Shown: in pieces, positions 1-64,000 of the stretch
Position numbering within the stretch: the first letter of the stretch is position 1
Layout of the letters: each line of letters opens with the position of its first letter
Assembly (NCBI RefSeq): GCF_035084215.1
Contig: NC_090365.1
Coordinates: 9,610,001-9,674,000, forward strand
DNA: 64,000 nt
Direction: 5' to 3'
From: Heptranchias perlo
Taxonomy: Eukaryota
Made by a program: the position numbers and the translations under genes
The notes under the pieces: model-generated
What the model saw: the letters and a program-made list of their open reading frames with translations, nothing else
Database searches by the model: none
Told to the model about the DNA's origin: nothing

Positions 1-169
1 GGCAGTGTCGGCGCGGTGCGTTCTCTGAACTCGGCAGTGTCGGCGCGGTGCGTTCTCTGAACTCGGCAGTGTCGGCGCGGTGCGTTCTCTGAACTCGGCA
101 GTGTCGGCGCGGTGCGTTCTCTGAACTCGGCAGTGTCGGCGCGGTGCGTTCTCTGAACTCGGCAGTGTC
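1..169. repeat. 32-bp tandem repeat, about 5.3 identical copies, truncated by window start
   Basis: Unit GGCAGTGTCGGCGCGGTGCGTTCTCTGAACTC starts at 1, 33, 65, 97, 129 and partially at 161; no spacers. Confidence 0.95.
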
Positions 170-260
170 AGTGCCAACCGATGATCCTGGCCCTTTGTTT
201 GAGTGCCCACATGGGGCACAGGTGGGACCTTTGTTACAGATGGACCTTTGTTACCTTGAG

Positions 261-515
261 TGACGTGAAGACCACCAATCGGCGTGCAGGAAAAGTCGGC
301 GGCAAAGTCACCAATCGGATCTCAGCGAAGGCGGGCTCTCGTCAGCGGCGACCAATCAGTGCGAAGTGGAAGCGTGCACTTTGTTCCCGCACGCCAATAG
401 GCGTGGGCCGGGGGCGGGCCCGGGGGGCGGGGCCGGGCCGGCGCGCGTTTATTTACCGCGGTCGCCATGTTGTCTCCTTGCGGCGGAGTCTGAAGGCGGC
501 GGTGACAAGATGGCG
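261..515 (+). promoter_or_regulatory. HNRNPL: HNRNPL CpG-island promoter
   Basis: TGACGT at 261; CCAAT at 275, 311, 352, 394; GC boxes at about 411-433; YY1-like CGCCATGTT at 463 and AAGATGGCG overlapping the ATG at 510. Confidence 0.75.
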
Positions 516-584
516 ACCAGGCAGCAGCAGGTGTACGACGGGCGCGCGGCGAAACGCCAGCGGACCGAAAACGACGGCAACCGA
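510..584 (+). CDS. HNRNPL: hnRNP L exon 1
   Basis: MATRQQQVYDGRAAKRQRTENDGNR, resembling human GRAPKRLKTDN; donor GTAAGA at 585, phase 0. Confidence 0.82.
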
Positions 585-3500
585 GTAAGAGCAGCCGAGA
601 GGCGGCCGGCGATAAATACAACGCGGAGTTATATAACCGGAAAATGGTGGAGTTTCGAGCGGTGGGTGGGCGACGACTGCGCTCCGGGCTGTGAATGAGA
701 TCAGGATCGCCTGGCGAGGAGAGGGCGGTTGGTGTTGGTGGGGGGGCGACGGCCTGGTTGATGATGGTGACCCCCCCCCCCCCCGTTGATGATGGTGATC
801 CCCCCCCCTCCTCCTCACTCCTTCGGGCAGCGCCGCTTCAACGGGGAATTGGGGCCTGCGGCCTTCTCACCGCGCGGTCTTCCGCCCGCCTTTGTCTCTC
901 TTTTGAGGGCGGCGAGCCGCGCCTTTTCACAGTCTGGTTTGGTGGAACTGGTGGGGGGTGGGGGCCGAGTTGAGCGCCGTTGGCGGACGGCGGGGCCCCC
1001 GGGGTGGGTTCGCAGCTCCGTGCGGTCTCCCCGCCATTACGGCGGCGGGTTTACCCACTCTGAACAGCAGGGTCTGAGACTGGGCATGTTGGCGATGCCC
1101 GTGTGTCGCTGCGCAGTGAGCTGGATCTTTCATTTCAGCATTAATTGGAAGCCGTGCTCAATTTTTTGGGTTGTGAGGAGTCTCTCTGGCTGCCGACGGT
1201 GTGTTGGGGTACGCCGCATTACTGTTTAACAGTAGTTCCCTGAGTTGCCCATGCAACTGGTTCTCTTACACGTGGGCTGTTTTTAATATTCACCATTCTG
1301 GTTGATGTTGCAAACAGATGCGTGTAGTGATGAAGGGGCTTTTGAAGCGAACTTGTTTTCTTCATCCTTGATGTTGGTAAATCTGCTTTTAATTCAACTG
1401 AGTTGTCAGTTGTGTGGCTGCTTGTGTCCACGTGTCTGAATTTTTGTTAACTCGCATTTGGTGCTATCATTGAGTGACATTAAAGAATGTTATGGTCCCT
1501 CCCTACAATCTGCTTGCAGGGCATCCAGAAGGTATTGATTGGAAAATATAGGAACATCTTTGCTCTTGCCAACCTACATCTGGACTTGGGTAAATGGGGG
1601 TGGGAGATAGAGAGGTAGTGTACTTGTACATCCTGCCAGGTTAATTCAGTTGGTAGGACTCAAGTATTTGAGTACATAATCTCGGCTGATATTCTAGTGC
1701 TTTTGTCTTTAGGAAGTTTGAGAGGTGTGGTATTCTACCCGTGTGGGCTTATGTGGTTCTAGTTGATAATGTTTACCGATTTCCCTGTGTGTTGTGGTAT
1801 GTGGCTAACCAAAAAAAATGGATGGAGGTTGTAGTGCTTGCCACCCTTCTTTCATCTCTTTCCCTTCTCATCCAGCACAAAGGTGGAGAAATCAGGTTTT
1901 CTGCATTGCATTAGGCTCTTTGGAACTGTATTATAATTGCTTATTTTTTGTTTTTCTAAACAGGAAATATATGAAATATGCAGACTTAAGTTCTAAAATC
2001 TTGACAAAATTCTCTAATTCCACTAAATAGTGCAGTACAAAGACATGGTATATAATTGTACAGTTTTGTATTTAAGGAACTTCATTTTATGCAGTGGCTG
2101 TTATTTTCTCAAGATCATAAGTCTGACTTGAATGGAGTCCCAGTGTAACTCTGCTCTTCAGGGCAGACGCCCCTTTCTGTCCACGTATGTAGCACATTTT
2201 CCTGTTGGAATGCATCCTTAGACAAATCGTGTATCTGAAGAGAAGTCAGCCATGACTGGGATGTGTGGGTTCTGCTTGGACCTATCCTGTGGATTCTACA
2301 GTATATTAATTCTATTGATATCTAAATAAAATCTCTACTGGGCAGTTTTGGAGCATGGAGCCAATTTAAAAACTGACTGTTGCCAAACAGTCCCTTCATT
2401 GCTGGAAGGTTTCTGGCTAAATGTCCCGTGGAATTGGATATTTTATTACATTGCGACTCACTTTTTCTCATTAGCTTCTTGCATCTGATCTTTTAACAGT
2501 AGCAGCTCCTTGTACAACATTTATTACCTAAACATATTTTCTTGTTGCAAGGCATACTTACTATTTCTCTCCTTCTCACAAAAGAAAACCAAGTAAATTT
2601 CTTAGCCAAGCAGACCCATTAGGCATTGTCACTAGACTTCCAGTGTTTTCTGATATCTGGGAGATGCATGAGAGCAACTGTAGATGGTGACCTCTTGCTC
2701 CTGCTCTTGTCTGAAGTGATTATACAGTCATCTTCCCCCACCAAGCTACTGCCTTTTTGTTGGTTTTGGGTAGTAATGGTGTCAGACGGTTGAATAAAAA
2801 CGGATGTCATAATTTGAATCGCAGTATTTATTTGCATGATGGAAATGCTTGTAATTACGTTTGTTATAACCAGAAGTACTGCATCCTTTCCACCTTCCTT
2901 TTCAGTTCTAACCTTTTTAAATGTTAAAACTAAACACGTGCCTAACATATTCCATAATCAAGATTACCACTGCTTTGCAGTTTTTGTGCAAAAACTTATC
3001 CCGAAACTAGTTAAAATTCTGCTACCTCCCTCCTACCTGTGATTTTACATTATCTTTTTAGTGCCTTCAGTACTTTAACCACTTCAGTCCGTTATTGTAT
3101 AGCATTTACTTAAACCTGTTATTGCATAGCGCCCTGTCAGTGGTTGGTCAGTCAGTACTCCATATGGGGTAGTGCTGTAATGGTATTACTAACAGAAACT
3201 GGATTGAGAGCACTTACCTGAGACCATTACTGCCACCCACCACAGGAAATTAAGACTTGTCCTAGCCTGGATTTTGCTTCCATCTTCCTCGGGTGAAGAA
3301 CCACACACTGCACTGACCGATCCCCTGTTGCATAATTCTGATCTGACTTGCATGCTGTTATAAATTTGTGGTTTTCCTGTTTTTTTTAAGACAGGATGCT
3401 TAGTTTGCATTTTTTGTGGTTATTTAAGCTTCAAGTATATTGCTAGCAGTAAAACAAGAGCAAATAGGCAGCAAATCGAGGCTACTAGTATATTTATTGG

Positions 3501-3728
3501 GTTAGGTTACTGCTCTAATTAGGAAAAAAAATGTTTCACAACAAAGTATATCTGGAAACTAAAGCATTGGATAGAAAAGCTCATCTCAGTTGCAGTTGTG
3601 GGCTAATTCTGAAAGGTTTACTTTCCTGCTGGCAATTGGGGTGGATTCACCAGGTTTGGGGGGTGGGGGGGAGAGAAGCAGTATCTAAATATTGTCTCTG
3701 CTGTGCTAATGTCACTTTTCCTTTGCAG

Positions 3729-3859
3729 CAACAGGATGGCAGTTATCTTGAAGATCCCCACAAACCATCCCCATCTCCTGTGGTACATGTCAGAGGACTA
3801 TCTGATGGAGTGATGGAGGCAGACCTTGTAGAGGCGCTACAGGAGTTTGGTGCCATCAG
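3729..3859 (+). CDS. HNRNPL: hnRNP L exon 2 (start of RRM1)
   Basis: QQDGSYLEDPHKPSPSPVVHVRGLSDGVMEADLVEALQEFGAI; acceptor TTTGCAG with an alternative CAG 6 nt downstream; donor GTAAGC. Confidence 0.92.
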
Positions 3860-6199
3860 GTAAGCTGCTTGAGTTGAGATAAGAAGGCAGTTTGCCTAAT
3901 GGAAATATTACATTTACAAATGATCTCTTGAGGTATGTATTTGGGCTTATTCAAAATGGGTGCTGTGTACTCTTAACTAGTGTTTCTGTAAGTAACATTG
4001 CTAACAGGCAGTCTTAGAAATCAGGCCGTTTCCAGCTCCCTTTCCTTTATCCATAGCTGGTTGTGACTCGAGCCTGATGTCCCTTCCTGGAATTGTACTT
4101 CTAACTACACTGACCTAGTTTCTCAGATGCTACTCTTGGTGCACATGTGCTTCTTCAAATAAGTAGAACTGGCATTCTACTTACTGACATGAATCCAGCT
4201 AATTGATCCAAGGCAGAGCCAAATGTCTAGCTTCATTTGTCAGGTAACATTAATCAAAAAAGAAATCAAATCAAGTGTTCAATTAAGAGGCGACTGCTTA
4301 ACCTTGGTAATAGCAAATCACAGGATAGTGAAATTACACTCGTGCGTATGCAAATTTATTACAGCCGATTGGCTCGGATCCCATTCATAAAACATAACGA
4401 ATGTTAACTGAACAAAAAGAGGAAAACCAATTAAGCAATTCTTCATTCTTGTTCACTGCCATAAAAGGTTTTTTTAAAAGAAAATCAAAAATAGTGAACT
4501 GATGAAATTGCCCCAAATAGGAAAATCCCTTTGGCTCTCATCTTGCTTTATCCAGAGAGCTGAGAACTTAATGGACACTTGGTTGTAAAAACATAAAATT
4601 AAATGCCTGCGAGTGTTTTTACTTGAGGTTTCTACCCACCCTGTTAGGATTGGTAATGAGGGTGCATTGGTTACCCATCACGTCAAGCTGCTGTGGAGGT
4701 TGATGTCCATAATTTGAGTGGGGAGGGTTCTGAAGTCTTAACATTTCAGAGGCAGCTGATACCAAATTCTGGATTGCAGGAATTGTCGACATAATTTCCT
4801 TGATCATAGTTGCTCACCCACAAGGGGGAGATGGTCAAATCAGGGATCAGCCCTTGGTTTATAGAATTTCCCCAAATTCAGGAAATGACTACAGCATGTT
4901 ATGCAAATTTTACGAATCTGTGACGCTACAGATATATGGGTGGGCAATCTACGCGTCAGCATCAGAGCTTCAGTTGTGCAAACTGGTAAATCTACATATG
5001 GACCCTCTAGTCGCAAGGTGTGGCACAAATTTGGTACAGACAGTAAATGTTGCTGTCACTGCTCTGCCCTCCTTATGTTGGCCTATTGAGGGGGAAAACT
5101 GCCAGTTATGTAAACTTGTACAAAAATCAAATCAATAACTGAGTATAACCATTTAGAATTGCCAGCTGCAAAAAAAATTGAGTGCAATGTAGAAAGGAAT
5201 GATGTGCATTTATTTAGCTTCAAGTATCCCAGCTGTGCTTTACGGTTCCCTGTACCCTGTTTCAGGTGTGCTAATCTACCAGTCTTGAGTGATTGTTGTG
5301 ACTTGTGCCAGTGGCTTTCACATTGAATTTCAGCAGTGAGCAGCAAGGTTAACCCAGTTTTACAAACAGATTTAATCATTTGGAAGTATTTGAAACTGTA
5401 CAGAAATTTCACACTGCTGATACTCACTGTTCCTCACTGAAATTCTGGTAACACTCTTAACTACTCATTAGCTGACAAGCAAGTGCTCAGAATAAAGTGT
5501 ACTTCTACTTGAATTTCCATTACTGGCATAAGTTTCCTATTTCTTGGACAGCACCATTTCTGGCATTCAGACTTGGAAGACAGTTGCTTAGTTGACCTTT
5601 TGTGAGATGACATGAAAGCTAGGAATTTTGATATCAACTGACTGTACAGAAGTGCTTGGCTGGTACTGGCGTTTCCTGCCTAGTATCCAGGTTTTTTGAT
5701 CTGCAGCAATGCTTTGGGACCTGTTTGTCCTGTATTTTCTGGATATCTGTCATACTGGATTAACAAGTTGGTGTGTAAAATAAGGTTCTATACTCTTGAG
5801 CCTTTTTTGTTTGGGGGGGGAGTGGTGTTGGGGGTTCACAGCACTTGGAAAATGTTTCTGCCTACTTGTGCACGGTAAACTCTTAATCAGTGTCACATTG
5901 ATGTAACTGAAGTTGGTTATTGCCCTGTATTGTGGTCTCAAGATAAACCCACATGACAGGTTGGCTCTTAACATTTCAATGTTTTCTTAGCGACCTTACT
6001 GCTGTGAACTCTTTGGTCTTGCTACATCTTGGGCTTGCATAAATCATGACAAAGCTGAGATGAGAGGTTAAGCTATTTGAAAATGCAGAGCTCTGGTATG
6101 CAGTGCAAGCAGAGTGTGCCCTTTTTAAAATGTGAATACCACTTAATTATGTGCATATGTTGTACAGAAAGTTGACATCAATGTTTTTTGGTTTTGCAG

Positions 6200-6437
6200 C
6201 TATGTGGTGATGATGCCCAAGAAGAGACAGGCGTTAGTGGAGTTTGAGGATCTGAATGGCGCGTGTGCCTGTGTGAACTTTGCAGTTGAAAGCCAGATCT
6301 ACGTGGGTGCACAGCCTGCCTTTGTGAACTACTCTACTAGTCAGAAAATTTCCAGGCCTGGTGACTCTGATGATTCCAGAAATGTGAACAACATACTGCT
6401 CTTCACAGTGATGAACCCTATCTATCCGATTACAACG
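6200..6437 (+). CDS. HNRNPL: hnRNP L exon 3
   Basis: YVVMMPKKRQALVEFED...ISRPGDSDD...NPIYPITT; acceptor TTTTGCAG, donor GTGCGT. Confidence 0.95.
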
Positions 6438-6964
6438 GTGCGTTACTTAAATTTATTGCAGCATTGCATGGTGTTTACAATCGAGAGCATAGTGAAGTGA
6501 GTGGTTTTTGAAGATTATAAACTGAAATTTCCTGGAAATTATCTATTTTAATCCAGTATAGCTCACATTGACTAAATGTATGTGTATTATAGTCTGATCC
6601 AAATATGACAACTGAAGGATTTCTCAGTTAGGAAGGATATAATCAAGGAAGATGGCAGGGGTTTTGCCTTAACATAAGGTTTCCATCATTTGTGTGTCTT
6701 TTCCCCTTCCTCTCCAAATTCTGGTTTCATGACTAGGGCTCTAAGAAATTACCACTTTCACTCTGAAACAGTACTATTTTTTTAAAATCGAATGGGTTAC
6801 AATATTGAAGTCATTTGGCATTGGTGGAGTATGAATTTTTAATGTGATTATGGTTTGAAGTTAGTAAAATTAATTGATTTGGCTTGACAATTGTAATTTT
6901 CTCAGAGCCTGTAACCTGATGTTATCTCTGGCTATGGCACTGTCTGCTGCTTAAGCCTGGAAAG

Positions 6965-6980
6965 TCTCTCTCTCTCTCTC

Positions 6981-7040
<60 letters not shown>
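6965..7040. repeat. (TC)n microsatellite
   Basis: About 38 TC units with one interruption, followed by a T run. Confidence 0.95.
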
Positions 7041-7049
<9 letters not shown>

Positions 7050-7206
7050 CCAAAAGGACCAGCAAAACAAGTTGTTGGATCAGTGTCAAGACTGATGAAC
7101 TATGATTTGAGTTAAAGGTAGTTGTGTAGAAGTTGGAGGGGGCAGCAGAGTTGAGGAATGCATAATTCTAAACTCATTGTGGCAAATTGTTTTCTTTTCA
7201 CCCTAG

Positions 7207-7292
7207 GATGTTTTGTACACGATATGCAATCCATGTGGACCTGTGCAAAGGATCGTAATATTTAGGAAGAATGGTGTCCAGGCAATGGTGGA
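7207..7292 (+). CDS. HNRNPL: hnRNP L exon 4
   Basis: DVLYTICNPCGPVQRIVIFRKNGVQAMVE; ends at the U12 donor ATATCCTTT. Confidence 0.95.
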
Positions 7293-7317
7293 ATATCCTT
7301 TGCCAATATTGAACATG

Positions 7318-7531
7318 ATGTGGAGATGCCGGTGATGGACTGGGGTTGACAATTGTAAACAATTTTACAACACCAAGTTATAGTCCAGCAATTTTATTTT
7401 AAATTCACAAGCTTTCGGAGGCTTCCTCCTTCCAACAACGTTCACCTGAGGAAGGAGGAAGCCTCCGAAAGCTTGTGAATTTAAAATAAAATTGCTGGAC
7501 TATAACTTGGTGTTGTAAAATTGTTTACAAT
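7318..7531. mobile_element. Penelope-like element end arranged as an inverted repeat, with hammerhead-like core
   Basis: Perfect 82-bp arms at 7352-7433 and 7450-7531; direct repeat CAATATTGAACATG at 7304-7317 and 7528-7541; CTGAGGA...GAAAGCTT core. Confidence 0.7.
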
Positions 7532-7825
7532 ATTGAACATGGGAGGGAATGCGTATAGAAAGCATTTGAGGGAAGTTTGCTATTACATTCATAATTTGCT
7601 TTTAACAAATCCCAATTGTATCAGTTGCATATAAATGAACTGGGGTGTATGACTGACATCAGCATAAACTGACCTTTCATTCACCAACACAGGTTTGTCT
7701 TTGCTGCCAAATTACTAACATCTGGTGCAATGAGTTGCAGCTTAAATGGCATTGAGGGGGCAGGAAGGAGGTGAGGAGACTATCCAGTTATTTGGGGTGG
7801 TTGAAGAATGGAAAATGGGAGGCCT

Positions 7826-8265
7826 GGACCTATCCTTGCCCTCCCTCCCCATTTCCACATTTGTGTGTTATCCCCTGGTGACATCATCCACAGACATGTC
7901 AGCTTCCTCATATAGGCTTATGATGCCCAGTTCTACCTATCTACCATCTTTTGACCGCTGCCATGCTGACCTACATTGGCTCCTGATCCACCAACGCCTC
8001 ATTTAAAATTCTTATCCTTGTGCTTTAATCCCTTTGCAGCATTGCCCCTCCCTATCTGTACTGTCCTTCTTCCCTCTTGTATATCCACTTTGCTCAGCCA
8101 TTGGCAGCTGAGTAACAGCTGTCTAGGCCCCACTCTTTGGAATTCCATCCTTGACCTCTGCTTCCCATGCCTCCTTTTTAAAGGCCACCGCTTTCACCAA
8201 GCTTTCGGTTGCCCCTCCTAATATCTCCTTTGGCTATGAAGCACTTTTGGACATTTTTCTAACTT
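7826..8265 (+). mobile_element. Degenerate L2 LINE 3' fragment
   Basis: GACCTACATTGGCTCC...CTAGGCCC...GGAATTCC...CCAAGCTTT motifs shared with the L2 tails at 29.7, 44.2 and 54.3 kb. Confidence 0.6.
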
Positions 8266-8509
8266 TATTTTACTGAAGTTCTAATTGACGGGACTCAGCG
8301 ATTGCTTTCAAAGTGCCACCATTCTTAAATCCCAATAATGTAACTCGGAGTAGAAAAGAGATAGCTTGATGGTAATAGCTGATGGAATATATCAAAACTT
8401 ACATTTGCAGTGTTTTGGTGGGTATCTTTATTCTTGATCAAACACTAGTGACTGAGGTAACTGGTGTGCTTTCTATTTAATCTTGTTTATTTACCTTAAC
8501 TTGAGGCAC

Positions 8510-8606
8510 ATTTGACTCTGTACAGAGTGCTCAGAGAGCGAAAGCATCGCTCAATGGAGCAGACATTTATTCTGGATGTTGTACTTTGAAGATTGAGTAT
8601 GCAAAG
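8510..8606 (+). CDS. HNRNPL: hnRNP L exon 5
   Basis: FDSVQSAQRAKASLNGADIYSGCCTLKIEYAK; donor GTAAGT. Confidence 0.95.
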
Positions 8607-9063
8607 GTAAGTTTCCTGCCAAATTCAACATACTGACTAAAGAGGAGTGGTATAGAGAACTGGTTTGTAGAGAAGTGAGATGTTGAGGCTGAAATTAAAT
8701 TCTATGCTGAAAATATCATTTCTGAAGTCCTATGGGGTTACAAGAGCAATGTGTGGAGATCTAAATGCAGTCTTAAGCTTAGAAAGCCACGAACCTTGAG
8801 ATTGTGATTGAGGCAGCAAGATTAGGATTGTATAAATATATAGTATACTTATAAAAGTATTAATAATTATATAGCAGTTTGGTATCTGGCACTCCTCAGT
8901 GTGTGCACTGAGGTGTAAATTGGCCTGAAGTTGATACTGAGCTCAGTTTATGTTGTGTAAGGACACTGTTAATTTTTGGCTTGGAATCATGGCTGTTAAC
9001 TGGAAGGCAGATATTCACTTAATCAATTCATTGAACTAACTTAATTTGAATTCCACTCTATAG

Positions 9064-9136
9064 CCTACTCGTTTGAATGTCTTCAAAAATGATCAGGATA
9101 CTTGGGACTATACAAATCCTAATTTGGGAGGACAAG
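9064..9136 (+). CDS. HNRNPL: hnRNP L exon 6
   Basis: PTRLNVFKNDQDTWDYTNPNLGGQ; acceptor TAG, donor GTAATA. Confidence 0.95.
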
Positions 9137-12100
9137 GTAATATAAATTTAGTATATGTGCAATTAATTTCTTGTGAATGTTTTAAGTTTTACACATTCCC
9201 ACTTTTTTTTTGCAAATTGCACTCACCTCTAACCCTACACCATATTTTACAGTTATAACTTTGGTGCTGTCAGTTAATAGAATTCAGAGAAGCTTCCAGC
9301 AACATTGGAATACTGCACCACATAGACTTCTAACAATTGATTGATCTGTCTTATGGTGGTGGGCCCTTACTTTGGTGTATAGCTTTCATTTCCAGCGATT
9401 TGATGGATATGGAAGCTGGGACTAGCTCAACAGGCAAGCACTCAGGCAAGACTGGGTGCATTGTTGGCCATTTTAATAGTCCATTGGGCTGCTGGCAAGC
9501 TTTAATGTGATTGGGGTAGCTTTGTTGCATGGCACAATGTTTCTATTTTTAACCTGAAATTGTGTTTCAGCTTTCACTTAAATATCAAGTCCTTCTGTTT
9601 CTTTTGGTAATTGGGGGGGAAGGAGGTGGCAGTTCTTGATGTCTGCTATATTCTAGTAAATATGGGGTCCTTGCTTTGATATCTAATGCATACTTGTCAA
9701 TGTGGCATGTGTTTTGGAAGTCCTGCTTTTTATTTAGATGGGACTTTTGGATACAGATGTACCCAGAGGGTGAGAAAGCTCAAACTTTGAGCCATTGCTG
9801 TGCACCCAGCGCATTCTAGTTTCTCCAACTGAAATGCACTGTCTTTTCTCATGTACTTGGTTTACTTCAATTTGGTCAATAAGGCAAGGCTACTCACAAC
9901 ATGCTTTTATCCCAGCAGCTACCTGCATTGTGACTAAAGGGTGGTATATTTGTAGCAGCTAACTGCTTTTCCTTCTGTTGCCCAAACACACTACAGCTTC
10001 TCTTCCCACCAAAATATTACAGCTGTTGGGTCTGGGTTTGATCTAGCAGGAGATCTTGGACCTTCCAATGTTCTGGTTGGGAAGCCAACATGTTTACTGT
10101 AAAGCTATTATTGGGACTCATTACATTTAGAATTGGATAACTGCGCTGCAGTATTTGAGTTTTGACTCCTGTTTCTGAATCTTGAATGGAGGGTAGTGAA
10201 ATTATTTTAAATGAAGGGAGAGAGATTTTGCAGAATCACAGGTTTACACTTTTTGCTATACTTCTGGATGTGGCTCACTTTTCACTGAAGTTGTTCCAGC
10301 TGCCTACTCTGTATCAAAATAATTGCAGGTTAGGAAGATCATTTGGCCAGTGTTAGGTTCTTTCTGGAGACTATAAATTAAGTGTGTCTACCACCCTCCA
10401 TTGCTGCATCTAGTTGTTAATATTGACTCTACTACTCTATCCATGTTTTCATTCCATATGTTGACCTGTCAAGATCTCTAAATTTGCCTTGTTAGTTTGT
10501 GCCTGTCCCAATGGCATTTATTTTAAAGCCATCATCTGGATTTACCTTTTTACATTCCATTAACCACTGCTGCAATTCAAGATTGAATTTTGGATTAATT
10601 AAGGCCGTCTCTCTCTGAACATAACTGGTTCCTTGTCAATCTTAACTATAATCGATCCACACACACTTGACTTGTTTCCCGAGTGCATATTTTTTTAAGA
10701 AGCCAATTGAGATTGAGCAGTCTCCATTAAATCCCACAGCCATCGACCTTCGCAATGACACGGCTGGTTCCAGAGCTGGCTCTTTTTTCTTAGTTTTCTT
10801 ATCAATGGTTCAGAATTACATGAATTAAGATTTCTGCACCACTGTGTGTAGGTTGGGGCATCTGTTGCTGGACCAAGTATTACTACAAAAGGAAATGAGC
10901 TGAAGCCAATGGCCAGGGTGACAAAATGAGGACGAGATCTTGGCATCCTCCCAGTAGACCATGGGTATATCAGTGTTTTTGGCAGAGTAGTGTAGCAAAA
11001 AGACCCAAGTGGTAGTGCTAATCCGATGTCCTGTTATTACTAGGTTTTCATTTGTACAAGTGCATGAAAGGAAGATGATTTCCTGATAACCAGTAAAATT
11101 GTAAATGGGTGTATGAAGCATGTTTTCCTGTTGCTATTTGTAGCAAAATCTTGGATATTACCTAAAAATGTTTAGACAAATTTCAAAAAGCATAGAGCAG
11201 AATTAACTCCTTTCAAAGCCATAGCCTCCATCCTATGTACAAATAAAGCTTAATTTTTTTTTCCCTAACCTGCTTTCAAGTGAAATCCAGACTAGACATA
11301 ATGCAGCTTTTTATCTGAGTGCTTTGCTCCAACACTCTGCTCTTTGCACTGTGTACAACTGCTAGGTCTTTGCAGTTTTATTTTGTTCAGTAAACTTTAA
11401 AGTTTGTTCTGTAAAGGTGATTCGTCACCTAGAAGGTGGTTTCACAGGTGTGAGGCAACCAGCACAGTGCATGGTGTTCCAGAGCTATAAATATGCAATT
11501 ACGGGTCTATTGGGAGTTGTGCAGCCATTGAACAAATTATTTACATTTGGTGCCTCCTGGATGTTCTTGTTAATGACTGCTGCGTGCCACATGTGTAAAC
11601 TTTCATTTTTCTGAAAGGATTTCCATAATGGATAATCTGAGTTTAAAAATCTTCTGCAGTGTGAATACTTCAGATTAAGTTTTGTGGTCGAATGCAGCTT
11701 TAAGTATAACGTGCTTGCTGGGTGAGGGGCCTGTGTTTAAAATGTTTTCTGACTTAAAACTGACTTTCATTACACTGACTGCACTTGTGTGTCAAAGCAG
11801 AATGTTGCTGGAAGTTTTTCATCTTTTGCACACCCCATAACAAGGTTTGACTTTCCTGGCAATTGGCATGTCTGTTCCACTTGGTGTACTGGAAATGTAT
11901 GTAGTTATTGCATTGACTGATTTTTCTGTGGACTGCACCCATTAGTATAGACTATGAACACTTCTATGAAATGGAAGTAAAGATCTGAATTTAGGTGATA
12001 GCACCAAAAAACAAAAGTTTGTAGCAACACTGTGCTGGCTGCAGGTAACTGCTAACTGGGTTAGTACCACTTAATATCCTTCTCTAATTTGCAGGCAGTC

Positions 12101-13399
12101 TAATTTTCTGCAGCCAGATACCATGGACATCATTTCTGGTAAATTGATGCTGTAAGATCTTGACCATTACTTTGCCCCTTAAAGAATAGTGGCCTTTTTC
12201 TTGGGTGTGTGTTTTGTGTTGGGGGATGTGTTGAGCACTGAACATCTTGTTTTGTAAAAGGCTTCCATTGCCTTATTGAAACATCTGGAAATTCTCCTCC
12301 ACTCTCCCAAGGATGGGTTGGGCAGACTTTATTTTGCTAATTTGGCATTGTTCCTCATTTGTATGCAATTGGGTTAAATTGCTGAGCAAACTTCATTTTA
12401 CTTATTTCTTGTTATATGAAGTTAACCACTAAGCCTCAATTCATGGCTGTATATGGAGTAACATCATTTCTTCTGTGGCTGCTCTTAATAGTAGTCACTG
12501 GGAGGTGATTTTTGGGGGCTTGAAGTTTTTAAAATTTGATTATCGATTGCCAAGTAAGCAAAAATATAACTTGGTATTTTAACTATTGACTTTTTGTAGT
12601 CTGTTTTAAGTCTAGCTGTTTTTTAACGTCTGACTTTAGCTTTTGGATTTACCCTGATCATCTGATGTTACTGACTCCAATGCCAATTACAGAATACTTT
12701 CATGGCTACCCATTCAGTGTAGTACCTGATGTTCATGTTGGAAGTCGCCATTGAGAGGTTGGGAGACATGCTACTAGTTCACATCATGGCATGGTGGCTT
12801 CTTGCCCCAACCTATGGTCCTCTTATAGTCTCAGTAGTCACATGCATGGGTTTTGTCACAAGTGGCAATGTTAAGATGGGTATGTTTTAATCAGTACCAT
12901 ATTGTAATTCATCATTGCATTGGACAAAAGTGGAAAGTCAAACCTGAGATTTTGGCAGCCCAAATGGTGACTGTAAATTGCGACAGCATGTATTTAACAG
13001 TCTTGTATAAATACTTCATGGAATTCCTTCATTTAATGCACAGTAGAATTCATTTTGGGTGTAATGAAGACTGTACCTGAATCTAATCCTGAAGTGATTC
13101 ACCTGTAATGAGCACATCTAATGCAGAATTGATGTTATATAATGCCTTTTAAAATGGGGTGTATATGTGTTGCCCACTATTTGGAGAAACCAAATATGCA
13201 TAGCTTAAAATTAACAGCAACTTCTAGCAAGTTTGCAAATATCTCTTGGATGTAAATCTGGTGTGTGAGGAGCCTTTGCTAGCTTAGAAATGTTCAGCTG
13301 TGGCTATTTGTGTATGATTGCAATAAAGCAAACTGGAATTATTTCTTTTGGCTAAATATTGAACTGTGCTAGTAGTCAGTTAATTTTAAACTCTGCTCT

Positions 13400-14210
13400 T
13401 GCATTATATAATCAACCATTTGCTGGGTAAGGGCACACACAGTGCAGCAGTAATAGGCAGATCTTTCTGGAGAAGCAAGCAGAATTCTTTCCTTATTGAA
13501 CAAGAACAAAAACCTGGTCCAATACATCGAGTGTCATACATTGACCCAAGATTACCCTGCAGCCACAACGATACGACATGCCATGACTTAACATACTGTG
13601 AGGCAAACCACCATTTTCCTAGACTTCTGAAGTGAAGGTAATGGAGGCAGTCAAAATGAGGCATATTCGCAAGAAATGTAACTGTTTCATTTTCAAGATT
13701 TCTTCAAATAAAAGGTCAAAAACACTGCCTCATGTGAACTGATACAGAAATGTCTCAGGGGTTTTCCCTCATTTTGCTTAGAGGAGTTTTCGGTCATAAG
13801 ACGTGTGCATTCATACAGCGCTCTTGAAGTACATGCCGAGTTCCTTCCACCAGTCAACCCAACCTGCTGAAACACCAGTTTTCTACATTCCTACATTTCA
13901 GAGAACATTCAGACATCTGCCATAAACAGATGATACTCGGCAACATGCAGCTTCAACAGGAGGGATAAGAGGCACATTGTGTGAGGCACATCAGTACAGC
14001 CATTTTGCTGCATAAATGATACATTACCAATGGTACACTACTTCATTTTGGACACCTATGTGGGAGATGTACACAGATCCTTCCCAAGTAAGCCTTGCTA
14101 CCACAAAGCCCAAGACCAACACATCCAACACTACTTTCAGGAGAGCGACATGGAGGAACACTGGGTTTTCATATTCACAACTTTTTACTGAACCATTTGA
14201 CATCTGAAGA
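13400..14210 (+). promoter_or_regulatory. HNRNPL: CA-rich cluster, putative hnRNP L autoregulatory binding region
   Basis: Dense ACA/CACA/TACAT motifs (e.g. CCAACACATCCAACACTAC) just upstream of exon 6A, against a T/G-rich intron background. Confidence 0.65.
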
Positions 14211-14323
14211 ATCTTTTACGTGAACTGTGAACGTTAAGAAATTGTTGCTAGATGCAATTGTTAGAAGCTAGTACTGCCTTTTGTAAAAAATTTCTATTCA
14301 TTGCTGTAAAACGTGTAATGCAG

Positions 14324-14390
14324 GGTTGAAGCATATGTTTGGGGCGCCATCTTTCAAAACTGCAATAAGTTGCTGTTGAAGCATTGGGTG
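14324..14390 (+). other. HNRNPL: Poison exon 6A (NMD-inducing cassette exon)
   Basis: GCAG acceptor, GTAAGG donor, 67 nt, in-frame TGA at 14377-14379; core GCGCCATCTTTCA...CTGTTGAAGC resembles mammalian HNRNPL exon 6A as recalled. Confidence 0.82.
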
Positions 14391-14709
14391 GTAAGGAAAA
14401 AATACAGAAATGTTGTGCACATGGACGTTGTTCTCTAACTCTGGCTGTAAGTAGACCTTTTTATGCTTGAACCTTTGTGGCAATAGATCTGTTAGACTAC
14501 ACTGTTGTATAAAATTCAAAGCAGAACTCTTAAATATGTATCTCTGTGTACTGTGGAAAAATTGTAATACTTTTAATGTACTCAATGCTGATTTTCCTCT
14601 TTGATATTTGCTCTGTGACTTTTCTATTGTAAAATTTTTTTGGGGGTGCCATTGGCAGCGTGGGTGATGAATTTAACTTTTTTTTTCTACGTCCCCATCA
14701 CTTTTGCAG

Positions 14710-14769
14710 GAGATCCTAACAAGCGACAGAGGCAACCAGCTTTGCTTGGAGATCATCCGTCAGAGTACG
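14710..14769 (+). CDS. HNRNPL: hnRNP L exon 7
   Basis: GDPNKRQRQPALLGDHPSEY; acceptor TTTTGCAG, donor GTGAGA. Confidence 0.93.
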
Positions 14770-15558
14770 GTGAGAATTAGAGCTGGGGGGGTGCTGATCT
14801 GGCTTGACTACAAAGGCTATCTTGATTACTTTGAAAATAATCAATAGTTGTTCTCCCTTTTTTTGGGAAAGGGGGCAGAGAAAGTTTATTCTTGCTTAGG
14901 TTTTTCCCTTTTTTTAAGGTGGTAACTTGTGCTGGGTTCAATTTGTCTTTTGTAATTAGTTTAGTATATTGTCTGTTGCTCAAGTGACCATTCACTTGTA
15001 AGCTTGGGTAGTGAATGGTTGACTCTTCATTGTGTCACAACTGAACTTGATCCTGCCCTTGCTTTGAGGTACTGTGCACTTCCAGCAGGGGTTGCTAAAT
15101 AGACACCAATGGGAGTGAATTCACTGGCAATCAATTTGGATTTCTGGCATCTCTGCTGTTGTGACAAGGCCAATTATAGTCATGCCTTAGCTGGGATTGG
15201 TTGACTGAACAGGGAATCCAACATGATCTGGCATGGCTGACCATCACATATGCAGTTATCTACTGAGCCATTGGTAGGAGAAGTCAGCCAGCTGAATTTG
15301 CAGCTAATTCTGAATTCTGAATGCTAATGTAAGTGTTTTTGCTTGTGACTGCTCCATGTGGTATATCTTAAATTTTTATAGGGCACAACATATCCCCATA
15401 GTCACTGAAGAATTATCGCTGTTCTTTACCCTACCTGTGTTGGCGCAGCAATATGATTGTAACTACATTGTGGCTGTGTAGAGTAGATTTTCCATTGTGT
15501 TAACTTCTAGTACAGAAAGAGGATGCCTGCTAAATCTCCCTTTTGCTTGTCTCCTAAG

Positions 15559-15842
15559 GAGCCCCACAAGGAGGATATAGTCACTATCCAGATGACGACT
15601 ATGGTCCACCTGCCCATTATGAGCGCCGTAGGATGGGAGGTCCACCTCCAGTGGGGGGTCCTCACAGGGGCCCTCCCAGTCAACGCTATGGGCCTCAATA
15701 TGGTCCCCCACCTCCGCCACCACCACCAGAATATGGGCCTCAAGCAGAAAGTCCAGTGCTAATGGTTTATGGGTTGGACCCTTCGAGGATGAATTGTGAC
15801 CGAGTGTTCAACATCTTCTGTCTGTATGGAAATGTGGAAAAG
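15559..15842 (+). CDS. HNRNPL: hnRNP L exon 8 (Pro-rich linker, start of RRM3)
   Basis: GAPQGGYSHY...PPPPPPPPEYGPQAESPVLMVYGLD...CLYGNVEK; donor GTATGT. Confidence 0.95.
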
Positions 15843-16103
15843 GTATGTGTTTTTTGGGAGAGAATCTAAATGCCTTACTCCTCGGATTTTCAGATGAGGC
15901 CATATAATGATTGATGTGAATAAACTACCCATATTTCATTGGATAGGTGATAAATGCCTGTTGCTGTTTGAGATGGAGGTTTTCATAAATCAATGATGCA
16001 ACTTCTCTTAGTACCAAAACAGGGTTGATGGGATACTCTTGTGATTGGGCCAAGTGGCTTTTTCATTCTGTGCTTTCCAAGTGACCTTTTGTTGTTTTTT
16101 CAG

Positions 16104-16225
16104 GTGAAATTCATGAAGAGTAAGCCAGGAGCTGCCATGGTAGAGATGGGAGATGGGTTTGCTGTGGATCGTGCCATCAGCCACTTGAATAACACTTATA
16201 TGTTTGACCAAAAGTTAAATGTTTG
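16104..16225 (+). CDS. HNRNPL: hnRNP L exon 9
   Basis: VKFMKSKPGAAMVEMGDGFAVDRAISHLNNTYMFDQKLNV; donor GTAGGT. Confidence 0.95.
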
Positions 16226-17076
16226 GTAGGTGCCAACTTGAAATTTATATAGGTGAGGAAATGTGGAAAATTGATTTATTTCTCAAGGATTCCAGGAATA
16301 ACTGGAATTGGACCACTGCTTTGACTTTTTTGGGTTTCACTCCCAATCTGGATACCCCTGTGGAAGTCTGGTATGATCTTTAAAATACGTGCTTGGTTAA
16401 AAGTGTACCTACGTACAATAGATCGAGGTGAAAGTGTAAAACAATTGGAGCTGCCATCGGTTGAGAGTAGGAGGTCCTAGTCAGATCCATGGTTTGAGAT
16501 CTGCTACACTGTTAAACCAAGTTCTGGTAATCACTTGTGACTCAAGTGTTGGAAAATTGGTTTATAGTTAAGACATTACAAATGTGTGGAAGGGATAGCT
16601 GAGCACCAAGTTGGTGCTGTAAATGCTTGGGTTGGTTAAGATCTGGTCCCTGCTTCTGAAATCTGGGCCTCCTTTAAAATGGCGGTCTTGTCTGGCCTGA
16701 AGAAATCTCCTTCGGTGAAGGACCTGGAGAGAGTCTCTTCCAAATTGACTGGATTGATTTAAATAAGTGCAGGTATTACGACGTTGAGACTTCCTTCCTG
16801 ATAAAATCCCTTTGGAAAGTTGGAGCAGTCTGTTGAGGATCATTTTACTGTGCAAAATAAATGATTTTGTAGCCAGGCATTTTATCATTGTCTGTAGGGC
16901 TTGGTATGACATTAATGCAAGTACCTGCATGGTACAGTCTCTGAAGATTGTATGAATTTGATAACTGTTATGGTGTGGGAAGGGGAGATTTCTCCATGCG
17001 AGGAGGATGCAATTGAGTGCCGTTTGGGGACTTGTGTTTGAAAATGTTTGTGCTTACTGATGTGTTTTGCCTCCAG

Positions 17077-17278
17077 TGTGTCCAAACAACAGGCCATAAT
17101 GGCCGGTCAGTCATATGAGCTTGAAGATGGCTCTTGCAGTTTTAAGGATTTCTCTGGGTCCAGAAACAATCGCTTCACCACTCCAGAGCAAGCCAGCAAG
17201 AACCGAATCCAGCACCCAAGCAATGTCCTACATTACTTCAATGCCCCTCCAGAGGTGACAGAGGAAGCTTTCTGCGAG
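17077..17278 (+). CDS. HNRNPL: hnRNP L exon 10
   Basis: VSKQQAIMAGQSYELEDGSCSFKDFSGSRNNRF...EEAFCE; donor GTACTA. Confidence 0.95.
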
Positions 17279-17639
17279 GTACTATGTGGTTATGAAAATT
17301 ATTTTCAGTAAGGGTATGATATTTTGCATATCTTGGCTATTGGTTTATCTCTGTTTCTGGCCATTTTATCTTGCCAATCGTTGTCTATAGACCTATAAGA
17401 CAATGAGGTGACTGTTTTGAATATGTGCACTTGAGTAAAAGATATGGCATTTGATAGCTTGGTGGTTTTGCTTTGAGACCACTCGGGGATCTAAACTAGA
17501 AGTAGGGCTGTTTTGCAACTTTAAACTTTGAGTTTGCTGATTGATAAACTCAGTAACGAAAGCGAAATGGCAAAAATTAAACTCTTTTCTCTCAGCATTT
17601 ACTGGGGGTGGGGGGGAACTAACATGGCGGGCAGGACAT

Positions 17640-19710
17640 TAGAAGAGATCAAAAAAGATAGTCATTTAAGATAGAATGGGGGGAGGTAATAAACTAATCA
17701 AACTTAGAGGATAAAACCCCTGTAATATTCAAAAGTTAAGGAAGAGATAGCAGAGGCACTTACATATATAAAAATTCATTAGAAAAGGGAATAGTGCCAG
17801 AGGACTGGCTAACAGCTAATGTGATTCCTATATTTAAAAAGGGAAATAGAACAAGTCCAGGGAACTAAAGATCAATTAGCTTAATGGCGGTGGTAGGAAA
17901 GATAATGGAATCCTTACTCAAAGATGTAATAGAAAAACATTTAGAAACAAGAAAATATAATAAAGAATAATTAGCACTGATTTCAGAAGGGAAGGTCGTG
18001 CTTGACCAACCTTACTGAATTCTTTGACAAAGGGTAGTGGACTCGGGTAATACAGTAGATGTAATATATTTGGATTTTCAAAGGCTTTCGATAAAGTACC
18101 CTATAGTAGATTCATGACTAAGGTCAGAGCTTGTGGAGTCCAGGGACATGTAGCAGCAAAATGGATACAAAAAAGTAGAGGTTAAGAGTGATTGCTCAGA
18201 CTGGCAAAAAGTGTGAAGTGGTGATCCACAAGGATCGATGCTGGGACCACTGTTCACCGTTTCCATAAACTGTTTGGAATTGGAAGTACAATTTCAATTT
18301 GTGGATGACACCAAATGGGGGGGTATAGTTAATACTGAGGAGGACTGTGACAAAGTACAAGAAGACATTAATAAACTTGCAGAATGGGTGTAATTGGCAA
18401 ATTAATTTTAACATAGATAACTGAGTTGGTACATTTTGGTAGGAAGAATGAGGCCACAATACTCCCTAAAAATGAGAGTCTAAATGGGGTAGAGGAGCAG
18501 TGGGATCTGGGATACACCAATCGATTAAAAATAGCAATGCAGGTTAAACGGCCATTAAAATACTAAGTACTAGGGTTCATTTCTAGAGGGAAAGAATTGA
18601 AAAGCAGAGGTTATGTTAAACTTATGTAGAACCTTCAAAAGCAAAATACTGCCAAGGCTGGAAATCTGAAATAGAAACAGAAAATGCTGGCAATACTCAG
18701 CAAGTCAGGCAGCATCTGTGGAGAAAGAATGAGTTAACGTTTCAGGTTGAAGACCCTTTGTCAGAACTAGAAGATTCAAGCTTAAATGGTTTTTAAGCAA
18801 ATACAGAGCCAGGGAAAGGTGGGGGAGGGAAGAACAAAAGGGAAGGTCTCTGGGGTGGAGGGCAGGAGTGATTAAATGACGCATGGGATGATGGTGCAAG
18901 GCAAGGAGGGTGGTAAAGAAACAAAAGATGGGTCTAGAGGAGCTGTAAATGGCAACATCAGAACCATTACCAGCACCTGCTGTCTGGAAAAATGGGAGCA
19001 GTGGTTATGATCTGAAGTTATCGAAATCAGTGAGTGCAGAAGGTTGTAAAGTGCCTAATCGTAAGATGAGGTGCAGTGTAAGAGGCCGAGGGAGTGGGAC
19101 TGGGAATTAAAACAGCAAGCAACCGGCAGGTCAGGGTCACGTTTTTGGACTGAGCGGAAGTGTTCAGCATAGAACCTTGGTTAGATCGCACTTGGAGTAC
19201 TGTGAACAGTTCTGGTCTCTATTATAAAAGGACTGGAGACGATGCAAAAAAATTTACTAGGATGACACCAGAACTCTGAGGTTATATATCAGGAAAGATT
19301 GAACAGGCTGGGGCTCTTTTCTCTGGGAAAGAAAAGACTGAGGGGTGACCTGATAGAGGTGTTTAAAATTATGAAAGGGTAGATGTAGAAGTTTCCACTT
19401 GCAGGGGAGACCAGAACTAGGGGCCATAAATATGAGTCACTAATAAATCCAATAGGGAATTCAAGAGAAACTTCTTTACCCAGAGTGGTTAGAATGTGGA
19501 ACTCGCTACCACAAGGAATGGTTGAGGTGAATAGCATAGATGCATTTAAGGGGAAGCTAGATAAACATGAGGGAGAAAGGAACAGAAGGATATGTTGATG
19601 GGATTAGATGAAGGGTGGGTGGTGGCTCCTGTGGAGCATAAATACTGGCATGGACCTGTTGGGCTGAATGGCCTGTTTCTGTGCTGTACATTATATATAA
19701 TTCTATGTAA
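17640..19710 (+). mobile_element. Degenerate CR1 LINE (RT region to 3' tail), interrupted by a nested insertion
   Basis: Frameshifted CR1 ORF2 motifs (PEDW..ANVIPIFKKG, LDFQ.AFDKVP, LV..HLEYC.QFWS) and a CR1-type tail. Confidence 0.85.
18636..19169 (-). mobile_element. Penelope-like fragment nested in CR1
   Basis: Flanked by TAGAACCTT at 18627-18635 and 19170-19178; minus strand reads AGTT-CTGACAA-stem-GAAACGTT-AACT, a degenerate hammerhead core. Confidence 0.65.
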
Positions 19711-20006
19711 CATCCACACAGCTGAATTGTAGTGATTCTCAGAATGGTAATGGCAGAGATGGAGATGTGTTTGCAGTTCTTGGCTTCAATCCCTCAATCA
19801 GCACTGCTTATAACAGTGAGCACTCAAACAGAGAATGCAAGGTGTCTCCTGTAACACCCAGTGTCAGTTTAAAAGTTGTGTTGTGGCTCTATTTTGCTTG
19901 GAAAGTGGGAGGGGGGGGGGGGTAATGTGACATGGGCATGAAACCATGGTAAATTGAAAAGCCTTCTAACTACAACAGGAAACTTATAGCTACTTTATTG
20001 TTTCAG

Positions 20007-20064
20007 GTGTGTGATGAGCTGGGTTTGAAGAGGCCATCTGCCTTCAAATTATTTTCTGGCAAGA
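20007..20064 (+). CDS. HNRNPL: hnRNP L exon 11
   Basis: VCDELGLKRPSAFKLFSGK; acceptor TTTCAG, donor GTAAGT. Confidence 0.93.
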
Positions 20065-21145
20065 GTAAGTACCTAATGTTTGTGGTTAGAAACCAGTGAG
20101 TTTGTGTCCCATTGCAGAGTGCTTGGGTCAGTAAACCCAGAGTTATTATAGGACAGCACACTTATAGTAAGAAAGCTACTGAGCAGCTTGCTGCATCTGA
20201 TGTTTGTAACTGGGCTGTTCCTAGATCTAGGTCAGGAAATGCATGCCCATTCAAATCTAGAGCTATTCCACCTGTGTGAGTAATTCTGGTTGAAAATTCA
20301 ACTTGCACCCTACTGTCTGGGCTTTTGAAGCAGTGTCTTCAGTTATCAGACTCTACAGCCAGCAGTGTTGCTTGATCTGTTAGTCTAGCCGTAGTATGGT
20401 AGCCAAGTGCCAACCGTTCTGCACTCTGTCATTTACAAAGAATTTCCACTACATGCATGGAAGGTGCTGACTCTTGTGTGTTTTCTTCTGCAAACTTGAA
20501 ATTAGTCTTTTGGATTACATTTCTGCCCAGTTCAGTACATCAATTATGTATCAACATTGTGACCATTGCACTGAGGTTCAAAAGTTTCAGTCTTTAGCAT
20601 AGACCAATTTAGAGATTAGCTGCCATTGATGTAGTCAGTTAATGCGACTGCATTAATCCCAGGAAATTGTGTAACTGTTCTAGGTGGCCAGCTTTGCAAG
20701 ACACCAGTTACAACATTCATAGTCTGGGAACGGTGCTGGTAGCTGGCTGCATAGATTAGTGCCTTCAACACACTGACCTCACAATGAATCAAAAAGCTTT
20801 AGTCATTCTTTATCAACAGAAAACCATTTCATGCAGACAGCCTGCCATTCCCTTGGCTGTCAGTGACATTTGCTGTAAGTCACAGGGTAGTACAGGCTGT
20901 CCTTGACTACTTTCCTCTCCTGTACTGACCTGACGGTCTTTTATTTCCGTCTCTTCCCAGCTGCCAAAAATAAGCTGGAGGCTGAATGGCACCAGTCCAT
21001 TGCTCTCCAGTGTTGCCTCTATCAAATGACTCTGGCCTTCAGCTATTGTAATTACAGCCAGGTTTTAGGTAGCTTTATTTAATATATCCAAGAGGCTGTA
21101 ATGTTTTGGCACACAGGATCTGAATCCAGTTTATTATCCTTGTAG

Positions 21146-21241
21146 GTGAGAGAAGTTCCTCCGGCCTAATTGAGTGGGACTCGAAGAACGATGCAATGGA
21201 GTCGCTGTCCCTGCTGAATCACTATCAAATGAAAAACCCAA
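21146..21241 (+). CDS. HNRNPL: hnRNP L exon 12
   Basis: SERSSSGLIEWDSKNDAMESLSLLNHYQMKNP; donor GTATGT. Confidence 0.95.
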
Positions 21242-21948
21242 GTATGTCTTTCTGGCTAAGATCTTGCTGAGTTGTTTTGTTAATCACTTGTTTTAAAGAC
21301 AACTAGTTTAGCTCAAAACACCTAACACATCAGTGTACTTGGCCATTCAAATGTTTTCTTTTCCATGTTCATTTTCCAAGTACTTGGGATGGTGTTTTGG
21401 TTCAGAGAGCAATGAACATTTATCTACCTCCACAAATGATTTTACCATTTGCTGTTGTAACCCTCTGCAAGCACTGCTGAGGCACTTACGACTGGTGTAA
21501 AGGAGCGTGCCTAATATCTGATGCCAATCCAGAATTTCCCATGAGAAGTTGCTGATGTACAAAATGGTTGCAGACAGATTTACAACATGCTACATCCAGC
21601 AAATGCAACCCCAGATCATTCCTTGCACTACTGTAGTACCAACAGTGCGCCCTCCAGTACAGCACTGTTCTGTATTAGCAACACAGTCCACCCTCAAATT
21701 ATTACAGATTCTAGTTGCCCCTTTTATTGCTTGACCCACAAACTCTTCCTAAATGCATCTGATTTTTTTTTTCTTTTTTAGTGTGTGGTATTTTACCTGA
21801 GTTTTGTAAAGCTGACGTGGGATGTCCACTAGAATCTGAAATTAAATGTCCTTTGCTGTATGTAGGCCCTTTCCAAGATGAGTGATGGGGAGGAGTGATT
21901 CGGGTACCTATTGTGGAGTCACTAATGTATCTTTCCCCCCCACCCCAG

Positions 21949-22007
21949 GTGGCCCTTATCCATACACTCTGAAACTCTGCTTCTCCACGGTGCAGCATGC
22001 AGCATAA
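21949..22007 (+). CDS. HNRNPL: hnRNP L exon 13 (last coding exon)
   Basis: SGPYPYTLKLCFSTVQHAA then TAA at 22005-22007. Confidence 0.95.
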
Positions 22008-22241
22008 AGACTCGAACACTTCAGACAACATGGACTGCTAGCCATTCTCCATTATTGTGACTGTTGTATTTTAGTATTTTTATGCTAAGTTAACGTGCAG
22101 TAACCTTTCATTTGTGCAAAAGGAATGAGCCACAATTTACGACAAATATTCCAGTTTTTTATTTTGGTAGATTTCAGTTTAACTTTTTTTAAAGTAACCT
22201 GTATTGTAGAAGTGAAATGCCCCTTATTTTTATCTGCTGTG

Positions 22242-22282
22242 ATTAAACGATGCTGCAGATCTCAGCACTACAATTCAATAAA
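22242..22282 (+). terminator. HNRNPL: Candidate HNRNPL polyadenylation signals
   Basis: ATTAAA at 22242 and AATAAA at 22277, with GT/T-rich sequence downstream. Confidence 0.55.
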
Positions 22283-22475
22283 TGATAAAATCAGTTTAAC
22301 TGGTACAACTGTGGCCTTTTTGTTTGAAGATTCAGTGGAAGGTCTTTTTGAGGAGCATGAGCTGAGTGCTGCTCTAACAGTCACATTAGTTTGGGTGGGT
22401 CTGGCTGACTCATTTCTCTTCCTACTTTCTGCTAGCCCCTCTCCCTCTTCCCACTTTGTGGAACAGTGACACAGT

Positions 22476-22598
22476 CCACACGGACTGCAGCGATTCAAGA
22501 AGGCGGCTCACCACCACCTTCTCGAGGGCAATTAGGGATGGGCAATAAATGCCGGCCTCGCCAGTGACGCCTACATCCCATAAGTGAATTTAAAAAAG
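22476..22598 (+). mobile_element. Short 3' tail copy of the LINE family at 60195-63529
   Basis: Near-identical to about 63408-63529 (CACACGGACTGCAGCG...GGGCAATTAGGGATGGGCAATAAATG). Confidence 0.9.
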
Positions 22599-24249
22599 TT
22601 TCCGAATCAAATGTGCAAATCATTTTATGACCCCCAAATCATTTGGGAGAGATTTTGAGCAGAAGCTGAGCGTGGATTTACGTCTCACTTCTCTACCACT
22701 TTATTATCAGACTGCTGTAAATAAATGGGTGGGAGACGGATCCTGTTTATAGCAGGTAATCCTTGTATTATATCTGGTGTGTGATGTGTACAATGGACTG
22801 TGGCAGTTTGATCTGGCAGATTGGTTGTTCAAGCCCAGGTGTCCAAATGTAAGTCAACTTTTCCACAACTTAACCCATCACAAACATCAAATGTGTCCGA
22901 TGACACAGTCTCAGCTACTCTGGGACATCGTGCCTGGAGAGACTTGTTCTTCACAGACCTGGAGCTCACCTCTCTTGGGGCACAAGCAGGCCTTGCCTGC
23001 CTATAAGAAAGCTGATTGGGTCTGGCACCACTCCACACTCTTGTAGCCAGTTAGAGAAGCACGCCGTGCAGTGCCAGAGTACAGGCGGACTGTCTTAGGA
23101 TTGCATGCTTGAGGTTTCAGTCTGTACCAGAAAAAAAACACAACTAAAGGAATGCTCAGCCGGTCAGGCAGCATCTGTGAAAAGAATATATCTCTGGTGT
23201 GGCCCCTTCATCAGAACTGGGATGAAAGGAATGCTGTGTGTTCCTTTGCCATTTTCTATATTTAAACCTATTGTAATTCTCCCTTGGGCTTCTTGGAGGC
23301 CAATTAGGTTCACTGCAGTGCCATCTTGTGGCCACACTTGCTTTTGGAAAAATATTAGTTGCCAACCAGACAAATTTCCCATAGAAGTTGCAATAAATAG
23401 ATAGGTCAATGGGCACATCTTGGCTCATCCATCCAGAAATAGTCCTCCCATTGTTAATTAATTTTGGGGTTTTACCTCCACTACTTGAAGTCCATGCCTT
23501 TTGATTGATACTGGTCCTAAATTTGCCTTTTAATAGCTTGAACCCGTGTCCTCTTAACATTCTCCTGCAATTTAGAGTCATGTAAGTACAGCACAAAAAG
23601 CCATTTGACCCCATAGCAATCTGAAGTGAAAACCAGTGATGCAGTCTCTCCCCTCACTCTTGTATCTTCCTGTTACAATTTTTTTTTAAATCTACTTTTC
23701 CCTTAAAAGATGCATTGGCATCATTAACTACCCTCTGGCCCAGCAGTATTGAGGTAAGAGGGAGAAGCAAGAAGATTAAATTTCCCTTGCAGTTGCAGAT
23801 TTGGGGTAGGCACTGTCATTTAAATATGTAGGGTTTAAATAACAGGCTCCCCATCTACTATAACTTAGAATTTAATAGAGAAAAACATCCCATTGCATTT
23901 CAGAGGCATAACCCATCTGGATCTATATGGTGTCATTGCACTATTTGGAGAGGAACAAGGAGTTTTCCCATTTCTGGCCAATCAGAAACCGATTAAAGTG
24001 AAACCTGTACATTAGACATCTAAGGGACTGGCACCACATGTCCTTTTCTTGTACGTGTCTTTATTTTCAAAATAGTCATTGAATGTACTGTAAAAAAAAT
24101 TTTCAACAACCTTGAACCAGCTGCAACAATGCTAAGGACTTAAGTTTGGAAGTGAATAGGTCAACAAAACTGATGTGCCAGGTACAGCACCTGTAAAGTG
24201 GAGCTTGTTTCCAACCACACTCGGACGTCACAACTGTACTGTGGGATTG

Positions 24250-24384
24250 GGTGCGTGTGCAGCTAATGGATCTGCGTTGGGTGTGTGCATATCTGGGTCC
24301 GCGTGGAATCTGGTGCGTGCACATCTGGGTCCGTATGGAGTTGGGTGCACGTCTGGGTCCGCGTGGAGTCGGGTGCGTGCGCGT
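24250..24384. repeat. Degenerate tandem repeat of about 30 bp
   Basis: Recurrent GGTGCGTGCACATCTGGGTCCGCGTGGA-like units. Confidence 0.6.
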
Positions 24385-35663: not shown

Positions 35664-36380
35664 TAATCCCACTGCCCCGCTCTCTCTCCATTACCCCGTA
35701 TCAATCCCAAACTAACCCCACTGCCCCGCTGTCTCTCCATTACCCCGTATCAATCCCAAACTAACCCCACTGCCCCGCTCTCTCCCCATAGCCCTGTATC
35801 AATCCCAAACTAACCCCACTGCCCCGCTCTCTCCCCATAGCCCTGTATCAATCCCAAACTAACCCCACTGCCTCGCTCTCTCCCCATAGCCCTGTATCAA
35901 TCCCAAACTAACCCCACTGCCCTGCGCTCTCCCCATTACCCCGTATCAATCCCAAACTAACCCCACTGCCCCGCTCTCTCCCCATAGCCCTGTATCAATC
36001 CCAAACTAACCCCACTGCCCCGCTCTCTCCCCATAGTCCTGTATCAATCCCAAACTAATCGCACTGACCCGCTCTCTCCCCATAGTCCTGTATCAATCCA
36101 AAACTAACCCCACTGCCCCGCTCTCTCCCCATAGCCCTGTATCAATCCCAAACTAACCCCACTGCCCCGCTCTCTCCCCATAGTCCTGTATCAATCCCAA
36201 ACTAACCCCACTGCCCCGCTCTCTCCCCATAGCCCTCTCCCCATAGTCCTGTATCAATCCCAAACTAATCGCACTGACCCGCTCTCTCCCCATAGTCCTG
36301 TATCAATCCAAAACTAATTGCACTGCCCCACTCTCTCCCCATAGCCCAGTATCAGTCCCAAACTAACCCCACTGCCCTGC
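35664..36380. repeat. 49-bp minisatellite (about 14 copies) derived from an antisense CR1 tail
   Basis: Unit CTAACCCCACTGCCCCGCTCTCTCCCCATAGCCCTGTATCAATCCCAAA, period 49, directly preceded by antisense CR1-tail sequence. Confidence 0.9.
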
Positions 36381-36587
36381 TGTTTTATCTTGAAATGTCC
36401 GTGATTTTGCCCCTCAGTCATGGGCACTTGTCTCCAACCAGAAGTCTATCAGGAGCCAAGTTGAGAAACACAGGCACCAAACTGTACAGAGTGTCTAATG
36501 GTGACAACTCAAACATTAAGGTGATTTGCCGATGGAAATATGTGTTCTGGTAAATAAACATTAATTATCCAGATGGAGGGAGCTTAT

Positions 36588-37530
36588 CATATTATAGAAT
36601 CATAGAAATTTACAGGACAGAAGGAGACCATTCGGCCCATCGTGTCTGTGCCGGCCAATAAAGAGACACCCAGCCTAATCCCACTTTCCAGCTCTTGGTC
36701 CGTAGCCTTGCCACTTTCCCTTGGATCCCATGGACTTTTACTTTTCCGACCAGTCTGCCATGTGAGACCTTGTCAAAAGCCTTGCTAAAATCCATGTAGA
36801 CTACATCAAACGCATTACCCTCATCAACCCTCCTTGTTACCTCCTCAAAAAATTCAATCAAGTTAGTCAGACATGACTTCCCCTTAACAAATCCATGCTG
36901 ACTGTCTTTGATTAATCCGTGCCTTTCTAAATGAAGATTAATTCTGTCCCTTGGAATTTTTTCCAATAATTTGCCCACCATCGAGGTTAGGCTGTCTGGC
37001 CTGTAATTACTCGGTCTATCCCTTTCTCCCTTTTTAAACAACAATACAACGTTAGCAGTCCTCCAGTCCTCCGGTTCCATGCCTGTATCTGGGAGGATTG
37101 GAAAATGATGGTCAGAGCCTCCGCTATTTCCTCCCGTACTTTTCTTAACAGCCTGAGATACACGGTAATTTATCTACTTCCAAAGATGCTAAACCCCTTA
37201 ATACTTCCTCTCTCATTATGTTTATCCCATTCAATATTTCATATTCCTCCTCCTTAATGTCTGCATTGTCTCCCTCTTTCTTGAAGACAGACACAAAGTA
37301 TTAAAAACCATACCCACATCTTCCGCCTCCACACACTGGTTACCTTTTTGGTATCTAATAGGCCCTACTCTTTCCTTAGTTATCCTCTTGTTCTTTATGT
37401 ATTTATAAAACATCTTTGGATTTTCCTTTATTTTACTTGCCAATATTTTTTCTTGTCCCCTCTTTGCCTTCCAAATTTCTTTTAATTTAATCCCTGCACT
37501 TACTGTGCTTCTCTAGGCTACCTGCAGTAT
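36588..37530 (-). mobile_element. Internally deleted CR1 LINE fragment
   Basis: ORFs 36610-37080 and 37231-37443 carry CR1 ORF2 motifs (PEDWRTANV, SQHGFVKGKSCLTNL, DFSKAFDKV) joined directly to the tail. Confidence 0.88.
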
Positions 37531-37962
37531 TGAGCTCCTCGACCCTGCCAACCTGGCTTGATACCGGGGGTGGAATTGGAGCGTAACAGGCTCGTAGCCA
37601 GTGGGCAGCCTGTTTTACACCAGTTGTCTCTCCCATTGAAGTCTATATCGGGATGTCCATTCACCGTGAGCCCGTTTTGCGATGCTGGTGTAGGCTAATT
37701 CCAGTGTGTGCCCAGACTGACTGGTAACATGGCTGAAGTGGAAGGAGATTTGGCAAATCTGTTTAATCAGCGTGTGACTGAGGCTTGGACCGGAGTTATA
37801 CTCAAGGGTCCTCTGATGATTTAGGGAAAGTTGGGATTTTCAACAATAGGTGTATTTACTTTTAACGGGGATATATATCGGGGGAGGGGGAGGAGGATGA
37901 GACCTGAGGTGAACCAGGAATGGTTTCACAGTATTCTGTTTCTCCTGTTTGTTTTTTTGTAG

Positions 37963-38034
37963 TCTGGTGAGTGAGCTGGTTTATACAGCGAGGAAGATGA
38001 TGGCAGATGAAGCACTGAGCTGTGGTTTGGTGAG
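37963..38034 (+). CDS. ECH1: ECH1 exon 8
   Basis: SLVSELVYTARKMMADEALSCGLV; donor GTAAGC. Confidence 0.95.
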
Positions 38035-38317
38035 GTAAGCCGCCTGGTTTAATATCAAATGTGAACTAAGTCACCGTGTTTGTGATCAGGCTACTGGGTT
38101 GCAGAGGTGAAGATGCCGGCTTCACCTCACCCATGGTCTTGTCGGCCAGCCCACTCCTGGCCGCTGCTGGAATCCACGGGTCAGACAGATCCATGAGTGT
38201 GTTGCCCGATCAGGAACAGGGCGTGCGTTAACCTCCCCTTGTTGAAGTGGGGCTGAACTAGGTCACACAGAAGCCCATGACTCACTTATCACCTCAAAGA
38301 GTTGGTGCACCTCACCG

Positions 38318-38745
38318 GCAGCTGTGGCTCAGTGGGTAGCACTCTCTCCTCTGAGTCAGAACGTTGTGGGTTCAAGTCCCACTCCAGGAACTTGAACCCA
38401 TAATCTAGGCCGACACTCCCAGTGCAGTACGGAGGGAGTACATTAAACCGAAGCCCCGTCTGCCCTCTCAGGTGGATGTAAAAGATCCCATGGCACTATT
38501 TCGGAGAAGAGCAGGGGAGTTCTCCCCGGTGTCCTGGCCAATATTTGTCCCTCAACCAACATCACTAAAAACAAATTATCTGGTCATTATCACATTGCTG
38601 TTTGTGGGATCTTGCTGTGTGTAAATTGGCTGCTGCGTTTCCTACATTACAACAGTGACCACACCTCAAAAATACTTCATTGGCTGTGAAGTGCTTTGGG
38701 ACGTCCTGAGGTCATGAAAGGCACTATATAAAAGCAAGTTCTATC
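38318..38745 (+). mobile_element. Near full-length tRNA-derived Deu-domain SINE (SacSINE1-like)
   Basis: A box TGGCTCAGTGGG, B box GGTTCAAGTCC, body GATCCCATGGCACTATTT...GTGGGATCTTGCTGTG, L2-like tail; many copies in the window. Family name is from recall. Confidence 0.8.
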
Positions 38746-38965
38746 CATCTATTGGATCTAGTAACACGTCACACGGCTCAGTAACTCTGAAGCCAGCATG
38801 AACGATGGGTGGTACATGGGTGTAATACAGCAGCAGGTCACTACTGGGAGACCCTGATAATCCTGTTCTTCATCTGCATTGCCCACTTGTTCTGAAAGTG
38901 ACTTCTCCTGACTGGTTTCTCCCCACATTGTGCTTGGTGTTGGACGTTATTTGAAAGGTCTAAGG

Positions 38966-39060
38966 TCCCCAGTATGTTGGTGACCACCTGTACAGACCGG
39001 TGTGACACTGAGTTCCCCAGTGTGTTGGTGACCACCTGTACAGACCGGTGTCTCACTGAG
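38966..39060. repeat. 48-bp tandem duplication
   Basis: TCCCCAGTRTGTTGGTGACCACCTGTACAGACCGGTGT...CACTGAG occurs twice. Confidence 0.85.
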
Positions 39061-39718
39061 CAACACACACCAAGTGGATCCTGGGCTTGATCTGTTCTGA
39101 TTTACTTCATCTCAACCGGAGCTGCAGTTTTCCTCGGTGTCCCTGGGCTGGGAAGGGAGAAAATCGGCCGGGATTTCTGCTTGTGATCAGTGGCCTTGCT
39201 GATCAGTGCATGTGTGTGGATTTGGGGTAAGGACAGGATTGTGCTTCACTGTGACGCCACACACGCTCAAATAGCTCACCTAGGCCCACACCGTGAAGAA
39301 CAGCAACTTGGGCAGAGTACTGGAGGTCTGCCTGCCCCTGTCAAACGCCAACACGTTGGAGGGAGGGCGAGGGGAGTTGTCCTCAGTTTTGACCTTTTAC
39401 AGAGATGGAAAGCCCGAGACTTGTGCTGAATTAGCTAATCTCAGCTAGAATGGCAGTGGGCCAGTATGTTTGGCCCCAGTGAACCCAGGAACAGAGAGAG
39501 GATTCCCACTACCATTGACTCCCTCCTGGCAGGGGTATGTGCAAGGATGCCAGATGAGGTTGAGGCCAGACTTGACTATGCAACCCCACCCCCCATTCCA
39601 TAGTTCAACGCACACAGACAGGTGAAGAATGGGCACTGGAGAATTGGCATGACCAGTTGAATCGTGCCCAGCATGAGAAGGGCTAACATCAGACGCTTTT
39701 TCTCCCTCTTGCCCAAAG

Positions 39719-39869
39719 CCGGGTGTTCCAAGACAAAGAAACTGCGTTGGAAGGTGCCTTCGAGATGGCGTCTGAGATAGCCAGCAGGAGCCCAGTGGCT
39801 GTGCAAGGAACCAAACTGAACCTGATCTACTCCAGGGACCACTCTGTTAAGGAGGGCCTGGACTACATT
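39719..39869 (+). CDS. ECH1: ECH1 exon 9
   Basis: RVFQDKETALEGAFEMASEIASRSPVAVQGTKLNLIYSRDHSVKEGLDYI; acceptor AAG, donor GTGAGT. Confidence 0.95.
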
Positions 39870-39918
39870 GTGAGTATGAAGCACACACTAGAGGTTGATG
39901 TGGTAGCTGGGTGGGCAG

Positions 39919-41423
39919 CCAGTTAGCTTAACATCTGTGGTGGGTAAAATTTTGGAGTCTATTATTAAGGAGACAGTAACGGAACATTTAGATAAGCATA
40001 ATTTAATAGGACAAAGTCAGCATGGCTTTATGAAGGGGAAGTCATGTCTGACAAATTTGCTTGAGTTCTTCGAGGATATAACGTATAGGGTGGATAAAGG
40101 GGAACCAGTGGACATAGTGTATTTAGACTTCCAGAAGGCATTCGACAAGGTGCCACATAAAAGATTATTACTTAAGATAAAAAATCACGGGATTGGGGGT
40201 AATATTCTGGCATGGGTGGAGGATTGGTTATCGAACAGGAAGCAGAGAGTTGGGATAAATGGTTCATTTTCGGACTGGCAACCAGTAACCAGTGGTGTTC
40301 CACAGGGGTCAGTGCTGGGTCCCCAAATCTTTACAATCTATATTAACGATTTGGAGGAGGGGACCGAGTGCAACATATCAAAATTTGCAGATGATACAAA
40401 GATGGGAGGGAAAGTAGAGAGTGAGGAGGACATAAAAAACCTGCAAGGGGATATAGACAGGCTGGGTGAGTGGGCGGAGATTTGGCAGATGCAATATAAT
40501 ATTGGAAAATGTGAGGTTATGCACTTTGGCAGGAAAAATCAGAGAGCAAGTTATTTTCTTAATGGCGAGAGACTGGAAAGTACTGCAGTACAAAGGGATC
40601 TGGGGGTCCTCGTGCAAGAAAATCAAAAAGTTGGTATGCAGGTGCAGCAGGTGATCAAGAAAGCCAACGGAATGTTGGCTTTTATTGCTAGGGGGATAGA
40701 ATATAAAAACAAGGAGGTATTGCTGCAGTTATATAAGGTATTGGTGAGACCGCACCTGGAATACTGCATACAGTTTTGGTCTCCATACTTAAGAAAAGAC
40801 ATACTTGCTCTCGAGGCAGTACAAAGAAGGTTCACTCGGTTAATCCCGGGGATGAGGGGGCGGACATATGAGGAGAGGTTGAGTAGATTGGGACTCTACT
40901 CATTGGAGTTCAGAAGAATGAGAGGCGATCTTATTGAAACATATAAGATTGTGAAGGGTCTTCATCGGGTGGATGCAGTAAGGATGTTCCCAAAGATGGG
41001 TGAAACTAGAACTAGGGGGCATAATCTTAGAATAAGGGGCTGCTCTTTCAAAACTGAGATGAGGAGAAACTTCTTCACTCAGAGGGTGGTAGGTCTGTGG
41101 AATTTGCTGCCCCAGGAAGCTGTGGAAGCTACATCATTAGATAAATTTAAAACAGAAATAGACAGTTTCCTAGAAGTAAAGGGAATTAGGGGTTATGGGG
41201 AGCGGGCAGGAAATTGGACATGAAGCTGAGTTCGGATCGGTCAATGCCCTGTGGGTGGCGGAGAGGGCCCAGGGGCTGTGTGGCCGGGTCCTGCTCCGAC
41301 TTCTTGTGTTCTTTAGATTTGTGGTTGGGATCAGATCAGCCATGATCTTATTGAATGGCGGAGCAGGCTCGAGGGGCCGATTGGCCTACTCCTGCTCCAA
41401 TTTCTTATGTTCTTATGTTCTTA
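39919..41423 (+). mobile_element. Young 5'-truncated CR1 LINE with uninterrupted RT C-terminal ORF (39937-41223)
   Basis: QHGFMKGKSCLTNL, DFQKAFDKV, GVPQGSVLGP, FADD, LVRPHLEYC motifs; ends in (TTCTTATG)n. Confidence 0.95.
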
Positions 41424-41839
41424 GAAACCCCCTCGGCTGGTGTCTGAGCCATTGAAGATTTGCATGTGGAATTTCCACACCAAAGGGATGGTGTTTTAGA
41501 TTATACCATGAACGCCATGAATTAAGAAACATTGACCTTATTCTGCTTGGTAATCAACATTGCCGCATGAAATCCCCGCAGGGGGCCCCGGGGAAAAGGC
41601 CAAGAACGGCCATTTATTCCCTTACTCCGTGGGGGTTTCACCAATCTCCCGCCAAAGTTGCTTCAAGAGATCGGGAGAACGCTGTGGAAATTCAAGGTCT
41701 AAAGAATAACATATATTTTGAAAGCTGAAAGGGCCTTTTAGTCTCAAAGGGTCAACAGGAACTAGAACAGACCTTTCCTCTCTACTAAGAATTGACCTCC
41801 CTGTCTCCACCCACCTCTTTGAAGCAAGTGCTTGATGGA

Positions 41840-42385
41840 TACAGATCCCATGGCACTATTTCGAAGAAGAGCAGGGGGAGTTCTCCCCGATATCCTGGCC
41901 AATATTTATCCCTCAACCAACGTCATTTAAAAAAAATAGGTTATCTGGCCATTTATCACATTGCTGTTTGTGGGATCTTGCTGTGCGCAAATTGGCTGCC
42001 CCGTTTCCTACATTACAACGATGACTACACTTCAAAAGTACTTCATTGGCTGTAAAGCATTTTGAGATGTTCTGAGGTCGTGAAAGGCGCTATATAAATG
42101 CAGGTCTGTCTTTTATTAGCCCAGCACCTCTGGCAAGTCTTCTGAATTTTTGAAACTTAGAATATCGTGTACCTCCATCCGTTGTGTTCTGCCCCCAGGG
42201 CAGATCCTGACTCCAGATTATCTGCTCATTATCACATTGCTGTTTGTGGGACCTTGCTGTGCGCAAATTGGCTGCCACGGTTCCTACATTACATCAGTGA
42301 CCAAGCTTTAAAAGTACTTCATTGGCAGTAAAGCGCTTTGGGACGTGCGGAGGTTGTGAAAGGCGCTATATAAATGCAAGTCATC
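41840..42385 (+). mobile_element. Two Deu-type SINE 3' fragments
   Basis: Match about 38485-38745. Confidence 0.75.
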
Positions 42386-43171
42386 GTCCTTCATCAAGCT
42401 ACACGATGCCTCACCTGTGAAGGTTGTGTGCCTTTAACCCTTGGGTGGCACTGGGAAAGTCTATGCTCCGTTCAGCTGGCATTGTTCCGATATCACCTCA
42501 CACATGGTGGCACTAAGAAAAATAACGAGAGTGATAATGTCACTCAGGACACTCTTAGCCGATCTCCTGTGGCATGTCTCATGGATAGTCTGAGGTCTGA
42601 GCACAGTTGCTTGGTTTAGCTTCTCACATGGCCTGTCCCTTTAAGGCCATTGCCCAGGCACTCCCAGTGGGGAAGTGGTTCCAGTCGATCCTGAGGTCAC
42701 TCAGAGTTCAATTGCTGTTTGAGGAAAGTTTGCAGATGCTTGTAAATTTTCAGCTGCAGCTCAGGATAAAAAGGACACCTTTTTGAAAACTTTGATGCAG
42801 AAACTTTTATATAAATAAATAAATATTTAAACAAAAATAGTCTTAAGACCTCAGCTGCCCTGCCCTCTTGTTAGTTTTCCTCCATTCTCTCTATCTTCCC
42901 CCAAGATTCTCTCTCATTTATTTTCACATTTCTTTTTTGGTTGATGTCTTCCTCGCTCGTGCATCTCCCGTGGCATTGCTCGCAGGGATAACATTGAAAG
43001 ATAGGGTTTTTTTGGGGGGTGGGGGGTTGGGGGAGAGCATTTTACAGCTCTATACATCGACGCTCCTCACACACTGCCGTGGTCATTGTCCACCCTGCGT
43101 ACTCTCTCGGGATTTCCTATTTGTGTACGAGGAGCAAGATTCACCGAGATCATCTCCTTGTTTCTCTTCAG

Positions 43172-43276
43172 GCTACATGGAACATGTCGATGCTGCAAAC
43201 GGAAGACATTATAAAGTCAGCTCAGGCCGCGATGGAGAAGAAGTCCCCCAAAGATGTGCCTTACTCCAAACTGTAA
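43172..43276 (+). CDS. ECH1: ECH1 exon 10 (last coding exon, PTS1)
   Basis: ATWNMSMLQTEDIIKSAQAAMEKKSPKDVPYSKL-stop; candidate ATTAAA at 43486. Confidence 0.95.
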   Translation, partial: ATWNMSMLQTEDIIKSAQAAMEKKSPKDVPYSKL

Positions 43277-43569
43277 TGGAAAAGAGTCTCGCAATATCTC
43301 CTTCTGATGAATGATTTATTTTTAATTATTCAATTTATCAAATATTTGTGTACAAAAATCAGTTATTTACCATTGAGATAAATGTTATATTGGATCATTT
43401 TGGCGTCCATTGATTTTATTTACTTGCAGTTTTTGAATTTGCAGTCTTACCACGGTGATCATGTAAAAGTCGTTCTGTTTAGCGCATTAAAGGTTAAATC
43501 ACGCGTAGTAACGTAAGTGTGAATTGGAATGGAAATGTGTGATCCGTCCAAATCCATATACGGTGTCTT

Positions 43570-43775
43570 GCCTATATTTATCCCTCAACCAACATTACTA
43601 AAAAATATACATTATCTGGTCAATATTTAATTGTTGTTTGTGGGATCTTGCTGTGCGCAAATTGGCTGCTGCGTTTCCCACCTTACGACACTTCAAAAGT
43701 ACTTCATTGGCTGTGAAATGCTTTGGGACGTCCTGAGGTGGTTAAAGTTGCTGTATAAATGCAAGTTCTTTCTTA
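43570..43775 (+). mobile_element. Deu-type SINE 3' fragment
   Basis: Matches about 38540-38745. Confidence 0.7.
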
Positions 43776-44129
43776 CAGCACTCACTCTGACCGTTTCTAG
43801 CTCTTTAAATTAAGCTTCTACCCACCCCCCCCCGACTCAAATTAACCAAGAATTGGTCCATATATTTTTACTACTTTTAATCTTTCTTCCCTGTTCTGGG
43901 TATGACGCCCTTTTGTTTTAATTCATTTTCTGAACATGTGAGCATCTTGCCTCCACTCCACGTCTTGGCCAATGCAGCTCACGAGCAACTGGGTGGAGGA
44001 GCTCAAAAGGCCCTGGTGATCGATTGTCATGGAGGCAGGGGGTGACCAAAAGTTTGGTCAAAGAGGTAGACCAGTGGAATTTGCAAAGAAAGACAGTGAT
44101 TTCGCAGTTTTCAAACTGTTCTGTCCCTT

Positions 44130-44450
44130 AACTCCAAGAACTCTGCGTTCCTCCAATTCTGGCCCCTTGTAGATACCCCAGACCCCTTCGCTCCACCATT
44201 GGCGGCCGTGCCTTCAGCTGTCTAGGCCCTAAGCTCTGGAATTCCCTTCCTAAATCTCTCCCTCTCTCTGCCTCTCCTCCTTTTAAGACGCTCCTTAAAA
44301 CCTACCTCTTTGACCAAGCTTTTGGTAACCTGTCTTAATATCTCATTATGTGGCTCGGTGTCAAATTTTGTTTGATAGTTGCTCCTGTGAAGCACCATGG
44401 GACGTTTTACTACGTTAAAGGCGCTATATAAATGAAGTTGTTGTTGTAAT
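44130..44450 (+). mobile_element. L2 LINE 3' end
   Basis: Same tail as 29715-30055, ending GGCGCTATATAAATGAAG(TTG)n. Confidence 0.78.
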
Positions 44451-45407
44451 TGGAAATCTGGGGCTGTGGATGTGTGTCTGCCAGTTACCCTGGCGCCATG
44501 TGTAACTCCTTCATTCTGTAGCAGTGATCTACGACCAATTTGGGAAAGAGATAAGACAAAACACAACATTTCTTAATGCCCCTATGATTTTTCTCCTGGT
44601 TTGCTCTCAGCAGTGTCGAGGAAATTATTCCTTAATTCCTGAAGACTCAAGGACAATCCTGGAGGGCTGGCAACATTAATTTGATATTATTTCTCCCCCT
44701 CGCCCCCAGATTTATTTCTTTTTTAATCTCCTCAACCCCTTCCCTTCCCACGCTGGAGTGTCATCTGATGGCTGTTTTCTTCTATCTTGCTCTTGTGAAT
44801 CTAACTGCGTGTGTTAACAGCCTACATTGGGGAGGGACGTTGCAACCAAGCTTGATCCTGCTCTCATTTGAAATCCACTTCCCGCTGGACGGCAGTCGGG
44901 AGCAGAAAACCATGGCTGGACTTAGCCCCTCCTTAGTCTCTTCATTGTTAAAGTACCTACTCCTGCTTTGCACACCCATGCTGCCTATATACAAGTTTTC
45001 CAAGCTCACTGCCTTGGCATTGTGTTGTTCTCAGTATTGGCCAGGACAATACCAAACCAGGTGGGTCTGATCCATGGGACATTTGGTGGTTGTAATCCAT
45101 TGGCAAAGATGATGTGGCTACTTTAGAATTGGTGTGCCGTAGCCAACACCACCCAAAGTTACCATAAAAATTATTGATTGTGTAAACCTCCTCTCATTAT
45201 CCCACCCAAAATCACAAGGCTTCGAATGATTTTAATTGTGATTTGTTGCTCCTTTAAGCCCGTACTTTGTATGTTTGCCTTTCTGGTGAGGTTTTTGGAT
45301 GCTTTGATCCTTTAGTAAACCATCCGCTGTAATGTACTTTGGATCCCGAGATCTCGTGTTAGTTGACTGTACAACTTTAATCGATGGCTGTGTGTGTAAG
45401 TGTGTAC

Positions 45408-45466
45408 CTTTACTCCTGACCAGTGCCCTTTACTACTGACCAGTGCCCTTTACTACTGACCAGTGC
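45408..45466. repeat. 20-bp tandem repeat, 3 copies
   Basis: CCTTTACTACTGACCAGTGC-like unit three times. Confidence 0.85.
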
Positions 45467-46207
45467 TTACGCCGCAGTGTAATTAGGGCCATTACCACTT
45501 TCCTTGGTTATAATCAAAGTAAAATAAGCTGCTGGGGTAAACGGGATTCATGTCTCACCGATTGTGACTGCTTTCTTTGTGAACAGTTTGGTAAGTCCTA
45601 CATCTGTATTTGTATATTATTAAAAGGTGCTATCTAAATTAATGTTCTCTCTTTAAGAGTGCAAGATACAGCTAATTTGATAATTGGCAGTCTTTATTTT
45701 GAGATGGCAGTGCCAAATTCCACAGGACTCAAATAACTACTGAAATTTATCAAGTTCTATTCTGTCCACGTGATAGGACAATGTACTGCTCACATTCAAA
45801 CAAGAAATCTGTATTCCAATTCCAATTTGTGTGGGGGAATATGAAAGAAAAGAACAGTAACTTCATGATGCAGATAGAATTCCAAAATCAGTAGGAGGCC
45901 TAAGTTGGGGGCAGCCTACTGGCCATACCTTATGTGATGTGGCTGTTCGACTGTTAGTGTCTGGGGTCAACTGTTTAAGTCAGAAATTTAAGATTACAAG
46001 AATATAAATGTTCAAGTGGACATTATTTGAATTTGTAAAGCACAAAGTTAAGATCCTGAGGGGTTAGAAGGAGATAAATTGATTTGAATTCCCAATCCCT
46101 TTCTCACAAAACCAGATACCTTGTACTGGCAGAATGACAGCAAATGGAAACTAAGGTCATAGTAGAATTTGATGGATGTATACTTCTTCTCAAGAGGGAA
46201 ACAAATA

Positions 46208-46590
46208 TGTCAGCTTGGCTCAGTAGGTAGCACCTTGCCTCTGAATCAGAACATTGTGGGTTCAAGCTCCACTGCAGGAATTGAACACATAATCTAGGCT
46301 GATATCACAGTGCACCGTTGCATTGTCAGAGGTTAAACTGAGATCCTGTATCCTGGTTCAGGTGGATGTTAAAGATCCTACAGCACTATTTGAACAGGGA
46401 GTTCTCCCAGTGTCTTGGCCAACACTTCTCCATCACCCCAAAAAGAAAATTAACTGGCCATTCATCTCTTTGTGAGATCTTGCTGGGTGCAAAGTGACTG
46501 CAGTGTTTGTCTATATATATTGTATTTCAAACTGAAGCATTGTATGTAATGCACTTTGGGATGTTTCTGACATGTGATAAAGCACTAAAT
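46208..46590 (+). mobile_element. Diverged full-length Deu-type SINE
   Basis: A box TGGCTCAGTAGG, B box GGTTCAAGCTCC, body similar to 38318. Confidence 0.7.
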
Positions 46591-48424
46591 TTGTACTTTT
46601 TTCTCTCTTTTTCCAGGAACAAAAACTGTTTAAAAATAAAAAAGGGAAAGAACCAATTGGATAAATCATATGTGACAACTTTACATATGGCAAGGATTCA
46701 AGCTAAGATCACCGTGGATAAAACTTTCAATTTGTTTTATAAGGTCAGTTGTAACGTTCTCAGCTCTCAGCCTAAACTAACTCCTGGTAATATAGTAACA
46801 GTTTCAGGCAGGAGAAGCCCTTTGCTCCATCTAGCCCACCTATCATATTAGGTACAGCACAGGAAGAGGCCATTTGGCCCTTCATGCCTATGCCAGCTCT
46901 TGAAAGAGCTATCCAATTAGCCCCACTCCCCTGCTCTTTCCCCATAGCCCTGTAATTTTTTTCCCTGTCCACGGTATTCCCCGTGGTGAATATCCAATAA
47001 CCCTGAATCCCATTTGTTGACAATAACCTGTCTAGTTCCTTCTTGAAACCCATTAAGGTTTCTTATTCCACCACCCGCACTGGTAAACTGTTTCACATAC
47101 TGACCACCCTTTCAGTAAAAAAAAAGTTCCTCCTGCATTTCCTGTGTTGAGTACAGAATATTTTAATGATGTTATCACGTTTTGTTATAATCAACTTCCA
47201 CTTTGTTTTTAACCAAAATCGGCACTGCTGTATGGATGATATTAAAGAACATAGACAGTTGGTCACCGTGTCAGAGAACCATGCAAGTTTACAGCACAGA
47301 AGGAGGCCATTTGGCTCATCATGTGTGCACCAGCTCTTTGCCAGAGCAATCCAAAACTAATCCCACTGTCCTGCTCTCTCCCCATTAACCTGTATCAATG
47401 TCAAATTAATCCCACTGCCCCACTCATACATACGAACATATGAATTAAGAGTAGGAGTAGGCCATTCGGCCCCTCGAGCCTGCTCTGCCACTTGATAAGA
47501 TCATGGCTGATCTGCTTGTGACCTCAACCCTACTTTCCCATCTACCTACTATAACCTTTGACTCCCTTGTCAATCAGGAATCTATCTAACTCAGCCTTAA
47601 AAAAAAACACTGCAGTCACTTTGCATCCAGCAAGATCCCACAAGTATAAAAATATACTCTCTCCCCATTACCCTGTATCAATGTCAAACTAATCCCACTG
47701 CTCCACTCTCTCCCCATAGCCCTCAAATATTTATCTATTTTTCCCTTAAAAGATGCAATAGTTTCTATTGACAACAGATTTATGAGGAAAATGATTGTGA
47801 AAATCTATTTAAACATGCGTTTACTTTTCAGAGTGAGATATATTAAAATAGGCCACTTTTCAAAAATTGTTTCACAAAGATAACAAGTTTTAAACTAAGC
47901 TTGGTGAGATATCTCAAAGGCATGGGGGACATCCAAAATTTCCTATGACTTTCTTGGTGCCGTCAGAGCTGGCACCAACCAAAGTCTTCTTACTGAGCGC
48001 AAAGCTGGTTTCTGTTCAACCTTAGCCTTTCGTAACCAGAGGGCACTGCAGAGAATAGTGTCATAGGAACTGGAGTAGGCCATTCAGCCCCTCGAGTCTG
48101 TTCCACCAGTCAGTTAGATCATGGCTGATCTGTATATTAACTCCATCTACCCCCCCTTGGTTCTGTAACCCTCAATAATCTATCAATCGCAGATTGTCTG
48201 ATAGAGAGGAACAATGTTATGACTTAATTTTATGTTTCCTTTTGTTATGTTGAAAAGAACATTTTATGTTTTAAGTTTCTTTATTAGTTGTGCCCCTTTG
48301 GGGGACACGTGTAAATTTGTTGTTCTTTGTTGATGACAACCCAGTATCATCCTTATGGACAATTTCTAGCCACCTGCCCTTTATATGTGCAATCTGGCTG
48401 GCTTCTCCTTGATTGACATTTGAA

Positions 48425-48890
48425 CAGCCCAATCACCAAGGGCCTTTTAAACATCTACAAACAATTGGATCTCAGTAGCCCAATCACAGCAGGGGAAAGA
48501 GATGGGCCTTACTATCGCCGTGAAGCTGATTTCCCCATTGGGCCTCCGCGGGAAGCCCCGCCCACAATCAACGCTGTTGAAACGCCGCGTCCGATTGGCC
48601 TAAAGTAGTGGGGTGGGGTGGGGTGGGGGAAGAGAGCGCGACTGAACTGTTTTCCCATTTCACCTTGCGGGGAATGTGAACCAATGAGACGCAGCGAGAC
48701 AGAGCCGCGGCGGAAGAAAAACGGAGGCGGCGGGTTGAAAGGCCGCTCCCGATTGGCGATTTGGCAACAGCAGGCGCATTGTGAGCGCCTCATGACCAAT
48801 GAGGAGCGCTGAGAGAAAACGGGCCGGCCGGTAGGCTGGCGCCAGGAAAGCGGGTGAAGGCAGGAGGCAGAGCGACGGCGGCCATTTTAC
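48425..48890 (+). promoter_or_regulatory. HNRNPUL1: HNRNPUL1 CpG-island promoter
   Basis: CCAAT/ATTGG at 48429, 48480, 48537, 48594, 48681, 48752, 48796; YY1 CGGCCATTTT at 48879; tandem NRF1-type GCGCATGCGC at 49326-49341 in intron 1. Confidence 0.75.
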
Positions 48891-49074
48891 CTGCAGACGC
48901 CGCGGCGACTGAGGGGGAGAATTTATTGAATTGAATCGTCCGTTGGATTTTTACTTTTCCCAAGTCGGCCTGAGGAGTTTTGTTTGTTTATTTTTCTTTG
49001 TTTGCAGGCCGACGCGTGGCTGCGTTGATCGGCGGAGGCTGTTTCGGTGGCTGGGGTTTGTTTTAAATGCAGGG

Positions 49075-49294
49075 ATGAGTTCGCTGGACGTACGGAGACT
49101 GAAAGTGAACGAGCTGAAGGAGGAGCTGCACAAGCGCGGCCTAGACACAAAGGGCCTCAAGGCGGATCTGCAGGAGCGGCTGCAGGCAGCGCTCGACCGC
49201 GACGCCGCGGAAGAAGAAGAAGAAGAGGAGGAGGAGGAGGACCAAGCCGCCGGCGACGAGTACCCGGAGGAGGAGGCGGCGGGAGCTCAGGGAG
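49075..49294 (+). CDS. HNRNPUL1: hnRNP U-like 1 exon 1 (SAP domain and acidic tract)
   Basis: [41 protein letters not shown], resembling human [29 protein letters not shown]; donor GTGAGT, phase 1. Confidence 0.9.
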
Positions 49295-50344
49295 GTGAGT
49301 GTCGCTGGGCCCTGCTTGTGTCTGCGCGCATGCGCATGCGCGGGCCCGGGAGAGGTGGCTCACCTGGATGGGGTCTGGGGTCTGGAGCCAGGCGCCCCCC
49401 TCCCCTTCCATTTGGCCTTTGATCTCGATTTCCCCTTTCAAGCAGAGACAGGGAAAGATCCTCCCTCCGCCTGGGAATGTGAAGGGATGAGTTGCCCCCC
49501 CCCCCCATGTCTGACCGTGGGAGCCTTAACCTGGGTACAGTGGAGCCTGTATCATATCCCACCTGCAAGTTTTTCGCACTTTTTTTTTTAAAAGAGTAAT
49601 CATCCAATAATTTAAATTAAGTACTTGAAATAAAATGGGGGTTGAAGTGCTAAATAATCGTTGGATGGAGCAGACTGCATGCTATAAACTTCATAGAGCT
49701 TTACAGCATTGAAGGAGGCCATTCAGCCCAAGCCACAGCGCGTTATGATCTGGGGTGCGCTGCCTGAAAGGGTGGTGGAAGCAGTTTCAGCAGTCCTTGA
49801 AAAGGTTGCGTGGCTACGGGGAAAGAGTAGGGGAGTTGGATAGTTCTATCAAAGGGCTGGCAAGGCACGATGTGCCAAATAGTCATCTCCTGTGTTGTGC
49901 TATTCTTGGATGGGATACTCTGAGTTGCAGTTCTTCATAGTAGTCAGTCTATGACCAGAGATATGTTTTTCCAATGATGCAAAATATCCTGTTATTAACA
50001 GTAGCTTATGTAGGTAGGACTCAGCATAAACATTGGCCAGTAAGTGTACCTGCAATTGAAGTTCTTTTGGGGAATTCCGTTCCGTGTGTGCTACATGACT
50101 GAGAGCAAATTTCTGAAGTAAACCTGTGCTCTCTGAAACTGCTTATGAGGGAAGAAATTTATTTTACTGTACCTAAAAGAATATAGGACAGTATAATAAA
50201 GAATTTAATATTTTTTTAAATGCTAACGTTTGTGAGGCTGTGGAATGCACTACCAGAGTTAGTGATTGAGGTAGAAGCCATGTCAACATTTTAAGAATAG
50301 GAAAGGAGAATAAAGGATATGGGAACAGGGCAGCCACATGAGAA

Positions 50345-53093
50345 ATAGACAATCTATTTGGTTAAAATTAAGGAATGATGTGGAGATGCCGGAGATGGAC
50401 TGGGGTTGACAAATGTAAGGAATCTTACAACACCAGGTTATAGTCCAACTGTTTTATTTTAAAATCACCAGCTTTCGGAGGCTTTCTCCTTCGTCAGGTG
50501 AGTGTGGGACCACACTCACCTGACGAAGGAGAAAGCCTCGGAAAGCTGGTGATTTTAAAATAAAACAGTTGGACTATAACCTGGTGTTGTAAGATTCCTT
50601 ACAAGAATTAAGGAACAACACAAGAGTTATCATGCTACTGGGTGTATATAATAGGCCACTAAATAGTGGGAAAGAGATAGAGGAGCAAATTACAGAAAGA
50701 TGCAAGGACTATAGAGTAGTGATGATGGGGGACTTCAATTATCCCAATATAGACTGGGATAGCAACAATGTAAAGGGCAAAGAGGGGGAGGAATTTCTAA
50801 AATGTATACAAGAGAACTTTCTGGAACAGTGTGTTTCCAGCCCAACGAGGAAGGAAACAGTTCTAGATCTGGGGAAATGAAGTGGGGTAGGTGGAACATG
50901 TTTCAGTGGGGGAGCATTTGGGGAACAGTGATCATATATCATTAGTTTTAGAATAGTTATGGAAAAGGACAAGGAACAATCAAATGTGACAGTACTAAAC
51001 TGGAGGAGGGCTAATTTCATTGAGTTAAAAAGGGATCTGGCCCAGATGGATTGGAATCAAAAATTGGCAGGCAAAAAAATAATTGAACAATGGGAGGCCT
51101 TCAAGGAGGAGATGGTTTGGATACAGAGTAGACATATTACTACAAAGGTGGAAAGGAAGGGCATCCAAAGCTAGAGTTCCTTGGATGACTAAAGATATAG
51201 AAATTAAAATGAAACAGAAAAAGGAGGTTTATGATGAATGTAAGGTTCATAATACAGTAGAGAACCAGGCTGAATACAGAAAGTATAGAGATCTTTAAAA
51301 AAAAAGGAATGAGGGGCAAAGAGAAAATATGAGAATAGATTAGCAACTAACATAAAAGGGAACCCAAAAGTCTTTTGTAAACATAAATAGTCAAAGGAAG
51401 GGTGGGACCGATTCAGGGACAAAAAAGGTCATGTTGTGGAGGGCATGGCTGAGGTGTCTCTTCGCTAGAGATGCTGCCATTGTAGCAATATTGGATAGGA
51501 TAAAAATAGATGAAGAGGAAGTGCTTAAAAGATTTGCAGTATGCAAAGTACAAAAATCACCCAGTCCATATGGGATGCTTCCTAGGTTATTGAGAGAAGT
51601 ACGGGTGGAAATTGCAGAGGCTTTGGCCACAATCTTCCAATCCTACGTTAGATGTGGGGACGGTGCTGGACGATTGCAAATGTTACACCCCTGTTCAAAA
51701 AGGGGGAGGGGGATAAATCTGGCAATTACAGGCCATTCAGCCCAACGTCGGTGGTGGGGAAACTTTTAGAGACAATAATCCGGGGCAAAATTAATTGGCA
51801 CTTGGAAAAGTCTGGGCTAATAAATGAAAATCAGCCTGGATTTGTTAAAGGAAAATCATGTTTGACCAACTTGATTTGATTTCTTTGATGAAGTAACGGA
51901 GAGGGTTGATGAGGGTAGTGCGGTTTATGTGCATATGGACTTCCAAAAGATAAAGTACCACATAATAGACTTTGTTAGCAAAATTAAAGCCTGTGGGATT
52001 AAAGGGACAGTGGCAGTGTGGATACAAAATTGGCTAGGGGGCAGAGAGTAGTGGTGGTTGGTTATTTTTCAAACTGGAGGGAAGTATACAGTGGTGCTCC
52101 CCAGGGGTGTTGGGACCACTGCTCTTTTTGATTATATATTAATGACCTGGACTTGGGTATGGAGGATATAATTTCAAAGTTTGCAGATGACATGGAACTC
52201 GGAAATGTAGTAAACAATGTGGAGGATGGTAACTGACTTCAGGAGGACATAGACTCGTGAAATGGGCAGACGAGTGGCAGATGAAAATTAACGCAGATAA
52301 TTGTGAAGTGATACATTTTGGTGGGAAGAATGAGGAGATGCAATATAAATTAAATGGTACAATTTTAAAGGGGGTGCAGGAACAGAGAGACCTGGGGGTG
52401 CACATACACAAATCTTTGTAGGTGGCTGGACAAGCTGAGAAGACTTATTTTAAAAAGTGCATGGGATCCTAGGCTTTATTAAGAGGCATGGAGTACAAAA
52501 GCAAGGAAGTTATGCTAACCCTTTATAAAACACTGGTTAGGCCTCAGCTGGAGTAGTGTGTTCAATTCTGGCACCACACTTCAGGAAGGATGTCAAGGCC
52601 TTGGAGAGGGTGTAGAGGAGATTTACTAGAACGGTACCAGGGATGAGGGACTTCAGTTATGTGGAGAGATTGGAGAAGCTGGGATTGTTCTCCATGGAAC
52701 AGAGAAGGTTAAGGGGAGATTTGATGAGGTATCCAAAATCATGACTGGTTTTGATAGAGTAAATAAGGAGAAACTGTTTCCAGTGGCAGAAGATTCGGTA
52801 ACCAGAGGACACAGATTCAAGGTGATTGGCAAAAGAGCCAGAGGCGACATGAGGACACTTTTTTTGCACAGTGAGTTGTAATGATCTGGAATGCACTGCC
52901 CGAAAAGGTGGTGGAAGCAGATTCAATTCAATAGTAACTTTCCAAAGGGAATTAGATAAATACTTGAAGGGGAAAAACATTACAGGCCTATGGGGAAAGA
53001 GCTGGGGAATGGGACTTAATTGGATAGCTCTTTCAGATAGCTGACACAGGCACGTTGTGCTGAATGGCCTGCTCCTGTGCTGTATCTACTATG
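50345..53093 (+). mobile_element. Degenerate CR1 LINE ORF2 (endonuclease to tail)
   Basis: SIWLKLRNN, LLGVYNRP, MGDFNYPNIDW, GFVKGKSCLTNL motifs, frameshifted, followed by a CR1 tail. Confidence 0.88.
50376..50605. mobile_element. Penelope-like inverted-repeat insertion, same family as 7318-7531
   Basis: Arms 50414-50507 and 50510-50603 (94 bp, one mismatch); direct repeat AATTAAGGAA at 50366 and 50606; CTGACGA...GAAAGCT core. Confidence 0.72.
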
Positions 53094-53789
53094 ATACTGC
53101 TCGTATGGAGGATAAAGATCGGAATGGACTGGATTGGCCGAACAGCCTGTTTCCATGTTGTAATTTCTGTGTAATTTTATTTAATTGTCTTTTCAATTAA
53201 TGCTCTAAGACAAATGCTAATTTTTTTCTTTGTATTTAAAGGACATACAAAAACTGCATATGAATGTGCACTTAGTGTCCTCTTGGATTGCTACAGCGAA
53301 CTTTTAATATAAACTGAGCTTTAAAATGTTTCTTAAACCGTTGACAAATTTAGGATTCACTGTAAAATTGTGCTTGTATCTATTTGATCTTAATGGTCAT
53401 AGTCACCGGAACCATAAATTGGTATCAGAGGAGCCTTTTATTGGAATGCACAAACCTATTGTTTGTAATGTTTTAAAATGTTTATATCTGGTCCGTGTTT
53501 ACGTCATGTAACGACTTAACCAGCAGTGTGGTATCTTGTCTAGATTCAAATCATCCAGCCAGTCAAGATAGCTTTTGGTTCTAATTCATGAAACGTGACC
53601 AGAGCCGTACACATCATATTGGTGCATCAAGTTGTCAACGTGGTCTATAGACAAACCATCTGAAAAAGTCTGGATCATGGTTTTGATTGACTTCAGAATT
53701 CATCATTCTTGGATGAATTGTGGCAACTGTCAGCTATGCTGTAATAGGATCATCCTGTCCTACACTTGCTGTCAGCTGATTATAAGAAA

Positions 53790-54080
53790 AAACTTGCATT
53801 TATATAGCGCCTTTCACGACCTCAAGATGTCCTAAAGCGCTTCACCAATTAAGTACTTTTTTGAAGTATAGTCACTGTGTAGTGGAGGAAATGATACTGA
53901 CGAGTACTTCCCTGCTCTTCAAAATAGTGCCATGCGGTCCTTTACGTCCACTTGAGAGGTCTTCGATTTAATGTCTGTCTGATGGACGGCACCTCCAAGA
54001 GTACAGTACTACCTCAGTACTGCACTGAAGTGTCAGGCTAGATTTTGAACTCCGGTCTCTGGAGTGGGGCTTGAACCCAT
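53790..54080 (-). mobile_element. Deu-type SINE, antisense, internally deleted
   Basis: Reverse complement of the 38318 family. Confidence 0.65.
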
Positions 54081-54299
54081 AACATTATAGGGTGACACTG
54101 GTCACCATGCAGATTTTCACAGCTCAAATGTCTTGATCTCCTTGCTGAAGTTGGTGAGCGTAGCAGCAAGGTTAGAGTAGAGCAAGGTTTTGATTTTGTC
54201 TGAGGGGGTACAGTGCGTTATAGTGCAGCAGTGTTTGGATATGTGTTTGTGCTTGATTCCCATGTTGTAGGGTTCTTGTTTGTGAAGGAGCTGTAACCT

Positions 54300-54580
54300 C
54301 CACCAACTCTGGCCTCTTGTGCATCCCCCGCTTTCTTCTCTCCACCAGCTCTACCTTCAGCCTTCTGGGCCCTACGCTCTGGAATGCCGTCCCCAAACCT
54401 CTCTGCCTCGCCTCCTCTCCTCCCTTAAGACTGTGCTTGAAACCTAACTCTTTGACCAAGTGTTTGGTCACCTGTCCTAATGTCTCCATCTTGGGCTTTG
54501 TGCCGATTTTCATCTGTTTACGCTCCCTGAAGCGCCTTTCTAGCCATGTTAAAGGCGCTGTATAAATGCAAGTTGTTATC
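54300..54580 (+). mobile_element. L2 LINE 3' end
   Basis: Diverged copy of the 44130-44450 tail. Confidence 0.7.
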
Positions 54581-56465
54581 CTAGTGAGAGGTATGGGAAA
54601 TAACACGGGTAGGTCAGTAGGAACAAGTTACTGACCAGATGATGTATGATTGATTGATTTGTTACAAAATCGAACATTCTGGTGAGTCGGTGTGCAACCT
54701 TTTGAGCCAATGAGATTTAAAAATAATGGCTGAATGCTCCATTCGGATTCTGAAAACCAAAAAACTTCCGACATCCTAGATTGAGGAAATAGTGTTGCCA
54801 TGAGATGAGGTTTCCATTTATGTTAAAAGCTTTTAAATCCTGAAACTTTTTGAACCTTAATTCTGAACCATAGGCTGTTAAACACTTCCAGAGGTTAGTT
54901 TCAAGGACACTTTTTCGTAGGAAGAGGTAACGGCAAAACAAATTGGTATTTCAAAAAAAAACTACCATTGGAGGAGTGACTTTTATAACCACTTGCTAGG
55001 GGAAGCAGACGGAAACTAATTGGGTGATTTTGTTCAATAATTCGAGTGTAGCAAATCACTTGAAGCTGTTCAGAAGAGTTGAGAATGTAGACTTGGGATT
55101 GATTTATTGATATCCTGTTCAACGAAAGAATGGATTCTGGGTTTCAATCATTTTGGACTGTGTCGTTTTAACGAGTGCTAGATCTGTTGAATTAATATTT
55201 AACATTTGGAATGCTTAGATGTGAGGAGGCCATGCACGGCACTTAGGAAGTTGGTAGCTGTTTTTTGGAGCAGATAATTAAATGTGCTTTGACTCATAGT
55301 GTGTGTACATATCGATCTATCGAATATATGCATTAGGAATTCTGTTGAATGAAGAAGCAGGCAGATTAAAAACACAGCTGGCCACCAGTCATTGTGTGGG
55401 GGAACACAGGTCCTCAATACTGCCAAGAAATCCTGGATGTAAATCCATGCCCTACTACTTTACGGCAGTGTTTCAGTATATTGATGCTGCTACGTTGCAT
55501 TTGGTGATTCAGATGCTAAAGTTACCAGGTTAAAGCATGGAATGGTGGCATAAAGCCCTAGATGCATTGCAGAGGACAGCAGCAAGAGGGAAGAACTATT
55601 TGAAAGAAAAGAACTTGCATTAATCAAGTTATTGGGATGCTTCAAGGTGCTTTGCAGCCAATGGAACGTGGCATCCAATTTGAGCAACCGAATGAATGAC
55701 CAGATTCAGTAATCTGTTTTTTGGTGATACTGGTCGAGGGGAAGATGTCCACAAGGGCTCCCTGCTCTTTAAATGGTGCTGTGGGATCTTTTTTGTCCAC
55801 CCGAACTGGCAGACGTGGTATTGGTTTAACTTCTCATCTTGTTGTACCTTAGACAATGCTGCATTCGTGCATGTACATCATATGATTGCGTCTGTAGTGG
55901 GATTTTGAACCTGCACTCTTCTGACTGTGAGGCTAAACTGAGGAATAGCTTGATCAGCTCTTCTGTTTTGAAAAATATTTTAAGAGGGAAAACTCTTAAA
56001 GGCACTTGATAGGATAGTGCAATAAATCTGAATTGGTATATTCAGATATACCAGGCAGCAGGGCAAGAAGGCACAGGTTCAGGGTTGTGAACGGCAAATT
56101 TCAGACAGACGTTAGGAATTGGGATTTATTGTTCAACAGTTGGAACAGGTTGCCAAGAAGGGTGGTTTGAACAGCTGGTTGCTGTAATGGGGAGACCTTG
56201 GTATTCAGAAAGGAGGAGATAAGAGTTGTGATCTGATTTTTGAATTTTCAATTCTATAATAGTGATGTATGCCAGGTATTTTCAGCAGTGGAGAATAGGA
56301 TAATTAAACATTCCCAATATCTTACAAAACTTAATAATTTAATGCTGTTTTGAATGGGACTAATATAGTCAATTTTTTTTTAAATAAAAAGGTCAATCGT
56401 TTACAGTAAGATTCTTTTGCCTCTTGTGTTAGCTATAATTCAGTGACAATAAGATCGAGGACTCG

Positions 56466-56720
56466 TAGAATCATACAGCACAGAAGTGGCCCATCGTGCC
56501 TGTGCCGGCTCTTTGAAAGAACTATCCAATTAGTCCCACTCTCCCTGCTCTTTCCCCATAGCTGTACAAATTTTTCCTTTTCAAGTATTTATTCAATTCC
56601 CATTTGAAAGTTACTATTGAATCTGCTTCCACCCTTTCAGGCAGTGCATTCAAGATCATTACAATTCGCTGCGTAAAAACTTTCTCCTCGTCTACCCTTT
56701 GGTTCCTTTGCCAATTACTT
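56466..56720 (-). mobile_element. CR1 3' tail, antisense
   Basis: Reverse complement of about 52820-53090. Confidence 0.75.
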
Positions 56721-57409
56721 TGAAATTTATAGTAAATTGAGTTAACCATTGTGGCTTTTGTGATGTTATTTCTTCAAGGAGTAATCCGATTGAGTGGAAT
56801 CTACATACAGCTCTCTTGCTCGAAGGCCAGTAATGTAAGAATATAATGCAACCACAAAAATGTTCTCCCCCATCTCATCTCATTTGTAATGAGATGCATC
56901 CTGATGTTTTGAAACTAACCTTTCGTGACTTGTTTTTAGACAAAATCTTACTGCCGTTTCATTTGGAAGGTTTTGGTGATCATGACACCCAAATTCACTC
57001 TACAACATTCTGTATAATTTGGCATAAGACTTTTGAATAATTAGTTAAGTATGTTATTTTATCTTCTTGCCTTCCAGACTTGTGCAATATCTGGGTGGGC
57101 ATCTCTTTTGCATACTTCCACTATTCTTGCTCTGAACAGTTTATTAGGTGCATGCAAGTTCATCCCTGTAGAGATGCCTCATGTACACTCTGCACATATA
57201 CACCATTGTATAGCTGTGAGTTCACATGCAACTATTTTGTAATTCTCCAGTGTCCTATGCTGGCTGTTTGCATGCAAGTTTACTGCATCAAACTGGCCTT
57301 TCTTCTTTGGGCAAAAGTAGCCTGTTATATCTGCCCATGTATAACATGCTGGAGTGCAGGGCCATGCAATGTTCAAATGTTACAGTGAGTATTTTATGCT
57401 TACTGGAAA

Positions 57410-57935
57410 AAGAACTTGCATTTATATAGTGCTGTTCATGTCCTCCGGACGCCCCAAAATGCTTCAAAGCCAACAAAGTAATATAGTCACTTGTAATGTA
57501 GGCAAACCACAGCCAATTTGCACATAGCAAGGTCCCACAAGCTGTGATGTATTAGTCATGTTGGTTGAGGGATGTATGTTGGACACAAGGAGAAGTTCCT
57601 GCTCTTCTTTGAATAATGCCATGGAATTTATTACGTCTTCAACAGGCAGACAGGACCTGGATTTAACATTGTACGTGAAAGTTGGCACCCATTTGCGCCC
57701 AGCAAGATCCCACAGACAGCAGCGAGCTAAATGTCCAGATAATCTGTTTGTGATGATGGTTGAGGGCTAGGACGCCGAAAAAAGTGCCATGGGATTTTTG
57801 CCTGAAGGCAGACGGAGCCTCAGTTTAATATCTCCTCCAAAAGATGGCACCCCTGTCAGTGAGGCACTCCCTCAAGTACTGCACTGGAGTGCCAGCCTAT
57901 ATTAGGTGCTCAAGTCTCAAGTGGAGCTTGAACTG
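57410..57935 (-). mobile_element. Deu-type SINE fragments, antisense
   Basis: GAACTTGCATTTATATAG...CAAGGTCCCACAA...GTACTGCACTGGAGTG match the SINE family. Confidence 0.65.
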
Positions 57936-58210
57936 ACAATCTTTGTGGGAATGCAAATGCTGAAGTCAGCTATGTAAATGCACAAAATGTTGCTTTAGGG
58001 CTGTCACTGAAAAGTGGAATGTCCTTACAAATTGCTGGTAAACATCCTTAGCTCCTACCTACAATTCAGACAAGGAGACTGCAGTTTTATGGCTACTTGG
58101 TAGATATTGATATCACACCAACCTTATTTCCCTGAAGACTGTCAAGTGGGACATGGCTCCTCTTATTATACTGTTTGCATCTTTTCAGTTTGGTTTTCAT
58201 TCACTTTCAG

Positions 58211-58366
58211 GTGACGGAACTGCTGATGGGGAAGCAAATTTTGGTGGAGACCTGAACTCCTATGGGCAGTGCGATAAGCAAGGTGGTGATTTTGGAGGGT
58301 CCGAGCAAGGAAATGTTGAGAGAAGCTATGAGAAGCCATCCATTGAGCAAGCAGCTGCACAGCAAG
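58211..58366 (+). CDS. HNRNPUL1: hnRNP U-like 1 exon 2 (probable)
   Basis: Strong TTTCAG acceptor and GTAAGG donor, phase 1-1, open frame DGTADGEANFGG...ERSYEKPSIEQAAAQQ; low sequence conservation. Confidence 0.72.
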
Positions 58367-60194
58367 GTAAGGCTGGTAATCCATATTGGTAGATTTGTTG
58401 ATGCAAACAAGTCAATTTGGTTGGATACATTCTAATAAATTTTAGATGCTTAAGGACCGTACAGTGAGTTGTATTAATAGAGGTTCATATCCAACCCAAT
58501 GGACCCTCTGATAAATGTTTATTCTTCCCTCCCTTCCTGATTCTGACAAGTTGCTCTTGCTCAGTGAGTGATGTGGAGAAAACACTTGCGTCTGTACTTT
58601 GATTTTTTCCCTTTTTATTATGCTTCAAGCACAGTTAGCCTTATACCATACCTAAAGTAGGTTGGAGCTGTGTTCTCTGCAGCCAAATTGCATACTGTTT
58701 CAATTACGTGGTTATAATCTTTCTTATTTATTGTGTGGACATTAAAATATCCATTTCTTAGGAAACTGCAAATAGTTTCCTTCTGTCCAATACAGAAAAT
58801 GGAGCCCATTTGAAACTTACACTTAAAATTCTGATTTGATTGTAGAAATTTTGCATATAAACAGGCTTGACTGTGTTGTTACAGTCTTGTAATCTCCTTA
58901 GTTTAATTGTTTCTCCTCCCCCTATCCCTTTTGATTGTCATTTCCACTTCTGAGATTGCAGCCAGGTCTTCCCATGCCCTGAATTTTAAAAAAAGAAACT
59001 TTGAAACCTAAGACAATTTATAGCTGTCCCTGATGGCACAGTTCATTTTATCTCATTTTTGTATTTCCATGACTATATTTAGTTTGTATAGTTATGTAAT
59101 GTTTTTCTCTAACCTCAGGTAATGCTTCTAATAAAAAATTACTAATTTCTTCCTGATCACCACTTGAAAAATTTTAGGACATGTTTGTTGTTCACTCTTC
59201 CCCTGGAGGTTTCTGACTCATCACAGCTGAGTTGAATCCTGTCCTTGCTCAATGGAACACTCATGCACTTTCAAGCAAGGGTAACTAGCAGTCATGTTTT
59301 TAGGACTTTTAGATATTTCTTTCATCCATGTGCCAAAGCCCACTTATGTAGTTGTATAAGTACTCCCTAGAAGCTGGAATGTGGCTTTCTATGCAGTGTG
59401 CCTGGTAGTGTAGCTCACTAAACAGACATAAGCCCTCACATCATCCTAATCTTTGGAAAGCATAAACGCTATTGGAACACGCGACTTAAACTGTACACTA
59501 GAAATCTGATTGATTACAAGTGAAAGATAGTGGAAAATTAATGGTGATGATTTTACTCGCTTATATCTGCTCATGTGCAAAAAGAATAAGACATAACACT
59601 TTATTAGTAATACTAAATCTGGGCCAGTGTCCGTAACATAACTAGTATGTGAGTTTCATCTATCAATTCGGAATGGCAACATCTGTCTCGAGCTCGGAAA
59701 AGCTCCAATTGCCAAAGCGTGCTTGGGTCAGATTTACCTCTTTTTTGAAGTAGAAACTGGGACAGTGGAAATCAAAAATGTATCTTGCACAGTAAAAGCT
59801 GTCAATCATCCTTATGAACCGGCACACAGAGTGGGTCAGCTGTCGTGGGTTTGCTCCCCACCCCTTCCCGTGCCAGTCGATTCAGAATAGATGTTGTTTA
59901 CAAATTTGATTGTAACTTGGTGCAGCAGCCCCCACCCTCTTTGACACTAGTTGTTCTTCAGCACATAGCTGGCATGTTTGCCGCATGGTTACTTAATGGA
60001 GTCACACCTATTAGCTCGTGACACTTATTTGTATGTGAAAAATGCGGTAGACTGGTCCCTTCAACAGTGTTAATTTCTAAGGGACAGAGCAACCCAAGTC
60101 TCCGGTGAAACGAATTTTAAAGTGACCAATCACATCTTAAATTCAGAAGAGACCTAATGGTTTGGAATATGATTGATCCCTGTTGTAAGCAATA

Positions 60195-63100
60195 GGGTAC
60201 GGTAGCATAGTGGTTATGTTACTGGGCTAGTAATCCAGAGGCCTAGACTAAAATCCAGAGTCATGAGTTCAAATCCCGCCACGGCAGCTGGCGAATTTAA
60301 ATTCAATTAATTAATTAAATTCAATTAATTAAATAAAAAAATCTGGAATTAAAATACTAGTATCAGTAATGATGGCCATGAAACTACCGGATTGTCGTAA
60401 AAACCCATCTGGTTCACTAATGTCCTTTAGGGAAGGAAGCCTGCCGCCCTTACCCAGTCTGGCCGATATGTGACTCCAGACCCACAGCAATGTGGTTGAT
60501 TCTTAATTGCCCTCTGAAATGGCCTAGCAAGCCACTCAGTTGTAAAATCTCGCTACGAAAAGTCATAATAAGAATAAAACCGGACGGACCACCCGGCATC
60601 GGACCACTAGGCACCGGACACGACAACGGCAAAACACCAAGCCCAGTCGATCCTGCAAGGTCCTCCTTACTAACATCTGGGGACTTGTGCCAAAATTGGG
60701 AGAGCTGTCCCACAGACTAGTCAAGCAACAGCCTGACATAGCCATACTCACAGAATCATATCTTTCAGCCAACGTCCCAGACTCTTCCATCACCATCCCT
60801 GGGTATGTCCTGTCCCACCGGCAGGACAGACCCACCAGAGGTGGCGGTACAGTGATATACAGTCAGGAGGGAGTGGCCCTGGGAGTCCTCAACATTGACT
60901 CTGGCCCCCATGAAATCTCATGGCATCAGGTCAAACATGGGCAAGGAAACCTCCTGCTGATTACCACCTACCGTCCTCCCTCAGCTGATGAATCAGTCCT
61001 CCTCCATGTTGAACACCACTTGGAGGAAGCACTGAGGGTAGCAAGGGCACAAAATGTACTCTGGGTGGGGGACTTCAATGTCCATCACCAAGAGTGGCTC
61101 GGTAGCACCTCTACTGACCGAGCTGGCCGAGTCCTGAAGGACATAGCTGCTAGACTGGGCCTGCGGCAGGTGGTGAGCGAACCAACACGAGGGAAAAACT
61201 TACTTGACCTCGTCCTCACCAATCTACCTGTCGCAAATGCATCTGTCCATGACAGTATTGGTAGGAGTGACCACCGCACAGTCCTCGTGGAGATGAAATC
61301 CCGTCTTCGCACTGAGGACACCATCCAACGTGTTGTGTGGCACTACCACCGTGCTAAATGGGCTAGATTCAGAACAGATCTAGCAGCTCAAAACTGGGCA
61401 TCCATGAGGCGCTGTGGGCCATCAGCAGCAGCAGAATTGTATTCCAGCACAATCTGTAACCTCATGGCCCGGCATATTCCTCACTCTACCATTACCAACA
61501 AGCCAGGGGATCAACCCTGGTTCAATGAGGAGTGTAGAAGAGCATGCCAGGAGCAGCACCAGGCGTACCTAATAATGAGGTGCCAAGCTGGTGAAGCTAC
61601 AACTCAGGACTACATGCATGCTAAACAGCGGAAGCAACATGCTATAGACAGAGCTAAGCGATTCCACAACCAACGGATCAGATCAAAGCTCTGCAGTCCT
61701 GCCACATCCAGTCGTGAATGGTGGTGGACAATTAAACAACTAACGGGAGGAGGAGGCTCTGCAAACATCCCCATTCTCAATGATGGCGGAGTCCAGCACG
61801 TGAGTGCAAAAGACAAGGCTGAAGCGTTTGCAACCATCTTCAGCCAGAAGTGCCGAGTGGATAATCCATCTCAGCCTCCTCCCGATATCCCCACCATCAC
61901 GGAAGCCAGTCTTCGGCCAATTCGATTCACTCCACGTGATGTCAAGAAACGGCTGAGTGCACTGGATACAGCAAAGGCTATGGGCCCCGACAACATCCCA
62001 GCTGTAGTGCTGAAGACTTGTGCTCCAGAACTAGCTGCGCCTCGAGCCAAGCTGTTCCAGTACAGCTACAACACTGGCATCCACCCGACAATGTGGAAAA
62101 TTGCCCAGGTATGTCCTGTCCACAAAAAGCAGGACAAATCCAATCCGGCCAATTACCGCCCCATCAGTCTACTCTCAATCATCAGCAAAGTGATGGAAGG
62201 TGTCGTCGACAGTGCTATCAAGCGGCACTTACTCACCAATAACCTGCTCACCGATGCTCAGTTTGGGTTCCGCCAGGACCACTCGGCTTCAGACCTCATT
62301 ACAGCCTTGGTCCAAACATGGACAAAAGAGCTGAATTCCAGAGGTGAGGTGAGAGTGACTGCCCTTGACATCAAGGCAGCATTTGACCGAGTGTGGCACC
62401 AAGGAGCCCTAGTAAAATTGAAGTCAATGGGAATCAGGGGGAAAACTCTCCAGTGGCTGGAGTCATACCTGGCGCAAAGGAAGATGGTAGTGGTTGTTGG
62501 AGGCCAGTCATCTCAGCCCCAGGGCATTGCTGCAGGAGTTCCTCAGGGCAGTGTCCTTGGCCCAACCATCTTCAGCTGCTTCATCAATGACCTTCCCTCC
62601 ATCATAAGGTCAGAAATGGGGATGTTCGCTGATGACTGCACATTGTTCAGTTCCATTCGCAACCCCTCAGATAATGAAGCAGTCCGAGCCTGCATGCAGC
62701 AAGACCTGGACAACATCCAGGCTTGGGCTCATAAGTGGCAAGTAACATTTGCGCCAGATAAGTGCCAGGCAATGACCATCTCCAACAAGAGAGAGTCTAA
62801 CCACCTCCCCTTGACATTCAACGGCATTACCATCGCCGAATCCCCCACCATCAACATCCTGGGGGTCACCATTGACCAGAAACTTAACTGGACCAGCCAT
62901 ATAAATACTGTGGCTACGAGAGCAGGTCAGAGGCTGGGTATTCTGCGGCGAGTGACTCACCTCCTGACTCCCCAAAGCCTTTCCACCATCTACAAGGCAC
63001 AAGTCAGGAGTGTGATGGAATACTCTCCACTTGCCTGGATGAGTGCAGCTCCAACAACACTCAAGAAGCTCGACACCATCCAAGATAAAGCAGCCCGCTT

Positions 63101-63529
63101 GATTGGCACCCCATCCACCACCCTAAACATTCACTCCCTTCACCACCGGCGCACTGTGGCTGCAGTGTGCACCATCCACAGGATGCACTGCAGCAACTCG
63201 CCAAGGCTTCTTCGACAGCACCTCCCAAACCCGCGACCTCTACCACCTAGAAGGACAAGGGCAGCAGGCGCATGGGAACAACACCACCTGCACGTTCCCC
63301 TCCAAGTCACACACCATCCCGACTTGGAAATATATCGCCGTTCCTTCATTGTCGCTGGGTCAAAATCCTGGAACTCCCTTCCTAACAGCATTGTGGGAGA
63401 ACCGTCACCACACGGACTGCAGCGGTTCAAGAAGGCGGCTCACCACCACCTTCTCGAGGGCAATTAGGGATGGGCAATAAATGCCGGCATTGCCAGCGAC
63501 GCCCACATCCCGTGAACGAATAAAAAAAA
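60195..63529 (+). mobile_element. Apparently full-length single-ORF non-LTR retrotransposon (CR1/L2 group) with tRNA-like SINE-type head
   Basis: A box TAGCATAGTGG at 60203, B box GTTCAAATC at 60267, intact APE-RT ORF, 3' tail shared with copies at 22.5, 26.5 and 32.7 kb, A-rich end. Confidence 0.9.
60687..63467 (+). CDS. Retrotransposon APE endonuclease-reverse transcriptase; frame open from 60546 with no AUG before 61293
   Basis: EN motifs (TNIWGL just upstream, LTESYL, TTYRPP, GDFNVH, LDLVLT, SDH) and RT motifs (NYRPISLL, QFGFR, DIKAAFDRV, GVPQGSVLGP, FADD); 926 codons without a stop. Confidence 0.92.
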   Translation: MPKLGELSHRLVKQQPDIAILTESYLSANVPDSSITIPGYVLSHRQDRPTRGGGTVIYSQEGVALGVLNIDSGPHEISWHQVKHGQGNLLLITTYRPPSADESVLLHVEHHLEEALRVARAQNVLWVGDFNVHHQEWLGSTSTDRAGRVLKDIAARLGLRQVVSEPTRGKNLLDLVLTNLPVANASVHDSIGRSDHRTVLVEMKSRLRTEDTIQRVVWHYHRAKWARFRTDLAAQNWASMRRCGPSAAAELYSSTICNLMARHIPHSTITNKPGDQPWFNEECRRACQEQHQAYLIMRCQAGEATTQDYMHAKQRKQHAIDRAKRFHNQRIRSKLCSPATSSREWWWTIKQLTGGGGSANIPILNDGGVQHVSAKDKAEAFATIFSQKCRVDNPSQPPPDIPTITEASLRPIRFTPRDVKKRLSALDTAKAMGPDNIPAVVLKTCAPELAAPRAKLFQYSYNTGIHPTMWKIAQVCPVHKKQDKSNPANYRPISLLSIISKVMEGVVDSAIKRHLLTNNLLTDAQFGFRQDHSASDLITALVQTWTKELNSRGEVRVTALDIKAAFDRVWHQGALVKLKSMGIRGKTLQWLESYLAQRKMVVVVGGQSSQPQGIAAGVPQGSVLGPTIFSCFINDLPSIIRSEMGMFADDCTLFSSIRNPSDNEAVRACMQQDLDNIQAWAHKWQVTFAPDKCQAMTISNKRESNHLPLTFNGITIAESPTINILGVTIDQKLNWTSHINTVATRAGQRLGILRRVTHLLTPQSLSTIYKAQVRSVMEYSPLAWMSAAPTTLKKLDTIQDKAARLIGTPSTTLNIHSLHHRRTVAAVCTIHRMHCSNSPRLLRQHLPNPRPLPPRRTRAAGAWEQHHLHVPLQVTHHPDLEIYRRSFIVAGSKSWNSLPNSIVGEPSPHGLQRFKKAAHHHLLEGN

Positions 63530-63821
63530 GGAATGCAGAAACCGTGACTGATATCCTCCCTCACTCTCTTGTGGAGATGGAAACTTGTATTCTAAACACT
63601 CGAAGCTTGTCAGTTTGGTAGTTAGTCAGCCACATTACCCGTGACTGAGTTTTTAAAGATCGGGAGTTGTGCACTTTTTTTTCAGAATGGATAAGTTAAC
63701 AGAACTGGATTTCTCAGTATCTAATGTCTTGGAATTATTCTTCATGCTCTTCTTTGAACTGAACTTTCAGTAGTAGGATTTGCCTATAATAATCTTTTAA
63801 TACAGTACATTGATTATGCAG

Positions 63822-63960
63822 AATTTCAACCAGCTGAAATAAAGCAAGAGCCTGTGGATCAAACTGAGATCAAACAGGAGACACAGCTGAGCAGGAAGAG
63901 GCCATATGCTGACCAAGGCCATGGATATTATGAATACAGAGAGGACAGAAGTTACAGCCG
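63822..63960 (+). CDS. HNRNPUL1: hnRNP U-like 1 exon 3 (acceptor uncertain, alternative at 63771)
   Basis: EFQPAEIKQE...LSRKRPYADQGHGYYEYREDR, resembling human [21 protein letters not shown]; donor GTGAGT at 63961. Confidence 0.8.
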
Positions 63961-64000
63961 GTGAGTAACACTTGCTGCTGCTGCTGCTCCTCCCCCTCTA

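Follow-up and report, generated by a model that had tools for sequence, protein, structure and literature searches.

A tRNA-Thr-derived 5' end and loss of T runs in an elasmobranch Zenon LINE, a candidate for transcription by RNA polymerase III

By the rule found in the literature, LINEs are mRNAs made by RNA polymerase II (Pol II), and RNA polymerase III (Pol III) makes only short non-coding RNAs (PMC5786205; PMC2666806). The 64,000-nucleotide stretch of Heptranchias perlo DNA analyzed here (the window) holds an element that may put this rule into question, namely an intact elasmobranch Zenon LINE of 3335 nt (60195-63529, plus strand) with a single endonuclease-reverse transcriptase (EN-RT) frame behind a tRNA-like head. 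Which polymerase transcribes it? Judging from the sequence, we consider it probable that Pol III does so from an internal promoter.

The ends of the element are those common to the copies of the family, which lie in unrelated flanks, and loose ends at 60195 and 63529 also occur in runs from other organisms, which consist of contigs of uncertain type and do not show transcript starts, ends, or strand. The window copy has no clear target-site duplication; candidates were seen in 3 of the 19 intact copies, all of low complexity. The frame (60546-63467, plus strand; 973 codons counted from stop to stop) encodes a basic leader, an APE endonuclease, and a reverse transcriptase, with Pfam matches to RVT_1 (E 3.9e-39) and Exo_endo_phos_2 (E 1.7e-13) and the catalytic motifs present. 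As the preliminary description had it, the EN-RT frame is intact and there is no ORF1, for which the 351 nt ahead of the frame leave no room; an overlapping 99-codon frame is without a Pfam match. The 3' UTR and A tail (63468-63529, plus strand) are common to a SINE form of the element, and the terminus, AATAAA followed by the A tail, resembles that of a Pol II LINE; the tail is found in the window copy and in all 19 intact copies. The element is young and abundant (the 89,640 candidates included 150 scored endonuclease matches with 99-100%), the full 973-codon frame is kept in many copies, and shared substitutions lean silent (39 silent vs 29 replacing). The window copy itself is sense-oriented and lies upstream of an apparent host exon.

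The element opens with a head derived from tRNA-Thr(AGT) (60195-60290, plus strand), carrying an A-box-like motif, TAGCATAGTGG (60203-60213), and a B-box-like motif, GAGTTCAAATCC (60265-60276), of a type-2 Pol III promoter, both on the plus strand. Their columns are 86-100% conserved in 36 older copies and 95-100% conserved in 37 older copies, respectively. The spacing between the boxes is lengthened by a 20-nt duplication of the anticodon arm, placed approximately at 60233-60257 (plus strand) by alignment and by a deletion in the copy L026; in the alignment, older heads are without it. The earlier reading of the head as tRNA-like is confirmed, with the qualification that the window head is not itself called a tRNA. 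ARAGORN finds no tRNA anywhere in the window, the Rfam tRNA score of the head is 13.6 bits, below the cut-off of 29, and its fold gives no cloverleaf (z 0.68). In 2 of 13 related loci, both without the duplication, ARAGORN does call tRNA-Thr(agt). The element combines the tRNA-derived head with A and B boxes of a SINE2 with a length of 3335 nt and an intact 973-codon frame, which set it outside the 'short and non-coding' part of that definition.

The join between head and frame, which might have been unique to this locus, proved family-wide and old, so the idea of Pol III transcription survives this check. Sixteen of the 19 intact-frame copies begin at most 12 nt from the head start (the other three are truncated inside the body), and 27 of 29 copies selected by their head continue into the EN-RT frame. 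An old copy at 69% identity (L247) still has the B box upstream, with body and endonuclease following consecutively. Another old locus (L070, 68% identity), considered as a separate head-less family, turned out to be a decayed copy of the same one. All seven published shark and ray Zenon consensus sequences begin with the head, as judged by eye over their first 400 nt, and all seven keep the A and B boxes, the ray B box being one base short; three hagfish and coelacanth Zenon consensus sequences, also compared by eye, are without the head and have T4 runs within the first 400 nt. Among the copies examined none has a different 5' end, and the flanks of intact copies are unrelated (of the 17 compared, a single pair has sequence in common). 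The elasmobranch Zenon family does begin with the tRNA-Thr-derived head. Because the elasmobranch elements form one lineage, the head and the T-run loss described below count as one evolutionary event and not as replicates.

Between head and frame lies a SINE-type body (60291-60545, plus strand) that serves as the 5' UTR and is delimited by SINE forms (L085 and L090) and by old SINE copies at 70-80% identity. An A/T-rich spacer without TTTT is followed by a conserved block of ~180 nt, common to the non-coding SINE form; the fold of the body gave a z of -0.04. That SINE has the same head, body, and tail as the LINE, and joints from 60541-60544 to 63409-63472 are found in four other organisms. 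It is presumably mobilized by the LINE enzyme.

The second feature that bears on the question is the composition of the sense strand. As first described, 60195-63529 contains no run of at least four T and eight TTT runs; we count 20 runs of at least four A, where about 19 had been given. No other T4-free gap in the window is as long as the one that holds the element (60115-63650, 3535 nt); the second longest measures 1850 nt. A Pol III transcript of this copy would terminate at the first T5 (63650-63654, plus strand), which lies outside the element in unique flank. In the 19 intact copies, the first TTTT follows 2-516 nt downstream of the element. By itself, zero TTTT is only marginally beyond chance (P 0.01-0.09), the expected number being 4.5 by base shuffle (P 0.011), 3.5 with composition-weighted codons (P 0.015), 2.4 by synonymous codon shuffle (P 0.058), and 2.5 under a first-order Markov model (P 0.085). 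The wider depletion of T-rich runs is strong. The TTT count is 6 vs 13.5 expected (P 0.0014), silent sites giving TTT or longer are used in 6 of 59 cases vs 17.4 expected (P 3.6e-4), and near-terminator windows number 5 vs 23.6 (four T in 5 nt) and 0 vs 5.7 (five T in 6 nt). Only T on the sense strand is affected; runs of A, C, and G and the opposite strand are not depleted.

Equal T-run loss in head-less LINEs would have spoken against the idea, and neither 65 other LINEs nor two families of the same genome show it. The 65 control frames hold 1055 T4 runs vs 1046 expected, and their TTT ratio is 0.97 +- 0.11 (lowest 0.67, a few being mildly TTT-poor at 0.67-0.70) vs 0.45 in the window element. 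Within the same genome, a young CR1 has 9 T4 runs vs ~10 expected, and an older family has 2.45 T4 per kb vs 0.07-0.21 in the Zenon family; the CR1 at 39919-41423 indeed contains several TTTT, with five T4 runs counted. Other Zenon copies likewise carry TTTT below expectation, so the idea stands here too, and the 40 T4 runs counted across 327 kb of these copies are without exception private or nearly so. The one close head-less relative with DNA, L101, is at 37% identity. Shared substitutions creating TTT amount to 0 of 19, a test that has no power because only 1.6 are expected from the private rate. The element's only moderate Pol III terminator-like motif, TCTTT (60761-60765, plus strand), is derived in the youngest subfamily: across 110 copies, the site has T in 53 (mean identity 97%) and C in 45 (93%). 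In mouse B2 constructs, TCTTT gave 50% termination (PMC8466645).

How the protein is made raises a question of its own. The frame has no AUG ahead of the endonuclease, its first Met being residue 250, after the SDH motif at 241, and therefore translation starts unusually. The missing AUG fits an RNA unable to use cap scanning but does not require an uncapped one, because L1 ORF2 also starts independently of AUG (PMC11485995). The candidate start region (60514-60555, plus strand) emerged from folding, column tallies, and haplotypes. It contains a hairpin with a 7-nt loop, an AUG at 60519 that is in frame but has stops behind it at 60525 and 60543, and a conserved in-frame GCT at 60552. Only 7 of 103 copies are open from AUG or GUG at 60519 through both stops, all of them older (90-95% identical); the stop at 60543 is present in 19 of 19 young intact copies. 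The loop could pair with the in-frame GCT ~180 nt into the conserved block. Such a pseudoknot has 3-5 possible pairs, with 65% of cells paired in an alignment of mostly decayed copies; its covariation there is no better than in shuffles (392 of 500). None of the 11 Rfam matches up to E 10 belongs to an IRES family. The arrangement bears no more than a resemblance to the dicistrovirus intergenic IRES, which starts without AUG through an anticodon-codon mimic (PMC12221177); here there is no Rfam IRES match, no covariation, and no second or third pseudoknot identified. Other starts were rejected. An ACG at 60555 is not conserved. In 18 of the 19 intact copies a 76-codon +1 frame is open from an AUG at 60490, but it is interrupted by stops in the ray consensus (by eye) and Pfam gives no match for it. 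Counts of silent changes in the leader do not tell the two frames apart: 3 of 5 changes are silent in the main one and 2 of 5 in the +1 frame.

In a FastTree of 99 RT domains, the element shares a clade of support 0.84 with proteins from lancelet and Lepidoptera and with sponge-derived ones, apart from the same-genome CR1; the tree had no named Zenon reference, and the name Zenon is based on the agreement of the 5' part with published consensus rows. Its APE endonuclease and RT in one frame, lack of ORF1, and poly-A tail are those of Zenon (CR1 group). Relatives by alignment comprised 80 loci, of which 15 (no frame of at least 400 codons) were dropped and 65 kept; a pattern search found paired A and B boxes upstream of none of these 65, several of which have little upstream DNA. 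No single-protein relatives were found in metagenome or viral contigs. The elasmobranch Zenon family has already been published (CarCar, ScyCan, RhiTyp, HypSab, and SquAca Zenon; PMC13343379), likewise as elements of ~3.3 kb without ORF1 and with a poly-A tail, and the first 400 nt of its consensus sequences match the window head, body, and leader by eye. Within the parts covered, the words tRNA, polymerase III, promoter, and start codon do not occur in the main text of that paper, nor does tRNA in its supplement; the tRNA head, the T-run loss, and the missing AUG are, within the same parts, not described there. The preliminary description had also noted the lack of ORF1. The lack is real, but all Zenon elements are without ORF1 (PMC13343379), including lepidopteran ones without a Pol III promoter, and as a clade-wide trait it is therefore not evidence for Pol III. 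Lepidopteran Zenon is likewise a single-ORF CR1-group element with an A tail, whose deletion derivative Persaeus is a short 5'+3' form, comparable to the short SINE form here; in contrast, its 5' region is reported without tRNA homology and without a Pol III promoter (PMC6740152), and a predicted lepidopteran protein, P0016, has a Met at its start, ahead of the endonuclease.

The non-coding form follows the plan of tRNA-headed SINEs on LINE ends (A/B-box head, conserved body, LINE-type tail), such as bipartite SINEs (PMC5786205), MetaSINEs with tRNA-Thr-like heads (PMC4824008), and SacSINE1 (PMC5499810). Those are non-coding, whereas here the head also sits on an intact autonomous element. In SacSINE1 the body is of the Deu type and both partner and tail are L2, whereas the tail here is that of Zenon; the body here is without a clear match to the 66-bp Meta domain (by eye, bivalve rows only), and four short motifs gave no match in hagfish SINE supplements. 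Alu, too, has an internal promoter, terminates in the flank, and needs no ORF1, but it encodes nothing and borrows L1 ORF2 (PMC2666806, PMC11485995), whereas the RNA here would be about ten times longer and encode its own enzyme. The openly searchable literature yielded no Pol III-transcribed or tRNA-headed autonomous LINE.

We propose that an ancestral elasmobranch Zenon LINE, already single-ORF, acquired its present 5' end by taking over the tRNA-Thr-derived head and the body of a SINE. Pol III would transcribe from the acquired internal A/B-box promoter, and as this lies within the transcript, each new insertion would bring its own. The polymerase would have to traverse 3.3 kb; copies with T runs in the coding strand would yield truncated RNA and die out, and by such selection TTTT and near-terminators would have been purged from the sense strand only. 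Transcription would terminate at the first T run of the flank, as with Alu. The uncapped RNA would be translated from a non-standard start near 60519-60560 into one EN-RT protein, which would prime reverse transcription at the A tail, and the SINE of the same head, body, and tail would employ the same enzyme. The polymerase, the role of selection, the translation route, and the mobilization of the SINE we infer from the features above. Against Pol III weigh, among other points, the TCTTT gained by the youngest subfamily and the terminus of AATAAA and A tail, as in a Pol II LINE.

A join by chance or by targeted insertion, with a head-less LINE landing in or beside a SINE, is refuted for present-day copies by their uniform start at the head in unrelated flanks; no examined copy has another 5' end, and the seven published consensus sequences begin alike. 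As an explanation it is extremely improbable. Still, there is a SINE with this head, body, and tail, so the join must have arisen on one occasion, by an ancient insertion or a template switch. More weight, though still on the unlikely side, goes to the reading that the 5' end from the SINE has been co-opted as a Pol II promoter or is a relic carried along, that the RNA is capped and polyadenylated, and that U-rich tracts were lost for another reason, for example, because they create cryptic splice acceptors, cause early polyadenylation, attract RNA surveillance, or make the RT fall off. The terminal AATAAA and A tail, the TCTTT tolerated in the youngest subfamily, the lepidopteran Zenon without a Pol III promoter (PMC6740152), and the AUG-independent start of ORF2 in the Pol II-made L1 (PMC11485995) all suit it. 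However, such pressures should hit other LINEs as well, and the control frames and both same-genome families show no loss; the A and B boxes are kept in all seven shark and ray consensus sequences, and the first 400 nt contain AATAAA twice and ATTAAA three times, which would be unhelpful for a Pol II unit.

There could also be a division of labor, in which Pol III makes the full-length template and the protein comes in trans, supplied either by capped Pol II transcripts that read through from host genes or by the minority of open-AUG copies; in its behavior the element would then be a very long SINE with a coding frame in it. The seven copies open through both stops would be a source of such protein, the sense orientation of the window copy upstream of an apparent host exon would suit read-through, and Pol III-made RNAs are known to retrotranspose with ORF2 in trans (PMC2666806). 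Yet those open copies are older and every young intact copy carries the stop at 60543, and the many full frames, together with the silent lean of 39:29, fit source elements that are under selection and rely on the protein they encode. We think this quite improbable.

For Pol III transcription of the element, a fuller picture can be offered only tentatively, and as a whole it is rather doubtful: an mRNA that Pol III makes from a captured tRNA-Thr promoter and whose translation needs neither cap nor AUG but proceeds via an entry structure in the body, which possibly mimics the anticodon loop of tRNA-Ala and pairs with the first codon, in an arrangement older than the shark-ray split, with a SINE partner that is the same RNA minus the frame. 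If Pol III transcription is true, a natural coding Pol III transcript of 3.3 kb would break the rule that LINEs are made by Pol II only, and one could learn from the element how a transcript without a cap gets translated, protected, and reverse transcribed. Being young, intact, and abundant, it is amenable to immediate reporter testing. As a compact single-protein system with an internal promoter, it may, speculatively, interest RNA-based gene insertion. Finally, the family offers a direct case of a SINE and a LINE with both ends in common, which bears on the origin of conserved SINE bodies.

The element at window 60195-63529 (+ strand) is a 3335-nt non-LTR retrotransposon ending in AATAAA and an A tail, and its sole frame (60546-63467, +; 973 codons, stop to stop) matches APE endonucleases and reverse transcriptases (EN-RT). 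Its reverse transcriptase, placed in a tree of 99 sequences, joins a group of lancelet, sponge-derived, and lepidopteran proteins and is separate from the CR1 found in this genome. The closest non-shark relatives (proteins P0018, P0019, and P0024; 37-41% identity) lie on contigs of only ~3.6-4.1 kb and thus may be compact single-frame elements too. Pieces of the frame also occur inside annotated shark and ray gene models (P0006 and P0017), probably as annotation artefacts. Homologous fragments attributed to a shark and to a ray assign the genome to the cartilaginous fishes. Elsewhere, the window holds 5'-truncated copies of the family at 26485-26899 (+, 96% identity), 22476-22597 (+, 91%), and 32648-32768 (-, 82%), minisatellite arrays of 34-49 nt units (25192-26323, 28649-29085, 33285-33572, and 35663-36381), and CpG-rich stretches (1-2000 and 24001-26000).

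The family, Zenon, has already been described from sharks and rays as well as from coelacanth and hagfish; none of these elements has an ORF1, and all carry poly-A tails (PMC13343379). Judged by eye in the part of that source compared, 7/7 shark and ray consensus rows start with the window element's tRNA-like head and SINE-type body, and two hagfish rows and one coelacanth row lack the head and carry runs of four T (T4) within the 400 nt compared. Unlike the shark/ray element, lepidopteran Zenon has a 5' end without tRNA likeness, according to excerpts of PMC6740152. Since the head-less rows also lack ORF1 and the lepidopteran 5' end is not tRNA-like, the loss of ORF1 is older than the head. 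The head seems unremarked in the published family description: the consulted text of PMC13343379 mentions neither tRNA, polymerase III, promoter, nor start codon, and its consulted supplement does not mention tRNA. In a search of openly available papers, no autonomous LINE with a tRNA head or with Pol III transcription came up.

Judging from sequence, the head, which the preliminary description had called tRNA-like, is tRNA-derived. The window copy itself, which bears a 20-nt anticodon-arm duplication, receives no ARAGORN tRNA call and an Rfam tRNA score of 13.6 bits (cut-off 29). Among 13 related loci scanned, ARAGORN called tRNA-Thr(agt) in two, both with heads free of the duplication (the SINE-type copy L224 and the LINE copy L044). 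Older copies (n=36-37) retain the A box columns at 86-100% and the B box columns at 95-100%.

The head is also the 5' end of the elasmobranch family, its join to the ORF extending well beyond the single locus first described. Of 287 candidates for a probe spanning the join of body and frame, 40 were scored, matching at 93-100% identity. The 29 other loci divide into 16 that extend to the head and 13 that start inside the body. Of 19 copies selected for an intact frame from 150 scored matches, 16 begin within 12 nt of 60195 and three are truncated; their flanks are unrelated, save one pair among 17. Copies picked by head continue into the frame in 27/29 cases, and two jump to the tail, SINE-like. 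Even in an old copy (L247, 69% identity), the B box, the body, and the endonuclease follow one another. Four other organisms have contigs that cover the element; among the matches listed, loose contig ends fall at 60195 in 2/4 runs and at 63529 in 3/4, and the SINE joint (~60544 to tail) is present in 4/4. Non-coding SINE forms, young and old, join head and body to the tail at varying joints (loci L085 1198-1603 (-), L090 1501-1932 (+), L208 3297-3583 (+), and L221-L240). At loci L035 (517 onward) and L065 (5' end), the 5' junction shows short duplications of the head's first 20-30 bases, possibly made by template jumps as reverse transcription finishes.

Recounting reproduced the reported absence of T4 runs, eight TTT, many runs of four or more A (20), and a first T5 at 63650. 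The purge of TTTT read from these counts stands in part: zero TTTT is by itself marginal (P 0.011 to 0.085 across four null models), whereas TTT and near-terminator stretches are strongly depleted. TTT falls further below expectation than any other trinucleotide (to 0.43 of it), with six runs in the frame vs 13.5 in synonymous shuffles (P 0.0014), and silent sites where T would create a run of at least three use it in 6/59 cases vs 17.4 expected (P 3.6e-4). Stretches with four T in 5 nt number five vs 23.6 expected, and those with five T in 6 nt zero vs 5.7. Runs of A, C, or G and opposite-strand runs show no depletion. T4 density in the family is 0.07-0.21 per kb in every age class, no internal site among the 40 T4 runs in 327 kb being common to more than two of ~100 copies. 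Shared substitutions creating TTT number 0/19, but the 1.6 expected leave this comparison without power. Because head and T-run loss arose once, they are not independent replicates.

Head-less relatives and same-genome LINE families show no such loss. In 65 of 80 related metagenome loci, those with a frame long enough for testing, T4 runs total 1055 vs 1046 expected; the one T4-free frame is a 401-codon fragment, and the TTT ratio is 0.97 +- 0.11 (minimum 0.67) vs 0.45 for the window element. L101, the closest relative with DNA (37% identity, head-less), has 20 T4 vs 20.1 expected. An equally young two-frame CR1 (eight copies, all one family) has nine vs about 10; its window copy at 39907-41223 (+) is 5'-truncated, full-length copies having an esterase-type ORF1. 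An older same-genome LINE family carries 2.45 T4 per kb, with several sites shared.

Translation of the frame is unusual: no Met occurs until residue 250, past the endonuclease motifs, and a stop at 60543 shuts the frame upstream in 19/19 intact copies. The leader 60552-60660 behaves as coding sequence, its frame being kept in 41/57 copies with indels vs 2/16 in the 5' UTR, a contrast inflated by shared events and a 15-nt repeat. By eye, the frame from an in-frame GCT at 60552 to the endonuclease is kept in the window genome and four published lineages including a ray, though not in the spiny dogfish rows, in the rows consulted. We tentatively put foremost an AUG-less internal entry, perhaps via a hairpin (60514-60539) whose 7-nt loop could pair with this GCT, a candidate likened to dicistrovirus IRESs (PMC12221177, consulted in part); covariation offers the pairing no support, and no Rfam IRES matches. 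Somewhat less probable is a start at AUG 60519, in frame, followed by read-through of the stops at 60525 and 60543 or by re-initiation beyond them; 7/103 copies are open across both, and the excerpts of PMC11485995 report re-initiation independent of AUG for L1 ORF2. A +1-frame start at AUG 60490 with a frameshift seems unlikely. With T in 69, G in 18, C in 14, and A in 1 of 103 copies, site 60525 varies more than any other in its conserved block; it lies in the hairpin loop, opens the in-frame TAG, and is silent in the +1 frame.

We infer which polymerase acts, what caused the loss of T runs, and by which route translation occurs. We consider it probable that Pol III transcribes Zenon from its putatively captured SINE head, with T-run loss as a consequence. 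A single-frame Zenon would have acquired head and body before the shark/ray split and been transcribed from the internal A and B boxes ever since; source copies would have to let the polymerase traverse 3.3 kb, so T runs would be purged on the coding strand only, and the transcript would stop at the first flank T run, which lies 2-516 nt downstream in 19 copies. Counting against this reading are the AATAAA plus A tail ending, the single origin of head and T-run loss, and the TCTTT gained at 60761 by the youngest subfamily (53/110 copies; CCTTT in older ones), a motif that halts about 50% of Pol III transcripts from mouse B2 constructs in the sections consulted of PMC8466645. Pol II transcription from the co-opted head is an unlikely alternative, and a Pol III template RNA with protein supplied in trans is more doubtful still. 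The window also contains an exon-like stretch at 63821-63964 (+) with a GT donor at its end, its conceptual translation presumably resembling hnRNP U-like proteins; if it is the host exon that it looks like, the element would be intronic in sense direction.

Pol III-made RNAs can retrotranspose without ORF1, as far as the consulted part of PMC2666806 goes, which may be why an ORF1-less clade was able to switch to Pol III. The element is a variant of a known family, for which an unexpected polymerase is argued from a well-controlled sequence case and is directly testable by experiment.

Follow-up and report, generated by a model that had tools for sequence, protein, structure and literature searches.

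Within the window, by which we mean the whole stretch of 64,000 nucleotides of Heptranchias perlo DNA that was analysed, positions 60195..63529 are, by their sequence, a full-length elasmobranch LINE of the Zenon type without an ORF1, and this copy is young and intact. Its main parts, in window positions, are:

60195..63529, + strand: whole element (3,335 nt), a tRNA-headed single-ORF Zenon-type LINE in sense orientation within an intron
60195..60290, + strand: tRNA-derived head, read from the sequence as a type 2 Pol III promoter, in 7/7 elasmobranch rows
60552..60659, + strand: Arg/Lys-rich N-terminal extension (K+R 32.5%) in the RT frame, without Met
60660..61290, + strand: APE endonuclease (N43, E70, Y142, D176/N178, SDH 241–243), from PF03372, PF14529, conserved columns and alignment with L1 ORF2p
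62127..62873, + strand: reverse transcriptase with FADD (PF00078, E 3.9e-39)
63468..63529, + strand: 3′ UTR with a stem-loop, AATAAA and an A8 tail, common to three 5′-truncated copies in the window

The boundary, depth and variant data come from contigs of four runs at an 85% cut-off, the variants being those in the rows listed. The 5′ boundary is sharp in three of the four runs and lies exactly at the tRNA +1 position, with loose ends before 60194/60195 in 163 + 295, 653 and 187 + 492 contigs; loose ends behind 63529 occur in all four. A search for an adjacent target-site duplication of 60195..63529 found none. One ORF combines APE endonuclease and RT, and ORF1 is absent, the longest AUG ORF in the 350-nt leader being a 76-aa overlap without Pfam match. 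The element ends in A8 at 63522–63529, with A-rich ends also in the three truncated copies; 63468..63529 contains no Pol III terminator, and the first T4 downstream is at 63650. The assignment to Zenon is by eye, from identity of the 5′ 400 nt to published rows labelled Zenon. An RT tree of 43 rows, which included no named Zenon reference, places the element apart from the CR1 copies of the window, and the ESM Atlas yielded nothing beyond generic EN-RT clusters. No DNA of relatives was found in viral, metagenome or prokaryote collections. Among 32 listed ORF variants, a selected subset, 15 are synonymous against 28.5% expected (P = 0.02), which weakly suggests purifying selection on the ORF.

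The coding layout described in the earlier note held up throughout. The RT frame opens after TAA 60543–60545, encodes VLLTNIWGL at 60660–60686 upstream of the GTG at 60687, and runs for 973 codons to 63467; its first in-frame ATG is at 61293 (aa 250), downstream of SDH at 61266–61274. Because motif I aligns with N14 and E43 of L1 ORF2p in a profile search, protein synthesis begun at GTG 60687 or ATG 61293 would leave the endonuclease incomplete, so the claim that AUG initiation would delete this domain is borne out. The claimed 76-aa AUG ORF (60490–60720) lies in the +1 frame, which puts the RT frame at −1, and the window copy has no canonical slippery heptamer, only two one-mismatch sites at 60573 and 60690. 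Given the ORF's own Met rate, 249 Met-free codons at the start have P = 0.003, and Met-free EN domains occur in 6/113 distant homologues. The same-frame N-terminal peptide is present in the whale shark proteins P0064 and P0021, and P0039 and P0042 have basic extensions.

Seven published elasmobranch rows from five species (white shark, stingray, whale shark, catshark and dogfish, the last with rows 908, 909 and 910) were compared by eye over the first 400 nt of each row (PMC13343379). All seven share the tRNA head and leader; rows with the same 5′ end as the window element are 3,244–3,314 nt long, and the Table S3 denominators range from 59 to 2,313 copies in its six legible rows. The ‘top ORF2 length’ values of that table were left out of the AUG evidence, its available part leaving the ORF mode unstated. 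The first 400 nt of the hagfish and coelacanth Zenon rows contain no tRNA head. Depth carries on without a break from leader into ORF in two organisms (60439 vs 60550: 4.0M vs 2.6M and 15k vs 18k), one contig of a third organism spans 60357–60579 with no gaps, and in proteins of horn shark and whale shark the leader letters run directly into those of EN. Depth in the linker drops steeply in two of the four runs (1.0k and 4.1k at 60550), as is expected because of linker divergence at the 85% cut-off. The consensus check proposed in the earlier note came out in favour of a missing AUG for the visible part of the white shark, stingray, whale shark and catshark rows, which holds neither an in-frame AUG nor a fusing indel, but not for dogfish row 909, whose linker AUG shares the frame of the codons that precede motif I. 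The two closest organisms show no 1-nt indel at 15% of depth or more within 60490–60690. On the rows compared, the missing AUG is a family trait and not the decay of a single copy.

Within the head, three features were located, the boxes by comparison with the box consensus:

60203..60213, + strand: A box, placed as in tRNA with its start at base 9 counted from the 5′ end, recognisable by eye in 7/7 rows
60222..60238, + strand: anticodon arm of the head, with 12/15 bases matching an apical hairpin at 60520–60534
60265..60276, + strand: B box, recognisable by eye in 7/7 rows (one letter short in stingray)

The Rfam tRNA match to the head is weak (13.6 bits, E 9.8), with no match at the gathering threshold, and ARAGORN does not call the head as a tRNA. 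The 12/15 match level is reached at three sites on the + strand of the window, two of which are the arms themselves; the head arm does not form when the full leader is folded in silico. No description of a tRNA head in shark or ray Zenon elements was found in the literature searched, and the words ‘tRNA’, ‘start codon’, ‘promoter’ and ‘methionine’ have 0 occurrences in the main text of PMC13343379.

T runs have been purged from the sense strand beyond what codon use accounts for, as Pol III read-through would need. TTT occurs 6 times in the ORF against 16.3 under synonymous shuffling (P = 0.0005), a null that shows no depletion of AAA, CCC or GGG; relative to dinucleotide shuffles, the counts of CCC and GGG are low as well. 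With motif efficiencies from the available part of PMC8466645, T4/TVTTT terminator motifs number 1 on the sense strand (TCTTT at 60761) vs 28 on the antisense strand, and 30 in 4,016 nt of four neighbouring CR1 copies. Phe and Leu fall below 34/34 homologues, whereas Ile, Lys and Asn do not. The window's longest TTTT-free stretch (3,531 nt; the next is 1,846 nt) also coincides with the element, although TTTT absence on its own is weak (P = 0.048–0.14 under codon-based nulls, 0.06 under dinucleotide shuffling). The uncapped Pol III transcript that the earlier note had only inferred thus gains independent support from the A and B boxes and the T-run depletion, and Pol III probably transcribes the whole 3.3 kb from the tRNA head.

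Between the head and the ORF lie the following features:

60390..60506, + strand: conserved leader body with a stem (60429–37/60447–55), a hairpin (60457–81) and a GCAA-loop hairpin (60482–95)
60490..60720, + strand: 76-aa upstream ORF in the +1 frame, its AUG inside the GCAA hairpin, without Pfam match and of unconserved length
60507..60545, + strand: terminal leader hairpin with a 7-nt anticodon-like loop, CUAGCAA (60524–60530), holding an in-frame AUG-GCC-UAG (60519–60527) and TAA
60545..60551, + strand: variable spacer without a constant column, 6 nt long in whale shark and 7 nt in the others
60552..60555, + strand: GCUA, complementary to loop bases 60525–60528, with GCU in the RT frame; a candidate codon mimic

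The conserved part of the leader measures about 150 nt. Pair probabilities are 0.92–0.99 for hairpins 60457–81 and 60482–95 and for pairs 60433–36/60448–51, and pair 60433/60451 changes, by eye, from A-U in the window to G-C in whale shark and G-U in stingray. A seeming compensation from A-U to G-C at 60486/60491 does not count as support, being present in gene model P0029 only, with A-U kept by all consensus rows. In the terminal hairpin the inner two stems reach 0.92–1.0 and the outer stem 0.5–0.7. Positions 60508–60544 are invariant in 6/7 rows except for a bulged base in stingray, row 910 having no letters here. The leader as a whole folds no better than its shuffles (z −0.10 and 0.33), and among 11 Rfam matches up to E 10 there is no IRES family, in a library that may lack newer subtypes. 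No PKII or PKIII was found among the pairings checked, which cover longer-range options in part; one PKII candidate, AGGG 60429–32 with CCCU 60510–13, was rejected, since the hairpin pair probability is 0 and it conflicts with the covariation at 60433/60451.

After the variable spacer, GCUA is invariant in 8/8 sequences (the window and seven rows), an island of exactly the four bases complementary to the loop. The next codon is ACG in the window and ACA or AAA elsewhere, the A of GCUA being kept despite a Thr-to-Lys change. Just upstream of GCU there is room for a stop (TAA vs TAT/TAC) and for a change of length by 1 nt. Two runs have a 1-nt deletion at 60550, at 20% of depth in one and 17% in the other, and one run has a diverged loose end in the spacer. 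The window and the rows of white shark, stingray, whale shark and catshark (4/5 species) all carry GCU in the RT frame; the dogfish rows do not confirm the frame, 908 being one base short, 909 closing the GCU frame and 910 staying in frame until five missing letters. The loop–GCUA pattern arises in frame in 0.3% of 20,000 shuffles, for a pattern that was defined after it had been seen. The pairs are invariant in the consensus rows and so show no covariation; two whale shark gene models have Gln at UAG, which would remove the fourth pair. The candidate helix has only 3–4 bp, and CUA, its three bases furthest 3′, as codon mimic would set frame +1. For the IRES-like body proposed earlier, the candidate anticodon-like hairpin with its in-frame GCU speaks in favour, while the leader folding no better than shuffles speaks against.

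As we read it, the element has the build of a SINE that encloses a gene, consisting of tRNA head, leader, EN-RT ORF and poly-A. Pol III would read from the head through the full 3.3 kb and give an uncapped RNA, which ribosomes rather likely enter through leader structure instead of scanning past nine AUGs. It is a tentative possibility that the frame is set without Met-tRNAi by pairing of the anticodon-like loop with the GCU(A) that begins at 60552, in the manner of the PKI in type 6 IRESs, with the protein starting at Ala-Thr or directly behind it; type 6f IRESs are often predicted to have ACA as their first codon (PMC12221177). Copies that have lost internal sequence but retain head, leader and tail would be SINE-like and non-autonomous; short derivatives do join leader to tail, and 6 of the 15 listed joints have the head-body-tail form. 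The chances appear about even that this is a Pol III-transcribed autonomous LINE with a non-AUG start, possibly through a PKI-like codon–anticodon mimic. The fullest version of this reading, with neither Pol II nor canonical initiation, in which a 3.3-kb uncapped Pol III mRNA would use a hairpin derived from the tRNA anticodon arm as a PKI-like mimic for a factor-independent, Met-free start, is doubtful.

Translation might instead start at a +1-frame AUG, either in the linker (about 60574) or at the upstream ORF (60490), and move to the RT frame by −1 recoding before 60660, or master copies might carry an indel that frames the linker AUG. A +1-frame AUG stands at the 60574 position in 6/7 rows, followed in the white shark, stingray and catshark rows by a one-mismatch heptamer in the right register, and it is in frame before motif I in dogfish row 909 and whale shark gene model P0064; the window copy, however, has ATA there and no canonical heptamer, though variants beyond those listed could include the base that makes 60574 an AUG in its own family. 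Row 909 is 2,886 nt long with 0/396 intact ORFs and a low-confidence letter at the join, and in the stingray row, visible through motif I, the AUG stays out of frame. The AUG at 60490 is present in 7/7 rows, yet its ORF is probably incidental because it ends, by eye, after 25, 25 and 27 aa in three of them; in whale shark it is in another frame past the spacer, and an out-of-frame AUG ORF of at least 76 aa appears in 6.8% of 2,000 leader shuffles, close to chance. A +1-frame start would also leave the invariant GCUA island unexplained, and we consider it unlikely.

A second alternative starts at the in-frame AUG 60519, with read-through of UAG-CAA (60525) or with a stop and reinitiation at the near-cognate ACG 60555, as in L1, SART1 and calicivirus coupling. 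AUG-GCC-UAG is kept in 6/7 rows, in white shark, stingray and catshark no stop but UAG separates this AUG from the ORF, and AUG-tolerant reinitiation is known (available part of PMC5972666). Against this, the window and the three dogfish rows have TAA as a second stop further on, A>T at its third base stays below 15% in the two closest organisms (from tallies of kinds of change), the 6-nt whale shark spacer puts AUG 60519 out of frame, and ACG 60555 is replaced by ACA or AAA in four rows. Eight of the nine leader AUGs precede AUG 60519, and hairpin structure alone could explain the conservation of both AUG and UAG; such a start seems to us quite improbable.

Distinctly unlikely is a third account, in which the tRNA head serves short derivatives only or is a relic, and the protein comes from capped Pol II RNA through host read-through, a cryptic promoter or AUG-supplying splicing. 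In its favour, 3.3 kb is very long for a Pol III transcript, the element is sense-oriented in an intron and the window copy has TCTTT at 60761. Other Zenon elements lack a Pol III promoter (PMC6740152; hagfish and coelacanth rows). The strand- and T-specific depletion along the coding region and the exact 5′ boundary speak against it, the nine AUGs count against scanning of a capped RNA, and none of the 15 joints listed is a GT-AG leader-to-EN joint. A one-off SINE–LINE chimera, a nested insertion or the loss of an AUG from this copy is extremely improbable: template-switch chimeras are common in retroposons (available parts of PMC4494074 and PMC7245038) and linker depth falls in two of four runs, but identical architecture in seven published consensus rows contradicts a one-off event.

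We return to the reading of a Pol III-transcribed LINE that starts without AUG. By definition, SINEs are parasites that Pol III transcribes and that code for nothing, and LINEs are coding elements with Pol II (in R2, Pol I) transcripts; a high-copy LINE with a tRNA promoter, purged terminators and no in-frame AUG would bridge these classes. If true, it would be a natural protein-coding Pol III transcript and a living intermediate, indicating that the body of a SINE can serve a Pol III LINE as its ribosome-binding leader. This bears on SINE body conservation, the body here being the putative translation leader of an autonomous partner, and on whether IGR-type factorless initiation occurs outside RNA viruses. 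In practice, AUG-based ORF annotation will drop the endonuclease of tRNA-headed Zenon elements because the in-frame AUG is missing.

Among known systems, elasmobranch Zenon elements of the CR1 group (PMC13343379; whale shark CR1-Zenon, 10.1101/443036) share the single EN-RT ORF, the lack of ORF1, poly-A, a length of about 3.3 kb and, by eye, the first 400 nt. Lepidopteran Zenon derivatives, unlike the window element, have no Pol III promoter (PMC6740152). SINE2 elements (SacSINE1 and HE1 of sharks) and bipartite SIDEs (Persaeus, Bov-A) resemble it in their tRNA head with A and B boxes, conserved body and LINE tail. The leader body was rejected as a SacSINE1/Deu domain, sharing few words by eye with the Deu alignment in the PMC7245038 supplement (SacSINE1 being judged by the Deu domain alone), and likewise as a Meta or UCON3 domain, with no match by eye to the alignments there. 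SINEs are moreover non-coding and short, whereas here the head sits on an intact frame of 973 codons in 3,335 nt.

R2 retrotransposons are not known to have a conserved AUG. According to the available part of PMC6765202, the RNA from which R2 and L1Tc make protein is uncapped, and its structured 5′ region is believed to serve as an IRES; the window element can be likened to them in this. The R2 precedent invoked earlier is right in outline, an uncapped Pol I co-transcript whose ribozyme is thought to be an IRES; R2 differs in its release by an HDV-like ribozyme and in its endonuclease, while the window element has an internal tRNA-like promoter and no Rfam match to a ribozyme family.

Type 6 (dicistrovirus IGR) IRESs have PKII with L1.1 loops and, in most subtypes, PKIII, for which no counterpart was found here, and the window sequence, with a helix of 3–4 bp and no Rfam match, belongs to a cellular mobile element and not to an RNA virus; retrotransposons go unmentioned in PMC12221177 and in the available part of 10.1101/2024.04.17.590008, the two IRES surveys. 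The latter gives type 6 leaders a size of 120–193 nt, similar to the window leader. The likeness to domain 3/PKI lies in an anticodon-like loop hairpin, a variable spacer and complementary bases that open an AUG-less ORF, and, if the proposed start is true, the element would be the chromosomal equivalent of the IGR IRES known from dicistroviruses.

The element at 60195–63529 is real, family-wide and unusual: it belongs to a known LINE clade and carries a SINE-type promoter, and the start of its single EN-RT ORF is probably non-AUG. Taken as a whole, this explanation has in our judgment an even chance of being correct. The features considered are as follows.

60195–63529 (+), tRNA-headed Zenon-type LINE
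60195–60290, its tRNA-derived head
60297–60337, AT-rich tandem duplication (14–18 nt) between head and leader body
60490–60720, upstream ORF (uORF) of 76 aa, beginning with AUG
60660–60686, VLLTNIWGL (motif I), first APE endonuclease (EN) motif
22473–22598 (+), 26485–26899 (+) and 32648–32768 (−), 5'-truncated copies, 82–96% identical to the element, with A-rich tails at their ends; that at 26485 starts with a short duplication of its own 5' end
17764–18390, 36712–37089 (−), 39916–40950 and 50596–52571, decayed CR1-type LINE pieces, 20–33% identical at the protein level, used as T-run controls
1–169, 25192–25673, 25900–26323, 28649–29085, 33285–33572 and 35663–36381, GC-rich minisatellites with 32–49-nt units
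about 63820–63961 (+), probable host exon ending in GTGAGT

The exon, whose peptide may be similar to hnRNP-U-like proteins, lies on the strand of the element, which would therefore be a sense intronic insertion.

Boundaries and depth were taken from contigs of four runs (four of the 22 listed). Loose ends number in the hundreds, before 60194/60195 in three of these runs and behind 63529 in all four, and depth, which in contigs does not equal copy number, climbs toward the 3' end in the pattern of a 5'-truncated LINE. Over the leader–ORF junction, depth continues unbroken in both of the closest organisms (one with 4.0M at 60439 and 2.6M at 60550, the other with 15k and 18k). It drops in the remaining two (1.0k, 4.1k), whose linker before motif I is diverged; a single contig from the fourth organism covers 60357–60579 without gaps. 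Leader-derived and EN-derived residues also occur together in the gene models P0022 (horn shark), P0046 and P0064 (whale shark), and the nearest named proteins to the ORF are shark proteins. Shark gene models whose names refer to other, unrelated genes (P0001, P0007, P0011, P0012, P0014, P0022, P0027) include pieces of the ORF, through either exonisation or annotation error.

The Zenon family is already known, with elements described from five elasmobranch species that have no ORF1 and a poly-A tail (PMC13343379). The supplement of that study gives seven elasmobranch consensus rows, and all of them open as the window's element does, with its tRNA-like head and leader (first 400 nt, by eye), which by eye are absent from its three hagfish/coelacanth rows. 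The putative Zenon label rests on identity with these rows and on architecture, our own tree including no named Zenon. The words “tRNA”, “start codon”, “promoter” and “methionine” do not occur in the main text of PMC13343379, and no description of the head, T-run depletion, missing AUG or terminal hairpin was found in open-access PubMed Central and bioRxiv.

The head contains an A box and a B box, each where a tRNA would have it, and has a weak tRNA match in Rfam; ARAGORN called no tRNA and fold prediction gave no cloverleaf. It may be of tRNA-Ser origin. Taking the two strands of the window together, no TTTT-free stretch is longer than that formed by the element (3,531 nt; next longest 1,846), an absence that is marginal by itself (P 0.048–0.14). 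TTT occurs 8 times versus 27.7 (mononucleotide) or 18.3 (dinucleotide) expected, and in the ORF 6 times versus 16.3 expected under synonymous shuffling (P = 0.0005), which leaves the other three homotriplets undepleted; CCC and GGG are low versus dinucleotide shuffles. Minimal Pol III terminators are TTTT and TVTTT (PMC8466645), of which the element has one in sense versus 28 in antisense and the four older, T-richer CR1 neighbours have 30 in 4,016 nt. The sole sense motif is TCTTT at 60761, whose first T is a synonymous site. Phe and Leu are below all 34 long homologues, with Ile, Lys and Asn not lower; low Phe (2.4–2.9%) is also found in the distant relatives P0039, P0043 and P0053. The duplication at 60297–60337 is shorter in the published rows, with T runs of at most three. 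We infer that the element is quite likely transcribed by Pol III.

The earlier note had located the frame opening, the first ATG and the uORF correctly: the RT frame is open for 973 codons after TAA at 60543–60545, its first ATG is at 61293, and the uORF lies in the +1 frame relative to it. This copy has, as also claimed, no canonical slippery heptamer. Pfam detected APE endonuclease and RT domains in the ORF and nothing in the uORF, which is near chance (6.8% of 2,000 shuffles). The Met-free N-terminal stretch is unusual (P = 0.003), and 6 of 113 distant homologues have Met-free EN domains. Motif I and the catalytic Glu align with L1 ORF2p in a profile of 11 sequences, so that, judged from this alignment, translation must start upstream of 60660.

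The leader, with nine AUGs, is no more stable than its shuffles, and its predicted hairpins have high pair probabilities. Variation among the published rows falls mostly in loops (by eye); the pair 60433/60451 shows one compensatory and one wobble change, and 60507/60545 a U-A/A-U swap with a mismatch in whale shark and dogfish. The leader's final hairpin (60508–60544), invariant in six rows bar one bulged base, ends in a 7-nt loop, CUAGCAA, anticodon-loop-like in shape, and 12 positions of its apical 15 nt are identical to the head's own anticodon arm. The spacer behind it varies in all columns, tolerates a stop and is one base shorter in the whale shark row, as it also is in two runs (20% and 17% of depth). 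The invariant tetranucleotide GCUA comes next and is perfectly complementary to UAGC in the loop; its GCU keeps to the RT frame in the window and in four species. With the variable, stop-tolerant spacer before it, this tetranucleotide would set 60552 as the earliest position for the start. Of 20,000 shuffles, 0.3% reproduce the loop/GCUA pattern (defined post hoc) in frame; with frame ignored, it turns up at about 3% per 86 nt of window. The protein P0044 opens its N-terminal extension with a short basic motif similar to the element's.

An AUG start could be argued from several rows. Near 60574, where this copy reads ATA, six of the seven carry an AUG in the +1 frame; it would encode an overlapping peptide some 48 aa long (60574–60720). 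Among the dogfish rows, 909 has this AUG in frame with the codons preceding motif I and a closed GCU frame, 908 misses one base between GCU and the next anchor, and in 910 GCU stays in frame up to a gap of five letters just 5' of motif I; since 909 and 910 are short and without conserved letters, dogfish was counted neither for nor against the frame. Conversely, an in-frame AUG lost from this copy, which by the earlier note would refute its claim, is not visible in the white shark, stingray, whale shark and catshark rows, of which only stingray extends to motif I; the others stop about 30 nt short, a gap bridged by whale shark proteins P0064 and P0021 and the loose-end consensus for 60637–60666. 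The AUG at 60519, also in frame, runs into UAG in six rows, the seventh being without those letters. As to fusion of the uORF to the RT frame by an indel, the contigs of the two closest organisms have no 1-nt indel at ≥15% in 60490–60690 (from a listing of 40 substitution rows, with 296 further rows beyond it). The AUG of the uORF stands in all seven rows, inside the GCAA hairpin, but the ORF stops after 25, 25 and 27 aa in three.

For the non-AUG start, the loop, spacer and GCUA resemble pseudoknot PKI of type 6 (dicistrovirus IGR) IRESs (10.1101/2024.04.17.590008, PMC12221177). Unlike in those IRESs, no PKII or PKIII was found in the leader, which has no Rfam IRES match; the loop–GCUA helix is 3–4 bp only, shows no covariation and permits a +1 register, although in stingray that frame hits a stop within four codons. 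The element is therefore not classed as a type 6 IRES. The loop and GCUA may work like PKI, with the odds somewhat against it, and a full factorless IRES is slightly less probable still and in our view unlikely.

Six of the 15 joints listed link 60514–60547 to 63426–63465, with several distinct breakpoints, two of them present in all four runs, and some retain spacer letters of the long form. These short derivatives are most simply internal deletions, like Persaeus, which derives from lepidopteran Zenon in the same way (PMC6740152); unlike Persaeus, they retain the Pol III head and thus read as SINEs.
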